Shown: positions 1 to 64,000 of the stretch, one piece after another | Position numbering within the stretch: the first letter of the stretch is position 1 | How the letters are laid out: every line of letters starts with the position of its first letter | Assembly (NCBI GenBank): GCA_963783385.1 | Contig: CAWANJ010000009.1 | Location: forward strand, 932,242-996,241 | Length of the DNA stretch: 64,000 nucleotides | Reading direction: 5' to 3' | Source of the DNA: an uncultured Gemmatimonadales bacterium | GTDB taxonomy: Bacteria > Gemmatimonadota > Gemmatimonadetes > Palauibacterales > Palauibacteraceae | The notes under the pieces: generated by a model | Told to the model about the DNA's origin: nothing | What the model saw: the letters and a program-made list of their open reading frames with translations, nothing else | The model's database searches: none | Made by a program: the position numbers and the translations under genes

Positions 1-2266
1 GTCAGGGTCGTATCCACACCCGGCTGGAAGGCGTACAGGTCCCGCGTGGGCAGAGTCGTGCGCACCACCATCCAGTGACCGTCGGGTGCCCACAGGGCCT
101 CCGCCAGCGCCCTGTCGGATCCGAGCATCCTCTTCGCCTTACCGCTGAAGTCGGCGGACCTCTCGTAGATGGACGCGTTGTTGTTTCCCGGGTCGACGAT
201 GTAGGCCACCCTCTTGCCGTCCGGACTCCAGGTCGGACGATACTTGAGGAACTCCCCGAAGGTCAGCCGGGAAAGCGGACCGTGATCCCGGTCCAGCTGC
301 TTGATCCAGATGTCGGAGGTCGGCCGGCCCGCGATGGCGACGGCCAGTCGCCGGCCGTCCGGTGACAGGCTCATCCCGCCGTTGAAGGGCCGGTCGAAGG
401 TCCAGCCCGAATCGACGGGCGTGGCGACGCCCTCCCGGCTGACCCAGACCGGGCGGACCGTCTCCCTGACGTCTCGGGGCTCCCCGGCGTAGTAGACCAG
501 CGTGCCCGCGTTGGAGACGTCGTAATTCGCCACGTACCCGACGTTCGTCGCGACGCCGTTGATCACGGGAACCGCCGGACCGGTCACCTCCAGCTTGTCC
601 GGATCGAACGGTACCGCCACGAGCGACCCGTTCGCCCGCGCGATGAGGAGGTTCCCCGTGGGGAGGTACTCCGCTCGCCGTCCGGCCTGGAGGAGGCGGT
701 ACCTGTCCGTCTTCAGGTCGAGGACCGCGATCCTGGTGTCGTTGGGCCGGGTCGGCCCGTACCAGACGGAGAACAGCAGCCCGCGACCGTTCGGCAGCGC
801 GGCCGGGTCGACCTGGGCGAACTCGTGCTGGGCGGTGTCGATCCGGGTGCGGACCCTCGCCGCGCCCCCGGTCACCGGGTATCCGACGATCCCCGGCCCT
901 CCCGGAGTGCCGAAGCCGCCGGACGAATAGATGACCCCGTCCGGTCCCCACGCGGTGCCGCCTCCGGCGGCCGAGAGTGAATCGGTCACGACGGTCGGGG
1001 GGGCGCCATCCAGCCCGACGACCTTGAGCACTCCGGGGGCGATCTCGAAGGCCAGCTGACGGCCGTCCGGCGACCACGAAATGAACCGCGCGCCCTCGGT
1101 GCCGGGGATCGGGATGGCCGTGGAGCTGGTCGCGGTTCCGGATCCAGATCTGCCGTCGGACCGGCCTTCCCGCCGCCGATGTAGGCGATCCGGCTCCCGT
1201 CGGGGCTGATGGCCAGGACGCCGACACGGTCGGTCGTGAGGGACTCGGGCTCGGACAGCTGGAGCGCGTAGCGTGTCACGGACTCCTGGGGGGCGCTCCG
1301 GGTCCGGGACCAGACCCACCCGCCCGCGGCGAGGGTGAGGCCCCAGAGCACCCACCCGGCCAGGGTGATGCGCGTCCCCCACCGGCGGGCACCGAAGACC
1401 GACGCTTCCGTCGAGGCGGCCGTGGAACGGTACCCCGGGTCGGCCAGCGCGTCCGCGAACTCCCTCGCCGAATCGAACCGATCGGCCGGCAGCTTCTCCA
1501 GCGCCTTCCCGATCGCCGCCGCCACGTTCGGCGGCACGCTCTTCCGCAGCTTCGTGACCGGCGCCGGCTCCTCGGTCACGATCTTCATGATGATCTGCTG
1601 CGCCGACCCGCCCAGGTGCGGCGGCTCCCCCGTCAGCATCTCGTACAGCACGCTGGCCAGTGAATAGACGTCCGAGCGGCCCGTGATATCGGGCTCCGCC
1701 GTCGCCTGCTCCGGGCTCATGTAGTGCGGCGTGCCGAGACTGAGCCCCGTCTCCGTCATGCGCCCGCCGGCCGCCGCGCTCACCGCCAGCGCGATCCCGA
1801 AGTCCGCCACCATCGGACGGCCGGCGTGGATCAGGATGTTCTCCGGCTTGATGTCGCGGTGGACGACCCCGTGCTCGTGGGCGTACTGGAGGGCGTCGGC
1901 CACCTCGGTCGTGAGGTCCACAGCCTCCTGCACCGGGAGCTGCTTCTCCCGGTTCAGCCGGTCCCGCAGCGACTCGCCCTCGACGTAGGGCATCACGTAG
2001 TAGAGGAAGCCGTCCGCGGTGCCCGAGTCGAACAGGGGCAGGATGTTGGGGTGCTGCAGAGAGGCGGTGGTCGTGATCTCCTGGACGAACCGGTCGGCGC
2101 CCAGGACGGCGGCCAGCTCGGGCTTGAGGACCTTGATCGCGACCCGCCGGTGGTGCTTCAGGTCCTCGGCCAGGTAGACCGTGGCCATGCCACCCTCGCC
2201 GAGCTCGCGCTCGATGCGGTAACGGTCCGCAAGGGCAGCGGCCAGGCGGTCGGGGGCGTCACTCAC
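1..2266 (-). CDS. Ser/Thr protein kinase K1 + TM + TolB/PD40-like beta-propeller; runs off the left end of the window; frameshifted
   Basis: Kinase motifs [36 protein letters not shown]; hydrophobic segment ITLAGWVLWGLTLAAGGWVW; ISPDG/SPDG repeats continue across a frameshift near 1150; GTG start overlaps the K2 stop. Confidence 0.9.
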
Positions 2267-4864
2267 CGCAAACCATCCACGGTATAGAGCCGAGACGTGT
2301 ACAGGAACTGGTTGTAGGCGTACACGTGGGGATCATCCGCCAGCGTCGGCCGGTCGAAGCCGCGCACCCCACGCAGCTCACGGGGCACGACGCTCAGAAG
2401 CGTCGCGCGCGCGCCGGTGACGGGATCGACGCGAGCGAAGTCCAGGCTCGAGGCGGAGCTCCTATTCGTCCACACCCACACCTCGCGTCCCTCCGGGCTC
2501 CACCGGATCAGGACATCGCCTGGACGGACTCCGAGCGCACGTCGGGGCGCGCCCCCGTCCAGGGGGTAGATGGCCACGCTGTCCCCGACCCGGGCCAGCA
2601 CGCGCCGGCCGTCCGGCGAGATGACTGCCTGAGACGTTCCCGGGGGAGTCACAGGGATCGGGGCGGCGTGCGACAGCGAATCGACGTAGCAACGCTCGGA
2701 TCGCTGCGGCTCCGTTCCGCAGAAGAAGACGATGGTGTCACGCCCGGCCACCCGGACGTCCCCGCTCGTCCCGAGGTCCAACGTCTGGAACTGGCCGGAG
2801 TCGATCCGCCGCGCCGAGCCCGGACCGGTGGGATAGAGCATGAGCTTTGCCGGAGTGGTGGGCAGGCCCGCCAGGACGAGGCCGTCGCCGCGGGCCACGG
2901 CCATCGGAGTCCCCGCGCCGAGGCGGACCAGCTGAGAACCGTCCGACTTCCGCCACAGCAAGGAGTAGTCGGTACCGCCCATCGAGCCCGCATCGCTGTA
3001 CGCCAGGTGGCGGCCGTCCCCGCTGAGCACCGGCCTCTGCGACCAATTGCGCACGCCCATGTCCGTCTCCTCGGCGGCGCCCGGCCCGCGCCCGACGACA
3101 CGCTCTATCTGGCGATCTTCGGTCAGCAGAACACGACCCTCGCGGGAGACGTTCTGGACCGTCAGGTCGCCCGGACCGGAAAGGGCCCATCCGTCCCGTC
3201 CAGACCGGTCCATTCTCGCGCAACGCGAAGCTGACAACCCCGGTACCTCCTCCCCCGGCGGCCGAGTAGAAGATGCCCTTCCCGTCCGGCCACCACGCGA
3301 CACCCTCGGTCCCCTGAAAGTCCACCGACCTGGCCAGGGTGCGGCCCGTGCGATCGGCGATGATGGCGGAGCCGCGATCGTCGAACTTCGCGGGGTGCTC
3401 GAGGTACGCGATCGCGTCGCCCGAGGGCGAGACCCTGGGATCCGAGAGGTAGCCCTGGGAGCGCACGAGGACCGTCCCCACCGGGTACTCGAGGAGGTCC
3501 GTTCCGCTGCTGTCGCGGATCACGGCCATGGTCTTTCCGTCCGGGCCCCAGGCGGCCTCTCGCACACCCGTTGTCACCTCGCGCGGCGCCTCGCCCCCGA
3601 GCGAGACCGTCGCCAGCGTGCCCGAGAACAGGCGATGGCCACCGAGGTAGCTCGCGTGCGTGAGGATGGCGAGCTGGCCCGTGCTCGAAACGTCCAGCAG
3701 GTGCGCCGAGTCCGGGCCAAACGGGACGGGATCCGGGTGGTCGGGCCGGATGACGTACAGGCGCGACACGATCCCGACATCGGGCATGCCGCTGAACACG
3801 ATCGTCTGCCCGTCGGGCATGAAGCGCGCGTTGAAGATCGAACGGGAGTCGAACGTCCGGGCCGTGAACCACGGCGGCGAGGCGGGTGCCGCGCCACGCA
3901 TCAGGAGGACCGACAGCACCACCCCGGCCACGGCTACCGTGACCGTCCCCCACGACCAGGGGCTGCGAATCCACCCCCGGAAACCACGCGCACCGGGCGC
4001 GCCGGCCACCGCGCCCCCGGTGACCCGGAACGCAGGATTCTGCAGTGCCTCCGCGAATGCCGTGGCCGTCTCGAACCGGTCCGCCGGCAGCTTCTCCAGC
4101 GCCTTGGCCACCGCCGCCGCCACGTTGGGCGGCACCGCCTTGCGCAGCTTCGTGACCGGCGCCGCCTCCTCGGTCACGATCTTCATGATGATCTGCTGCG
4201 CCGAAGACCCGGTGTGCGGAGGGTCCCCCGTCAGCATCTCGTACAGCACGCTGGCCAGCGAGTAGACGTCGCTCCGGCCCGTGATGTCCTTCTCCGCGGT
4301 GGCCTGCTCCGGGCTCATGTAGTGCGGCGTGCCCAGGGAGAGCCCCGTCTCCGTCATGCGCCCGCCCGCCGCCGCCGAGACCGCCAGCGCGATCCCGAAG
4401 TCCGCCACCATGGGCCGCCCGCCGTGGAGGAGGATGTTCTCGGGCTTGATGTCCCGGTGCACGACGCCGTGCTCGTGCGCGTATTGGAGCGCGTCGGCCA
4501 CCTCGCTCACCAGCTTCACGGACTCCTCGACCCCGAGCTGCGTCTCGCGGTCGAGCCTGGCGCGCAGTGTCTCCCCTTCCACGTACGGCATCACGTAGAA
4601 GAGGAAGCCGTCGGCTTCGCCCGAGTCGAAGAGCGGCAGGATGTTGGGATGCTGCAGTGCCGCCGTCGTCGCGATCTCCTGCACGAAGCGGTCGGCGCCC
4701 AGCACCGCGGCCAGCTCGGGCTTCAGCACCTTGATCGCGACCTGCCGGTGGTGCTTCAGGTCCTCGGCCAGGTAGACCGTGGCCATGCCGCCCTCGCCCA
4801 GCTCCCGCTCGATCCGGTAGCGATCGGACAGGGCGGCGGCGAGGCGGTCGGGGACGTCAGCCAT
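2263..4864 (-). CDS. Ser/Thr protein kinase K2 + TM + beta-propeller (frameshifted ~3200)
   Basis: ORF 2738..4870 holds the kinase, TM and WGPDG/SPSG repeats; ORF 2263..3303 supplies the C-terminus (ISPDG, WSPEG, ...SRLYTVDGLR). Confidence 0.9.
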
Positions 4865-4884
4865 AGGCACTCACCTGCATGCGC

Positions 4885-7557
4885 TCAACTCCCCCCGGCG
4901 CCGCGCATGCGCGCTCGAAGCTCGCTGCGCCACCCGTACACGACGTCGTAGTCCGGTGTCTGCTCGCTCCGGATCATCAGCAGCCGGGTGCCGTCCGGCG
5001 ACACGTCGTAGTCGGCGTGGGGCGCCTGCGCGAACACGTAGCGGTCGGCGAACAGCTCGGTGCGGCCAGTGACGGAGAAACCGCCGGTCGTGCTCACGGA
5101 GGCGGCGATGACGTATCGACCGTCGCGGTAGAAGATCGTCTTTCCGTCGCGGGCCCACACGGGCTCCGCGCCGCCCGAGACCGAGACCTGAACCTGCCCG
5201 CCCGGTCCCGGGAACGGCTGCACGACGACCTGCCCCGCGCCCGACCGGTCGGTGACGTACGCGACCCACTTCCCATCCGGGGAGACCCGCGCCTGGGTCT
5301 CCACGAACCGCGTGGCCGCCACGGGCCGGGACGCCGTGTCGCCGGTGAGCGCCCGGACCATGATGTCGGCCTGGGTCGCGCCGCCATTGTCCATTCTGGT
5401 AGACCAACGACCGGCCGTCTGGCGTGATCACCCCCTCGAAGACGTTGTGCTGGTCGCTCACCTGCAACGGCGTCGCCGGCGCACTCTGGTCGGCCGGTTG
5501 CCACCAGATGCCCGGCCGGCCGCTGCGGTCGGAACGGTACAGGACTCGGCGCCCATTGGGGCTCCACTCCGGGCGGTCGTTCTGGGTCCCGGAGCTGGTG
5601 ATCCGGGTCAGCGTGCCCGAGGCGATGTCGTAGAGCCAGATGTCCGAGCGCCCGGCGGCGCCGATCGACATCGCGATCCGCTTCCCGTCCGGCGAGAGCC
5701 TCGGGTAGGCATAGGCCTGGGGCCTCGACAACAGCGGCGTGAACCGGCCGTGCAGGTCGACCCATCCCAGCGCGGCTTCGCCGGCGGCCGGCTGGTACAC
5801 CAGCGTCCCCGTGGGGGACAGGGCCGCCAGGCTGGTCCCCTGCACCGCGATCGCGACGATGGGACCGAGACCGACAGGATTCCCGGTGACGCCACCGCTC
5901 TCGAGATCGAAGGGCACGCCCGTGAGGGCGCCCGAGGGCGAGACGTACACCAGGGTCCCGTCCACGTACCCGAGCACGTCCGTCAGCGGGAGTGCGAGCC
6001 GCCGCACCGCGCCGGTCTTCAGCGAGACCGCGCCGAGTCGGGCCTGGACACTTCCGGAGACCGGATGAATCGAGAACAGGACCGTCTTTCCGTCGGGAAG
6101 CGCGCGGGGCTGGCTGAAGTAGAAGTCACCCGCGGCGGTGTCCGGGGCGGCCAGCCGCCGCGGCGTACCCCCGTCCTGCGGATAAGCGACGAGGTCATCC
6201 TCGGTCGCCAGGACGATGACGCCGGAGCGGCTCCACGTCACCCCGGTCGGTACCGATCCGACGTCACCGACGCGCACGGGTGTCCCGCCCGAGACCCGGA
6301 CCTTCCAGAGGGTCGTGCCGACCAGGTACGCGATCCACTCCCCGTCGGGCGAGAAACAGGGCTGCTGAGCCCCGTTCGTGCCGGCGAACACGCGGGCCGA
6401 GCCCTGGCGGAGCGGTCGGACGTAGAGGCGCGCCGTCCCCGTCGAGTCGGGCAGCGCGTAGGCAACGGCGAGGCCATCCGGCGAGACGGCCACGTCCGTG
6501 GCCGGGGCTGCGTTGGCCGAGAGCATCGTCGACGGCAACTCGAGCTTGAACCGAACGACCGCGCCCGGTGCCTCGCGATGCGCGGAACGCCAACCCCACG
6601 CCGCGAGGGCGGAGGTGAGGACGAGCGCCGCCCCGAGGCCGAGGACGAGCGGGTGGCGGGCCATCGCGCGGGCCGACGTGGCGGCGCCGGAGAATCCGGC
6701 CGCCGCCGTGCCGGCCCGGAAGTGCACGTCCGCCAGCGCGTCCGCGAACGCCTTCGCCGAGTCGAACCGGTCCGCCGGCAGCTTCTCCAGCGCCTTCCCG
6801 ATCGCCGCCGCCACATTGGGCGGCACCGAGCTTCCGCAGCTTCGTGACCGGCGCCGGCTCCTCGGTCACGATCTTCATGATGATCTGCTGCGCCGACCCG
6901 CCCAGGTGCGGCGGCTCCCCCGTCAGCATCTCGTACAGCACGCTCGCCAGCGAGTAGATGTCCGAGCGCCCCGTGATGTCGGGCTCCGCCGTCGCCTGCT
7001 CCGGCGACATGTAGTGCGGCGTCCCAGAGCTGAAGCCCCGTCTCCGTCATGCGCCCGCCGGCCGCCGCGCTCACCGCCAGCGCGATTCCGAAGTCGGCCA
7101 CCATGGGCCGACCCTCGTGCAGGAGGATGTTCTCCGGCTTGATGTCGCGGTGGACGACCCCGTGCCGGTGCGCGTAATCCAGCGCGTCGGCGACCTCCGA
7201 GGTCAGATCCACCGCCTCCTGCACGGGGAGCTGCTTCTCGCGGTTCAGCCGGTCCCGGAGCGACTCCCCCTCGACGAAGGGCATGACGTAGAACAGGAAG
7301 CTGTCCGCCGAGCCCGAGTCGAACAGGGGGAGGATGTTCGGGTGCTGGAGCGAGGCGGTGGTGGTGATCTCCTGGATGAACCGGTCGGCGCCCAGGACGG
7401 CGGCCAGCTCGGGCTTGAGGACCTTGATGGCCACCTTGCGGTGGTGCTTCAGGTCCTCGGCCAGGTAGACGGTGGCCATGCCCCCTTCACCGAGCTCGCG
7501 CTCGATGCGGTAGCGATCCGCCAGGGCGGCGGCCAGGCGCGGGGGGAGGTCGGGCAT
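4885..7557 (-). CDS. Ser/Thr protein kinase K3 + TM + PD40 beta-propeller; first gene of array 1 (several frameshifts)
   Basis: Pieces in ORFs 6238..7635, 6264..7010, 4871..6826 and 4885..5394; ATG at 7557 (MPDLPPRLAAALADRY). Confidence 0.88.
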
Positions 7558-7610
7558 GGCGCCCAAGATGGGAACGGACCGTGAATTGCGCCAGAATCGC
7601 ACTACGACGC
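7558..7610 (-). promoter_or_regulatory. Probable leaderless promoter of kinase array 1, homologous to the region upstream of array 2
   Basis: CCATCTTGGGCGCC-ATG and CCAGAATCG..CA.T.CGAC are shared with 46069-46120; no SD sequence before the ATG. Confidence 0.5.
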
Positions 7611-7743
7611 TCGCTCGGGCCGTCCAGCGAACCACGTGAGCTGCAGCCCACGGTGCATCCCACCGTTTGCCGGGCCGATCCAGGCCGATCTACGTTCGGG
7701 ACGTCGGGCGGGCTTTTCGGAACCTCACACCCGGGAAGGCGTC

Positions 7744-8331
7744 ATGCGCGCAACGTCGATAGCAGCATCGGTGGCCCTGTGGACCGCGGTCGCGATCGCG
7801 GCCGGCGGGTGCGGCGGCGGGAAGGCCGACACCTCGTCCAGCTCCTCGTCGGCATCCGCGAGCGAGACCGGGGGCTCTTTCCCGAACGCGTCGCTGGACC
7901 CCTGCTCCCTGCTCACCGCCGACCAGGTGGCCGCGGTCCTCGGGATGAAGGTGGACCCGGCCAAGGCGGACTCGAGCGCGGGAGAGGGGTCCCGGGGCTG
8001 CAGTTGGACCACCGCGGCCTACGACGCCGGCGGCTCGGCCCTGATGGGCCACGTGGGCATCGTGACGCTGATCGTCGTCGGGCCCAACCCGGCGCTCGCC
8101 AGCCGCTTCCCCACCGCCAGGTCCTTCTTCGCGTTCCAGAAGCAGATCGTGCCCAACCAGCAGCCCGTGTCCGGAGTCGGCGACGAGGCCATGATCGCCG
8201 GCAAGCAGCAGGATCTGTGGGCGCGCAAGGGCGACGTGGTACTCCGGCTGTTCGTCACCGGAGGCCTGGGCGACACCTCGGAGCTGAAGCCGCTCAAGCA
8301 GCTGATGACCGAGGCGCTGTCCCGGACCTGA
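7744..8331 (+). CDS. Lipoprotein, DUF3558-like
   Basis: Signal peptide with lipobox AAGGC, Ser-rich linker, DPCSLLT...CSW and PVSGVGDEA motifs. Confidence 0.7.
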   Translation: MRATSIAASVALWTAVAIAAGGCGGGKADTSSSSSSASASETGGSFPNASLDPCSLLTADQVAAVLGMKVDPAKADSSAGEGSRGCSWTTAAYDAGGSALMGHVGIVTLIVVGPNPALASRFPTARSFFAFQKQIVPNQQPVSGVGDEAMIAGKQQDLWARKGDVVLRLFVTGGLGDTSELKPLKQLMTEALSRT

Positions 8332-8403
8332 TGCGTCGTCCCGGGCGGCGGTCCGGGCGTCGGCCGGCGGCGGGCGCGAGGCCGGCCGCGCCCCGGCCGC
8401 AGG

Positions 8404-9363
8404 TCAGGAAGCCCTGGCCCCCAGGGACCGGGTCAGGCTCTTGAGGTCCAGCTTCCCGGCGCGGTCGTGGATGGCCTCCTCGACCCTGGGATAGATCGTG
8501 TGGGCCTCCTGCTGGAACCGGGTGAACTGCGTCCTCAGGTCCTCGGCGCTCAGCTTCCTGCCCTGCGCGTAGTACTGGTCCGCGACATGCCCCAGCGCGT
8601 AGGTGGCCGCGAAGGTGATGGCCGCGCCGGTCGCCACCCGGGCCGCCCCGCCGATGAGGCCGCCGAGCAGGCCGCCGGCGACCCCGCCCAGCAGCTTGAT
8701 CGCCACCCCCTCGATGGACTGTGCGGCCGCGCCCAGCCCCAGCGTCGCGGCCAGGTCTTTCACCTGGGACAGGTCCAGCTTCTGGCCGTGGCGCTGGCCG
8801 ATCTCGTAGACCATGCGGAGCTGCAGCGGGAGGATGGCGATGTTGGCCAGGTGGTCCGGGAGGATCTCGAGGGCGCCGGTGAGGATCGCCTGGTCGAGGA
8901 TGTAGTCCTCGAGCTCCCCGTCGGGCGCGCCCGCGGCGCCCGCCTCCGCGCCCGGAGCGCTCGCCTCCGTGACCTTCCCGCCCTTCCCGGCCGCGGCCCC
9001 GGCGGACAGCCCGCTCGCCGTCTTGTCCAGCTCGGCCACGGTGGTGGCGTCCAGCCCGAGGGCATCCTGGAGGTGGTCGAGGAACTGTTCCTCCGCAGGG
9101 TTGGCGGGGCCGTCGGCGTGGCACACGGCCAGCGCCGAGGTATAGGCGGCGCGCCGCGCCTCCTCGCCTGAGAGACGTCCCGCCACGTCGGCGACCCGGA
9201 GCGTCCCGTCGCTCACCTGTTTGGCGAGCCGGCTGATGTCGGGGTTTCCGATGCGCTCGACGGCCTCGTGGACGGCCGCCTGCTCGGCGGCGTCGGTCTC
9301 GCCGTCCGCCTTGGCGGCCAGCATGGCGAGGGCGATCAGGGGTGCGTGGTCGGACTGGTTCAT
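8404..9363 (-). CDS. TerB-like N-terminal domain + DUF697-like membrane domain protein
   Basis: AAKADG..DAAE and VCHADG..NPAE TerB-type motifs; IAILPLQLRMVYEIG and Gly-rich helices; ATG at 9363. Confidence 0.75.
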   Translation of the reverse strand: MNQSDHAPLIALAMLAAKADGETDAAEQAAVHEAVERIGNPDISRLAKQVSDGTLRVADVAGRLSGEEARRAAYTSALAVCHADGPANPAEEQFLDHLQDALGLDATTVAELDKTASGLSAGAAAGKGGKVTEASAPGAEAGAAGAPDGELEDYILDQAILTGALEILPDHLANIAILPLQLRMVYEIGQRHGQKLDLSQVKDLAATLGLGAAAQSIEGVAIKLLGGVAGGLLGGLIGGAARVATGAAITFAATYALGHVADQYYAQGRKLSAEDLRTQFTRFQQEAHTIYPRVEEAIHDRAGKLDLKSLTRSLGARAS

Positions 9364-9462
9364 GGCACTGGCACTCGGCTTCGAAGGTGGACGGTCGGCT
9401 GCTGGCGATCTTTCAATATACGGGGCGGCGACCTCACCCACCTGCCCGCAGGGAGCGGACCG

Positions 9463-9480
9463 ACGTTTCAGCTGAAACGT
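9463..9480. repeat. Palindrome copy 1: ACGTTTCAGCTGAAACGT
   Basis: Perfect 18-bp palindrome read directly; its 16-bp core recurs at 46125, 47472 and 48193. Confidence 0.95.
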
Positions 9481-9511
9481 GCGGAAGGCAGCGCCGGGAC
9501 GAACGAACCGC

Positions 9512-10030
9512 TCACCCCGAGCAGGTCGGCCCGGCCTCCTTCTTCGGCCGGAAGTCCCTGTCCCTGACCGCCTCGCTGGCGTGGCCGCTGCGGCCGTAGA
9601 TGGCCGACAGGGTGCCGAGCTGCTGCACGCCGAAGTCATCCAGGCACCCGTCGATGAAGGCCAGGAAGTAGCCGTAGCTGCCGCTCAGGGAGATCGCGTA
9701 CGTCCAGATCGTGATCCGGTGACCGTAGCGCACGTCCCTGAACGACAGGGGCGGCTGGTAGCGGTCCGGCGGGGCCCCCAGGACCGTCCGCACCCGCTCG
9801 ATCGACAGGTTCCGCTCGAGCACGGCCTTCCCCAGCGAGTCGAGGACGCTGAATACGCGCGCCTCGACGTCGTGGTCGCAGGGGCCCCCGGAGCACTGTT
9901 CCTTGTAGCTGATGGTGGGCAGGCCCCGGAGGACGTCGCGGGGAGAACTCTGCGCGAGGCCCGTGGACGAACCGCCCACGAGCGCGGCGACGACTAGCGC
10001 GGCCGCGGCGAGCGTCCGGATCGCTTGCAT
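9512..10030 (-). CDS. Hypothetical secreted protein
   Basis: MQAIRTLAAAALVVAALVGG signal peptide after a GGAGG RBS; several Cys; high-GC codon use. Confidence 0.6.
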   Translation of the reverse strand: MQAIRTLAAAALVVAALVGGSSTGLAQSSPRDVLRGLPTISYKEQCSGGPCDHDVEARVFSVLDSLGKAVLERNLSIERVRTVLGAPPDRYQPPLSFRDVRYGHRITIWTYAISLSGSYGYFLAFIDGCLDDFGVQQLGTLSAIYGRSGHASEAVRDRDFRPKKEAGPTCSG

Positions 10031-10068
10031 TCGCCCTCCTCGAGGGTACAGGTCACGCATGCGCCCCC

Positions 10069-10627
10069 CTACGACGGTCGCTGCACCGACAGGCGCATCT
10101 CCGTCAGGCCGCCGGCGCTCGACCTCACCTCCACCACCCTGAGCGGGGGCGAGACGATCTGTCCCGTGAACAGGGGGGCGCCCTCCGCCAGGATCACGGG
10201 CGCGATCGTCACGACGATCTCGTCCAGCAAGCCCCGCTCGTGGAACTGGGCCGCGAGGTCTCCGCCTCCCGCCAGCCACACGTCCCTTCCCGACGCCGCC
10301 TCACGCATGTCCTCGAACACGGGCGCCACGTCGCCGGACACGAACCGGATGTTCGCCCCCGGGACCTCGCGCAGCGAGCGAGACGTGAACACCCACGTCG
10401 GCTGCTCGTGCGGCCAGGCCCTGGGGTTCTCCGGATCCTCGTAGACGTGGTTTAGGAGGAGCCACTCGTACGTATGCGAGCCCATGGCGATCGCGCCCAC
10501 GTCGCGGATGAAGGACCCGAAGCCCGCGCGTCCCCGTCATGTCGAATTGGAACAGCCAGTCCAGCGAGTGCTCGGGGTCCGCAATGTAGCCGTCCAGGCT
10601 CGCCGCCGTACAGTAGATGGTCTTCAT
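10069..10627 (-). CDS. Dihydrofolate reductase/RibD C-terminal family protein (frameshift ~10520)
   Basis: TAASLDGYIAD...LDWL, MGSHTYEW, WLAGGGDLA, LLDEIVVTIAPVILAEG. Confidence 0.88.
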
Positions 10628-10683
10628 CGTCCTCCGGCTCGTCGTCATGGAGCCATGGCCCGGGCTCGACGGGATGCGTCCGC

Positions 10684-11682
10684 TCAGCCGGCGTTGTCCG
10701 GAAGCCGATCGAACAGCGTGCAGCGCCGGACGATGATCGCCGTGTCCGCCCGCCCCAGGGCCCGGGCCTCGTTGAGGGCGACCTGGCCCGCCAGGGCGAA
10801 ACGATCCACGGCCGTCAGGTAGCTGATCCCCGGGACCGTGGGATCGTACTTCTTCGGGGGCGGCGCCCCCTCGATGGGCTCGAAGCGGGCCGCCCCGTGT
10901 CCGGCCTCGAACCGGGCTCGCTGGCTCCTGTCGCGGACATCCATGGAGAAGAGCCGGGCGTGCGCCTCCCGCGCCAGCTCCTGGCACACGGGATCGGGCG
11001 AGCGGCCCAGGTGCTCGATGGCCACCTCGAGGTCGTCGAGCGGGGCGCGCGCGACGCACTGGACCTCGAGCGTGGAGGGCCCCGCGTCCGCCGGGGAGTC
11101 CTTTGGCTCGTCCTCGTCCGGCACGGGCCAGGTGGACCGCACCCGGCAGTACGTGTCCCGGCTCTCGAGGCCGTAGGAAGTCGAGCCGCCGCTGTCGGCC
11201 TGGTCGTACTTCAGGTACACCCAGCCGGCCCGGAGGAAGAGCGAGTCCGCGAGCGACCCCTCGGCGTCCCGGTACTCGGTCCGCAGCGTGCATCCCGGGC
11301 GGCCCTCGTAGGCGGCGCCCTCCTCCCGCCGGGGCGTGGTCCCCGTGGCCCGCTCCACCCAGGCGGCCGCGCTGTCGCAGGCGGTCCGGAGATCCGCGTA
11401 GGAGGCCGTGGGCCGGGGCGGCTCCGGACCGGGCGGCGGCGACCAGGGCATCTCCCTGGCGTGCATGGCCGGGAGCCCTCCGCGCGAGCCGATGGCCCCG
11501 GCCACCACCGCGCCGGTGTCAGCCGGCCGGGCCGCCGCCCCCGCGGCCGGGACCGAGTCGGCGGGCCCGTTCCCCGCGCGCCGCTCCTCCCCGCCCCGTC
11601 CAGCGCAGGCCGGCGCCAGGACCGCGCAGGCGGCGAGGGCCGCGCACAGGGCGCGTCGAGGACTCCTGTCGCGAACGCTCAT
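10684..11682 (-). CDS. Hypothetical lipoprotein
   Basis: Lipobox LAPAC; ATGA overlap with the upstream gene. Confidence 0.6.
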   Translation of the reverse strand: MSVRDRSPRRALCAALAACAVLAPACAGRGGEERRAGNGPADSVPAAGAAARPADTGAVVAGAIGSRGGLPAMHAREMPWSPPPGPEPPRPTASYADLRTACDSAAAWVERATGTTPRREEGAAYEGRPGCTLRTEYRDAEGSLADSLFLRAGWVYLKYDQADSGGSTSYGLESRDTYCRVRSTWPVPDEDEPKDSPADAGPSTLEVQCVARAPLDDLEVAIEHLGRSPDPVCQELAREAHARLFSMDVRDRSQRARFEAGHGAARFEPIEGAPPPKKYDPTVPGISYLTAVDRFALAGQVALNEARALGRADTAIIVRRCTLFDRLPDNAG

Positions 11683-12980
11683 GGTTCTCCGCCGCCTCCC
11701 CTCAGCTCCAGCGCCATGTCCTCGTAGTCGATCACGTATTCCTTGAACCCATGAAGGGCGTCCCTTCCCAGCAGGCACATCAGGTGGGGGTCCTGCCAGG
11801 ACGGGAGGCTCGTGCGGACGTCGAGGCGGTCGAGCTCGACGGGCGCTCCGGCGACGCCCAGGGTGAGCCGGGGCAGCACCACCACGGGCAGCCTGCGAAT
11901 TCCGCCGCTGCCCCCGACCTTCACGGTGTCGACGCGACCCACGCTGTTGACCCAGGACCGGTGAACCCGGTAGTAGGGCTCGAACAGGATCGTGGTGCCG
12001 GATCCGGTGTCGAGCTGGCAGGCCAGCGTGTCGAACCGGAAGGTGACGGAGACGAACGGCGTGTACTGGTGGAACGCCAGCGTGCCGGCCGCCTCCGACC
12101 CGAAGCTGGCCGGCACCGTGATCGTCCCGTCCGCACGGTAGGCCAGCGCGCCGAGCGCTCTCTGGACCGGAAATCCCAGGAGCCCGGTGATCCGGAGCCC
12201 GGGAAAGGTGAGCGCCGAGTCGGGCAGCACCAGGAAGACCACGTGACGGAGCATCGCCCCGCCCACCTCCACCCGGTCCGCCACGGCGACGTCCGCCCGC
12301 ACCCGGAGGTCCGTCGAGGACCCGACCTGGAGGTTCGCGGGCCGGATCGCGAGCCCGAGGCCCTCGGCCTCCGACCGCATGAGCACGGAGAAGTTGGCGC
12401 CGCTGTCGAAGGCGTAGCGCCGGGGCGTCGAGTCAATGGACACGGCCACACCGCCGTGGTCGTCCGGATGCAGCGTCCCGCCCCGGCGGGCCTCCACGCT
12501 CTGGGGCGGCACGTCGCGCAGGGCCTCGAGGAGGCGAGCCGTGTTCGCGAGGTCGCTCTTCCGGGCCGAGTCGGCGAAGGGCGACGCCATGAGCGCCCGG
12601 GCGTCCCTGAGGGCGTCGGCCCACCGGTAGAAGCGCAGGTCGTTCTGGTAGCGAAGCCGCCCCGCCAGATAGCCGAGCGAATCCGGAAGGGTCGCCCCGG
12701 AGGCCTCCAGGCGGTCCAGGAGCGAGTCCGCGGCGGCCTCCCGGCCGAAGGCGTTGGCCACCACGGCCCGCAGGTAGAGCGCGTAGGGGCCCTCCCGGTT
12801 CCGCTCCGCCTTCAGATGGTCGCGGAGCCGGAAGTAGTCGTGCTCCTGCTCCAGGCGCAGGAGCGCGGAGCGGGCCGAGTCCGGCAGCGCCGGGGCCGGG
12901 CGGGAGCGCTGGCCGCAGCCGGCTCCGGCGCCGGTCAGCAGGACCGCCACCCCCAGCGCCAGGCCGCGACGCCCCTCCAT
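11679..12980 (-). CDS. Lipoprotein with two retropepsin-like aspartyl protease domains
   Basis: FDSGAN and LDTGSG catalytic motifs, GLLG/LLGRD flaps, lipobox GAGC. Confidence 0.85.
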   Translation of the reverse strand: MEGRRGLALGVAVLLTGAGAGCGQRSRPAPALPDSARSALLRLEQEHDYFRLRDHLKAERNREGPYALYLRAVVANAFGREAAADSLLDRLEASGATLPDSLGYLAGRLRYQNDLRFYRWADALRDARALMASPFADSARKSDLANTARLLEALRDVPPQSVEARRGGTLHPDDHGGVAVSIDSTPRRYAFDSGANFSVLMRSEAEGLGLAIRPANLQVGSSTDLRVRADVAVADRVEVGGAMLRHVVFLVLPDSALTFPGLRITGLLGFPVQRALGALAYRADGTITVPASFGSEAAGTLAFHQYTPFVSVTFRFDTLACQLDTGSGTTILFEPYYRVHRSWVNSVGRVDTVKVGGSGGIRRLPVVVLPRLTLGVAGAPVELDRLDVRTSLPSWQDPHLMCLLGRDALHGFKEYVIDYEDMALELRGGGGEP

Positions 12981-13698
12981 CAGGCGGGCCCTCCGGCTCG
13001 CGCCGTGAACAGTCCGCGGCCGATGAGTCCCTCCGGGTCGTAGTCGACCTCCGTGAACCCGGCCGCTTCGAAGCAGCGCTCCAGCTCCTCCCGGGTGAAC
13101 AGCCCGAGCTCGTGCGTCTCCGTCATGTGCTCGATCCCCTCGCCGCGTCCGACCAGGTAGTGGAACTCGATCATCGAGAGCCGCCCGCGCCGCCCGGAGA
13201 GGCCATCCGGCACACCGTCACCTCCTCGGACTCGGCCGTGTGCAGGAAGACCCGGCCGGTGTGCCACGCGTCCGGCTCGATCCAGGGCTCGAGCACGACC
13301 ACCCCGCCGCCGGCCAGGTGCGCGCGAAACCGGCGGAGCGCCCGCTCGACGTTCTCCAGCGTCTTCACGTATCCGATGGAGCTGAACAGGCAGAGCACGG
13401 CGTCGTACCTCCTGCCCAGGTCGAAGTCCGTCATGTCCCCGCGGGTGAACGTGCGGTCCGGGTGCTTGCGCCGCGCCAGGCGCACGAAGTCCGGCTCGAC
13501 ATCCAGGCCGTCGACGTCGTAGTCGTGGTCTCGCGCCAGGAGCCGCCCGTGCTCTCCGGTGCCGCACCCGACGTCCAGCAGGGTGCGGGCGCCGGTATGG
13601 AGACGCCCGAGCAGCTCGGCGACCCGCCGGCTCTCGTCGGCGTAGTCCTTGATCTGCCCGTAGATCTGGTCGTACAGCTCCGCGGATCTCGAGAACAT
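12980..13698 (-). CDS. Class I SAM-dependent methyltransferase (frameshift ~13180)
   Basis: MFSRSAELYD..Y, LLDVGCGTG, GDMTDFDLGRRYDAVLCLFSSIGY. Confidence 0.9.
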
Positions 13699-13750
13699 CG
13701 GGCGCTCCGGGGCAGGTGTGCGGTCCGTTCGGCGGCGCTCCGGGCGCCGC

Positions 13751-14955
13751 TCAGGGCTCCGCGGACGCCGGGCGTCCCGCCTCGCAGGCCCCGCGGGCCC
13801 TGGCCAGCCACGCTCCCTGCATGGCATCCATCGCCATCCCGTACCGCTCGGCGAGGCGGCCCCGGTTCCAGGCCGCCGACGAGTCGGCGTCCAGGGTCCG
13901 GTAGGCCGCTTGGAACCGGTCCAGCCCCCGGGCCTCCACCAGGTACTTCACGAAGGACCCGACTCCGCGTACTCGCTGGGGGCACGCTCGGCGCTCGAGC
14001 CAATGTTGTCCAGAGCGAGGAGCTCCTCCAACGGGATGAGCCGCGGCGTGCCCTCCAGGGCGCACACGGCCTGGTCGACCGACTTCCCGGGGGCGTTCAG
14101 GAAGGCGAGGGCGTCGCCGCCGAGCTGCTCGGTCACGTACACGGCGAGCCCCTCGCCGAGCGCCGGCGGCGGCGATCCGGCCGCGGCCGCCACGATGTGG
14201 GTGAGCTCGTGATAGGAGTCGAGCCGGACCGAGTCGTTGTAGACCTCGACCAGCGTGTGCCCGAAGGCCCAGCCCACCCCCTGGTGGCCGGTCTGCCGGA
14301 GCTTGGTGGCCCCGTCCGGATAGAAGACGAGCCGCACGCGGGCGGGAGGCTCCACCCCCACGAGCGCCGCAATGTCCTTCAGCGCCTCCAGGCGCGCCGC
14401 CGCGATGGAGTCCACGCGGCCCGCGGCCAGCGACCCTTTCCACGCGTAAATCTCCAGGGGCCCGCGCCTCGTCACCGTGAAGTCGCGCGCGGGATCGAAC
14501 GCGTCCGGACTCGTCTCCCCCACGGGGAACGTCCGCCGGTAGTCCACCCGGTCGAAGGCGAACAGCCCCTGCTGGATCGGATGGCCCGGCCCGACCTCGA
14601 CCCGCAGGGTGCCCTCGCGGCTCAACCGCCGGAACTCGTAGCGTCCCTCCAGCACCTTCTGCTCGCCGGGGGCGAGCTGGACCGTGAAGCGCGCCTGCAT
14701 GTTCGGGAGCATCCACAGGCCCGGCACGGCCCGGAGGTCCATCACCGCCAGGACCGCCGAGTCGGACCGGTTGCGGACCGTCGCCCGCAGCGGGTTCTCT
14801 CCCAGGCGCGCCGTGTCGAAGGAGAGGGAGACCACCGACAAGGTCGTGTCGGCCCGGGCGGCCCGGCGAGTGACACCGGTTCGTGCCACCGGGAGAGCCG
14901 GAAACAGGGCCACGAGAGGCAGGAGCATCGCGGTCCTCGCGCTGGTCTTCGCCAT
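13751..14955 (-). CDS. Secreted zinc metallopeptidase-like protein (gluzincin/MA clan; frameshift ~13960)
   Basis: Signal peptide, HELTH followed by EGLAVY, then YAES(G)SFVKYL. Confidence 0.8.
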
Positions 14956-15170
14956 GGTCGGAGACCCCATCGGTACGTGGCCGGGTTTTCGGATACGTCC
15001 CACGCGCGCAACGCGAACGGGCCGGTAAGAGGTTCCGGGGCCGGCCCGTTCGCCACGGGCAGGGCCCGGTTCACCGTACCGATCGCCTCATCGGCCCCGG
15101 CGCCGTTGTCGGCCGCCGCGGGGTGGCCTAGGGTCCATCCCACCGTGGACTCCCACACATCAGGGGCATC

Positions 15171-16600
15171 ATGCGGCGATCGGCACGACAGGCCACGCGG
15201 CGACTCTCCCGGGCCATGATCCTCCTGCTCCCGGCCTGGGCCGGCTCGGCCTCGGGGGCGGTCGGCCGAGGCCCGGCGCAGCGGCCGCACGGACACCCGA
15301 ATCCGCCCCCCTCGACGTCACCTACTACCGGATCCACCTGGCGGTCGACCCCGCCCGCCAGCACATCGCCGGACAGGTGACCATCGCGCTCCGCGGCGCC
15401 CCGGCCGCGCCCGACAGCGTGCGGCTCGACCTCTCCGACTCCCTGCGGGTGGCCGCGGTTCGCCGGGACGGGCGGCCCGTCCCGTTCACGCACCGCGGCG
15501 GCGTCCTGGCCGTCCCCTCGGAGACGTCCGGCGGCGCCCGCGAGGTCCTCGAGGTCATCTACGACGGCCGCCCCTCCGGGAACGGCTTCACCTTCGCGCG
15601 GGGCCCGGACGGCCCGCGGGTCGCCAGCTATGGCATGCCCTACCACGCGCGGCAGTGGTGGCCCAGCCACGACGTGACGGCGGACAAGGCCGACTCGGCG
15701 GACATCCTGGTCACGGTGCCGGACGGCCTCCTCGCCGTTTCCAACGGCCGGCTGGTGGGACGCAGCCGGGGGCCGGCGAGGACGTCGACCTTCCACTGGG
15801 CGGAGCGACACCCGATCTACCCGGACGTGGTGTCGGTGGCCATCGCCCCGTACGCCACCTTCTCGCTCTCGCACGTGGAGGCCGACGGGGACACCCTGCC
15901 CCTCCGGTTCTACGTGTTCCGGGAGGACTCGGCCAAGGCCCGCGAGGACTTCTCGATCCTCCCCGACCTCCTCGCCTTCTATGAGCGGCTGTACGGGCCC
16001 TACCCGTTCGCGGACGAGAAGTACGGGCTCGCCGAGTTCACCCTCCCGAGCTTCCGCGAGCACCAGACGATCCCGAGCCTGGGCGCCGCGCGGATCACGG
16101 GGACGCACCGGTACGACTGGATCCTGGCGCACGACCTGGCGCACCAGTGGTTCGGGAACTCGCTGACGCCCGCCTCCTGGAAGAACGTGTGGCTGAACGA
16201 GAGCTTCGCGCAGTACTCCTCGCTCCTGTGGCTCGCGCACACGCGGGGCCGCGCCGCCTTCGACAGCGCGATCCAGAGCCTGGCCTCGCGCGACGTCCCC
16301 GGGCCGCTCGAGATCGCCGACACCACCAACATCCGGTCCATGTTCTCGGGGCTCACCTTCGGGAAGGGTCCGGTGGTCCTGGACCGGCTGCGGCGGGCCA
16401 TGGGGGACAGCGCCTTCTTCCTGGCCCTCCGTCGCTACACCGCCCGCTTCGCCTACGGCACCGTGACCACGCGGGACTTCCAGGAGGTGGCCGAGCGCGC
16501 CGCGGGCTGTTCCCTGGACGGCTTCTTCCGCGAGTGGGTGTACGGGCGCGGCACGCCCGACGACTCGGAGAGTCCCGAATCCTCAGCCGGACGACGGAGC
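15171..16600 (+). CDS. M1 family aminopeptidase-like protein (frameshift ~15310; 3' end uncertain)
   Basis: AVSNGRL, YGPYPF..EKY, HDLAHQWFGN, WLNESFAQY, KGPVVL..LR. Confidence 0.82.
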
Positions 16601-17611
16601 AATGCGTTTTTTCGGGCCCACGCCGGAGAGCGCCCCCGCCTGCCGGACTCGTCCTACCACCAGTTCGACTTCTGGATCGGCGACTGGGACGTGGTGAACC
16701 GCCAGCGCCGCCCGCAGGGAACCCAGTGGGGGGTCACCGGGCAGGCCACCGACCGCGTGCACGCGGTGGCGGGCGGGTGCGGAATCGTCGAGCACTGGCG
16801 AGGGACGACCGCCATGGGCCGGGTCCTGGGCTACAGCCTCCGGGCCTGGAACGCCGCCAGGAAGAAGTGGGACCTGGTCCTCCTGTGGCCCCAGCCGAAC
16901 CAGCCCAGCTTCTTCACCCTGGAGGGGGCGTTCGGGACGGCCGCGGCGAGTTCTTCCGCACCGCCACCAACCCGGCCGGGAACGAGGTCCGGGTCCGCTT
17001 CACCTTCTCCGACATCACCCCCAACTCCCTCCAGTGGAGCAACGGCACCTCCCGGGACGGCGGGCAGAGCTGGTCCTCGACCTGGATCATGGAGTTCACC
17101 CGCAGGGACTCCGCGGCCGGCCCGCTCCCCAACGGCCCCACCACGGCCCGCGACCGCTGCACCTTCCCGAGATGCGCCAGATGGACGGGTGGCTCGGCGA
17201 GTGGGAGGGAGAGGCGGTCCTGGCCTCCGGCGACACCGTGCCCGCCCGGGCCCGGAGCTACGAGATCCTGGACGGCTGCGGCCAGGTGGACCGGATCGAG
17301 CTGGGCCGAGGTGCCGGTGCCGTGCGGGTCTACCGGGTGCGGACATACGAGCCCGATCCGGGGCGGTGGGTGGAGTACCGGCTGGACAGCCGGGACGGGG
17401 TGATCGACAGGCTGGAGGGCTCGGTGGAGGGCGACGCGGCGCTAATGGAGACGCCGGACGGCGCCGAGGGCGTGGGGAGCGCCGGGCCGTCCGCACGCGC
17501 TGGACCCGGATCGGGCCGGACGGCGTCGAGTTCGAGACGGCGGTTCGGCGCGGGGCGGGAGCGTGGACGCCTCTGTGGAGGGTGACCCTGCGGCCGACGG
17601 AGGGCCAGTAG
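16600..17611 (+). CDS. Tandem DUF1579-like beta-barrel region (in frame with the M1 peptidase as assembled; frameshifted)
   Basis: YHQFDFWIGDWDV and MRQMDGWLGEW repeat starts, GCGIVEHW, SRDGGQSW. Confidence 0.6.
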
Positions 17612-17954
17612 GCCGCCGGTCCGACCCGCGCTGCGGCGGCCAGCCGCGACCCGCCCCCTCTCGATCCGTGACCCGCAGAGGGGCAGCGGATGCCGACCGC
17701 CACCCTCGCAATCGAGCCCGGCACCTGGCGTACGCTCGGCACTCTTGCCTCGACGACCCGGCCCCCATCAGCTCCGACCCTCCCGTTCGCCTTGCCCGGC
17801 ATCCGAGCGGGACTCTAGCTTTCGATTCCGCTTCCTGCTCGGCAGACAGGGGCGTCGAGATGCTCCCCATCCTTCGACCTCTGCTCGTCCATTACGTGGC
17901 GCGCTGATACCCGAGCTCGCGGCCGAACCTCACCCAAGCCCGTGACGGTCAGCC

Positions 17955-20799
17955 ATGGCAAACTCGCAAGAGCTGTTTCGCTTTCAGGTGATTCGACCGC
18001 CACGCCCGGGTCTGGCCTCGAGCGCGCCTGACGAGCCCGAACCGAAGAGTGAGCTGGCACCCGAGATCGAGGGCTCGGAGACACAAGACGAGGCGCTGCG
18101 ATCCGCGGAAACCTACCGGTCCTCGTCCAGCTACGTGAGTGGGCTCTCCGACATCCCGGAGAGTATCGAGACCTCTCGAACTGGATCGACCAGCACCCGG
18201 GGGCGGACGACGCCGAAGTGAGTGCGGCGGTCGCCACGCACCTCGACGTCGATCCGAAGGAGGTCGTCGCATCATCGGAGTTCGCCGAGCTCCAGGTCCG
18301 TGTAGCGGACAGCGAGATCGCGGACCTGCTCAGCGGCGAGGCAGGAGCGGCCCGTGCCGTGGGCCGCATGCTCCTGCGTATCCGACAGGCCGCCGGCGAA
18401 TCCACGGTCGGTGCGGGACTTCCGATCGACGTGCGACTTCCAGGCCCGCCCGCACCGACGGACGGCGGGAAGACCGTCCCCGACGTCTCACCCGGCTCCA
18501 CGCTGGAGGAGTTCCGCGCTCTGGTCGATCTGCGGGCCAGACTCCACCGCGGCGCCGTGGAAGCTCTGGCGACCGGCCGGCCGGGCACGGGGGCGATCAG
18601 CGCTCATGTACGCTTGGATCCAGCGGCGCCGGCAGCCGGGGGCGGCGACCGTCGGTTCCGGGACCTCACGCTCGAGGATCTGCCGCTCGATGAGTCGGAC
18701 CGGACCCGACTTCGGGACTTGCAGCTCGAGTCGGGAACGGGGGTGCTGGAGGCCCTGCGGTCCGTGCAGGAGCGAATGGACCGCGCGCTCGAGGACGGCG
18801 TGGGCCCCGCCGGGAGCGACCCGGCGAGCGCGAGGACCAGAAGCCTGGCCATGACCTCGGAGCTGCCGCGGTTTCTCTTCGAGATCGGAGCCGGATACGC
18901 CCAGGGCTTCAAGGTCATGGATCTCGAAGTGGGCGAGCGCACGCTCAAGCGGTACGAAATGGCGGAGATCGCCCACATTGAGAATGCGCTCCGGGGCGAG
19001 CTGCGCGTTCGAGATCACGTCCGCGGCACGGTGCGCGAGGACATCACGATCGTCGACGATTCGACGCTGAGGTCGACCGAAGAGGACCTGCAGAGCGACG
19101 AGCGCTTCAGCCTTTCGAGACAGGCGCAAGACGTTCAGAGAGCGGAAACGGAGCTCCAGGCCGGGCTCAAGGTCAATGCGAGCTACGGTCCCGCGGTGCG
19201 GGTGGAGATCACGGGAAGCGCGAGCCAGAACCGATTCAACGAGACGGTCCAGAACGCGGCTAGCGAGTACGCACGCAACGTCACGAGCCGGGCCGTCAGC
19301 CAGAATGCAGACCACCCATCGAGAGCAGAGGATCACCCGGCAGGTCGAGTCCGTGGAGGAGAGGAACCACCACGAGATCGACAACAGGGGTCAGGCGGAT
19401 CATGTCATCGGGGTGTACCGCTATATCGACAAGACCTACGAGGTCGCGGTGCGCAACTACGGGGTCCGACTCGTGCTGGAGTTCATCGTCCCCGAGCCGG
19501 GAGCGAATCTCCTGCACGCGGCGGCGGCGAGCGGATCGGCGGCGCAGGTCGAGAAGCCCGAGGAACCGACGTTCTTCGATCGACCGCTTCGACTGACGGA
19601 CATCCGCGACGACAATGCCTACCGGGTGATCGCCAGTCGGTACGGGGTGGAGGTGGAGCCGCCCCCGCGTCCGCTCGTCGCCCTGACGGAGGTGCAGTTC
19701 GACCACGACTCGGCCAAGGAGGTGCAGCCGGCCGGGACCGTCGCGATTGCGAAGGGTTCGATCCCGGTGCCGGACACGCATTATCCGTCCAGCGTATGGG
19801 GTCGATTCGCGGGCTTTCAGACGGAGGTCGGTCTGTCGCTCTACACGCCCGACGACACGGCCGGGGCCGGGTACTCCGACCCGCCACCCGACAGCCTGGT
19901 GGGGAAGGAGTACGCCGTCTTGGTGCAAGAGGGCGAGATGTCGGGGAGGGGCCCCATCCTCGTCGACCTCGAGCAGATCACGGAGCAGGCGGCCGGACCC
20001 GTCGACTTCGCCGCCGTCTCGCGAGAGAACCCGATCACCGGCGGCGTGCACGGCGGCGGTGTGGTCGAAGCCTTCTGCCTGCCCACGGCGGCCGCGTTCC
20101 AGGCGTGGCAGGTCAAGACGTTCAACGCCATCATGGACGCGTATCGACGGGAGCTGGACAAGTCCAGGAAGCACTGGCGGCCGCCGACATCGGCGCGGGT
20201 GTCCGGATACAGGGCCGCAGCCCGGACATCAACCGTGAGTACGAGCGCAACGAGCTGAAGCGCGGCGTGATCACGTTGCTCGAGGGATCGCCGCCCGACA
20301 CGCCGGCGATCGCCGGGGACGGCTTCAGCCCGGTGCCGGCGATGGCCGCCTCCCACGGCCCGAAGATCTCCTTCTTCGAGACCGCCTTCGAGTGGGAGCA
20401 CATGACGTACGAGACGCTCCCGTACTACTGGGCGCGCCACGATCAATGGGATGCCTTGCTGTCGATCGACGATCCCGATCCCGAGCATCGCAGATTCCTG
20501 CAGGCGGGGGCTGCGCGCGCGCTGATCCCGGTCCGCCCGGATCACGAATGGTACGTAGCCGGCGTGCTGACCGCGATCGTCCTCCACGGTGGCACCATCG
20601 CCCCCAGCCTGTTCGAGCCATCGCGGGGCCGGCCGTGATCGTTCGGTCCTTCTACGAGGCGGTCACCGACGTGCTCGACGCACGGTCCCGGGAGAGCGAT
20701 GATGAGCCGAGGACCGTGGGCCAGCCGTTCGAGGTGACCGTGCCTACGAATCTGGTGATCCTGCAGAAGGACTCTGCGCTCAATCCCCACGACGCCTGA
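17955..20799 (+). CDS. Large hypothetical protein (about 950 codons once frames are joined), unknown family
   Basis: Joins ORFs 17955..18221, 18218.., 19176.. and 20392..20799; blocks YEMAEIAHIENALRGE, GVYRYIDKTY...NYGVRLVLEFIVPEP, FFETAFEWEHMTY, FLQAGAAR, VPTNLVILQ. Confidence 0.7.
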
Positions 20800-20807
20800 G
20801 CTCCACC

Positions 20808-23030
20808 TTGGGCTCACCTCTCTCCGTCCACCCGGCACCGCGCGCGGTGCTGGAGCTGGCGGCGTGGCCAGTCCCGGATCCGGCGATACGAACTCCCCTG
20901 GCCGACGAGGACCGGTATTCAGGCGACCCGGGCTTCTTCGCGGTTCCGTCCGACTCCGAGGTTCCGGAACGCTGGCTGCATTCCGACACGACCCGCCTTG
21001 CGGTACGCTCCGTCAACGACACCGACCCTTCGCTCCGTCGAGGGGCGAGGGAGTCGCTGGCGACTGGCGTCAGCCGCCAGGTCCCCGATTTCGATCTCTT
21101 CCGCGAAGCGATGAGCCGCGAGAAGGCCATCAATGTGATCCTCCTTCTCGTCTTTCCGGGCAGCACGGCCGACAACACGGGCACGAAGGACCTGAATGAC
21201 AAGGTCCTCGGCTATTCACTGACCTCCGAGTACATAAGGAAGAGAAACGCGGCCATCGACGCCGTGTTCGAGGCCGAGGGCTTCGTGATGATCGATCAGG
21301 ACTTCAAGTCGAGCGGCTTCGTGCCGACCGCGGAGGCGTCCAGGCACCTTCTCGACGCCGGGCAGGCGCAGAAGAAGCGCTCGCGGGAGTATCGCGAGCG
21401 CTTCGACCGGGGACTGTCCGCCCTGGACGGGCGACTGCGCGACCTCCTGCTGGACATCCTGCAGAATCGATTCGACGAGATCGATGAGACGCACCGGGAA
21501 GCGGCGCGGACGTTACGGGATCGCCTCCTGGAGGACGCGGACCATCGGTTCGACGTGACCTACGGCATGGCCAACCCTGCGGGGAGAGGGGCGACCTCCC
21601 AGGACATCTACCCCCCACTGCTCCTTGCGAAGCTGAATGCTTCCAAGGCCTCGTACACGGCGCGGCGTCGGGACCTGATCGACTCCCTGCTGCCAGGCTG
21701 GCACGGCTCCGACTTCGACCGGCGCGGGTACGCGTTCGACCCGGCCACGTACCAGCGCCTGTCCGTGAAAGCCGGGGAGATCAGAGACGAGATTCGGCGA
21801 CACCTCGATGGCCAGATCACGGTGGACGGAGTCCGCGCCAGGGTCTTCGTTCGGGTCCGGGGAAAGCTGACCCCCAACCGCCACGTGATGCGGGACGCCC
21901 GGAAGGGGAAGATCAAGCCGCCGGATCCCTCACCGGAGAAGGACCAGCTCGAGCGCATCGAGGGATACCGAGCCATCGTCAACACGATGGACGTGTTCGA
22001 GAGCTTCCTCTCTGGCGAGCTGGACGGCGAGAAGGCCGGGCAGCTCCGACGCGCCACGCGGCTCCACGAGAAGCTGGGGAGGATGGACACCGATATCGGG
22101 CGAGGCGAGCTCTCGCGGGTGCTCGACGTCGATGTCCGCATGGAGAGGATCGCGCTGGCAAACCGGACCTCCGAGTACCTGTTCTTCACGGAGGCGGCCG
22201 ATCATCGACATCGAGTCATCGTCGGTCTCGACATCCGCGATCTCGGAGTGGACGCGCTGATCGAGTATGCCCGGGCGGTGGACCGGGTGGCCGAGAAACC
22301 CGGCACGAGCCTGCTGGCGGTCACGCTCGAAGCGAACGATCCGATCCTGGCCATGAAGCGCCACGCCGTCGACCTGATCGTCGACGCCTATGGCAAGATG
22401 GCGTCGAAGCTGCTGGCGGCCGACGTGGGCTGGTTGCATGACGCCGCCGAACCGTACAACCGTGCCTGGGCGGAGGCCTACGGCTATGCCGGAGGCTTCG
22501 ACATCCTCGCCGACCCTCTCGACCGCTCGGAGTCCCCCAACTACCTCATCGGCGGCGACGAGGTGATTCTCGCGCTCCCGCCCGCGTTTCTGCCGCTGAT
22601 CCCCGAATTCCTGGGGCGGGTCTGCCCGCCGTCGGCCACGAACACTCGCGGCGCCGTGGTCTTCTCCGACGCCGGTCACCCGCCCGACGCGGATCCCGCG
22701 GTTCAACGTCGGCTGAATCAGCACGCCCACGCGACCGCGCTGACGGCGGCCGACAAGGGGCCCGACATCCTGAAGGACCTGGAGCGAGATCACTGGCGGC
22801 TCGGACGGAAGATCGAGAAGATCGACGACGATGCGGAAAGGCGGGAGAAGCAGCGCCGCCTTGCCGGCCTGGGGCTTCTCCGATTGTACGTCGAGATTCC
22901 ATCGCTCTACGGCATTCCCGACCTTCTCCCCAGTCGTGTCTTCATCAAGGACTTCTCCGGGACGAAGAGGAGCTTCTTCGACCTGAAGCGTCGCATCGCC
23001 GAGCTCGAGAAGGAGCTTCCGGCCACCTGA
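20808..23030 (+). CDS. Hypothetical 740-aa protein with GGDEF/palm-like motifs
   Basis: Uninterrupted ORF; TKDLNDKVLGY, VGLDIRDLG and YLIGGDEVILAL motifs; start codon uncertain. Confidence 0.7.
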   Translation: MGSPLSVHPAPRAVLELAAWPVPDPAIRTPLADEDRYSGDPGFFAVPSDSEVPERWLHSDTTRLAVRSVNDTDPSLRRGARESLATGVSRQVPDFDLFREAMSREKAINVILLLVFPGSTADNTGTKDLNDKVLGYSLTSEYIRKRNAAIDAVFEAEGFVMIDQDFKSSGFVPTAEASRHLLDAGQAQKKRSREYRERFDRGLSALDGRLRDLLLDILQNRFDEIDETHREAARTLRDRLLEDADHRFDVTYGMANPAGRGATSQDIYPPLLLAKLNASKASYTARRRDLIDSLLPGWHGSDFDRRGYAFDPATYQRLSVKAGEIRDEIRRHLDGQITVDGVRARVFVRVRGKLTPNRHVMRDARKGKIKPPDPSPEKDQLERIEGYRAIVNTMDVFESFLSGELDGEKAGQLRRATRLHEKLGRMDTDIGRGELSRVLDVDVRMERIALANRTSEYLFFTEAADHRHRVIVGLDIRDLGVDALIEYARAVDRVAEKPGTSLLAVTLEANDPILAMKRHAVDLIVDAYGKMASKLLAADVGWLHDAAEPYNRAWAEAYGYAGGFDILADPLDRSESPNYLIGGDEVILALPPAFLPLIPEFLGRVCPPSATNTRGAVVFSDAGHPPDADPAVQRRLNQHAHATALTAADKGPDILKDLERDHWRLGRKIEKIDDDAERREKQRRLAGLGLLRLYVEIPSLYGIPDLLPSRVFIKDFSGTKRSFFDLKRRIAELEKELPAT

Positions 23031-23512
23031 CCTTGGCCCTCCCGCCGCCCCGGCTACGGCCCGCAGGGCGGCGTCGAGAGGTCGCGGACGGCCACCTTCG
23101 CGTCGTCACAATCGGAGCCGTAGAGCGAGCAGTAGCGAGATGTCGACGCCCACCCGGTCTGCAATGCTGTCGAGCGAAGCCAACGCCCCGGCCGAGCCGG
23201 CGGCCACCCTGGCCTCCAGCAGCACCGCCTTCCGGCCCGCCGGGAAGTAGTAGCCGACCGCGAACCGGTGCACCCGTCCCTTCATTCCTCGCGACAGGAT
23301 CGCGTCGAGGACGGGCTTCCATCCACCGAAGATCGCCGACGGCAAGGGTCCGGAGTCGGGCCGGATCCACGAGAGCAGAACAGGGCGAGCGAGTCCGAAA
23401 GCTGCGCCATCCCGCGCGTCGAGGTCAACGGCGTGCGACGTGCGGCCGGCCGAGAGCGGTGGGCGGGGAGCGTCCGACGCGGGGAGCCGCCCGCGCTGAC
23501 CGGCGGTTCGAC

Positions 23513-23807
23513 TCAGGTCTCTTCCTGGATCGGAGACGAGCGCAGACGGCGATCGAACTCGCGGGCATCGAGCGCGCGGTGCAGATCGGTCTCGAGGCCC
23601 CCGACCCGCTCCCGCAGGTCCGCGGTCTCACGGGCCATTCTGGTCGACCCGCCTCTGCGTGTCTTCGGCCGCGAGGCCACGCAGACGCGCGAAACGGTCG
23701 ATCAGGGGCCCGATCGTGAAACGGGCCGTCAGACCGACCACGGGAACGAGCACGACGACGATCATCGCACCGAGGCCTATGAGGTCCTTGACCTGGTACC
23801 ACTCCAT
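23513..23807 (-). CDS. Small single-TM coiled-coil protein (frameshift ~23640)
   Basis: MEWYQVKDLIGLGAMIVVVLVPVVGLTARFTIGPLI, then ...LRERVGGLETDL...REFDRRL in a shifted frame. Confidence 0.6.
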
Positions 23808-24143
23808 GGGTCCGGCTCCGCTCGCAATGACGTGACGAAGGCCCCGATCCGAGGCGGGGCGTACGCCCTTCCTGACGGGGCCCGGGGGATCGGAGTTTCG
23901 GACGTCCCGAACCTGGCGTCGATCGCCAACACGAGCCAGGGCGATAGCATCCTGGGCGAAGCCGCCTGAGTCCAGCGTCCGGAACCGGCGGAACGGCCCG
24001 CCCGCGGTCCGGGTTGTGCCGGATGGCCCGCCGACCGACACATTTCCGAGCGAGTGAAGAAGGGAGCCCGAGATGCATCGTCCGAGCATGGCCGCCGGGC
24101 CGGCGACCCGGCGGCACGCGAGCCGCTTCGTCCGGTTCCGCCC

Positions 24144-24638
24144 ATGGTGACCGACGCGTCGCCCGATCCCCGGACCGAGCTCATCCGGCACACGCTGGCG
24201 ACCGTCGCGTATCGCGGCGCCAAGGCCCTGCGCGGGGCGCCCGCGGGCTTCGGCGCCTACCGGGTGGGACCCACCTCCCGGACCCCCGCGGAGATCCTGG
24301 CCCACGTCGGGGACCTCCTGGAGTGGTCCGCCTGGCTCCTGCGCGGCGAGCATCGGTGGAGCGACTCGGACCCCCTCGCATGGGAGGAGGAGGTCGAGCG
24401 GTTCTTCGGCCTGGCCGACCGCCTCGACAAGACCCTCCTCACCGTGCGTCCCACGGAATGGACCCTGGAGCAGATCTTCCAGGGGCCGATCGCGGACGCG
24501 CTGACCCACATCGGGCAGCTCACCATGCTCCGCCGCCTGGCCGGGGGCCCCGTGCGCGGGGAGAACTACGCGAAGGCCGAGATCCTGAGCGGGCGGGTGG
24601 GACCGCGGCAGGCCGAGCCCCGCTTCGAGTTCGACTGA
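24144..24638 (+). CDS. DinB/YfiT-like protein
   Basis: RTPAEILAHVGDL and DALTHIGQLTMLRRL motifs. Confidence 0.75.
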   Translation: MVTDASPDPRTELIRHTLATVAYRGAKALRGAPAGFGAYRVGPTSRTPAEILAHVGDLLEWSAWLLRGEHRWSDSDPLAWEEEVERFFGLADRLDKTLLTVRPTEWTLEQIFQGPIADALTHIGQLTMLRRLAGGPVRGENYAKAEILSGRVGPRQAEPRFEFD

Positions 24639-24753
24639 GCGGAGCGCCCCGCGCAACGCGCGCCGTCGCTCGCCCCGCTCCGCGGCGGCCCGCTCGCGTC
24701 TCCCATACGGCAAGAGGGAACGGCCATGGTCCCGATACGTACCATGAGCCCGC

Positions 24754-26007
24754 ATGAAGACCGAGCGAACGAGACTGAACCGTCAGGAGTGGTGGGCCGT
24801 CGGCACCTTGAGCGGCGTGTTCTTCCTGCGCATGCTCGGGATCTTCCTCGTGCTGCCGGTGCTGGGCCCGTACGCGAGCAAGCTGCAGGGAGCGACGCCC
24901 CTGCTGGTCGGGCTGGCCTACGGCGCGTTCCCCCTGCTGCAGACGGTGTTCCAGGTGCCGTTCGGCTGGATGAGCGACCACCTCGGGCGCAAGCCGATGA
25001 TCGCCCTGGCGCTGGGCCTGTTCACCGCCGGCAGCGTGTGGGCGGCCTTCGCGCACTCCATCTGGATGCTCATCGGTGCGATGGCGCTGCAGGGCTCCGG
25101 GGCCGTCGCCGCCGTGATCCTCGCGCTCGTGGCCGATCTGACGCGACCGGAAGTCCGGACGCGCTCCATGGCCATGATCGGGAGCAGCATCGGGCTCGCC
25201 TTCGGCGTGGGCTTCGTGGGCGGCCCGCTCCTGGCCGGCCACCTGGGCGTCGCGTCGATCTTCGGGCTATTGGCCGTGGTCACGCCCCTCGCGCTGCTCG
25301 TCGTCCTGTTCGTGGTGCCGACCCCCGACGAGCTGCCGCAGCGCGACGAGGTCGGGGGCTCGGCCGGCGGGTTCAGGCACGTGATCACGGACCCCGACCT
25401 GCTGCGGATGGACAGCGGGATCTTCATGCTCAACGGCACCCTGCGCGGGCTGTTCCTGGTGGCTCCGTTTCTCCTGTCCACCCTGGTGGAGCAGCAGCAC
25501 GAGTGGCTGGTCTACCTGGGCGCGCTGCTGATCGCCGGCGTCGTGATGGTGCCGACGATCATCTTCGCCGAACGCGACGGGTACATGAAGGAGGCGCTGT
25601 ACTTCTCGCTGCTGTCGCTGGGCGCGGGGCTGCTCCTGTTCACGGGCGGCGGCCGGAGCCTCACGTGGTTCTTCGTGGCCATCTCGCTGTACTTCATCGG
25701 CTTCAGCCTGCTCGAAGCCATCATGCCCTCGCTGTTGACGCGGCTGGCCCCGTCCAACGACCGCGGCAAGGCCACCGGCGTGTACAACATGAGCCAGTAC
25801 CTCGGCTCGTTCGGCGGAGCCCTGCTCGGCGCCGCCTTCCTCAGCGGCGACAAGGCCGAGGCCATCGCCGTGGGCTCCCACTACGGGCTCCTGTTCCTGC
25901 TGCTGACCGGCGTCGTCGCGATCTGGGCCTGGGTCGCGTGGAAGCTTCCCATGCCCACGCGCCAGCAGGCCGCCGCCCACGGTTCGGCCGCCGGGGAGAA
26001 GACCTAG
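24754..26007 (+). CDS. MFS transporter (YajR-like)
   Basis: About 12 hydrophobic segments, GWMSDHLGRK motif A, RMLGIFLVLPVL. Confidence 0.92.
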   Translation: MKTERTRLNRQEWWAVGTLSGVFFLRMLGIFLVLPVLGPYASKLQGATPLLVGLAYGAFPLLQTVFQVPFGWMSDHLGRKPMIALALGLFTAGSVWAAFAHSIWMLIGAMALQGSGAVAAVILALVADLTRPEVRTRSMAMIGSSIGLAFGVGFVGGPLLAGHLGVASIFGLLAVVTPLALLVVLFVVPTPDELPQRDEVGGSAGGFRHVITDPDLLRMDSGIFMLNGTLRGLFLVAPFLLSTLVEQQHEWLVYLGALLIAGVVMVPTIIFAERDGYMKEALYFSLLSLGAGLLLFTGGGRSLTWFFVAISLYFIGFSLLEAIMPSLLTRLAPSNDRGKATGVYNMSQYLGSFGGALLGAAFLSGDKAEAIAVGSHYGLLFLLLTGVVAIWAWVAWKLPMPTRQQAAAHGSAAGEKT

Positions 26008-26084
26008 AGGGCTGGGGCGCCCACCTGTGGGCGCAGCGGCCGCCAACCAGACGGCCCCCGCGCGTCACGCGCCCCCTCAGCCCC

Positions 26085-26556
26085 CTACTCGCCCCCCTCC
26101 GCGGCGGCCCGCTTGGCGCGTGACAGGTAGCCGGGCTTGAGGTCCAGCAGGTTCGCGATCTTGCGGGTGAGGTACTGCTCTTCCCTGGCGATCTTCCCAT
26201 CCGCCAGCACCAGCCCCCACATCACCTCGGCCAGCACCATCTTCTGCCCCAGGTCGTAGCTCTTCCGGATGATCGAGGTGGCGTGGTAGTAGTCCACGGA
26301 CTCGCGCCGCTCCTTCTCGGCCAGCTCCAGGAGGTGCTCGCCCGAGTCGGCCGGCAGGTCGAAGTGGCGCTCCAGCACCCCCTGCAGGTGGGCCCGCTCG
26401 TCCCCCGTGAACGCCCCGTCGGCGTACGCGACCTCCAGGAGGAGGGCGCACGCGGCCACGTGCGCCGGGTCGGTCTCCGGGGAATCGGCCTCGGGGGCGT
26501 CGTCGGATTCGGACGAATGCGAGCCGAGGAGAGTGCTTGATCGCGTCGAGCAGCAT
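26085..26556 (-). CDS. TerB family protein (frameshift ~26530)
   Basis: ACALLLEVAYADG...E, LVLADG...E...RKIANLL. Confidence 0.85.
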
Positions 26557-26721
26557 GGCAGTCCGGGTGAAAGGGAAACGGTGTCGGCGGGAAGGTGCCG
26601 CGGGCGGCTCGTCCGGCGCAACGAGCGTTCGTCCCCCCGCTCGAACGTGGCGCCGGGCGCGCGTCACCGCGGATTGCAGATCCTTCGGCCGCGTCGCCGC
26701 CCCACGAGGCAGGGAGCCCGA

Positions 26722-26750
26722 TTGCCATGTATAACGTGATGCGTTATACT
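26722..26750 (+). promoter_or_regulatory. Sigma70 promoter with overlapping operator for higBA
   Basis: TTGCCA-N17-TATACT; inverted repeat GTATAACG-N5-CGTTATAC at 26729-26749; ATG 5 nt after the -10 (leaderless). Confidence 0.85.
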
Positions 26751-26755
26751 GAGCC

Positions 26756-27049
26756 ATGATCGAGTCCTTCGGGAACCCCGGGACGGAAGACATCTTCGAC
26801 AATCGGAATACGAAGGCGGCACGGCGGACGTGCCCCGGGACGCTGTGGCGCGTGGCCCGGAGGAAGCTCGACCAGCTGAACCAGGCGGAGATCCTGGAGG
26901 ACCTGAGGGCACCCCCGAGCAATCGGCTCGAGAAGCTTCGAGGCGATCGGACGGGGCAGCACAGCATTCGGATCAACGAGCAGTACCGGGTCTGCTTCCG
27001 GTGGACGGAGCACGGCCCGGAAGACGTGGAGATCGTCGACTATCACTGA
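26756..27049 (+). CDS. higB: HigB (RelE/ParE family) toxin
   Basis: MIESF...ARRKL...DLRAPPSNRLEKLRGDR.GQHSIRINEQYRVCF.W....VEIVDYH. Confidence 0.93.
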   Translation: MIESFGNPGTEDIFDNRNTKAARRTCPGTLWRVARRKLDQLNQAEILEDLRAPPSNRLEKLRGDRTGQHSIRINEQYRVCFRWTEHGPEDVEIVDYH

Positions 27050-27068
27050 TGCCGGGGAGAAACGAGCC

Positions 27069-27374
27069 GTGACGCGCCTGCCGGCCAACCGCCCTCCCAC
27101 CCATCCGGGAGAGATGCTGCGGGAGGAGTTCCTCATCCCGCTGGAGATGACTCAGACCGAGCTCGCCCGGCGGATCGATGTCTCCTATCCGCGGGTGAAC
27201 GAGATCGTCAACGGGAAACGAGGGATCACGCCCGACACGGCCCTCCGCCTGTCGCGCCTGTTCGGCACGACGCCGGAGTTCTGGCTGAACGGCCAGAGGA
27301 ACTGGGACCTGTGGCACGCGCTGCACAGCCCGGAGGCGGAAGACATCGAGAAGATCGAGCCGGTCGGCGTGTAG
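27069..27374 (+). CDS. higA: HigA antitoxin (HTH)
   Basis: PTHPGEMLREEFL, ITPDTALRLSRLFGTTPEFWLN. Confidence 0.93.
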   Translation: MTRLPANRPPTHPGEMLREEFLIPLEMTQTELARRIDVSYPRVNEIVNGKRGITPDTALRLSRLFGTTPEFWLNGQRNWDLWHALHSPEAEDIEKIEPVGV

Positions 27375-27402
27375 CGGCGGAGGAAGGGCAGCCCCTTCCC
27401 CG

Positions 27403-27727
27403 CTATGCGACATTCGCTTCAGATCGGCCAGCGCCGCCTTCGACGAGCGGCATGACGTAGTACAGGAAGCCGGCCGCCTCCCCCGAGTCGTAGAGCGGCA
27501 GGATGTGCGGATGCCGGAGGCTCGCCGTGGTCTTGATCTCGGCCAGGAACCGCTCGGCGCCGAGAGCCGCGGCCAGGTCGGGGCGCAGCACCTTGATCGC
27601 GACCCTGCGGGAGTGCTTGAGATCATCGGCCATAAAGACTGTGGCCATACCGCCTTCAGCGACCTTGCGCTCGATGGCGTAGCGGTCGGAGAGGGCGGCG
27701 GTCAGGCGGTCCGCGAGGCCCGCTCAC
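27403..27727 (-). pseudogene. Truncated kinase K4 (N-lobe only)
   Basis: GTG overlaps the K5 stop; kinase sequence to YYVMPLVEG, then breaks into unrelated sequence just beyond the higA stop. Confidence 0.8.
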
Positions 27728-30427
27728 GGGCGCCCCGCCCCCTTCAGCTTCGCCCGCAGCTCCGGCAACCAGTGGCGCACGAGCACGAGCCTGGGCGCCG
27801 AGGCGGCACTCGCCCCTTCGGACGCGACGGGGCGGACCATGATGAACCGACGGTCGTCGGGCGCGACCGCGTAGAAGTGGCTCTGGAAGTTGGCCAGGTA
27901 CCCGCGCGCGTCGAACAGCCGGTGGTGGGCCCCCGCGGAGAAGGTGGAGCCGGTGGTCACGTCGACGGCGATCATCTCCCCGGCGCCGTTCCGGTAGAAG
28001 AGCTGGCGCCCGTCGTGCGACCACTCGGCCTCCGTGCCGCCGTCGCTCGAGATCGGATAGAGCCCGTCCCCCGCGTCGGGGAACGGACACACGTAGATCT
28101 CCATCCGCCCCGAGGACGAGGACGTGTAGGCGAGCCAGCGGCCGTCGGGCGACAGGGCCGGACCGTACTCCTGGGCATCGGGTGGCGACCAGGGGCACCG
28201 GCGTGGTGTCGCCGCTCGTGCGCACGGCCAGGATGTCCCCGTTGCCGGCAGCTCCGTCGGACGTGCGGTAGACGATCCACCGCCCGTCGGGCGACCACAG
28301 CCCCTCCCAGGCGGAACGCTTCTCCGCCATCGGCACAGGCGCGGGCCGCCCGGCGCCGTCCGCTCTGCGCTCCCAGAGGCGGCCCGTGCCGTCTCCCTCG
28401 GCCGAGACGTAGAGCACCCTGCGGCCGTCGGGTGACCAGGCCGGCCGGAGGTTGACCCCCGCTCCCTCGGAGGTGAGGCGCGTCGTGGGACCGGCCCGCA
28501 GGGGCAGCACCACGAGGTCCAACCGGCCGGTCGTGCTGTCCCGCACGCTGAGGGCGACCTTCGAGCCGTCGGGCGAGAGCGCCAGGCCCCCGGTCGGCGC
28601 CACCGGCGCGCTCCAGCCACTGTCGAGCGGAGCCACGTCCGACCCGTCGCGGGACACGGAGACCACCTCGGCAGCCCCTCCGGTCGTCGTCCCGCCCCGG
28701 ACGTACAGCATCGTGCCGTCCCGGCCGAGAGCGACCTCGCCGATGCCGGCCAGGACCGACACCGACGGGCCGGCCAGCTCGAGCCTGCCGCGGTCGAAGG
28801 CGGCAGCGTAGAGCCCTCCGTCGGTGCGGGCGTAGACGAGGTCCCTGCCCGGCACGATCCAGGCTCCCGTGGCCCCCTGGACGAGCGTGCGCACGGCGCC
28901 GGTCGGCGACGTCGACGACGACCTCGCTCGTGCCTCGCGCTCCCGCGCTCACTCCCACCATCACCGCGTCGGATCCGGGCACCGGCGCGATGCCGCTGCC
29001 GTTGAGGATTCCGCCCAGCGAGTCGGTCAGGAGCGTCGTCGCCCCACCGTCCGCGGAGGTCCGGAATAGCCGCGAGGCGGAGCGATTTCCGAAGACGACG
29101 GTGCCGTCGTCCAGCCACGCCGTGCCGTAGCCCGCCGCGGAGTCCGACATCGTGACCGGCGCGCCCCCACCGCGTGCCACCCGCATCAGCTTGAGGTCGG
29201 TGTAGACGATCCATCGCCCGTCCGGCGAGAACGACGGTGTCGGCTCGAAGCCGCCGGCCTGGTGCGTCAACTCGGCGAGGGGGCGCGGATCGGCCTCTCC
29301 GCGCTCCTTGATCCACAGCTTCGGACCGCCCACCGTGTCCGTGTACACGATGGCCGAGCCGTCCGGAGCGATGGCCGTGCCCCCGGCGATCATGCCGGGC
29401 AGCGTCGGGCCCAGGACGACCGTCTCGCGCGAGGCGGGAGCCGGCGGCGGACCCGGCCGCAGCCATCCCCATAGCGCCGCCCCGACCAGGACGACCGCCC
29501 CGCCGGCCAACGCGATCGCGGCGCGCTCCCTCCACGTCGCCCTCGCCGCCCCCGGCCCGGCGCCGGCCGCCCCCGCCGCCCCGTGCCGGAACCCCGGATC
29601 CGCCAGCGCGTCCGCGAACGCCCTGGCGCTCTCGAACCGGTCCGCCGGCAGCTTCTCCAGCCCCTTCGCCACCGCCGCCGCCACGTTCGGCGGGCACCGA
29701 CCGGCGGAGCTTCGTGACCGGCGCCGCCTCCTCGGTCACGATCTTCATGATGATCTGCTGGGCCGAGGAGCCCACGTGCGGCGGGTCGCCGGTCAGCATC
29801 TCGTACAGCACGCTCGCCAGCGAGTAGACGTCGCTGCGCCCCGTGATGTCGGGCTCCGCCGTCGCCTGCTCGGGGCTCATGTAGTGCGGCGTGCCGAGCG
29901 AGAGCCCCGTCTCGGTCATGCGCCCGCCCGCCGCCGCCGAGCACCGCCAGCGCGATCCCGAAGTCCGCCACCATCGGGCGCCCGGCGTGCAGCAGGATGT
30001 TCTCGGGCTTGATGTCCCGGTGCACGACCCCGTGCTCGTGCGCGTACTGGAGCGCGTCGGCCACTTCGGAGGTGAGGTCCACCGCCTCCCGCACGGGGAG
30101 CTGCTTCTCGCGGTTCAGACGGTCCCGGAGCGACTCCCCCTCGACGAAGGGCATGACGTAGTACAGGAAGCCGTCCGCGGTGCCCGAATCGAACAGGGGG
30201 AGGATGTTGGGGTGCTGCAGGGCCGCGGTGGTGGCGATCTCCTGGACGAAGCGGTCGGCGCCCAGGACGGCGGCCAGCTCGGGCTTGAGGACCTTGATCG
30301 CCACCTTGCGATTGTGCTTGAGGTCCTCGGCCATAAAGACGGTGGCCATACCGCCCTCGCCGATCTCCCCCTCGACGCGGTAGCGGTCCGCCAGGGCGGC
30401 GGTCAGGCGGTCCGCGGGGCTCGTCAC
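27724..30427 (-). CDS. Ser/Thr protein kinase K5 + TM + PD40 beta-propeller (frameshifted)
   Basis: Pieces in ORFs 29390..30949, 27724..29919, 27972..29684 and 27656..28894; FSPDG/LSPDG/WSPDG repeats. Confidence 0.88.
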
Positions 30428-33070
30428 TTGTTCGCCTCGTCCACGGCGTGCTCCATGTGCGTGAGCCAGTGCGGCACGACCCGGAGATAGTCGACAGAGG
30501 GCTGATCCGGCACCAGCGGATAGATCGCCGCGCCGTCGCGGGTGATCGAAACGGACCAGCCCGAGCCCTCCCCGATGCGCGGGTCGTCGAAGCGCGGCGT
30601 GAGCGGCCCGACGGGCGGGTCGCCACCGGGATGGATGGCCATCGTGTAGGTCCGCCCATCCACCTGGCGGATGAACAGCGTCCCGTCGGGAAGCCAGTAG
30701 GGCTCGTAGGGCTGTCCGGTCGAGAGGGTCCAGCGCCGATCCAGCTTCGGCCACGGGCTCAGGTACATGTTGTACGCCTTGTCGGTCCAGACCAGCCAGT
30801 GCCGGTCGGGTGAGACCCGGGCGAAGAAGGTGTTCTGCGTGATCACCGTGTCGATGCGAGCCGGCTTCACCGAAGCGTCGACCGCGATCACACCCGCGTC
30901 GCCGTTCTTGATCAACATCAGCGACGGATCCACGTACTGGATGAGCCACCTGCGCGACACGTCATTGGGCCACGTGAGCAGGACCCCCGGGGGCTCGGAC
31001 GAGTTCAGGCGCCGGCGCACGACCTCGGAGGAATCGGCACGCTGGCGCAGATAGACCAGGTCCTGTCCGCCCGATGCCCAGAACGGCGTCGACAGGTACG
31101 GGGCCTGGTCCAGCACCTCGTAGTTCCCGGTCTGGACATCGTAGAGGCGCAGCTCCTGGTCGCGCACTCCCTCGACGACGCTCGCCAGCTCGCGTCCGTC
31201 CGGGCCGATGGCGAAGCGCAGGAACTCCGCGGGGTCCCCCGGCAGGATCTCGCGATTGCCATCGAGGGCGCGGCGCACCATGACCTGCATCTGCATGTTG
31301 GCGCCCGGTGCGTACACGAGCGTGCCGTCCCGACTGACGTCCCAGAACCCTTCCCCGGTGTAGACCGGGGCCAGGACGCCGGTGACCAGCGCCACCGAGC
31401 GTCCGACCAGCAGCGAGTCGCGGTCGACGAACTCCGTCGCCATGACGGTCCCGTCGATCGACGTGTACACGAGGTACTTCCCGTCGAAGGGGCGGAAGCC
31501 GGCGCCTCTCAGGGGAACGCGCTCCCCACCGGCCTTGACCTGCATGACGGGCCGCAACGTGAAGGGCTTCCGATCCACGTCCCCGACCACCGCGAACTTC
31601 TCCTCGCCGCCCCCGCAGATCACCTGGCTCGTGGAGAGCAACGAAGGCAAGGGGCAGTAGTTCACGGGCAGATCTCGCACGGGTCCCGTCTGGGGATCCA
31701 CCCAGCGCAGCACGAAGTTGTCGTGGTCGGCGTAGAACAGCGTGCCGTTCTCCAGCCAGCCGCCCCCCCATGCGCCGGGGGACTCCGACACCTTGGTGGC
31801 CGCGCCGCCGGCGATGGGCATGACCCACAGGCCGCCGGACGGACTCACGAACGCCACGCGCTTGCCATCCGGCGAGATGTACGGGGCCATGTACGGGGAC
31901 GCCGCGGGGCCGGCGAGAGGACGGGCGGACGACCCCGTGAGGCTCCGGTACCAGAGCTCCCCCGTCCCGTCCGCCTTGCGGGCGACGTAGACCACGAAAG
32001 AGCCGTCCGGCGACAGGGCGAAGATCGGCTGCGGGGTCTGGGCGACCGCCATCGGCGCGTCGAACGGCAAGCCGACGTCGAAGGTCTTCTCGCCGCCGCC
32101 GGTGAAGGCGTGCCCCAGGACGGCTCCCAGAACGAGGATCGCGGCCGCCGCGATGGCGGCGTAGACCCACGAGCGTGTGCGAGGCCGCCTGGCGGAGCCC
32201 GTGTCCGCCGACGCCCCCGCGGCGCCGTGCCGGAACGCGGGATCCGCCAGCGCGTCAGCGAACGCCTTCGCCGAGTCGAACCGGTCGGCGGGCAGTTTCT
32301 CCAGCGCCTTCCCGATGGCCGCCGCCACGTTGGGCGGCACCGAGCGGCGCAGCTTCGTGACCGGCGCCGCCTCCTCGGTCACGATCTTCATGATGATCTG
32401 CTGCGCCGAAGAACCGGTGTGCGGCGGGTCCCCCGTCAGCATCTCGTACAGCACGCTCGCCAGCGAGTAGACGTCGCTGCGCCCCGTGATGTCGGGCTCC
32501 GCCGTCGCCTGCTCGGGGCTCATGTAGTGCGGCGTCCCCAGGCTCAGCCCCGTCTCCGTCATGCGCCCGCCGGCCGCCGCGCTCACCGCCAGCGCGATCC
32601 CGAAGTCCGCCACCACGGGGCGCCCGTCGTGCAGCAGGATGTTCTCGGGCTTGACGTCCCGGTGGACCACCCCCTGCCGATGCGCGTAGTCCAGCGCGTC
32701 GGCCACCTCGCGGGTGATGCTTCACAGCCTCATCGACGCCGAGCTGCGTCTCCCGGTTGAGCCGATCCCGCAGCGACTCCCCCTCGACGTACGGCATGAC
32801 GTAGTACAGAAAGCCGTCCGCCGTGCCCGAGTCGAACAGCGGGAGGATGTGGGGGTGCTGGAGCTGCGCGGTGGTGGTGATCTCCTGCACGAACCGGTCG
32901 GCGCCCAGGACGGCGGCCAGCTCGGGCTTGAGGACCTTGATGGCCACCTGCCGGTGGTGCTTGAGATCTTCGGCCAGGTACACGGTGGCCATCCCGCCCT
33001 CGCCCAGCTCCCGCTCGACGCGGTAGCGGTCCGCCAGGGCGGCGGCCAGGCGATTGGGAACGCCACTCAT
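30424..33070 (-). CDS. Ser/Thr protein kinase K6 + TM + beta-propeller (frameshift ~32715)
   Basis: ORFs 32255..33334 and 30424..32706; ends MEHAVDEANK. Confidence 0.9.
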
Positions 33071-35747
33071 TGAATGCATCTTCGCTCGAAGCTCCGAGAA
33101 CCGTGCTCGATGTACACGACCGTCTCGGGTCCTTCGGTGGCGTTGCGAATCATGACGAAGTGGCGTCCGTCCGGGCTTGCATCGTACTGCTGGCGATTGT
33201 TGGCGGAGCGGTACGGGAGAACCGAGAACAGCGCATGCGGCGAACCGATCGCGAGCGTCGGTCCGGGCTCGACGTCCACGGCCATCAGCGTTCCACCGCT
33301 CTTGTAGAACAGCTCCCGGCCGCCGCGTGCCCACCGGGGCTCGGAACCGCCGCTCTGGGAGAGCCGCCTCGGCGCGGTAACGTTCGGAAACGACGCGACG
33401 TAGATCTGATCGTCGACACCGGCCCTGGACAGCTCGTAGGCGATCCAGCGTCCGTCGGGTGAGAGCGAGAGGTTGTAAGTGGATGCTCCATCTCCGCCGA
33501 GAAGCTGCCGGGGCGCGGTGTCGCCGCTCATGCGCCGCGTATGAACGAGCGAGAGTGCCTGCTCCTCATCCGTCCGGAACACGACCCACTGTCCGTCAGG
33601 GAGATCTCCCCTCCCACACGGGATACGCGAAGTGGACGAGCCGCTGGGCGGGCGAGCTGTGATTCACCGCCATGCGATAAAGGTCGTAGGACGTCGAGTC
33701 CGCGCGCGCGCCCCGGTTCGAGGGGAACACGACGGATCGGCCGTCCGCGGTCCACGCGGCCGCCAGTTGACCGCGCCCTGCTGGGTGAGCTGCTCCCGCC
33801 TCCCATCGGCGTGCCGGAGCCAGATCTGGGTGGTCTGGCCACGGACGCTCACCGCCAGCGTCTTGCCGTCGGGGGAGATCGCGGGATAATTGAAGTCTAC
33901 CTTCCACATCGTGTCAAGCGGAACCGCCGATCCGTCGAGCGCCACCCACATGAGGTCCGACGCTTCACCGCCACCCGTGCCCGGGCTGGCGTAGAGCACC
34001 GACCCCTTGGCCGACACCGTGAAGTTCCCCGGCTCGACGCCGGGAATCAGAGGAACGCGTCCGGACGTGACCGCCAGTCGATCGACATCGAATTTCACGC
34101 CATAGAGCCCGCCCCCGCGATCGGTGAAGAGCAGGTAGCCACCGGGGACGTACCACGCGCCGACCGCGTCCGAGACAAGCAGCCGATCCTGTCCGGTGCG
34201 CAGGTCCAACGCACGCACCGACGAGCGCACTGCGCAGTTCCCCGAGCAGTATGTGTACAGCACACCCTGGCTCTCGGGGAGCGGCCAGAGCGTGAGAATA
34301 CGGGCGCCCGCTTCCCCCGCGGAGTCCTTCCTCACGATCCAGGTGCTGTCACCGGCGGCACTCACGCGCTTGAGTCCGTCGCCCGCCGCGTACACGATCG
34401 TTCCGTCGTCCAGCCACGTGGCCGCAGCGACGACCTGGCTTGCAATGTTGCCGACGAGAGTCACCGATCCTCCGCTGGCGACGGAGACCTTCCCGAGCTT
34501 GCCGTCCATCGTGCGGTACCCGATCCACCGGCCGTCGGGTGAAAAGAACGGCGCGACTCCACCCGTGGTGCCGGCGAGTGGCGTCGCGAACGCCTCATCG
34601 CGGTCCTTCCGCATCAGCACGAACCCACTGGCAGTCGGTTCGCTGTACACGATCACGGAACCGTCGGGCGAGATGGCGGCCTGCTCGCCTGGAGGCGCGT
34701 ATTGCCCGGATCGAGAACGCTCCCCAGCGCCCGGTCCCAGAGGACGACACGCTGGCGGCTCACCGGTGACGTCGGTGACGAGCGGAACGCTAAATATGCG
34801 GTTGCGGCGGCGAGTGCGAGGCAGGCAGCGCCGAGAACGTAGATCGTCATCCGCGATCGGCGGAGGGCGGCAGGAGCGGCAACGGCGGAGGCGGATGCGA
34901 CCGTGAACGCCGGATCCGCCAGCGCCTCCGCGAACGCCTTCGCCGCTCTCGAACCGGTCGGCCGGCAGCTTCTCCAGCGCCTTGGCGACCGCGGCCGCCA
35001 CGTTGCGCCGGCACGGACTGCCGCAGCTTCGTCACCGGCGCCGGGTCCTCGGTCACGATCTTCATGATGATCTGCTGCGCCGAGGCGCCCGTGTGCGGCG
35101 GCTCGCCGGTCGAGCATCTCGTACAGCACGCACGCCAGCGAGTAGACGTCGCGTGCGCGCCGTGATGTCCCGCTCGGCCGTCGCCTGCTCGGGGCTCATG
35201 TAGTGCGGCGTGCCGAGCTGACAGCCCGGTCTCGGTCATGCGCCCGCCCGCCGGCGGCGCTCACCGCCAGCGCGATGCCGAAGTCGGCCACCAGGGGCCG
35301 GCCGTCGTGCAGCAGGATGTTCTCCGGCTTGATGTCGCGGTGGATGACGCCGTGGCGGTGCGCGTAGTCCAGCGCGTCGGCCACCTCCCGGGTGATGCGC
35401 ACCGCCTCGTCCACGCCGAGCTGCGTCTCGCGGTCGAGCCGGTCGCGCAGCGACTCGCCCTCCACGTACGGCATCACGTAGAAGAGGAAGCCGTCCGCCT
35501 CGCCCGAGTCGAAGAGCGGCAGGATGTGCGGGTGCTGGAGGTTGGCGGTGGTCTTGATCTCCGCCAGGAAGCGCTCGGCGCCGATCACGGCGGCCAGCTC
35601 GGGCCGCAGCACCTTGATCGCGACCTTGCGGTCGTGCTTCAGGTCCTCGGCCAGGTAGACCGTGGCCATGCCGCCCTCCCCGAGCTCCCGCTCGATGCGG
35701 TAGCGGTCGGCGAGGGCCGCGGTCAGGCGGTCGGCGGGGGCCGTCAT
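33067..35747 (-). CDS. Ser/Thr protein kinase K7 + TM + PD40 beta-propeller (many frameshifts)
   Basis: ORFs 35196..35747, 34653.., 33664.., 33596.. and 33067..33582. Confidence 0.85.
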
Positions 35748-38025
35748 CGGTTCATTTCTTTGGCCTCACGCTCCGCCCACCCGGTGAGGCCGATGTCATG
35801 CAGGATGGCCTGGTACTCCGGCAGCGCCTGGAGGGGCTGCATGCCGGGCCAGCCGTGCGCGTATATCACAATCTCCGGGTCGTGCCGACGCACGGCTCCG
35901 TGCAGGTGCGACGATGCGGCTTCGCGGTAACCAAGGGCCGCCGCCAGCGCCGCGAGCATGGCCGAGGAGACATACTCGCGCTTCGAGCGTTCGAGAAGCC
36001 CGTCGTACACGGACTCTGCGGCGCTCAATTTGGCGTTCGCCTGATAGGTCAGCCCCAGGAACAGCATGGGCATCACCGTCCCGCCGGAGCTCTCCAGCGC
36101 GACCTTCCCGGTGGCGATGGCTTCGTCCCACTCGCCCAGGGACAGGTGCGCCATTTGCCGGTTCCAGTGCGTGAAGAACGCATTGGGATCGCGGTCTTCC
36201 GCGCGCCGGCACCAGTCGAGGATCTCCCGATCGTGGAAATGGTTGGCCGCTACGAGGCTCACGAGGCCGGCAGCATACCCGGACAGGGGGTCCCTCGCCC
36301 AGCACTCCTTCACGCCACGGAGCGCGACTTCGCCCTGCCCGCACAAACATCCACGGTAGAAGAAGTAGTACCACCCGCGCCCTGGATGTATCCCGGGTTG
36401 ATCTCCAGCGCCCGCTCGAACTCGCGCTTCGAATCCTCCCAGTTCCACTCGAAGAGCAGTGCGCAGATCCCACGCGCCGTGTGCGACTCGGCCAGGTCCT
36501 CGGCAGCCAACCGCAGTGCGTTCTCCGACGCCTCGCCCGCCTTCTCCGGCGCCACCTCGGGCGGGATCATCCCGTAGAAGCCGAGCACGCTGTACGTGTC
36601 GGCGAGGCCCGACCACGCCAGGCCGTACTCGGGATCGAGGGCGACCGCCTTCTCCATCAGTTCCATCCCCTCGCGGGTGGACTGCCCGCGCCGATACAGC
36701 AGCGCCCGACCCTTCAGGTATGCCTCGTAGGCCTCGATGCTCGCAGTCGCCCGCTGTGCCTTTGCCGCGGCCCCGATGTTCAGCGCCGTCTTCATCTTCG
36801 CTGCGATCGCCTCCGCGATCTCGTCCTGCACTGCGAATACATCCTCGATCTCCCGGTCGTACATCTCCGCCCACAGGTGATAGCCGTCGTCGGCGTCCAG
36901 CAGCTGCGCGGCGATCCGCACGCGGTTCCCGGCGCGCCGCACGCTCCCTCCAGCAACGTGCCGCACGCCGAGCTCCGTCGCCGATCTCCTGCAGGCTCTC
37001 TGACGCTTCCCCTTGAACGAGCATCACGACGTCCGCGCGATGACGTCGCAGCGTCGGCCACATGGACAGGTGCGTCATGACTCCTCCGTGATGCCGTCGG
37101 CGAAGTACTCGTTCTCGGGATCGGCGCTCAGGTTCGCGAACGGCAGCACGGCGATGGACCCGGGGCGGTCCCCCCCCGCGCCGTCTCCGGCGCCTCCGCC
37201 TCCACGAGCGCCATGGCGAACTGCGTCCCCGTCTCGAACCGGTCGATCGGCGTGCGCGCCAGCGCCTTCTGCACCGACCTCGCCACGGGACGAGGCACCC
37301 CCTCGCGAAGCGCCGTGACGTCCGCCGGCGTCTGGATGAACCGCTTGGCGATCACGACCTGCGCCGTGGGTCCGGCGAACGGCGGCTCGCCCACCAGCAT
37401 CTCGTACAGCACGCACCCCAGGGAGTAGACGTCGCTCCGGCCGTCGATCGTCCTCTCCGCCGTCGCCTGCTCCGGGCTCATGTAGTGCCGGCGTGCCCAC
37501 TGTGGCGCCGGTCCCGGTGATGCGCCCGCCGCCGCGGCCGCTCACAGCATCGCGATCCCGAAGTCCGCCACCATCGGCACGGCCGTCGTGGAGCAGGATG
37601 TTCTCGGGCTTGATGTCCCGGTGGACCACGCCCTGGCCGTGGGCGTAGTCCAGCGCGTCGGCCACCTCCGCGTGATCCGCACCGCCTCGTCCACGCCGAG
37701 CTGGTCTCCCGGTCCAGCTCGTCCCGCAGCGACTCCCCTCGACGTAGGGCATCACGTAGAAGAGGAAGCCGTCGGCGCTCCCGGAGTCGAACAGCGGCAG
37801 GATGTTCGGATGCTGGAGCGGGGCGGTGGTCGCGATCTCCTGGACAGAAGCGGTCGGCGCCCAGGACGGCGGCCAGCTCGGGCTTGAGCACCTTGATCGC
37901 CACCTTGCGATCGTGCTTGAGGTCCTCGGCCAGGTAGACCGTGGCCATGCCGCCCTCGCCAGCTCCCGCTCGATGCGGTAGCGGTCGGCCAGGGCGGCGG
38001 TCAGGCGGTCGGACGTCTCGCTCAC
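35744..38025 (-). CDS. Ser/Thr protein kinase K8 + TolB-N-like domain + TPR (many frameshifts)
   Basis: Kinase fragments; [26 protein letters not shown]; [16 protein letters not shown]; AYEAYLKGR; ALEINP TPR motifs; no TM segment seen. Confidence 0.85.
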
Positions 38026-40705
38026 GAGCCCCCCTTCGCCTCGAGCTTCGCGGGACCAGTTCTGGACGAGCACCGCATTGGCCGCCGAAGCGGTCTGCCG
38101 GACGATGAACCGCTGGCCGTCGGGGCTGACGTCGTAAGGGGTACCGCTGTCGAAGAAGAGCGGGCGCGACCAGCCCGGGGCGTGGAAGAGAAGCCGCGGG
38201 GCCGTCACCTGGAAGTCGGCTCCCGGCGTGACGCTACGCGGCCATGATGCCCCCGTCCGGTGCTCGAAGAAAAGCTCGCGGCCATCGGCGCTCCAGCGGG
38301 GAGTCCTTTCCCCCCGTGCGGGAGATCCGTACGGGCCGGCCCCCGGCGGGGAAGGGCTGGACGTACACCTCCGGATTTCCGGTCTCGTCGGAGGTGTAGG
38401 CGAGCCAGCGCATGTCCGGAGAGAGCGCCCCCTCGCGGGCGTTCCCGGGCACGTTGAACCGGGTCGTGCCTCCGCGAGCCAAATCGAGGGCGGCCACGAA
38501 GGTGCGGTTGTGCGAGACTGCCGCCGTATCCCGGCGACTCCCCGAGGCCCAGGCAGCGTTGCCGGTGACGATGAGGTAGCGTCCGTCGGACGACCAGTCC
38601 GTCGCGGTCGGGCAGTCCGCCGCTGGCGTGACGAGGGGCGGATCGAGAGGTCGGCGATCCGCACCGCGGAGAGCTCGGCACACTCCGAAGGCCACCGCGG
38701 TATCGGAGGGCGCCCATACCGGCCATGCACGGATTGTGTTCGGCCCCTGATTCCGCGGAACCAGAGGCGTGGCCAGACCTCGCGTGAGGTCGTACAGCCA
38801 GAGCGTGCCCGCGTCGGCCAGGGCGACCCAGGGATGGTCGTGCGCATACCGGTGCGTGAAGGTGTTCCCGACGCGCACGGTAGTCGAGGACCTCTCCACG
38901 TCGGTCCACGACCAGCTTGTCGCGATCGCCGAGCCCGGGGAGATACAGGAGCGAGCCGGTCCGGGACGCCGTGTACGCGAACACGAGACCGGACGTGCGC
39001 ACGGGTCCCGTGAGCGGCGTGGCGCTCCCCTCGACCGCCGAGCCATCGGCACGGATGCGCTGACGGTACAGGCCCGAGCCGACGCCTTCCTCGTTGAAGC
39101 GCCCGTACACCACGTAGCCCGGCGGCACCCAGGTGGGCGCGGCCGCACCCGGGATGAGCGCCGTGGTGGCGCCCGACGTGAGGTCGCCCACCATCACCGT
39201 CTGCTGAAGCCCCTGCCCTCTCTCGAACAGGACCCGGCGTCTCCCGGCAGGAACGACGGGTGGCGATAGACGCGTCGCGGTGGAGTCCAGGGGAATCGCG
39301 ACCTGGCACGGGCCTCCCGCGGCCTCGACGCGCTCGAGGCCCCGAGTCGTGCTCGAAGACGATGACGCCGGACGACCCCCAGGCTCCCGACCCCTCGAGC
39401 GTCGCGGGACAGAGCGTCCGCGGAGTTCCCGACGGCACGTCCACCCGCATCAGGGCATGGTCGGTGCGAAGTACCCCATCGGACTTCCCGTCCGGTGACC
39501 AGAACGGTGCCGTCGCCCCGTCGGTACCGGGGACCCTCTGGGCACCGAGGGTGTCCAGCCCACGCAGCCACAGGCTTCGTCCGCCGTCCGCCGCGATGGC
39601 CACGAAGGCGAACGTCCGGCCGTCGGGCGAGAGCGCCCCGAAGGACGCCCGCTCGCTGAAGTCCTCGCCCGGGGGCGGCCGCAGCGACGAGACGACGAGG
39701 GCGCCCTGCGGCGAGGTCGGCCGGCGCAGCGCCAACACCAGGGCCGCGGCGGTGGCGACGAGCGCCACCGTCGACACCAGCCAGAGGGTCGCGCCCGCGC
39801 GCCCCTTCGACGAGGTCCCCGACATGCCGGCGCGCGCCCATCCCCCCGCCCCCGGTCACCCGGAACCCGGGATCCGCCAGCGCGTCCGCGAACGCCTTCG
39901 CCGAGTCGAACCGGTCCGCCGGCAGCTTCTCCAGCCCCTTCGCCACCGCCGCCGCCACGTTCGGCGGCACGGAGCGGCGCAGCTTCGTGACCGGCGCCGC
40001 CTCCTCGGTCACGATCTTCATGATGATCTGCTGGGCCGAGGAGCCCGTGTGGGGCGGGTCGCCCGTCAGCATCTCGTACAGCACGCTGGCCAGTGAATAG
40101 ACATCCGAGCGGCCGGTGATGTCGGGCTCCGCCGTCGCCTGCTCCGGGCTCATGTAGTGCGGCGTGCCCAGCGACAGCCCCGTCTCCGTCATGCGCCCAC
40201 CCGCCGCCGCGCTCACCGCCAGCGCGATCCCGAAGTCGGCCACCATCGGGCGGCCGTCGTGCAGCAGGATGTTCTCGGGCTTGACGTCCCGGTGGACCAC
40301 CCCCTGCCGGTGCGCGTAGTCCAGGGCGTCGGCCACCTCCCGGGTGATCTTCACCGCCTCGTCGACGCCGAGCTGCGTCTCCCGGTTCAGCCGGTCCCGC
40401 AGCGACTCCCCCTCGACGTACGGCATCACGTAGTAGAGGAAGCCGTCCGCCGTGCCCGAGTCGAACAGCGGCAGGATGTGGGGGTGCTGGAGCTGCGCGG
40501 TGGTGGTGATCTCCTGCACGAAGCGGTCGGCGCCCAGGACGGCGGCCAGCTCGGGCTTGAGGACCTTGATGGCCACCTGCCGGTGGTGCTTCAGGTCCTC
40601 GGCCAGGTAGACCGTGGCCATGCCGCCCTGCCCCAGCTCCCGCTCGATCCGGTAGCGGTCCGCGAGGGCGGCGGTGAGGCGAGAGAAGGCGTCAGCCACG
40701 GTCAT
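38022..40705 (-). CDS. Ser/Thr protein kinase K9 + TM + PD40 beta-propeller (frameshifted)
   Basis: ORF 39194..40705 (kinase), then TLWLVSTVALVATAAALVLAL and LSPDG/WSPDG/YDVSPDGQRF pieces. Confidence 0.87.
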
Positions 40706-40735
40706 CGCTCGGTCCGGCGGGGGGACGCCGTCCGC

Positions 40736-43378
40736 TCACTGGTTCGCCCCGTCCACGGCGTGCTCCATTCGCTTCACCCAGCCCGGGACGACCCGGAAAT
40801 AGTGCTCCTCCCGCTCCGCCGGCGACTCAAGGTAGATGAGGTCGCCGCCGTGTCCCACGGCCCAGGACCAGCCGGGAGTCTGACTGAATTGCGGAGCCAC
40901 GGCGATGAGCTCGGGCGCGCCCACGGGCGGATCGGCGCCGGGATGGATCCTCACCTCGTGAAACTCCCAGTTCCCCTCGTCGGTCTGCTCCGTGTAGACC
41001 AGCTCGGTCGCCGACAGCCACTGGGGCTCGTTGCCCCGGGCGGCCACCAGGTAGCGGTGGTCCAGGGCCGGCCAGGGCTGGAGCGTCAGGTCTCCGGCCG
41101 AGCTCCCCTGGTACGCGATCCAGCGGTGGTCCGGAGAGATCGAGAGGAATTGACCGGTGGCGAGGCCGAGGGAATCGATGCGCCCCTCCGAGTCCACGAT
41201 CATGGCCGATCGGCCGCCGGGAACTCCGACCAGGAGGGAGTCCTCGGAGAGGTACATGGACGGCTGCAGCGTCACGGGAGGCTCGACCGTCGCGAGAACG
41301 CGGGGCGGCTTCGAGGAGTCCAGCAACCGGGAGACGAGGGACTCCCGACCCGGCTCCTCGCTCACGGAGTAGGCGATCCGGTCCCCGCGCGGGCTGAACA
41401 CCGGCACGTCGATAAACGAGCCCTCGGCCACGGTCTGATGCGTGCCCGCCGGAAGGTCGTAGACGCGCAGCTCCTGCTGCTGGATTCCCTCGACCACGGT
41501 GGCCAGCCGGCGGCCATCGGGACTCTCACGGAAGCGGAGATGCGCGGCCTGCTCTACGGGCAGGGGCTCGATCCGCCCGTCGGCGGCGATGCGCACGAGG
41601 CGGCCCACGGCCGCGTTGGTTCCCGGCAGGTAGACGAGAGTGCCGTCCCGGGTCAGGTCGAACTGCCCCGTGCCGGTGTAGTCCTCGCTGCGCACACCGG
41701 GCACCAGGGAGACCGAGCGGCCGACCGTGAGGGAGTCGAGGCTCTCGATGCGCGTCGCCATGATGCTTCCATCGATGCCCATGTAGACCAGGTACCTGCC
41801 ATCGACGACACGGAAGTCCGCGCCGCGCAGCAGCTCGGGCTTTCCACCCTCACTGCCGGTCGCATGATGCCAGTACCGGATGCGGCCCGGGCTCGACAGG
41901 TCACGGCTGGACGCGAACTTGTCGGAGCGACCTCCGCAAAGCACCTGGCCCTTCCGGACGAGGACGGGGTCCAGGCAGTATCCTCCCACCGCAACGTCGC
42001 GTGCGCCGCCGCCCAGCGGGTCGATCCAGCGGAGGGCACGGCCGTTATCGTCGCTGAAGAAGATTCGGCCGTCTTCGGCCCACGCCCCCCCGAAGGAGAG
42101 CGTGATGGACGCGACGGCCGAGCTGCTTCGTCCATCGATATCCATGACCTTCATCTGATACCCGTTGCCGGCGGACACACCGACAGCCAGCCGCTTGCCA
42201 TCGGGCGAGATCAGCGGCGTGGTGTACGCTCCATCGGTACCGGGAATCGCGTGACCCTCTCCCGTCTCCAGGCTCCGGTACCAGAGCTCGGTGGTCGCCC
42301 CCTTCTGCGCGATGTAGACCAGGAACGACCCATCGGGCGACACCGAGAAGGCCCGAACCTCGTTGACGTGAACGGGGCTGGATGGGGGCGTTCCCAGGTC
42401 GCGGACGCCGCCGGGGCGCCGGGTCAGGGCCCAACCCGCGACGGCCAGCGACACCGCCGCGAGGGCGAGGGACCCCGCGGCGACCGCCCACGCCTTTCGG
42501 GAGGTACCGTGCGGGCCCGCGCCCGCCGCCTCGCGCCCGGTGATCCGGAACCCCGGGTCCCCCAGCGCCTCGGCGAACGCCTTCGCCGAGTCGAACCGGT
42601 CCGCGGGGAGCTTCTCCAGCCCCTTGGCCACCGCCGCCGCCACGTTGGGCGGCACCGACTTCCTCAGCTTCGTGACCGGCGCCGGCTCCTCGGTCACGAT
42701 CTTCATGATGATCTGCTGCGCCGAGGAGCCCGTGTGCGGGGGGTCCCCGGTCAGCATCTCGTACAGCACGCTGGCCAGCGAGTAGACGTCCGAGCGGCCC
42801 GTGATGTCCGGCTCCGCCGTAGCCTGCTCGGGACTCATGTAGTGGGGCGTGCCGAGGCTGAGCCCCGTCTCCGTCATCCGGCCGCCCGCCGCCGCGCTCA
42901 CCGCCAGCGCGATCCCGAAGTCCGCCACCATCGGCCGACCCTCGTGAAGCAGGATGTTCTCCGGCTTGATGTCCCGGTGGACGACCCCCTGCCGGTGCGC
43001 ATAGTCCAGCGCGTCGGCCACCTCGGTCGTGAGGTCCACGGCCTCCCGCACGGGGAGCTGCTTCTCCCGGTTCAGCCGGTCCCGGAGCGACTCCCCCTCC
43101 ACGTAGGGCATCACGTAGTACAGGAAGCCGTCCGCGGTGCCCGAGTCGAACAGGGGGAGGATGTTGGGGTGCTGGAGCGAGGCCGTGGTCTTGATCTCGG
43201 CCAGGAACCGGTCGGCGCCGAGGACGGCGGCCAGCTCGGGCTTCAGGACCTTGATGGCGACCTTGCGGTCGTGCTTCAGGTCCTCGGCCAGGTAGACCGT
43301 GGCCATGCCGCCCTGCCCCAGCTCCCGCTCGATCCGGTAGCGGTCGGACAGGGCGGCGGCCAGGCGTTCCGAGCTCAT
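40736..43378 (-). CDS. Ser/Thr protein kinase K10 + TM + beta-propeller (intact, 880 aa)
   Basis: Single ORF with full kinase, TM AWAVAAGSLALAAVSLAVAGWAL and SPDG repeats; ends MEHAVDGANQ. Confidence 0.95.
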   Translation of the reverse strand: MSSERLAAALSDRYRIERELGQGGMATVYLAEDLKHDRKVAIKVLKPELAAVLGADRFLAEIKTTASLQHPNILPLFDSGTADGFLYYVMPYVEGESLRDRLNREKQLPVREAVDLTTEVADALDYAHRQGVVHRDIKPENILLHEGRPMVADFGIALAVSAAAGGRMTETGLSLGTPHYMSPEQATAEPDITGRSDVYSLASVLYEMLTGDPPHTGSSAQQIIMKIVTEEPAPVTKLRKSVPPNVAAAVAKGLEKLPADRFDSAKAFAEALGDPGFRITGREAAGAGPHGTSRKAWAVAAGSLALAAVSLAVAGWALTRRPGGVRDLGTPPSSPVHVNEVRAFSVSPDGSFLVYIAQKGATTELWYRSLETGEGHAIPGTDGAYTTPLISPDGKRLAVGVSAGNGYQMKVMDIDGRSSSAVASITLSFGGAWAEDGRIFFSDDNGRALRWIDPLGGGARDVAVGGYCLDPVLVRKGQVLCGGRSDKFASSRDLSSPGRIRYWHHATGSEGGKPELLRGADFRVVDGRYLVYMGIDGSIMATRIESLDSLTVGRSVSLVPGVRSEDYTGTGQFDLTRDGTLVYLPGTNAAVGRLVRIAADGRIEPLPVEQAAHLRFRESPDGRRLATVVEGIQQQELRVYDLPAGTHQTVAEGSFIDVPVFSPRGDRIAYSVSEEPGRESLVSRLLDSSKPPRVLATVEPPVTLQPSMYLSEDSLLVGVPGGRSAMIVDSEGRIDSLGLATGQFLSISPDHRWIAYQGSSAGDLTLQPWPALDHRYLVAARGNEPQWLSATELVYTEQTDEGNWEFHEVRIHPGADPPVGAPELIAVAPQFSQTPGWSWAVGHGGDLIYLESPAEREEHYFRVVPGWVKRMEHAVDGANQ

Positions 43379-46068
43379 TGGCTCCCCGCGTTCGATCGGT
43401 CGCCCTCCGCCTGCCTCAGCTTCGCCCTCACCTCGGCCGCCCAGCCGTGCACCACCATCGTCGCTGCGGCCCGCCCTTGAGCATGAGGAGCTTCTTCCCG
43501 TCCGGGCTCACGTCGTAGTTGGCGTGGGGGGAGTTCGAGGCCAGGTAGACGTCGTCCATGAAGTCGGACCGGGAGAGGATGTGGAAGGTCGGGGTCTCCG
43601 AGACCTCGGCGACCCTGAACTTTCCCTCGGCCCGGTAGAAGATCCGGTGCCCGTCGGGCGACCAGACCGGCTCGTTTCCGCCCCGGATCGAAACCTGGAT
43701 CCTGGCCCCCGGCCCGGAAAGGGCCTGGACGACGACCTGCGGCGTACCGCCCGCGTCGGTCACGTACGCGACCCAGCGGCCGTCAGGCGAGACCCGCGGC
43801 CGGTCCTCGTTGGCCCGCGTGGCGGCGATCGCGCGGTCCCCGCCGCTACCGCTCAGGTCCCGGATCCGGACATTGGACCTGGCCGTATCCACCTGGTAGA
43901 CCAGGCTCCGACCGTCGGGGGTCATCACTCCTTCGAAATAGCTTCCGAGGCTGTCGGCGAGGAGCGGCGATGCGGGGGCGCTGCCATCGGCCGGCTGCCA
44001 CCAGATGGCGGAGCCCAGGCCGCGGTCGCTGCGGAAGAGCACGCAGCTTCCGTCGGGGGACCACTCAGGCCGGTCGTTGACCGTGCCGCCGCTGGTGAGC
44101 CGCCTCAGGACTCCCGTGGCCACGTCCTCGATCCAATGTCCCAGAACGACCGAGCCCAAGCGATACTGACGGCCACCTGCTGCCCGTTCGGCGAGAAGCG
44201 GGGATTGGAGTAAGCCCGAGTCTCGGTGAGCAGCGGCGTCGCCCCGCCTGCGCTGGCCAGCTCCAGCGTCGACTCGGGGCTCCCTGCTTCGTACGCCAGG
44301 GTTCCGGTCGGCGAGAGGTAGGCCACGACCGAGCCGCGAGTCGCCGTCGCGACCCCCGTGAGGAGGGGACGGGCTGCCCGCTCACCTTTCCGGAGGCGAG
44401 ATCGACCCGCACCGCCAGCACGGTTCCGGTCTGGTCGCCGTAGATCAGGTACCCGTCCATCATGCCGAGTGGATAGGTGCCGGGCACCTCCAGTCGGCGG
44501 GCCCGTCTGGCGGAGAGGTCCAGCACGCCGATGCGCGCGTCCTCGGTCGCCCCCCGGCCCCAGCTCAGATACAGCACGTGCCGATCATCCGGCAGGGCCA
44601 GGGGGAAGAACTGGCTCGTCTCGCCGCGTGCCGTGTCCAGGGCCGCGGAGGCGGCCGTGTGTCGTCTCCGTTGGCCGATACGCGGTGAGACGCGGAGCGG
44701 CGGGCAGAGCGAAGAGGATGTCTCCGCCGGGCAGCCTTCGGGTGTTTCCCGTGAACTGACCGAGCTCGGCCAGCACCCGGGTGGCGCCTCCGGCGAGCGC
44801 CACTTCCTCCAGCCGGCCGGCCCTCCAGAACAGCAGAGAAGCTCCGTCCGCCGAGAAGATGGAAGAATAGGCCCCGTCGGTCCCCTGTACGGCGCGTGCT
44901 GTCGCATCGTCCATGCGCCGCACGTACAGCCGGCGGCCGCCCTGCCGGTCGATCGCCGGGAAGGCCACGGTCGATCCGTCGGGCGAAACCGCCAGAGCGG
45001 GCCCCCCGGCATCGGCAAGGGACGCCTGGGTGCCCGCCGGTGGCTCCACGGCGAAGCGTACCACGTCGACGGAGCCGGAGTCCCGGTGAGCCCTCCGCTC
45101 GCGGAGCGCCACGCCCAGGGCGGCGAGGGCGACGACCGCCATCACCCACACGGCCGGATTTCGCAGCGTACCGCGCCATCCGGAGCGCGGCGCGCCGCCC
45201 CCGGTCCCGCGCCACGCGATCGGCGTCGCGCCCGCCTTGCCCTCGAGCGCGTCGGCGAAGGCCTGGGCCGTCGGGAAGCGGTCCGCCGGGAGCTTCTCCA
45301 GCGCCGTCAGCACCGCCGCCTCCACGTGGGCCGGCACCGGTGGCGCGCGTGTCCCGAGCGGCCGCGGCGTCTCGGTGAGGACCGCGCCAGCGACCGCCTG
45401 CGCGCTGGACCCCGGTGAACGGCGGCTCGCCCGCGAGCATCTCGTAGAGCACGCACGCCAGCGAGTACACGTCCGCGCGGGCGTCGGGCTCCCGGTCCGC
45501 CATGGCCTGCTCGGGGCTCATGTAGTGCGGCGTGCCGAGGCTCAGTGCCCGTCTCGGTCAGGCGTCCGCCGCCGGCCTGTGCCACCGCCAGCGCGATGCC
45601 GAAGTCCGCCACCAGCGGCTGGCCGTCCTGCAGCAGGATGTTCGCCGGCTTGATGTCGCGGTGCACGACGCCCTTGCGGTGCGCGAAGTCCAGGGCGCCC
45701 GCGACCGCCTTGGCGATGCGCGACGCCTCCGCGACGGGAGCTGCTTCTCCCGGTCGAGGCGGTCGCGGAGCGACTCGCCCTCCACGTAGGGCATCACGTA
45801 GAAGAGGAAGGAGTCGGCCTCTCCGGAGTCGTAGAGGGGGAGGATGTGCGGGTGCTGGAGGTTGGCGGTGGTGCGGATCTCGGCGAGGAAGCGCTCGCGC
45901 GCCCATGACGGCGGCGAGCTCCGGGCGGAGGACCTTGAGGGCGACGTCGCGCTCGTGTCGCAGGTCCCGGGCCAGATACACCGTGGCCATCCCCCCTTCA
46001 CCGAGCTCCCGCTCGATGCGATAGCGGTCCGCGAGAGCGGCGATTAGGCGCGGGGGGAGATCGGACAT
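43375..46068 (-). CDS. Ser/Thr protein kinase K11 + TM + PD40 beta-propeller; first gene of array 2 (frameshifted)
   Basis: [16 protein letters not shown] at 46068; HRDIKPAN; ORFs 44585.., 44105.. and 43428..; ATGA overlap with K10. Confidence 0.87.
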
Positions 46069-46124
46069 GGCGCCCAAGATGGTACAGGGCCGTAGATGGC
46101 ACCAGAATCGGCATTGCGACAGGA

Positions 46125-46140
46125 CGTTTCAGCTGAAACG
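46125..46140. repeat. Palindrome copy 2: CGTTTCAGCTGAAACG
   Basis: Read directly; lies between the divergent K11 and DUF222-HNH starts. Confidence 0.95.
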
Positions 46141-46394
46141 CGCCGGTTCGAGAACCGGCCGGTCCCCCCTTGACAGCTTTTCGGACGCGCCTTCTCCGAA
46201 GTCCCGGACCGGCTCCGGATCCGGCCCTCCCCACCTCTCACGCCCGACCTGCCGGCCGCGGCCGCTTCTCCCCTCCGAGTTGGGCCTCTCGCCCCGCGTT
46301 GATAGGGCCTCCGGCCTCTGAGAGCCCCGAGATTCGGCCCCGTATATTGTAGGAGCATGATTCGGTGTTTCTTCGGTCGCGAGGGAGGACGACG

Positions 46395-48204
46395 ATGGGC
46401 GGAACGGTGCTGGCCTTCAGGGAGGTGGAGCGCGAGGGGTACGGGAGGAGACGGACGCGGGACTCGAGCGGAGAGGCGGCCCCGGGTCCGCGCGGCGTGC
46501 CGGAGATCGGGGGCCAATCCTTCGAGCCGGGGGCCGATCCCGCCGCCGATCCCGGCTTCCTGGAGGCGCTCGGCGACGAGATCGTCACCCTGGCGGCGCA
46601 CATCCACGCGGCGACGTGCCGGTTCCTCCGACTGATCGCCCGCTTCGACCGGCTCGGGGGCTGGGTGGCATTGGGCCACGCGAGCTGCGCCCACTGGCTG
46701 CACTTCCGGACGGGCCTGAGCCTGGGCACGGCGCGCGAGCACGTCCGCGTGGCCCGGGCCATGGAGGCGCTGCCCGAGACGACCGCCTCGATGGCGCGCG
46801 GCCGCCTCTCCTTCTCCAAGGTCCGGGCGCTGACGCGGGCCGCCACGCCCGAGAACGAGACCGATCTCCTGGAGCTGGCCGAGGGGTCCACGACCGCCCA
46901 GCTCGAGCGCATGGTGCGCGGGTGGAAGAAGGCGAGCCGCCGCGACGAGGCGTCGGCCGAGCGCGCCCGGCACCGGGCGCGGACTCTGTCCGTCTTCCCG
47001 GACGATGACGGCATGTACGTGGTGCGGGGGCTCCTCGAGCCCGAGGTGGGCGCCCTCCTCGATGCGGGCGGTCGAGGCGGCGAGCGACGCGCTCTACCGG
47101 GAGGAGCGGGATGGGGAGGCGCGCGAGAAGCCGAACGTGCCGGAGGCGGACCCCGCCGATCCGGCCACGGGCGAGCACCCTTCCCCGCCGTCCCCGCCGT
47201 CCCTACCCTCCACGCCCTCCACGCCCATTGAGCGCCGGAAGGCGGCGGCCCGACGGCGCGCGGACGCGATCGGCCTCCTGGCCGAGCGGGCCATGCAGGC
47301 GGGGTTCGGGGGCCGAAGTGAAGACGATGGTGACGGGGGCGACGAGCCCGCCGAGGACGCTCCGATCAGCGGCTGCCGCGCCGAGCGCTACCAGGTCGTG
47401 CTGCACGTGGACGCGGATACCCTGTCCGAGGACCGCGAGCCCGGCCGCTCGGAGCTCGAGGACGGCACGCGCGTTTCAGCTGAAACGTCCCGGCGCCTTT
47501 CCTGTGACGCCGCGTTGATACGGGTGAAGCACGGCCGAACCCAGGACGCGACAGGCGAGACGAGCGAAGGTCCGGCGCCCGGCGGCTCGGTGACCGACGA
47601 CCGGAGGCCGCGCGGCCCGGCGCCGGCCCGCGGCACGCACGCCGGCCCGATCCTCTCCGTTGGCCGCCGCACCCGCACGATCCCGCCGGCGCTCCGCCGG
47701 GCGCTGGACATCCGGGACCGCGGCTGCCGATTCCCGGGCTGCGGACTCCGGTTCACCGACGCCCACCACGTCAGGCACTGGGCCGACGGCGGCGAGACGA
47801 GCCTCGACAACTGCGTCCTCCTGTGCCGCCACCACCACCGGCTCGTGCACGAGGGCGGCTGGACGCTGGAGTGGTGGGGGCCGGGGCGGGCCGTCTTCCG
47901 CAGCCCCAAGGGAGGCGTCCACTTCGATCCCGAGCGAGAGGAGGCGAGCTGGCGGCGGGAGCGCGAGAAGCGGCGGGAGCGCGACAGGCGGCGCCGTGCG
48001 GACGGTGCGGACGGTCTCGCGCGAGACGGGCGCGGCGCGGAGGGCTCCCTGTCGGCGCTCCTGGCCGAGAACCGGGCGCGCGGCGTGGATCCGGGTCCCC
48101 GGGCGGCCTCCGCCCGGTGGAAGCGGGAGCGCGACATCCCCGACACGGTGTGGTTCCGGGCGCTGGAGGCGGGGATCGAGGGAGCGGCCGAGCGTTTCAG
48201 CTGA
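46395..48204 (+). CDS. DUF222 (REP13E12-like) domain + HNH endonuclease (frameshift ~47055)
   Basis: GGAGG RBS; SCAHWL..RTGL...AREHVRVARA, GRLSFSKVRALTR, RRADA, RRLSCDA, RDRGCRFPGC, DAHHVRHWADGGET.LDNCVLLCRHHHRLVHEGGW. Confidence 0.92.
47472..47487. repeat. Palindrome copy 3, inside the HNH gene (encodes VSAET)
   Basis: CGC GTT TCA GCT GAA ACG; four consecutive A/T-ending codons in a gene otherwise dominated by G/C-ending codons. Confidence 0.95.
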
Positions 48205-48215
48205 AACGCTCGGCC
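48186..48215. repeat. Palindrome copy 4, extended to 30 bp; contains the HNH gene stop codon
   Basis: GGCCGAGCGTTTCAGCTGAAACGCTCGGCC is a perfect palindrome; TGA at 48202-48204. Confidence 0.95.
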
Positions 48216-48339
48216 CTTCCGAGACACTACAGTACACCCGGGCAACCGCTGCCACGGCCGGCACGATCCCATTCCCGAACCCGTGAGGCGATGGATCGCC
48301 TGGACGACGTCCTCGCCGGACGGGTCGTAGTGAGCGCCC

Positions 48340-48383
48340 TTGATCTAGCATGATATGTGTGATACTGTGATATCATGATACAG
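48340..48383 (+). promoter_or_regulatory. Promoter/operator upstream of the orphan higA
   Basis: TTGATC-N17-TACTGT with TGn extension; overlapping palindromes TGATATCA (48368-48375) and TATCATGATA (48371-48380). Confidence 0.7.
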
Positions 48384-48459
48384 ACGCAGGCGGCTCAAAA
48401 CACCCCCGGCCGCCGAGCGGGCCTAGCACCGAAGGGGGGCCAAGACTAGAGGGACCACC

Positions 48460-48768
48460 ATGGTCAGACTTCCGAAGAACCGGCCGCCTGTGCACCCGGG
48501 AGAGATTCTCCGGGAGGAGTTTCTCGATCCCCTCGGGCTGACGCAGCGCGACCTCGCAGACCGGATCGACGTCTCCTACCAGCGGGTGAACGAGCTGGTG
48601 AACGGCAAGCGCGGCGTCACGGCCGACACGGCTCTTCGTCTGGCACGTGCCTTCGGCACCAGCCCGGACGTGTGGATCAACCTGCAGGTGCGCGTCGACC
48701 TGTGGGAGGCCGAGAACAGTCGTGGGAGCCGGGAGATCGAGAAGATCCGGCCCTTCGCCCACGCGTGA
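48460..48768 (+). CDS. higA: Orphan HigA antitoxin
   Basis: PVHPGEILREEFL...VTADTALRLARAFGTSPDVWINLQ; no room for higB between promoter and start. Confidence 0.9.
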   Translation: MVRLPKNRPPVHPGEILREEFLDPLGLTQRDLADRIDVSYQRVNELVNGKRGVTADTALRLARAFGTSPDVWINLQVRVDLWEAENSRGSREIEKIRPFAHA

Positions 48769-48867
48769 TCCGTCTCCATGAACCCGGGAGTGCAAGCGCC
48801 TTCCGACAGGAATCCCTGGCCGATCACGCGCGCACCCTCGGTCGCGGACACTTCGCGCAGCCGGTCG

Positions 48868-49275
48868 TCAGGCCGTGCCCCGGCTGAGGACCATGAAGGC
48901 TCGTGGCGAGAGGATTCGGATCGGGGAGTTGGCGGCGACCGAGAGGAAGTCGTCGTCCCCGCTCACCAGGACCTCGGCGTCCGCGAGGATCGCATTGGCC
49001 AGGACGCGCTCGTCGTCCGGGTCGCGCAGATGGATCGGCGAGGCCGCATTACCGCGAGCCACGGCCTCGAACCGCCCGAAGAGGGCCTCGACGGCGGAGA
49101 GCGCCTCGTCGCTCGCCTGGAGCTTCTCGGTCAGCACCCGGCGGACCTCCTCCCCGACCACCTCGAGCAGCACCAGCTCGTGCTCGGCGAGCACGAGCCT
49201 GAGGAGGTCGGCGCACAGGCCCCGGGCGACGAACGCGGCGACGAGGACGTTGGAGTCCAGGCAGACCCGCGTCAC
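48868..49275 (-). CDS. PIN-domain toxin
   Basis: VCLDSNVLVAA, EEVRRVL, RDPDDERVL, LVSGDDDFL. Confidence 0.9.
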   Translation of the reverse strand: MTRVCLDSNVLVAAFVARGLCADLLRLVLAEHELVLLEVVGEEVRRVLTEKLQASDEALSAVEALFGRFEAVARGNAASPIHLRDPDDERVLANAILADAEVLVSGDDDFLSVAANSPIRILSPRAFMVLSRGTA

Positions 49276-49493
49276 GAGACGAGCTTGAAGACGTCCTCGT
49301 CCGTGTAGATTCCGCGGGCCTCGGCGAACGGGATGAGCCGTCGACGCGCTTCCTCGAGGAGGTCCAGCGTCAGCTGGCGGCGGAGCGCCTCCCGCACCAC
49401 CTCGCTGCGCGAGCGGCCCGTGTCCCGGCACACTCGGTCCAGCAGCTCTTCCAGCTCCGGATCGAGACGGATCGTGACGGCGGCGCTCTTCAT
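49272..49493 (-). CDS. Ribbon-helix-helix (CopG-like) antitoxin
   Basis: MKSAAVTIRLD...GRSRSEVVREALRR; TACAAT -10 at 49501-49506, 7 nt before the ATG; GTGA overlap with the toxin. Confidence 0.88.
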   Translation of the reverse strand: MKSAAVTIRLDPELEELLDRVCRDTGRSRSEVVREALRRQLTLDLLEEARRRLIPFAEARGIYTDEDVFKLVS

Positions 49494-49631
49494 GTCATAC
49501 ATTGTACTACAGCGAAACCTTCCACCACAAGGCCCTGATCGGGTCCGAGGCGCACGGCGCCGGGCACGATCCCGACACAACCCGGCCGGCTGAACGGCGC
49601 GTCAACACGGCACCCCGCGGGACGACGCCCC

Positions 49632-50015
49632 CCTACTCCCGGCTGAACACCGCCCCGTGCGGCACCGCGCTCCCCTTCCAGCCGTCGGGCCAGTCGCGCG
49701 TGGAGTCGATCGCGTCCGGCTGGAGCGTGAGCCGCCCGGTCTCGCGGTCGATGGTCGCGAACCGGACGAAGGTGTTCAGCGCGCCGAACCCTGGGATGAC
49801 GAGGCGGTCGCCGCCCGGCTCGGCCGCGATCCAGTGCGGAACCTCGTCCGGCTTCATCAGAATCCGGCTCACCTCGCGCGGATGCCCGGGATCGCGCAGG
49901 TCCAGGCTCACGACCGCGTGGCCCGATTCCGCCGTCACGACCAGGTAGGGACCGACGACCACCGGCACCTCGCAGATTCTGTAGCCGAGGTCGTAGACGT
50001 GCTCGAGGGTCGGCC
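49632..50015 (-). pseudogene. Diverged duplicate of the 3' end of the 51429-52689 gene
   Basis: Long identical runs with 51428-51812 (PVVVGPYLVVTAESGHAVVSLD...DWPDGWKGSAVPHGAVFSR); no 5' part. Confidence 0.9.
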
Positions 50016-50042
50016 ACCCGTGGTCGTCGGATGGATCTGTGG

Positions 50043-50753
50043 TCAGCCGGCTCTTCCTGGCGGCGTGCGGTCCGTCAGCTTCTGCAGGCGCCCCTCCACC
50101 ATCTCCATGAGCCCCGGAGTGCGAGCGACTTCCGGCAGGAATCCCTGGAGGATCGCGCGCGCGCTCTCGGTCTCGAACGCTTCATGCAGCCGGGCGGCGA
50201 TCCAGCGACGGGTGGCCTCCGGTTCGGCTTCGACTTCGTCCACCAGCTCGGGTCGATTGGCGAGGAGCGCCACCACGTCCTCGAGGTCCTGGCTGAGGTA
50301 CGGATCGTCCCGGCCCCGGTCGGCATGAGCAGCCAGCTTGCTCGCCAGCACCATGGCCGCAGGAAGGACACGGATCGCCAGGTTCTCCGCGAGCGGGACG
50401 GTCACGGCGCGCCCGACTCCCTCGGGGTACCAGGGATTCGTGAAGCCCAGGGGCTCCGACTCGACCGGCATGACGTCCAGCACGTCGCCGCCGGCTCGCC
50501 ACCGGTACATTGGATCGTTCTCGCCGGCGGACTGCCGGAAACCCAGCTCACGGAGCTCGGCCGAGATCCGACCGTAGGCCACGTACGTCGCGGCTTCGAT
50601 CACCGCGTCGGCATTGGTCGTTGGTCGCACGCGCCCGGAGGCCGGGTCCGTGAAGTACAGCTCGGCGACCGCGCCGCCCACGAAGACCAGCCGGTCCAGG
50701 AGCGGCTCGGCACGCGAGGCTACCCTCGTCAAGCGCTCGAGGTTGGCGCTCAC
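50043..50753 (-). CDS. AbiEii-like nucleotidyltransferase (type IV TA-like toxin)
   Basis: LVFVGGAVA, RPTTNADAV, LDVMP, LASKL.A..DRG, SQDLEDV. Confidence 0.8.
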   Translation of the reverse strand: MSANLERLTRVASRAEPLLDRLVFVGGAVAELYFTDPASGRVRPTTNADAVIEAATYVAYGRISAELRELGFRQSAGENDPMYRWRAGGDVLDVMPVESEPLGFTNPWYPEGVGRAVTVPLAENLAIRVLPAAMVLASKLAAHADRGRDDPYLSQDLEDVVALLANRPELVDEVEAEPEATRRWIAARLHEAFETESARAILQGFLPEVARTPGLMEMVEGRLQKLTDRTPPGRAG

Positions 50754-51282
50754 CCCTGTCCCTCCCCCGCGAGGCTCACGTCCAGGAGTCGCTCCAGGTG
50801 CTTCCTGGCGAGCTGCCGCTCCCGGGCTCGGCCGATCCGGAGGGCATTGACGAGGGCGAGCGCCCGGTAGACGTCCGGCGCGCTCTCGACCGTGTGCGGC
50901 GCCCCGGCATACAGCGGCGTAAGGGTCGCGCCGCGCACCGAGCCCCTGGCGCTGGGCCATACGTAGGCCAGGTCGCTGACGATCTCCCCGGCTAGCGGCG
51001 GAGCGGCATGCGCCGTCGGCACGCCACGGCCTTCCGGGCCAACCACCGGGTAAAAGGCGAAGCGCACCCCGTGAACGAGGAACTCCAGCAGGGATCGGCG
51101 ATCGACCTCGCGCGAGTCCTGAACGACCAGTCCGGCCCGTTCGAGACGGCCGACCGCGTTGTGCGCCGCTCCGAGGCTGATCCCGACGGCATCAGAGAGT
51201 GACCGCAGGCCTCCCCGGGCTCACCGCTCAGGCGGAGCGCCACGGCGACGTCCGCGGGCCTCAGGGTCGGTTGCTGGGACAT
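50750..51282 (-). CDS. HTH/AbiEi-like partner antitoxin (frameshift ~51200)
   Basis: LRPADVAVAL, HTH region, LLEFLVHGVRFAF, RGVPTAHAAPPL, LALVNALRIGRARE; GTGA overlap. Confidence 0.78.
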
Positions 51283-51322
51283 GGCTCGGCTCCCGATTCG
51301 GCAGGCATGTCAGGCTGTTTCA

Positions 51323-51381
51323 TGTTTCATGAATCGTGAAACACCACGACTCATAATAGCCGGCCGCCGACTGTCTGCCAA
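51323..51381 (-). promoter_or_regulatory. Sigma70 promoter plus operator for the type IV TA-like pair
   Basis: Minus strand TTGGCA(51381-76)-N17-TATTAT(51358-53); imperfect inverted repeat TGTTTCATGAATCGTGAAACA at 51323-51343. Confidence 0.8.
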
Positions 51382-51428
51382 GGGGCACCGGGATGAGCCG
51401 GAGGCGATGTCGGCCCCCGTCCTCGGGC

Positions 51429-52689
51429 CTACCCCCGGCTGAACACCGCCCCGTGCGGCACCGCGCTCCCCTTCCAGCCGTCGGGCCAGTCGCGCGTGAA
51501 GTCGATCTGGTCCGGCGAGAGCGTGAGCCGCCCGGTCTCCCGGTCGATGGTCGCGAAGCGGACGAAGGTGTTCAGCGCGCCGAACCCGGTGATGACGAGG
51601 CGGTCGCCGCCCGGCTCGGCCGCGATCCAGTGCGGGTACTCGTCCGGCTTCATCAGAATCCGGCTCACCTCGCGCGGGTGCTCGGGATCGCGCATGTCGA
51701 GGCTCACGACCGCGTGGCCCGATCTCCGCCGTCACGACCAGGTAGGGACCGACGACCACCGGCACCTCGCACACCCGGTAGCCCAGGTCGTAGACGTGCT
51801 CGAGGGTCGGCCGGTCGCCGCCGAGGTCCCGCATCAGGAAGAGGCCGCAGTTGAAGGTCGGCACGACCACCGTCCGGCCGTCCGCCAGCAGCCGCGGCTC
51901 CGACGCATCGATCGCATCGGCCGACGAAATGGCCTGCGTGCCCCCGGGCCTGGGCAGGGGGATCGTGGCGAGGAGCTTCAGGTCGGAGAGCCGCCACACC
52001 TGCACCACGTGGCTCGGCTGGGCTCCCATCATGTCGGAGCTGCTGGTCACCACGCGGTCCAGCTTCTCCGAGACCGCGAGGCTGTAGGGGCGGATGTCGG
52101 GATCCGCCGCGCTGTCCGCCGCGTCGCTCGTCCTCACCACGCGCCCCTGCCCGTCGAGCTCGACCAGGCCTCCCGGCGCCCGGTTGAAGCCGCCGGAGTA
52201 CTGGAACGTCGCGAGCGTATGGCCGTTCGAGAGGTACGCGAACGAGTGCGGGTACTGGTACTTCCCCTGGCTCCCGAACTCCCGCAGCAGGGCCGGGTGC
52301 GCCGCGTCGCGCAGGTCGAACACGTACGTGCGGTTCCCCAGCCAGTCGTTGGCGTAGAGCACGTCGTCCGGCGGCAGGGCGTAGTTGGTGTGATGCGCCA
52401 TCAGCGCGTCGCCCACGGGGAGCATGGCGACCAGCTTGCCGGACGGCCCCGCGTCGGGCCCGACGTCGAACACGGCGAGGAAGTCCTTGCCGCCCGCCAT
52501 GCCGCGGCGGTACGCGTCCATGTCGCCCGACATGAGCGCCGCCTCGGAGGCGTGGGGCGTCCGCGCCTCCATGGCCCAGACGAAGAGGTAACGGCTGTGC
52601 GGCGGGTCGGCGTGCGCGGCCGGCCGTGCGCAGGCGGCCAGCAGGATCGCGGTGGTGGCCAGCCAGCGTGTGCGGGGGAAACGGCTCAT
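51429..52689 (-). CDS. Lipoprotein, selenium-binding-protein/YncE-like beta-propeller (frameshift ~51725)
   Basis: Lipobox LLAAC; DFLAVFD, AHHT, YPHSF, GGLVELD, VQVWRLSDLKLL, EPR, PHGAVF. Confidence 0.75.
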
Positions 52690-53051
52690 GGTTTCCTCCT
52701 CGTGACGGGTCGTTCCGGTCCGGGGGTGCACGGGCATCGGGCCCAGCATACGCCGGTTGTCGCCGGTTGTCGATCCTGTGGCCCGCGATGCTGCGCACGC
52801 GCAGGTGCTCAGCGAGAGAGGTGCAAGCCCCAGGCGGGCGAGTCATCGATCAGCGCGCACTTCCGCGCCGCACGGGCGCGAGCGAGAACCCTCTGGAGCC
52901 GTCCAGAGCCCCAGCGTACGCCAGGACCGCGTTGGCTCCGACAGCCTTGAGGAGCGTCGGCTTCCCCCCGTCGACGTACCCTGTCGGCTCCCCGTGTGGG
53001 TCGACGTCCCGTCTGTGAGACACCCAGATGACATCTCCAGATGTGATCGTC

Positions 53052-53080
53052 TTGACACGCGGACGCCGCAATGCTAATGT
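53052..53080 (+). promoter_or_regulatory. Sigma70 promoter
   Basis: TTGACA-N17-TAATGT with TGn extension; GGAGG RBS at 53099. Confidence 0.8.
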
Positions 53081-53108
53081 GTGTGGAAACCAGCAGCCGG
53101 AGGTGGAA

Positions 53109-53663
53109 ATGGAACCGAGCTATTCCTTCGAGGAGTTCGTCTCGTTCTTGGACTATGCATCCGACATGGGCCTACTGAAGGCGAACACCGTGGTCGGCTG
53201 GAAGACAGCCGCGTCCAAGGTCGCAGACGACCTGCTTAAGCAGGAAGCTGAGGACGTGCGCCAGATCGACCTTGACCTGCTATTCCAGCGCTTTGTGAAT
53301 CGGAATCGAGTCCAGGTGAGCCCCAATACACTCCGCACCTACAAGCAGCGACTGGGGAAGGCACTGGCGGAGTTCGAACAGTGGAGGCAAAGCCCAACCA
53401 GCTACAAGCCATCGCTCGGATCGCGGAGTCGAACAGCAGACTCCGGGTCACCCAAGAAGGACGTGCCGCGCTCAGACAGTAATCTGACTGCGGCGACGGA
53501 GGGGCCGTCCCTGCAGCCCAAGGGCATGCTTACGCTGCCGTTCCCCTTACGCCCGGACTTCTTGGTGACGATCCAGGTGCCGCGTGACCTTACGTCCTCC
53601 GAAGCGGCGAGGATAGCCGCCTTCGTGAAGACCCTCGCGGTTGATGTCGAACCAGGCCCCTAG
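53109..53663 (+). CDS. Hypothetical protein; helical N-domain reminiscent of an integrase core-binding domain plus small C-terminal domain
   Basis: ATG at 53109 after RBS; SPNTLRTYKQRL; C-terminal LPFPLRP...VPRDLT..EAARIAAFVKTLA. Confidence 0.7.
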   Translation: MEPSYSFEEFVSFLDYASDMGLLKANTVVGWKTAASKVADDLLKQEAEDVRQIDLDLLFQRFVNRNRVQVSPNTLRTYKQRLGKALAEFEQWRQSPTSYKPSLGSRSRTADSGSPKKDVPRSDSNLTAATEGPSLQPKGMLTLPFPLRPDFLVTIQVPRDLTSSEAARIAAFVKTLAVDVEPGP

Positions 53664-53846
53664 CTTCAAGACGAAGCGCCCGGCACCAGCTGGCACTGGA
53701 ACCGGGCGCCGAATCTCCCACGGGCAACGCAGGGCCGCCCAACGGGAGGCCGGGACTGACGTCCCGAGGTGCGACTGACTGCTAGATAGGTGCCTCGCCG
53801 CGTCGCCGGTGGCAAGTGGCCTTGCCACGACCTATGGAGTAGTGCG

Positions 53847-54017
53847 ATGGCTTACCACGTGTACCGCGATCACCGCGGCCAGTGGCGCTGGCGGCTTACT
53901 GCCGGCAACCACCGCATCATCGCTGACTCCGGCGAGGGCTATTACAACAGGCAGGATTGCCTCGCCGCGATTCAGCTGGTGAAGCGGTCGGCGGCAACGC
54001 CCGTTCTGGGAGCGTAG
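53847..54017 (+). CDS. YegP/DUF1508 family protein
   Basis: YRDHRGQWRWRL.AGNHRIIADSGEGY.NRQDC..AI. Confidence 0.9.
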   Translation: MAYHVYRDHRGQWRWRLTAGNHRIIADSGEGYYNRQDCLAAIQLVKRSAATPVLGA

Positions 54018-54550
54018 CCGAATGGGAGGGGCCTCGACCATGTGAGGTCCCTCTTTCCTAGTGCGGCGTCGCTTCCCGCAATAGGCGACCTCTCCCCAAA
54101 AACCTACCCACCTCTCTAGGGCGCGCGGGCCGGGACCGACGCCTGCGCTGAGTTCTCCAACCGTCATCTTGGGTCGGCATCACAGAAGGCGATATGTGGC
54201 GCGCCCGAGTTTCTCCACAATGGCAGGTTCGGTTACCGCGCAATCGCGAGCACCCCGCTCAAGCCCACCTCCCCATACCGATGCAGCCACTTCTAGCCCA
54301 CTTGGCAGCCGATCCCGTACCGGGCGCGCAGCTCGGTCATCGACGTCCAGCCCTCTAGGGCTTCCAGAGCGAGAGCCGCTCGCTCTCCCATCTGACAAGT
54401 CTGACTCCACGGCATCCGCCACCTCGCACCAGAGGGTGGCCCGGGATTCGCGAATTGTCAGCCATCTGCTGAGTCCGCTGTGTTACCGGCCTGCCCGGGC
54501 CACACTCGCCGGAAGCATGAACCGTTACCAGGCTCCACACCCTACTCCTG

Positions 54551-55513
54551 TCACTCATCCAAACCAATCATCAGGCCCTCGGGTTGGTATCTCTCGCAGA
54601 AGATGTCAACGCCAAGTTTGATGAGAATTGCAGTTACTGGAATCGCGATAGCGTAGGTACCCATGCCGAGACCGGACAGTGCAGCGACCACGGCCGCTCC
54701 GACGATTCTCTTGTCCAATGCGACCATCAGGCCGTGCTCGAACCACATCTTGTAGGTATCGGAGGTCGGGTCACAGAGTGCTCTCCACACAGCCCTCTTA
54801 GCCGCGCCGAAGACGGTCCGTCCAACCTCCTTCTTCTTCCTTCGCGACTCGGGACTGGGGAGTAGCAGCCGCTCGGCCTTAGGCAACTGCTTCCTGGAAA
54901 ACTCATAGACCTCTAACAGTCGATCAACCACGGGCTTCGGCAGCGTCTGGCCGAGTTGCAGGTAGATCTCTTCCTCCGGCCGGGTTGCGACGAGCTTTCC
55001 TGCTTCGTCCTGTACAGTCGCCGGGTCGAGGCGTTCTTGCTCAAGCCCCTCTTCAGACATTACGGCGATTGCCCATTCAACATCAAATCGTTCGACCATC
55101 CGACGATAGAATTGACGTCGGCGGCTCGGCGACTTGATGCTCTTCACCTTGTCAAACGCTTCTGCCATCAGCGGCTTCGCTGATGAAAGGTCTCCACGTC
55201 TTAGGTAACACACGGCGAGAAGGGCTGTGGCTTCGAGATAGATCCTGGTTCGAGCAGACATCTTGGCTCGAACGCCGATGAAACCACGCTCGGCAAAGTT
55301 CAATTCTCCTGCCTCCAAGGCCGCCTCATACAGCCAAGCCTTCGCCTTCTGGAGGCGCGTTTCGTCTCCGGCGTTTCGAAGGATACCCTGAATGTCACCC
55401 GTGAGCTTCTTTGCGGTACTCAGATCCCCCATACGAGCCGCCGCCCGAAGCTTCCGCTCCAACGGACGCAGACGCCGCTTCTCAGAGTCTGTAAGGGGAC
55501 GCTTCTTTCCCAC
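54551..55513 (-). CDS. Hypothetical helical (TPR-like) protein with C-terminal hydrophobic segment; cassette gene
   Basis: Intact 320-aa ORF, lower GC, preceded by an attC-like site. Confidence 0.8.
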   Translation of the reverse strand: MGKKRPLTDSEKRRLRPLERKLRAAARMGDLSTAKKLTGDIQGILRNAGDETRLQKAKAWLYEAALEAGELNFAERGFIGVRAKMSARTRIYLEATALLAVCYLRRGDLSSAKPLMAEAFDKVKSIKSPSRRRQFYRRMVERFDVEWAIAVMSEEGLEQERLDPATVQDEAGKLVATRPEEEIYLQLGQTLPKPVVDRLLEVYEFSRKQLPKAERLLLPSPESRRKKKEVGRTVFGAAKRAVWRALCDPTSDTYKMWFEHGLMVALDKRIVGAAVVAALSGLGMGTYAIAIPVTAILIKLGVDIFCERYQPEGLMIGLDE

Positions 55514-55536
55514 TAGAGACTCCTATCCATGCCGGC

Positions 55537-55640
55537 TCATGACGTCGCCCCGTGGTCGCCGACGCCCGCGAGTCCCAGCGACCGGTCGTCCCAAAGGGCG
55601 AGCCGCCGCAAGCGGCGGAGCCTTAGCCGTCGTGCTAGAT
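55537..55640 (-). mobile_element. attC-like site (degenerate)
   Basis: Minus strand ATCTAGC...GTCATGA; internal GCCGAC..CGAGT.CCAGC..AAGGGCGAG shared with the 56529 and 57871 sites. Confidence 0.6.
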
Positions 55641-55672
55641 GACAACCACCAGGTCGTCATTTCGCCCTGTTC

Positions 55673-56314
55673 CTAGAACGCAGCGAGGAGCATTTCGACG
55701 CTGTTGCTCGCCCTAGCTTCAATCCCCGAAGCTGCAACGATGTCCCTGGCGCGCTCGCGGAGGTCTGGATCGCCAGTCAGCAGGAACGCACGCCGAAGGT
55801 AGTCGATGGCCAATAGTGGATTTCGCTCGACCTGATCCGCTACGAAGGCATAGTATGCGGCGCGTTCCTTTAGATCTTCAAGGAAGGCAACCAAGCGAGA
55901 TTCGAATCGATCATCATAGTCCACATACTCAGTGCGAACCAGGTCGCTCGGCACGGACGCCGTACGTTCCTTGACTAGGAGAGTCTCTTTACCATAGGCC
56001 TGCATCATGCCGAGTTCATAGAACACGTTTGAGAGAGTTTCCGCTGGCATTTGCGAATGGACGATCGCAATGCCAACAGGAACGCTGAGGAGAAGATCCC
56101 AGATCTTAATGAGGAAATCTCTTCCTGTAACAACGCTCTCAGCATCAATGACACCAAAGCCTTGGTCGCTGAGAACGTGGTCTAGGTCGCCCCGGATCCT
56201 CACAGCCATGTCCGGCAACGAATCTCCGAGCTGGCTCATCACAAAGCAGGTGCACGCCCGGTATTGAAGCGGCGTGGTGACCACGTCGCCGTCGGTGGGT
56301 CGGTAATATATCAC
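55673..56314 (-). CDS. Nucleoside 2-deoxyribosyltransferase/TIR-like domain protein
   Basis: TCFVMSQ, DFLIKIWDLL, SNVFYELGMMQAYGKETLLV, VPSDL. Confidence 0.75.
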   Translation of the reverse strand: MIYYRPTDGDVVTTPLQYRACTCFVMSQLGDSLPDMAVRIRGDLDHVLSDQGFGVIDAESVVTGRDFLIKIWDLLLSVPVGIAIVHSQMPAETLSNVFYELGMMQAYGKETLLVKERTASVPSDLVRTEYVDYDDRFESRLVAFLEDLKERAAYYAFVADQVERNPLLAIDYLRRAFLLTGDPDLRERARDIVAASGIEARASNSVEMLLAAF

Positions 56315-56469
56315 TTCTTCTTCGGCCGCTTCCGGGCGATTGGCACGCCCTTGTATGGCCCCGGCGACTTCTTGTGAGCTATAATCTTGCCTCTCGTGCG
56401 ATCGATCTTGACGTACCGTCCAGTGCGCGGATTCTTGACCTGAACGATATCGTGCTTCTTCTTAGCCAC
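56311..56469 (-). CDS. 52-aa highly basic protein (not in the ORF track)
   Basis: Hand translation: MAKKKHDIVQVKNPRTGRYVKIDRTRGKIIAHKKSPGPYKGVPIARKRPKKK; GTGA overlap with the next gene. Confidence 0.75.
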   Translation of the reverse strand: MAKKKHDIVQVKNPRTGRYVKIDRTRGKIIAHKKSPGPYKGVPIARKRPKKK

Positions 56470-56528
56470 CTGTCCCGGCCCCTTTGAGGGTCATGGGGTT
56501 CATTCTCTCCACATCAATATTGGCTGCC

Positions 56529-56628
56529 GAATAACTTCCCCGCCCGTTGCCGACGGTCGCGATTCTCAGCCAGCGGGCATGCCGAAGGGCGAGCTATCGG
56601 CCGCGAAGGATCAGCCGCCTCGTCAGGC
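56529..56628 (-). mobile_element. attC-like site
   Basis: Minus strand GCCTGAC (contains the stop of the upstream ORF)...GTTATTC; 100 bp. Confidence 0.7.
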
Positions 56629-57162
56629 GCCGCTCCCGCTGCGAATGCTCTCAAGTAGCTCCGCCGCAGTAAGCTCCCTTAAGTTCGTCCGGTCCACCAG
56701 CTCCCGAGCAAGTAAGCGAGTCCATTTTTGACTACTCACCCACCACCAATCGTGCATTTCGATCGAACTTCGAATATTGCCGTCTGCATCCCGGAGACGG
56801 ACTGAGGTCGTGTCCGACTCGAGAAGCCAGGCTGTAGGGTTCCGCACACCGCGCAGAACTAGTCGGAAGGTAACCGAACTGCAGATTCCATTGTGGACCG
56901 AAGTGGGCAGCAACAGTTCCAGTGTTTGCCGGGGGTACTGGGGAATGAGGTGAATCCAATCCCGAGGCTCCAAGACCCGCGTGTCGGCGGCCTCCTCGCC
57001 TCTCTGTGGATCGATAAAGACCCACTCACCCGGCTCATTGCGCTGAACCTCCCAGTTCCCGCGAAGCCAGCCAAGTGCATGCTCGGCGCCGGCACGAACA
57101 CCGATCCGATATGGTTCACCAGCTCCAGCTCGGCATAGGACCAATTCTGTGGGATAAGGCAT
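56623..57162 (-). CDS. Hypothetical protein; cassette gene
   Basis: 179-aa ORF fills the space between two attC-like sites; stop lies inside R''. Confidence 0.7.
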   Translation of the reverse strand: MPYPTELVLCRAGAGEPYRIGVRAGAEHALGWLRGNWEVQRNEPGEWVFIDPQRGEEAADTRVLEPRDWIHLIPQYPRQTLELLLPTSVHNGICSSVTFRLVLRGVRNPTAWLLESDTTSVRLRDADGNIRSSIEMHDWWWVSSQKWTRLLARELVDRTNLRELTAAELLESIRSGSGA

Positions 57163-57188
57163 CAGTTCGGGTCTCCAATTGGAGTGGC

Positions 57189-57271
57189 GCCTAAGGGCTC
57201 TAGGCTGGCGACCCGAGCGGCGAGCTCCCGAAGCGGCCGGAGGCCACGCAGGCGCCAGCCGCTTGTAATCC
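57189..57271 (-). mobile_element. attC-like site (degenerate cores)
   Basis: Minus strand GGATTAC-AAGC-GGCTGGCG...CGCCAGCC-TAGAGCC-CTTAGGC; 8-bp inverted inner boxes. Confidence 0.65.
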
Positions 57272-57285
57272 GGCGTGCGTCCGAG

Positions 57286-57817
57286 CTACCTGCCCCTGGG
57301 CAGACAGGCCACCAGTGCAATTCCCGCATAAGCGGCGTCGAAGAAACCGATGATCATCCAAGCGATTAGAGTACCGCTGACCCTTTGTTGGCACCATGAC
57401 AGGGTTGGATCGCCATCTCGACTGCCAGGGCAGCCGCTGACCCTCGCCGAAGGTCTTCCCGTCACTGAACAGTGAGAAGCCGATCAACGGCTCCAGTCTG
57501 CGCGCTTGAGCGATTCGAAAGCCAAAATATCTCGTGTAGAATTTGAACGCTACCAGCCATACAGGAGTCAGAAGGACTCCCAGTGCGCAACCTGCGATGA
57601 CAGTCCAGCGGCCGTGAGGTGTTTTCGCCAGTTCGATGAGATTACTTGCAATGAAACCGAGTAGCACTGTCTCGGCTACAAGGAATAACCCGAACACGGT
57701 CCAACGCATCTGCCCTTCGTAGTGGACCATGGCCAGAACATGCCCGTACTCGCTCTTTGCTCGCTCGAGTGTCCCGCCCTTGTGGACGGCGTCCTGTTCA
57801 GAACCAAGATCGCTCAT
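57286..57817 (-). CDS. Small multi-TM membrane protein; cassette gene (frameshift ~57380)
   Basis: TM segments WTVFGLFLVAETVLLGFI and VIAGCALGVLLTPVWLV, then ARRLE; third TM in a shifted frame ending TAG at 57286. Confidence 0.7.
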
Positions 57818-57870
57818 TGGCACACGCATTCGTATTGAGCTAGAAAAGACTCTTGCACGAGAAGCATTCG

Positions 57871-57973
57871 GCATAACGTCCCCGCCGGTTGCCGACACCC
57901 ACGAGTTCCAGCGCGCGGGCGCCCGGAAGGGCGAGTGTCCGATGGCGGTAGAGCGACACCCGCCGTGTTATCG
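57871..57973 (-). mobile_element. attC-like site
   Basis: Minus strand CGATAAC...GTTATGC; 103 bp; homologous to the 56529 and 55537 sites. Confidence 0.75.
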
Positions 57974-57996
57974 GAAGCTGCTAGTAGCATCACGAT

Positions 57997-58885
57997 TCAG
58001 GTTAGCAGCGACTTCAGTATGTCGTAGACCAATGCAAGAAGTAGCGTTGAGAGGGCGCCCGTAACAACCGAACGAACGCCAGCGCTTCGTGAACCCTTCA
58101 ACTCTACCAATGGAAAGGCCCATCGAAAGCCGTGTGCGACGCCTCGGAAGAACAAGAAGGCAACGAGGAACAGGTAAAATGTAGAGCGCACCTTCGAGTG
58201 CCGGATGCCACCGCTCGAGGACACCCTGAATCCCCTGGGAGATCCGGAATACGATCCAAAGAGAGCCAGGAATCGCCACAAACCACTGGTACGCGTTGTA
58301 CCAGCTATGCTTGTGCAGCCATCCTCGCCGTCTTCCTCGTCGTTCGAGGAATCCCATAACGGTCTCATGGACCCCAGCCACCCACGTGGAGTCCGGACCT
58401 ATGATCTCAAAGCTGCTGTTATTGGGCGTTGGATTGGAAGCGGGATCGTACTTGTCAAACCCGGGGGGCTCGGTGAAATCGAGGTTCAAGCGAAACCGAT
58501 TCTCCGGCTCGAACTTGTGCAGAGTCCGGATACTCGCGGCGCTGTCGTACAGTATGGAGGTGACTGTGTCGGGTAGTCTCTGAGATCGGAAGTCTGGCGC
58601 CGAACTCACAACCATTCGTTCTCCGTCTGCACCGTAGATGAATGCACTAAGGTGCCCGGATTCTCGCCCTCTTTTCTTCAGTTCTTCGAACTCCGCTTCC
58701 GACGTGTCGGCAGGCCTCTGTGCGCGTGCGAGCGAGTGCTCAATGCCCTCCTGGGTCTTTCGCTCCAGGTCTTCGTAGAGGGTAACCAAGTCATCACGGG
58801 ATAGAAGACACGACGGGATTGGCGTCGATCTGTACACTCCCTGGTAGGCGAGAGCCTTCGGAGGGCTGTTGCTCTCGGTAGCCAC
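57997..58885 (-). CDS. Hypothetical protein with soluble N-domain and about 3 C-terminal TM helices; cassette gene (frameshift ~58180)
   Basis: ORF 57968..58885 plus C-terminus in ORF 57997..58368 (YLFLVAFLFFR...LLLALVYDILK). Confidence 0.75.
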
Positions 58886-58937
58886 CGTATACCTCCGCCG
58901 CTGTCACCCTACGATGTAGTTGGCCTCTGCGTAGCTT

Positions 58938-59032
58938 CCATAACGACGTGGTGTTGCCGGCGCGGCCCGCACCAGGGGCCGTGATTCAGCAAAGTGAGCG
59001 ACGCGAACGGTGCCGGCAACACTCAGTTGTGC
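58938..59032 (-). mobile_element. attC-like site
   Basis: Minus strand GCACAAC-TGA-GTGTTGCCGGC...GCCGGCAACAC-CACGTC-GTTATGG; perfect 11-bp inner inverted repeat; upstream gene stop abuts R''. Confidence 0.8.
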
Positions 59033-59419
59033 GCAAACTCCGCCGCACACTCCGACGTATCGCACCAGTCCACGAACCCGTCTCGTATCCAGAAGTGACT
59101 CTTGCAACCCACGCGTTGCCATATTGACGGCTCAATAGTGGGCCACTTGCATTCCCCAACGAGCTCCCAATGAGGAGCATGGCTGTCTCGTAACGATAGG
59201 TTCACGGCCCGACCACATCCCACAGGGGCAGCGAAACACGGCCCAGGCCGGCGACTCTGGGGTGCCGATGACCAGGAATTCCCGTTCGCGCGGATACTTC
59301 CCCCGTGGCGCCTGAGTTTGGAAATGAGTTTTGAGGAAATGGCGCCGAGGCTGGCTGATTCGTCTAACGCAGTACCTCAACCATCGCACGAAGTTCTCCA
59401 TGGCCGTCCAGAAGGTCAC
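59023..59419 (-). CDS. DUF6527-like Cys/His metal-binding protein (frameshift ~59220)
   Basis: FRCPCG|CG...PTIEPSIW...GCKSHFWIRDG.V.WC. Confidence 0.85.
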
Positions 59420-60846
59420 GACTGACGCAGCGCAGGCCGTCCGAGTAGGCCGTCCTCCTCCCGCATCGCGGTGAACCGTCCCTGCGTACAGTAGGGACAG
59501 TCTGGCGATGAGGACACTGCCCGCGATTCAATCTCCATCGTCACGAAGTTCAGCAGTATCTGCGTGCGGAGAAGGTGAGGCGGTAGCTTCCGATAGGGTC
59601 GTACAAGGTCAAAGATTGAAGCAACGGCGAAGTTCGCCACGGCACCGGTGAAGGGCCCAACGCCCGGCGCTTGCTCGTGACCCCCAACCAGATATCCCTC
59701 CGCCTCCTCTTGACGAGCCCGATCTGGATCCGCGCGGAATCGCAGCTCTCGCTTGATCCGGTCCGCGGTGATCACGCGCTGGCAAAACAGGCACGCGCCG
59801 AAAGACGGGGTAATGAAGCTCATCCGGGCGTGTTGATCGTGTAGTGTTGCGTCCCCACCATCAAGACTAACGGTGCCGCCAAGGCCGAGGTCGATAAGCG
59901 GCTGCCCATAAACGTATAGTGCCTTATTGAGCACCTCACGTCCGGTGTAGTCGTCGGTACATCCAAGCACTAGATCCGCCGTGGACAGTGCGGCAACGGC
60001 TGAGGCGGAGTCAGAAATTGAACCTACGAGGTAGGCCGCTGTACAGTTGAGCCCGAGGCCATTGACGTATCGCGCCAAGACCTTGGCTTTCATTCGACCG
60101 ACGTCAGCCTTACCGGCCCCGCGGACGCGGTTGAGGTTTGACTCTTCAAGCCTATCGTGGTCGATCAAGATGAGCTCGCCAACACCTGCTCTGGCCAAGA
60201 GCGTTGCGCTGGGGCTCCCTGTTCCACCGCATCCGACAATTGCGACGCGTAGAGAAGATAACTGAGCCGAAAAGGGCGTACCGAATGCGGCAGCTTGGCG
60301 AGCCTGTTGCTCACTCGGGTGCTGCGTCTCGGCCGCAAGGTGAACCTTCAAGAAGTCGCCCAAAACCGTGACATGCCGAACCGATTCCGCGATACCAACT
60401 CGGGCGCCCCCAAGCACCCTGCCCTTCCAGGAACGACCGTTCCAAAGTAGTGACACAATCTCAGCGTCCTCGCCATTTCTATTGACTAGCGCCTGGAGCA
60501 GCGTCGTTTCGTTTTCATCATCAACCGACGAGAACCGGTCTAGGCCGCCGGGATGATTGTGGACGAAACCAAAGACGAGATCCTCTTCTTCGCATCGTCG
60601 GAAAGCCGGGCGTAGTGGCGCTGTCTGGTAGCGGATCTCCGTGGGTGTCGCCCGAATTATCCAGTCCCGTTCGAACGGGAACGCATCGACGCTCAAATAG
60701 CGGTCAGAGAGCGGAAGGGGTGCAGCCTCTCGACTGATCTTCCGGAACAGTATGACCGCGGCCGCCTCATTACCGTCCGCCGCCGCGAACGCTCGTTGGC
60801 AAGTGTCGTCGTGAAGGTCGACAAGCGTGACCCGTGGAGAACTCAT
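59416..60846 (-). CDS. JAB/MPN peptidase fused to ThiF/E1-like adenylating enzyme
   Basis: FVHNHP....FSSVDD (JAB); VGCGGTGS, DHDRLEESNLNR, GCTD, CLFC and CPYC. Confidence 0.92.
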   Translation of the reverse strand: MSSPRVTLVDLHDDTCQRAFAAADGNEAAAVILFRKISREAAPLPLSDRYLSVDAFPFERDWIIRATPTEIRYQTAPLRPAFRRCEEEDLVFGFVHNHPGGLDRFSSVDDENETTLLQALVNRNGEDAEIVSLLWNGRSWKGRVLGGARVGIAESVRHVTVLGDFLKVHLAAETQHPSEQQARQAAAFGTPFSAQLSSLRVAIVGCGGTGSPSATLLARAGVGELILIDHDRLEESNLNRVRGAGKADVGRMKAKVLARYVNGLGLNCTAAYLVGSISDSASAVAALSTADLVLGCTDDYTGREVLNKALYVYGQPLIDLGLGGTVSLDGGDATLHDQHARMSFITPSFGACLFCQRVITADRIKRELRFRADPDRARQEEAEGYLVGGHEQAPGVGPFTGAVANFAVASIFDLVRPYRKLPPHLLRTQILLNFVTMEIESRAVSSSPDCPYCTQGRFTAMREEDGLLGRPALRQS

Positions 60847-61253
60847 CCCCTATCAGCCTTGGGGTTCTGAAGGGCCCAGTCTACCCTGTGAAGAATGGTG
60901 TTCACGTCGTCCCTTCCAGGGCGCCAGCGGGAGGTCGGGGTATTCCAGTGGCGAGACCAGCGGCAAAACTCCACTCCCTTGAAGCTCCTGTTGTTTCCCG
61001 ACCCGAGTGGAGAGGCAGCCGGAATCGGTCCCCCGTCCGAGAGTTCAAGGCACGGGGCGACCCAGAGCATGTCGATTCCATCGTCTGGGTAGTTTTGGGG
61101 GATCACCACGAGAACGCGACACCGCTCGACCGTGTACAGGCCTGCGGGGAGCAAACAGTCCAGCAGAACTAGATAGCGGGAGCCCTCGTCCTCCTCGTAC
61201 GAACGCCCGAGTTCGTCTAGTCGCTCGTATTCGTAGCCTCGGAGGAGGCTCAC
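60843..61253 (-). CDS. Prokaryotic E2-like protein (family E type)
   Basis: LLPAGLY, IPQNYPD..IDMLW, CRWSRHW...WRPGRD. Confidence 0.88.
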   Translation of the reverse strand: MSLLRGYEYERLDELGRSYEEDEGSRYLVLLDCLLPAGLYTVERCRVLVVIPQNYPDDGIDMLWVAPCLELSDGGPIPAASPLGSGNNRSFKGVEFCRWSRHWNTPTSRWRPGRDDVNTILHRVDWALQNPKADRG

Positions 61254-61483
61254 TCTCCAGCACCTGACTCCGGGTTCTGTGTAGAGAACCGGTCGATGCC
61301 TGGCGTTGCAGATAGGTCCACCGTGCTCCCGGGCGTTATCTCCTCGTCCGGCTGCCCCGGCACCTTTCGGAATATCAAGACACCGTCCGGAATGTTGGCT
61401 AGCTCCTTGAGTTGTTCGTAGCTGATGGAATCAGCGTCCCACTCGTAGGGATCGTTGTCGACCGAAAGTTCTTTCCTTGGCAT
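61250..61483 (-). CDS. Ubiquitin-like (multiubiquitin-domain) protein, 77 aa
   Basis: RBS AAGGAA; VDNDPYEW...ISYEQLKELA...VDL...GIDRFST; C-terminus SGAG-E. Confidence 0.85.
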   Translation of the reverse strand: MPRKELSVDNDPYEWDADSISYEQLKELANIPDGVLIFRKVPGQPDEEITPGSTVDLSATPGIDRFSTQNPESGAGE

Positions 61484-61594
61484 GATTCCCTTCCTTGCGG
61501 AGTGTGAAAGAGTAAGGCTAATCCGTGACGACATCATACGCTGCCCACTCCCCGCCGGCGCGAGCATCCAATTGGCGGTGCCGACACTGTACAC

Positions 61595-61703
61595 GCCACA
61601 CAGTTGGCGGAAGTTCAGCATGACTCGTCAGTCCACGACGACCGTCACTTGCCGTTGTGGCTTCGGTAACACCCGGGACTGAATCTGTTCGGCTGTGTTA
61701 GCA
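61595..61703 (-). mobile_element. Possible att-like boundary of the cassette array
   Basis: Minus strand TGCTAAC...GTTACCG (61703-61664) followed by imperfect hairpin GCCACAAC...GTGTGGC (61661-61595); coincides with the GC shift. Confidence 0.4.
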
Positions 61704-63866
61704 GAACCTAGTGTCCCCCCTCCCCAACCACTTCTCGAACCACCCCAGAATGTGCGGCGACACGTCCATCAGCAGCTTCGGCTCCCGCGGCCCGTGCGGC
61801 GTCCGCGGGAACTGCACCATCTGCGTCGGCACGCCCATGTGCTTCAGCGCCCCGTAGAACTCGTAGCCCTGCGTCGTGGGCACCCGGACGTCCCTCGCGC
61901 CGAGCATGATCTGCACGGGGGTCTTCACGTTGGCGATGTGGTAGTAGGCCGAGTGGGCCTGGTAGAGCTTGTAGTTCTTCCACAGCGGGACCTCGCCCAT
62001 GCCGGCCAGGAGGTAGGCGGGGATGTCGGTCGTGTAGACCATGCTCACCAGGTCGGGGAGGCCGGCGCCCATGCTCACGGCCTTGAAGCGGTGGGTCTGG
62101 GTGACGATCCAGCTCGTCATGTAGCCGCCGTAGCTCCACCCCATCTCGACCATCGAGTCGGGGTCGGCCACGCCCATCTGGATCACGTGGTCCACGCCGG
62201 CCATGAGGTCCTGGTAGTCGCCGCCGCCCCAGTCGTGGACGTTGGCGTAGCGGAAGGTCTTGCCGTAGCCGGTGCTCCCGCGCGGGTTGGCGCGCAGGAT
62301 CGCGTAGCCGTGCTGGGCGAAGTACTGGAGCATGTAGATGGACGGGCCCCCGGTGAAGCTCTGCGTGAACACGCCCGCCGGGCCGCCGTGCACGTTGAGG
62401 ATGAAGGGCACCTTCTCGCCCTTCTTGTAGCCCACCGGGTAGGTGAGGAGACCCTCGATCGTGAACTTCCCGTCCTTCGACTTCCACGACAGGAGCTCGG
62501 TCTTCCCCATGGGGGGCTTCGGCACGTCCGCGTTCACCGAGGAGAGCTTCGACGCCCCGCTCATGGCGAGGGAGGCGGTCGAAGAGACGTACACGTCGGC
62601 CGGGGTGTCGGGGTCCTGCCAGGTGAAGGCGGCCCGGTCGCCGGCCCGGTCCAGGGCGAAGCCGCCCAGCGTCCCCTCCTTCGGGGTCATGACGCGCGGC
62701 GCGCTCCCGTCGGCCGGGAGGGCGATGAGGGCGCCCTGCGTGTGCACGGGCTCTGGCGCCCAGATCGTCTTCCCGTCCCCCGACCAGCCCAGGATCGAGG
62801 CGGTGCGGTTCGGCGTGTCGGCCAGCTTGTGGGGCGTGCCCCCCGAGGCCGGCACCACGTACACGTCCGCCAGGCTCACCGGCTCGGGCTTCGAGCCCGT
62901 CGAGCTGAACGCGATCGTCTTCCCGTCGGGCGAGTAGTGCGGGTCGGGGTCGACGCCCTTCCCCGTCACCAGCCCCTTCACCGCGCCCGAGTCGGAGGGG
63001 ACGGTCGAGATGTCCCCGTGCAGGAAGCCCGTGTTGATGCGCGGGTCGGGCTGGTGGGAGAAGGCGATCGTCGACCCGTCCGGTGACCAGTCGAAGCCGG
63101 TCACCGTGAAGTCGCCCGAGGTGAGCCGCTTCACCGCGTGCGAGCCGCTCGAGTCGGCCGCGAGCGCGACCGTGTACAGGTGCGCGTCGTGGAACACGCT
63201 GTCGATCACCGTCTCGTCGCGCTTTTCCTTCTCCGCCTTCTTCCGGGCGCTCGAGACCGTGTCCGCCGAGGTGTAGGCGATGCGGTCCCCCTGCGGCGAC
63301 CACTCGAACCCGTCCACGCCGGAGGGGGCGTCGGTGAGCTGCCACGCCTCGCCTCCGTCCACCGGCATCACCCACACCTGGCTCTTCCCGTCGCCCTCCT
63401 CGTTCTCGTTCGCCACCGTCGCGGCGCGCGAAGAGAGGAAGGCCAGCTCCTTCCCGTCCGGGGAGAAGGCGGGCGAGGAGGCGCCCTTGGGATCGTGCGT
63501 GTACTGCCGGTTCCACGAGCCGTCCGCCGCCGCCACCCACACCTGGCTCACGTAGCGCGACTCCTTGCCCTTCATGTTCGCCGACCGGACCACGTAGGCG
63601 ACGAGCTTCCCGTCGGGGGACATCGCGGTCCCGCCGATCTGCCGGTACAGCATGCTGAGGGACGGCGTCCAGCCCGAGTCGGCGGCGACCTGGGCGGGGG
63701 TCATGGCCTCGGGGGTGGTGTCGGGACCTGGGGCCGGAGGCGCGGGCGGCCGGCGGCGCCGTGGTCGGCGTGGCGTGCGCGGCCGGGGACGTGGCGAGGA
63801 GCGCGAGCGAGGAGAGGGCCGCCATGAGGGGAGGCGACCGGAGCGGCGAACGAAGCGCGGGATCAT
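61698..63866 (-). CDS. S9 family peptidase (dipeptidyl aminopeptidase/acylaminoacyl peptidase); frameshift near N-terminus
   Basis: PD40 propeller, VHGGP, NPRGSTGYG, GWSYGG, D.RVP, PHG. Confidence 0.95.
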   Translation of the reverse strand: MIPRFVRRSGRLPSWRPSPRSRSSPRPRPRTPRRPRRRRPPAPPAPGPDTTPEAMTPAQVAADSGWTPSLSMLYRQIGGTAMSPDGKLVAYVVRSANMKGKESRYVSQVWVAAADGSWNRQYTHDPKGASSPAFSPDGKELAFLSSRAATVANENEEGDGKSQVWVMPVDGGEAWQLTDAPSGVDGFEWSPQGDRIAYTSADTVSSARKKAEKEKRDETVIDSVFHDAHLYTVALAADSSGSHAVKRLTSGDFTVTGFDWSPDGSTIAFSHQPDPRINTGFLHGDISTVPSDSGAVKGLVTGKGVDPDPHYSPDGKTIAFSSTGSKPEPVSLADVYVVPASGGTPHKLADTPNRTASILGWSGDGKTIWAPEPVHTQGALIALPADGSAPRVMTPKEGTLGGFALDRAGDRAAFTWQDPDTPADVYVSSTASLAMSGASKLSSVNADVPKPPMGKTELLSWKSKDGKFTIEGLLTYPVGYKKGEKVPFILNVHGGPAGVFTQSFTGGPSIYMLQYFAQHGYAILRANPRGSTGYGKTFRYANVHDWGGGDYQDLMAGVDHVIQMGVADPDSMVEMGWSYGGYMTSWIVTQTHRFKAVSMGAGLPDLVSMVYTTDIPAYLLAGMGEVPLWKNYKLYQAHSAYYHIANVKTPVQIMLGARDVRVPTTQGYEFYGALKHMGVPTQMVQFPRTPHGPREPKLLMDVSPHILGWFEKWLGRGDTRFC

Positions 63867-64000
63867 CGGGCCTCCAGGGTCCAGGAAGCCCGAATGCTAA
63901 CGCGCCCGCGTGGATGGCGTAAAGTCTCGGAGCCGGCGGTTCCCGGCTTCCCGGCTTCCGCCTACGGCGTGTCGCTCGCCGCCTTCCCGCCGTCGAGCCG

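Follow-up and report, generated by a model that had tools for sequence, protein, structure and literature searches.

In this study, we describe a minus-strand operon of four coupled genes from an uncultured Gemmatimonadales bacterium (GenBank assembly GCA_963783385.1, contig CAWANJ010000009.1), located in a stretch of 64,000 nucleotides that was analysed as a whole (the window). We consider it probable, at roughly three chances in four, that these genes constitute a Bub-family ("6E") conjugation system residing in one integron-type cassette of ~2.6 kb within an integrase-less cluster. The Bub family itself is already known; the operon is a variant of it found in a new setting. Its genes follow each other in the order bubA, bubB, bubCD and bubE (Table 1).

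From the conserved residues, we infer an ATP-dependent pathway in which conjugation would proceed via oxyesters. Judged by homology to the Citrobacter proteins (bioRxiv 10.1101/2024.11.21.623953), BubCD would use its JAB domain to cut Glu77 off the ubiquitin-like protein (Ubl) BubA and leave Gly76 free, and its E1 domain would adenylate this glycine. BubA would be moved onto the crossover-loop Tyr385 as an oxyester, handed to Ser100 of BubB with the help of His102 and Asp61, and finally passed to target lysines. BubE, putatively a Ser/His protease that has a zinc site of four cysteines, may take the tag off again. The cassette would end in an attC-type site starting within the last bubE codons, and the sites of the cluster share one family with those of a chromosomal integron-like array located elsewhere in this genome.

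Table 1. Features of the bub operon and of the surrounding island (positions within the window).
Feature	Position	Strand	Description
bubA	61250-61483	minus	77-aa single beta-grasp ubiquitin-like protein; Pfam Multi_ubiq E 9.5e-12
bubB	60843-61253	minus	136-aa standalone E2; Pfam Prok-E2_E E 5.1e-31
bubCD	59416-60846	minus	476-aa JAB/JAMM peptidase-E1 adenylation fusion; Pfam ThiF E 3e-36, Prok-JAB 25.6 bits (cut-off 25)
bubE	59023-59419	minus	DUF6527 serine-protease gene in two frames, 59132-59419 and 59023-59223
Single extra base in bubE	59218-59221	minus	Inside TGC CCC TGT GGG A TGT GGT (three-frame reading)
attC-type site A	58938-59032	minus	R'' GCACAAC, TGA, L'' GTGTTGCCGGC, central hairpin, L' GCCGGCAACAC, R' GTTATGG
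attC site B	57865-57979	minus	62.8 bits, E 6.9e-15 (C1-only covariance model); R'' overlaps the stop of gene 57968-58885
attC site C	56523-56634	minus	36.1 bits, E 1.5e-7 (covariance model)
attC site D	55531-55646	minus	63.1 bits, E 5.9e-15 (covariance model)
Site E, possible decayed attC	61565-61660	minus	Between S9-peptidase stop and bubA; R''-like CCACAAC, L'-like GTCGGCACC
Low-GC island	52900-61700		57-61% GC versus about 70-72% in the flanks; holds the cassette cluster

Operon Organization and the bubE Frameshift

An earlier, sequence-only reading of this DNA had proposed a complete operon of four minus-strand genes with overlapping stop and start codons, and the open reading frames, together with Pfam matches for all four genes, bear out this arrangement. 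A 4-nt stop/start overlap is found at every junction (GTGA between bubA and bubB, ATGA between bubB and bubCD, and GTGA at 59416-59419 between bubCD and bubE), the start codon of bubB being a GTG that overlaps the bubA stop. A scan of the minus strand revealed neither a promoter upstream of bubA nor a terminator after bubE, with totals at the shuffle expectation. Of the checks that the same reading had suggested, HMM searches with Prok-E2_E, ThiF, Prok-JAB and DUF6527 matched the operon with all four families, whereas PADLOC (2023 release), whose library is older than Bub, returned only generic E1-E2 domain matches for BubCD and left the other Bub proteins without a match. Six neighbouring cassette proteins had no match in the 2023 PADLOC release either.

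As sequenced, however, the operon is not complete, because a single surplus nucleotide divides the DUF6527 gene between two frames. The DUF6527-like protein predicted as the fourth gene is recognizable by its family match (E 1.5e-17, in the C-terminal frame only and ending at 59023) but does not form one ORF: 67 N-terminal codons run from 59419 to about 59221 in one frame, 64 C-terminal codons continue to 59023 in another, and the extra base falls inside the CPCG-CG zinc motif. Both halves are colinear with the single ORFs of 43 relatives and, when an X is set at the break, align with them over the full length; CxCxC and Sx6CxxH are retained, so that no zinc cysteine and no part of the Ser-x6-Cys-x2-His motif is missing. 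A programmed +1 frameshift was also considered and rejected, since the site has no stop or slippery context, the zero frame stays open for 28 more codons, and a shift is unnecessary in all 43 relatives whose bubE is one ORF.

Possibly, the frameshift is real and the cassette is a decaying relic that has lost its de-conjugating protease, leaving a system that is inactive or runs without its brake. We favour this explanation less than an intact system, but it has to be taken seriously: among the 44 relatives with a BubE match, 43 have one long ORF and a single one is degraded, the island also contains transposase-like remnants and ORFs that seem to change frame (as read by eye), and the upstream site E looks decayed. 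Nevertheless, bubA, bubB and bubCD are intact with all their key residues conserved, and the catalytic and zinc residues of BubE downstream of the break are intact as well. Moreover, the essential rpoC gene of the same assembly shows a similar one-base defect (C1:241381/2, on contig C1); the assembly therefore has indel errors, and the bubE break may be an artefact. The frameshift may thus be genuine or a product of the assembly. Public short contigs of 155-269 nt, from three DNA runs of one study, show no differences at 58900-59095, 59273-59433, 60879-61042 and 61397-61667, and none of them spans ~59218; no RNA run is listed as holding the locus. Genes 51310-52749 and 57968-58885, in which frame changes were suspected, gave no Pfam match on either part.

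The attC-Type Site and Its Genomic Context

On contig C1, a 17-site attC-like array adjoins an IntI/XerA-like recombinase. Conservation of the array sites begins at R'' (ATAAC) and ends at R' (GTTA), with unrelated flanks, and an 805-nt cassette is duplicated at two array positions with 97.4% identity, the identity ceasing at R' GTTA; within the array, the site family (rather than site A itself) recombines between the G and the TT of R'. An IntI-like recombinase was found solely on C1 in this genome, the best recombinase of which scores 223.7 bits against an integron-integrase cut-off of 265 (TIGR02249). The C1 enzyme has no IntI-specific insertion, profile positions 177-233 being covered by ~14 residues, and it points the same way as the cassettes. 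The cassettes of this main array include conflict-type ones encoding TIR, MazG and 5-hmdU DNA kinase domains. Arrays of the same attC family are present in two of three other genomes of the genus, and Bub genes were not found in these genomes.

The attC-like site that had been proposed to abut the last stop codon of the operon could be confirmed as an inverted repeat running from the last bubE codons to 58938. R'' consists of these last codons and is followed by the stop TGA; the site has the same orientation as the ORF and forms an imperfect palindrome, R''-L''...L'-R', in which R' begins with GTT (58942-58944). The box pattern, which was chosen after site A had been seen, yields 11 matches in the genome, namely ten array sites and site A, and none in a simulated genome, and the 3'-half motif CGGCAAC-N6-11-GTTA has 16 genome matches, 15 of them in the two clusters (array and island), versus one in the simulated genome. 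Within the array, C1:750921-750998 is 75% identical to site A, and this sibling (C1:750901-751005) reaches 41 bits with a covariance model built solely from 12 attC sites on C1. The same model does not lift site A itself above background (11.4 bits, E 0.93, rank 16 of 62); its hairpin score in a crude in-house scorer is 12.5, compared with a control 95th percentile of 8.0.

This background score would also fit a chance palindrome, a terminator or some other intergenic repeat after bubE, the operon having arrived otherwise within a generic genomic island. We regard such an origin as unlikely, even though the genome has no canonical IntI, an upstream attC is unproven, and the proposed survey of sites next to homologous operons gave no enrichment, with hairpins above the control 95th percentile (crude in-house scorer) after only 3 of 44 operons elsewhere. 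A terminator is opposed by the loop of ~50 nt, the missing T-run and the terminator scan, which is blank there; a chance repeat is opposed by the boxes and their spacing, which fit the array family, by the clustering of the 3'-half motif, by the sibling inside the array, and by three clear sites of the family in the next three intergenic gaps, all in the same orientation.

These three sites (B, C and D) are in coding orientation. CALINs are clusters of at least two attC sites without an integrase nearby. With three significant sites, site A and no integrase-family match, the island is a CALIN-like cluster; no tRNA was found in the window. Decay of the kind considered above for bubE can befall cassettes parked in an integrase-less cluster. 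We also considered whether the island is a missing continuation of the C1 array and rejected this, since genes of host GC content flank it on both sides.

No internal site would fit into the operon, which is therefore naturally read as one cassette of four genes. The proposal that the operon was mobilised as one cassette accordingly gains from its downstream side, whereas on the upstream side there is only a decayed look-alike. No significant attC was detected upstream of bubA, and site E has no covariance-model match: it can be aligned to site A and to the sibling on C1, its R' GTT and stem complementarity are lost, and it amounts to one loose L-pair match, of a pattern with 173 matches elsewhere in the genome. 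Site E as the upstream cassette edge is unproven. The related suggestion that ~2.6 kb is unusually large for a cassette did not hold, as the sites of the array are spaced at 0.75-7.4 kb.

Conserved Residues of the Predicted Conjugation Proteins

Relatives were collected with a profile of 28 proteins, which gave 48 loci; with BubCD alone as the query, none of 48 pattern matches was genuine. Both bubA and bubB are present at 42 of these loci, in no case fused, and bubE is one ORF at 43. The count of 19/401 genomes takes in the unpublished genome G057, of which the other claims are independent. Unfused Ubl and E2 genes are the norm in this clade, and in our operon, too, bubA and bubB are separate ORFs in different frames. 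A recoded BubA-BubB fusion was rejected, since the two genes are in different frames in 34 of the 42 relatives and separated by a single in-frame stop in only eight.

BubA ends in ...ESGAG76-E77, with a single residue beyond the conjugating glycine, as the sequence-only reading had noted. Gly76 aligns with the ...AG ends of the relatives, which finish in ...S(Q/E)AG followed by 0 (15 proteins), 1 (7), 2 (13), 6 (1) or 9 (2) residues; hence, 15 of 38 stop exactly at that glycine. In BubA, the JAB domain would thus have one residue to trim.

The E2 carries the expected RWSRH within the motif FCRWSRH, its key residues being Asp61, Cys97, Ser100 and His102. In a match with Citrobacter BubB (PDB 9eae_C, E 8e-7), D61...RWS100RH102 is aligned to D299...RWS333RH335. 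The Cys three residues before the Ser, which had been pointed out for this E2, is indeed present but is not peculiar to it: 38 of 43 clade relatives have CRWSRH, while in the wider family the position is Gln in 114 of 132 motif-bearing representatives. Cys97 might be the nucleophile in this clade, instead of or in relay with Ser100, which would make the pathway thioester-based or mixed. Apart from its conservation in the clade, such a role could be suggested by the presence of Cys at ranks 1-7, 9, 10, 14 and 17 of the 150 best E2 representatives, and by the position of Cys97 three residues before the residue at the canonical E2 cysteine position, as that position is given in the available part of the Bub preprint (bioRxiv 10.1101/2024.11.21.623953). 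However, the same proteins retain Ser and His, Gln prevails at this position in the wider family, and the E1 has an invariant Tyr and no loop Cys; therefore, we find catalysis through Cys97 improbable and retain the oxyester route through Ser100.

The predicted fusion of JAB and E1 was found as Prok-JAB and ThiF matches in one 476-aa ORF. The key residues of BubCD (Glu27, His96/His98, Ser106, Asp109, Arg240, Tyr385 and the zinc cysteines 352/355/450/453) are invariant or at least 90% conserved among 28 aligned clade members, with Tyr385 and the JAMM residues invariant in 28/28. Cysteines occur only at positions 16, 85, 206, 268, 296, 352, 355, 450 and 453, and the crossover loop reads EGY(385)LVG; the GY and the absence of Cys between the two CxxC pairs (355 to 450) agree with the sequence-only reading. 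The closest PDB match is Citrobacter BubCD (9ea4, E 1.2e-33, phmmer, residues 10-433), in which E27, H96, H98, S106 and D109 align to E28, H91, H93 and D104, NLNR is aligned as well, and EGY385LVG aligns to GY370. The assignment to a Bub-type pathway is supported by Citrobacter BubCD and BubB as the best PDB matches and by conservation of the residues of the oxyester pathway. A ThiF/MoeB-type sulfur-carrier or biosynthetic system without protein conjugation, suggested by NCBIfam matches of the E1 domain that are ThiF/MoeB-type and only sub-threshold, is hardly credible beside an E2 (Prok-E2_E), a JAB peptidase and a DUF6527 protease, with Bub proteins as the best PDB matches and no rhodanese domain or sulfur-transfer partner.

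Discussion

The closest described counterpart is Type I Bub (formerly 6E.1) of Citrobacter sp. RHBSTW-00271, which, in the available part of the preprint by Ye, Gong, Chambers and Corbett (bioRxiv 10.1101/2024.11.21.623953), comprises BubAB, BubCD and BubE (PDB 9ea4, 9eae) and is defined by the Ubl-E2 fusion BubAB. Our system shares with it the gene order, the fusion of JAB to E1, in which the JAMM and adenylation residues are the same, the crossover-loop Gly-Tyr without Cys, the Asp...Ser-x-His of the E2, a Ubl that would conjugate via its C-terminal Gly, and, within the split DUF6527 gene, the motif residues for a Cys4 zinc site and Ser/His dyad. It differs in that Ubl and E2 are separate ORFs, translationally coupled by the GTGA overlap, and in that the 77-aa Ubl contains a single beta-grasp domain instead of three, with only one residue to trim. 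Additionally, the E2 motif is FCRWSRH rather than AYQRWSRH (Cys for Gln), the E1 has two CxxC pairs, and overall similarity is distant. The carrier is also different: an integron-type cassette in place of the tRNA-inserted element described in the accessible text of the preprint (bioRxiv 10.1101/2024.11.21.623953).

Type II Bub (6E.2), exemplified in the same portion of that source by E. coli ZDHYS365 with BubA, BubBD and BubE, likewise has a separate Ubl gene, the DUF6527 protease and the Tyr/Ser oxyester logic, but its E2 is fused to the E1, with Ser, Lys and His in the E2 site, and JAB is usually absent, whereas our operon encodes a free-standing E2 and carries JAB on the E1 (bioRxiv 10.1101/2024.11.21.623953). 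Bil systems (bacterial ISG15-like, BilABCD) resemble ours in their separate Ubl and E2 genes, the JAB peptidase and the involvement in phage conflict that is suspected for them, so far as the available preprint text goes (bioRxiv 10.1101/2024.11.21.623953), but use cysteine thioesters, an E1 with a mobile Cys domain and a JAB encoded by its own gene, and have no DUF6527 protein.

Integron cassettes encoding phage defence are termed BRiCs in the part of the mobile-integron preprint available (bioRxiv 10.1101/2024.07.02.601719). Like BRiCs and CALINs, our cluster consists of cargo followed by an R''-L''...L'-R' site, with units in one orientation in a low-GC accessory region, and the main array has conflict-type neighbours; it differs in its four-gene ~2.6 kb cassette and in a recombinase that is below the IntI cut-off, without the IntI insertion and in the same direction as the cassettes. 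The word "integron" has no occurrence in the Bub preprint (bioRxiv 10.1101/2024.11.21.623953), and "ubiquitin" has none in the mobile-integron preprint (bioRxiv 10.1101/2024.07.02.601719). A defence role of the operon is suggested by association; in the available part of the Bub preprint, no Bub operon shielded E. coli against phage (bioRxiv 10.1101/2024.11.21.623953).

A bolder picture can be drawn, in which the operon stands for a large and so far undescribed clade with unfused Ubl and E2, a Ubl ending in Ala-Gly and the motif Cys-Arg-Trp-Ser-Arg-His, Cys97 serves as a second nucleophile or redox switch, and the pathway is traded as an integron cassette via a non-canonical IntI-like recombinase. 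Taken as a whole, we hold it to be unlikely; if it were true, Cys97 beside Ser100 would give a mixed thioester/oxyester relay.

No ubiquitin-like conjugation systems other than Bub are known to work on oxyester intermediates throughout. Separate Ubl and E2 genes and a conserved Cys beside the catalytic Ser set a widespread clade apart from Type I as published, and this Cys offers a direct mutational test of how strictly oxyester-only chemistry holds. An integron-type cassette would be a new carrier for a whole Bub pathway, and the TIR and MazG/5-hmdU-kinase cassettes in the parent array modestly strengthen a conflict or stress reading. The 2.6-kb cassette would provide a naturally delimited module for transplant experiments. 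Finally, a lineage-specific attC family together with an IntI/XerA-like recombinase without the IntI insertion may be of interest to integron biology itself.

The operon and its catalytic residues

The operon is a genuine member of the Bub family. ORF reading gives four translationally coupled minus-strand genes within window positions 59023-61483 (table), encoding a ubiquitin-like protein (Ubl; bubA), an E2 (bubB), a JAB-E1 fusion (bubCD; the Pfam cut-off for Prok-JAB is 25) and a DUF6527 serine protease (bubE), and the whole genome holds a single DUF6527 match and a single Prok-E2_E match. Among solved structures, those of Citrobacter come closest, BubCD at E 1.2e-33 (9ea4) and BubB at E 8e-7 (9eae_C); the Bub-type assignment of the sequence-only reading is therefore correct. 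Functional residues mapped from the Results of a Bub preprint (bioRxiv 10.1101/2024.11.21.623953) are all present: BubCD keeps its JAMM site (Glu27, His96-x-His98, Ser106, Asp109), Arg240 for adenylation and the crossover-loop Gly-Tyr385, BubB has Asp61 and Ser100-x-His102, and BubE carries the CxCxC and Ser-x6-Cys-x2-His motifs. Across 28 aligned clade members, neither Tyr385 nor any of the JAMM residues varies. Moreover, there is no Cys between the CxxC pairs of BubCD (352/355 and 450/453), so that the earlier observations at the residue level were right.

The closest BubCD proteins anywhere are two metagenome/MAG proteins with 58% identity, followed by a cloud at 47-50%. Within the host phylum, 19 of 401 sampled genomes (a count that takes in the unpublished genome G057) have a match at E <= 1e-20, the best with 34% identity. 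A search of the other three genomes in the genus (completeness 92, 70 and 95%) and of a further genome, G403, did not recover BubCD; all of these genomes gave generic ThiF-domain matches only.

Coordinates of the operon, of other features of the window and of related regions on contigs C1 and C5 of the same assembly (window positions unless a contig is named)
Feature	Position	Strand	Description
bubA	61250-61483	-	77 aa; Multi_ubiq E 9.5e-12 (Pfam)
bubB	60843-61253	-	136 aa; GTG start, GTGA overlap with bubA stop; Prok-E2_E 5.1e-31 (Pfam)
bubCD	59416-60846	-	476 aa; ATGA overlap; Prok-JAB 25.6 bits and ThiF 3e-36 (Pfam)
bubE	start 59419, end 59023	-	GTGA overlap; DUF6527 1.5e-17 (Pfam)
Site A	58938-59032	-	attC-type site after bubE
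Decayed attC look-alike	61565-61660		upstream of bubA
DUF1508 gene	53847-54020	+	small, YegP-like; Pfam E 1.9e-16
Transposase-like frame	54180-54540	-	helix-turn-helix, interrupted by stops, as read by eye
213-aa cassette protein	55673-56314	-	CAP12/Pycsar TIR-type effector domain, sub-threshold (E 0.04, 14.4 bits vs cut-off 24.7)
8xMP ORF	57200-57898	-	octameric membrane-protein domain, Pfam E 2.6e-8; C-terminal third resembles out-of-frame sequence
Weak attC-like site	57183-57277		after the 8xMP ORF; 14.5 bits, E 0.13
Island gene	57968-58885 with 57997-58368	-	seemingly continues in second frame near 3' end; no Pfam match
Host-GC gene	51310-52749 with 51429-51707	-	seemingly continues in second frame near 3' end; no Pfam match
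S9-peptidase region	61717-64000; C5:1-2295		two copies, 92.6% DNA identity
rpoC defect region	C1:241340-241430		locus L084
Integron-like array	C1:738657-781153	one orientation	loci L007-L009; 17 model-detected attC-type sites to contig end; GC 57-67%

An unfused, Cys-bearing clade

In the available text of both Bub preprints (including bioRxiv 10.1101/2024.11.21.623953), fusion of the Ubl to the E2 defines Type I Bub, whereas at this locus the two are separate genes. A profile search recovered 48 related loci, mostly from Proteobacteria and Bacteroidota and with 39-52% BubCD identity; bubA and bubB are both present in 42 of them and fused in none (0/42), hence the departure from the Type I fusion is not a local accident. 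The two genes lie in different frames in 34 of the 42 loci and are separated by a single in-frame stop in the other eight (L034, L037, L044, L045, L046, L048, L070 and L072); these same-frame pairs seem to stand midway between the fused and the unfused arrangement. BubA of the relatives ends in ...S(Q/E)AG followed by 0 (15 loci), 1 (7), 2 (13), 6 (1) or 9 (2) residues, and thus the one-residue trimming proposed earlier is plausible but not universal.

The Cys preceding the Ser of the E2, also pointed out in the sequence-only reading, proves to be a trait of the clade, as the CRWSRH motif occurs in 38 of 43 relatives, whereas the wider family mostly has Gln at this position (114 of the 132 motif-carrying proteins among the best 150 E2 representatives). 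Among these 150, obtained by a search over all lengths, the Cys-type motif appears at ranks 1-7, 9, 10, 14 and 17; 85 proteins have at most 160 aa, seven have 161-199 aa and 58 have at least 200 aa. Our collective results place the operon in an undescribed but widespread Bub clade, unfused and Cys-bearing.

The island and the integron-like array

A low-GC island (~52.9-61.7 kb, 57-61% GC vs about 70-72%) has the operon at its right end and carries a repeat in its intergenic gaps. The same repeat was found 12 times on contig C1, with 91% identity and in one orientation, between 742.7 kb and the end of the contig. Its conservation starts at the R'' box (cATAAC) and ends at R' (GTTAt), with unrelated flanks, and the folded consensus shows a bulged L''/L' stem that has unpaired bases and branches at its top. 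A covariance model built solely from the 12 C1 sites recovered three island sites (63.1, 62.8 and 36.1 bits) and found 20 sites in its own genome, 17 of them on C1. Elsewhere it detected arrays in two of the three other congeneric genomes, a single site in a different genus of the same family and zero sites in 12 sister-family genomes. Moreover, two positions of the C1 array carry copies of the same 805-nt cassette, whose 97.4% identity ends at the GTTA of R', which shows recombination at this box.

The C1 array is adjoined by a 387-aa IntI/XerA-like tyrosine recombinase (C1:738657-739820) pointing in the same direction as the cassettes. Its best family is 'integron integrase' (223.7 bits vs a cut-off of 265), it scores 208.6 vs 220 for XerA_Arch, and it is without the IntI-specific insertion; its relatives are named generic recombinase or 'recombinase/integron integrase', the nearest named ones coming from Gemmatimonadota MAGs. 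With genes of host GC on both sides and no integrase of its own, the island represents a CALIN-like cluster, i.e., an attC cluster without integrase.

The island has further contents (table). The DUF1508 gene is separate from the operon, ~5 kb away and on the opposite strand, unlike the Ubls fused to DUF1508 domains that the available text of the companion Bub preprint describes. The 8xMP ORF belongs to a neighbouring cassette, and the interrupted transposase-like frame is possibly what is left of an IS at the distal cluster end. Contig C5 opens with its copy of the S9-peptidase region at the very point where, in the window, the island starts; this copy may represent a paralogue or a strain variant, or else a fork of the assembly graph at a variable junction.

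Boundaries of the probable cassette

The attC-like site abutting the bubE stop (site A), for which the final bubE codons supply the R'' box, is at background by the covariance model (11.4 bits, E 0.93, rank 16 of 62). We nevertheless accept it as attC-type on three grounds. The box pattern AAC..TGCCG..CGGCAAC..GTTA, although chosen post hoc, matches 11 times in 3.54 Mb, namely at ten array sites and at site A, with none in a simulated genome; the 3'-half motif matches 16 times (15 within the two clusters), vs one in the simulated genome. Site A is 75% identical to C1:750921-750998, inside the array, where C1:750901-751005, scored at 41 bits by the model, represents a shorter site subtype that shares the boxes and, almost unchanged, the central hairpin. 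Finally, a crude hairpin scorer assigns site A 12.5, compared with a control mean of 4.1 and a 95th percentile of 8.0 (n = 220). By the same crude scorer, the suggested survey of attC sites beside homologous operons elsewhere revealed no enrichment, with 3 of 44 above the control 95th percentile.

The upstream boundary did not hold up equally well, as the sole candidate between the S9-peptidase stop (61698-61700) and bubA is a decayed look-alike. If this is the remnant of a site, the cassette would run from 61565 to 58944 (the G of R') and measure ~2.62 kb, which is not 'unusually large', as had been claimed, but within the 0.75-7.4 kb spacing between model hits in the C1 array. Because the genes overlap, an internal attC site would not fit between them. 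The operon is probably a single attC-bounded cassette of several genes, within a cluster that lacks an integrase.

The bubE frame break

The operon cannot be called complete as assembled, because bubE is broken by one extra base at about 59218-59221: codons 1-67 end in CPCG, and the remainder (CGRAV...) lies one base out of frame. Both halves are inside one ORF in 43 relatives, one relative is degraded and four loci have no match; when the break is bridged with X, the product aligns to the relatives along its entire length. None of the contigs found in public runs spans this position. A comparable defect affects the essential rpoC, which is split over two frames by a single extra base at C1:241381/2, between ...CEARRG and CRRCYG..., while rpoB is intact. 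Indel errors are thus present in the assembly and have to be considered for each apparent frameshift of the window, and we give roughly even odds, or slightly better, to the bubE break being an assembly artefact. The apparent frame changes in one island gene and one host-GC gene (table) suggest further one-base indels.

Possible role

A scan found no promoter-like or terminator-like site between the co-oriented S9-peptidase gene and bubA, and thus read-through expression is conceivable. The authors of the Bub preprint report no phage protection by Bub operons in E. coli (bioRxiv 10.1101/2024.11.21.623953), and our literature search returned no paper linking integrons with Bub or ubiquitin-like systems. 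Taken as a whole, the core of the sequence-only reading stands, without its completeness, its exceptional size and its upstream boundary.

Ten of the larger ORFs of the C1 array were scanned for cargo: one has MazG and MazG_C, the adjacent one a 5-hmdU DNA kinase domain, three others a TIR domain, DUF3800 and an IS1595 transposase, respectively, and five gave no match. The MazG, 5-hmdU DNA kinase and TIR domains therefore lend the cargo a conflict flavour, and the idea that integron cassettes can encode defence functions is already established (bioRxiv 10.1101/2024.07.02.601719).
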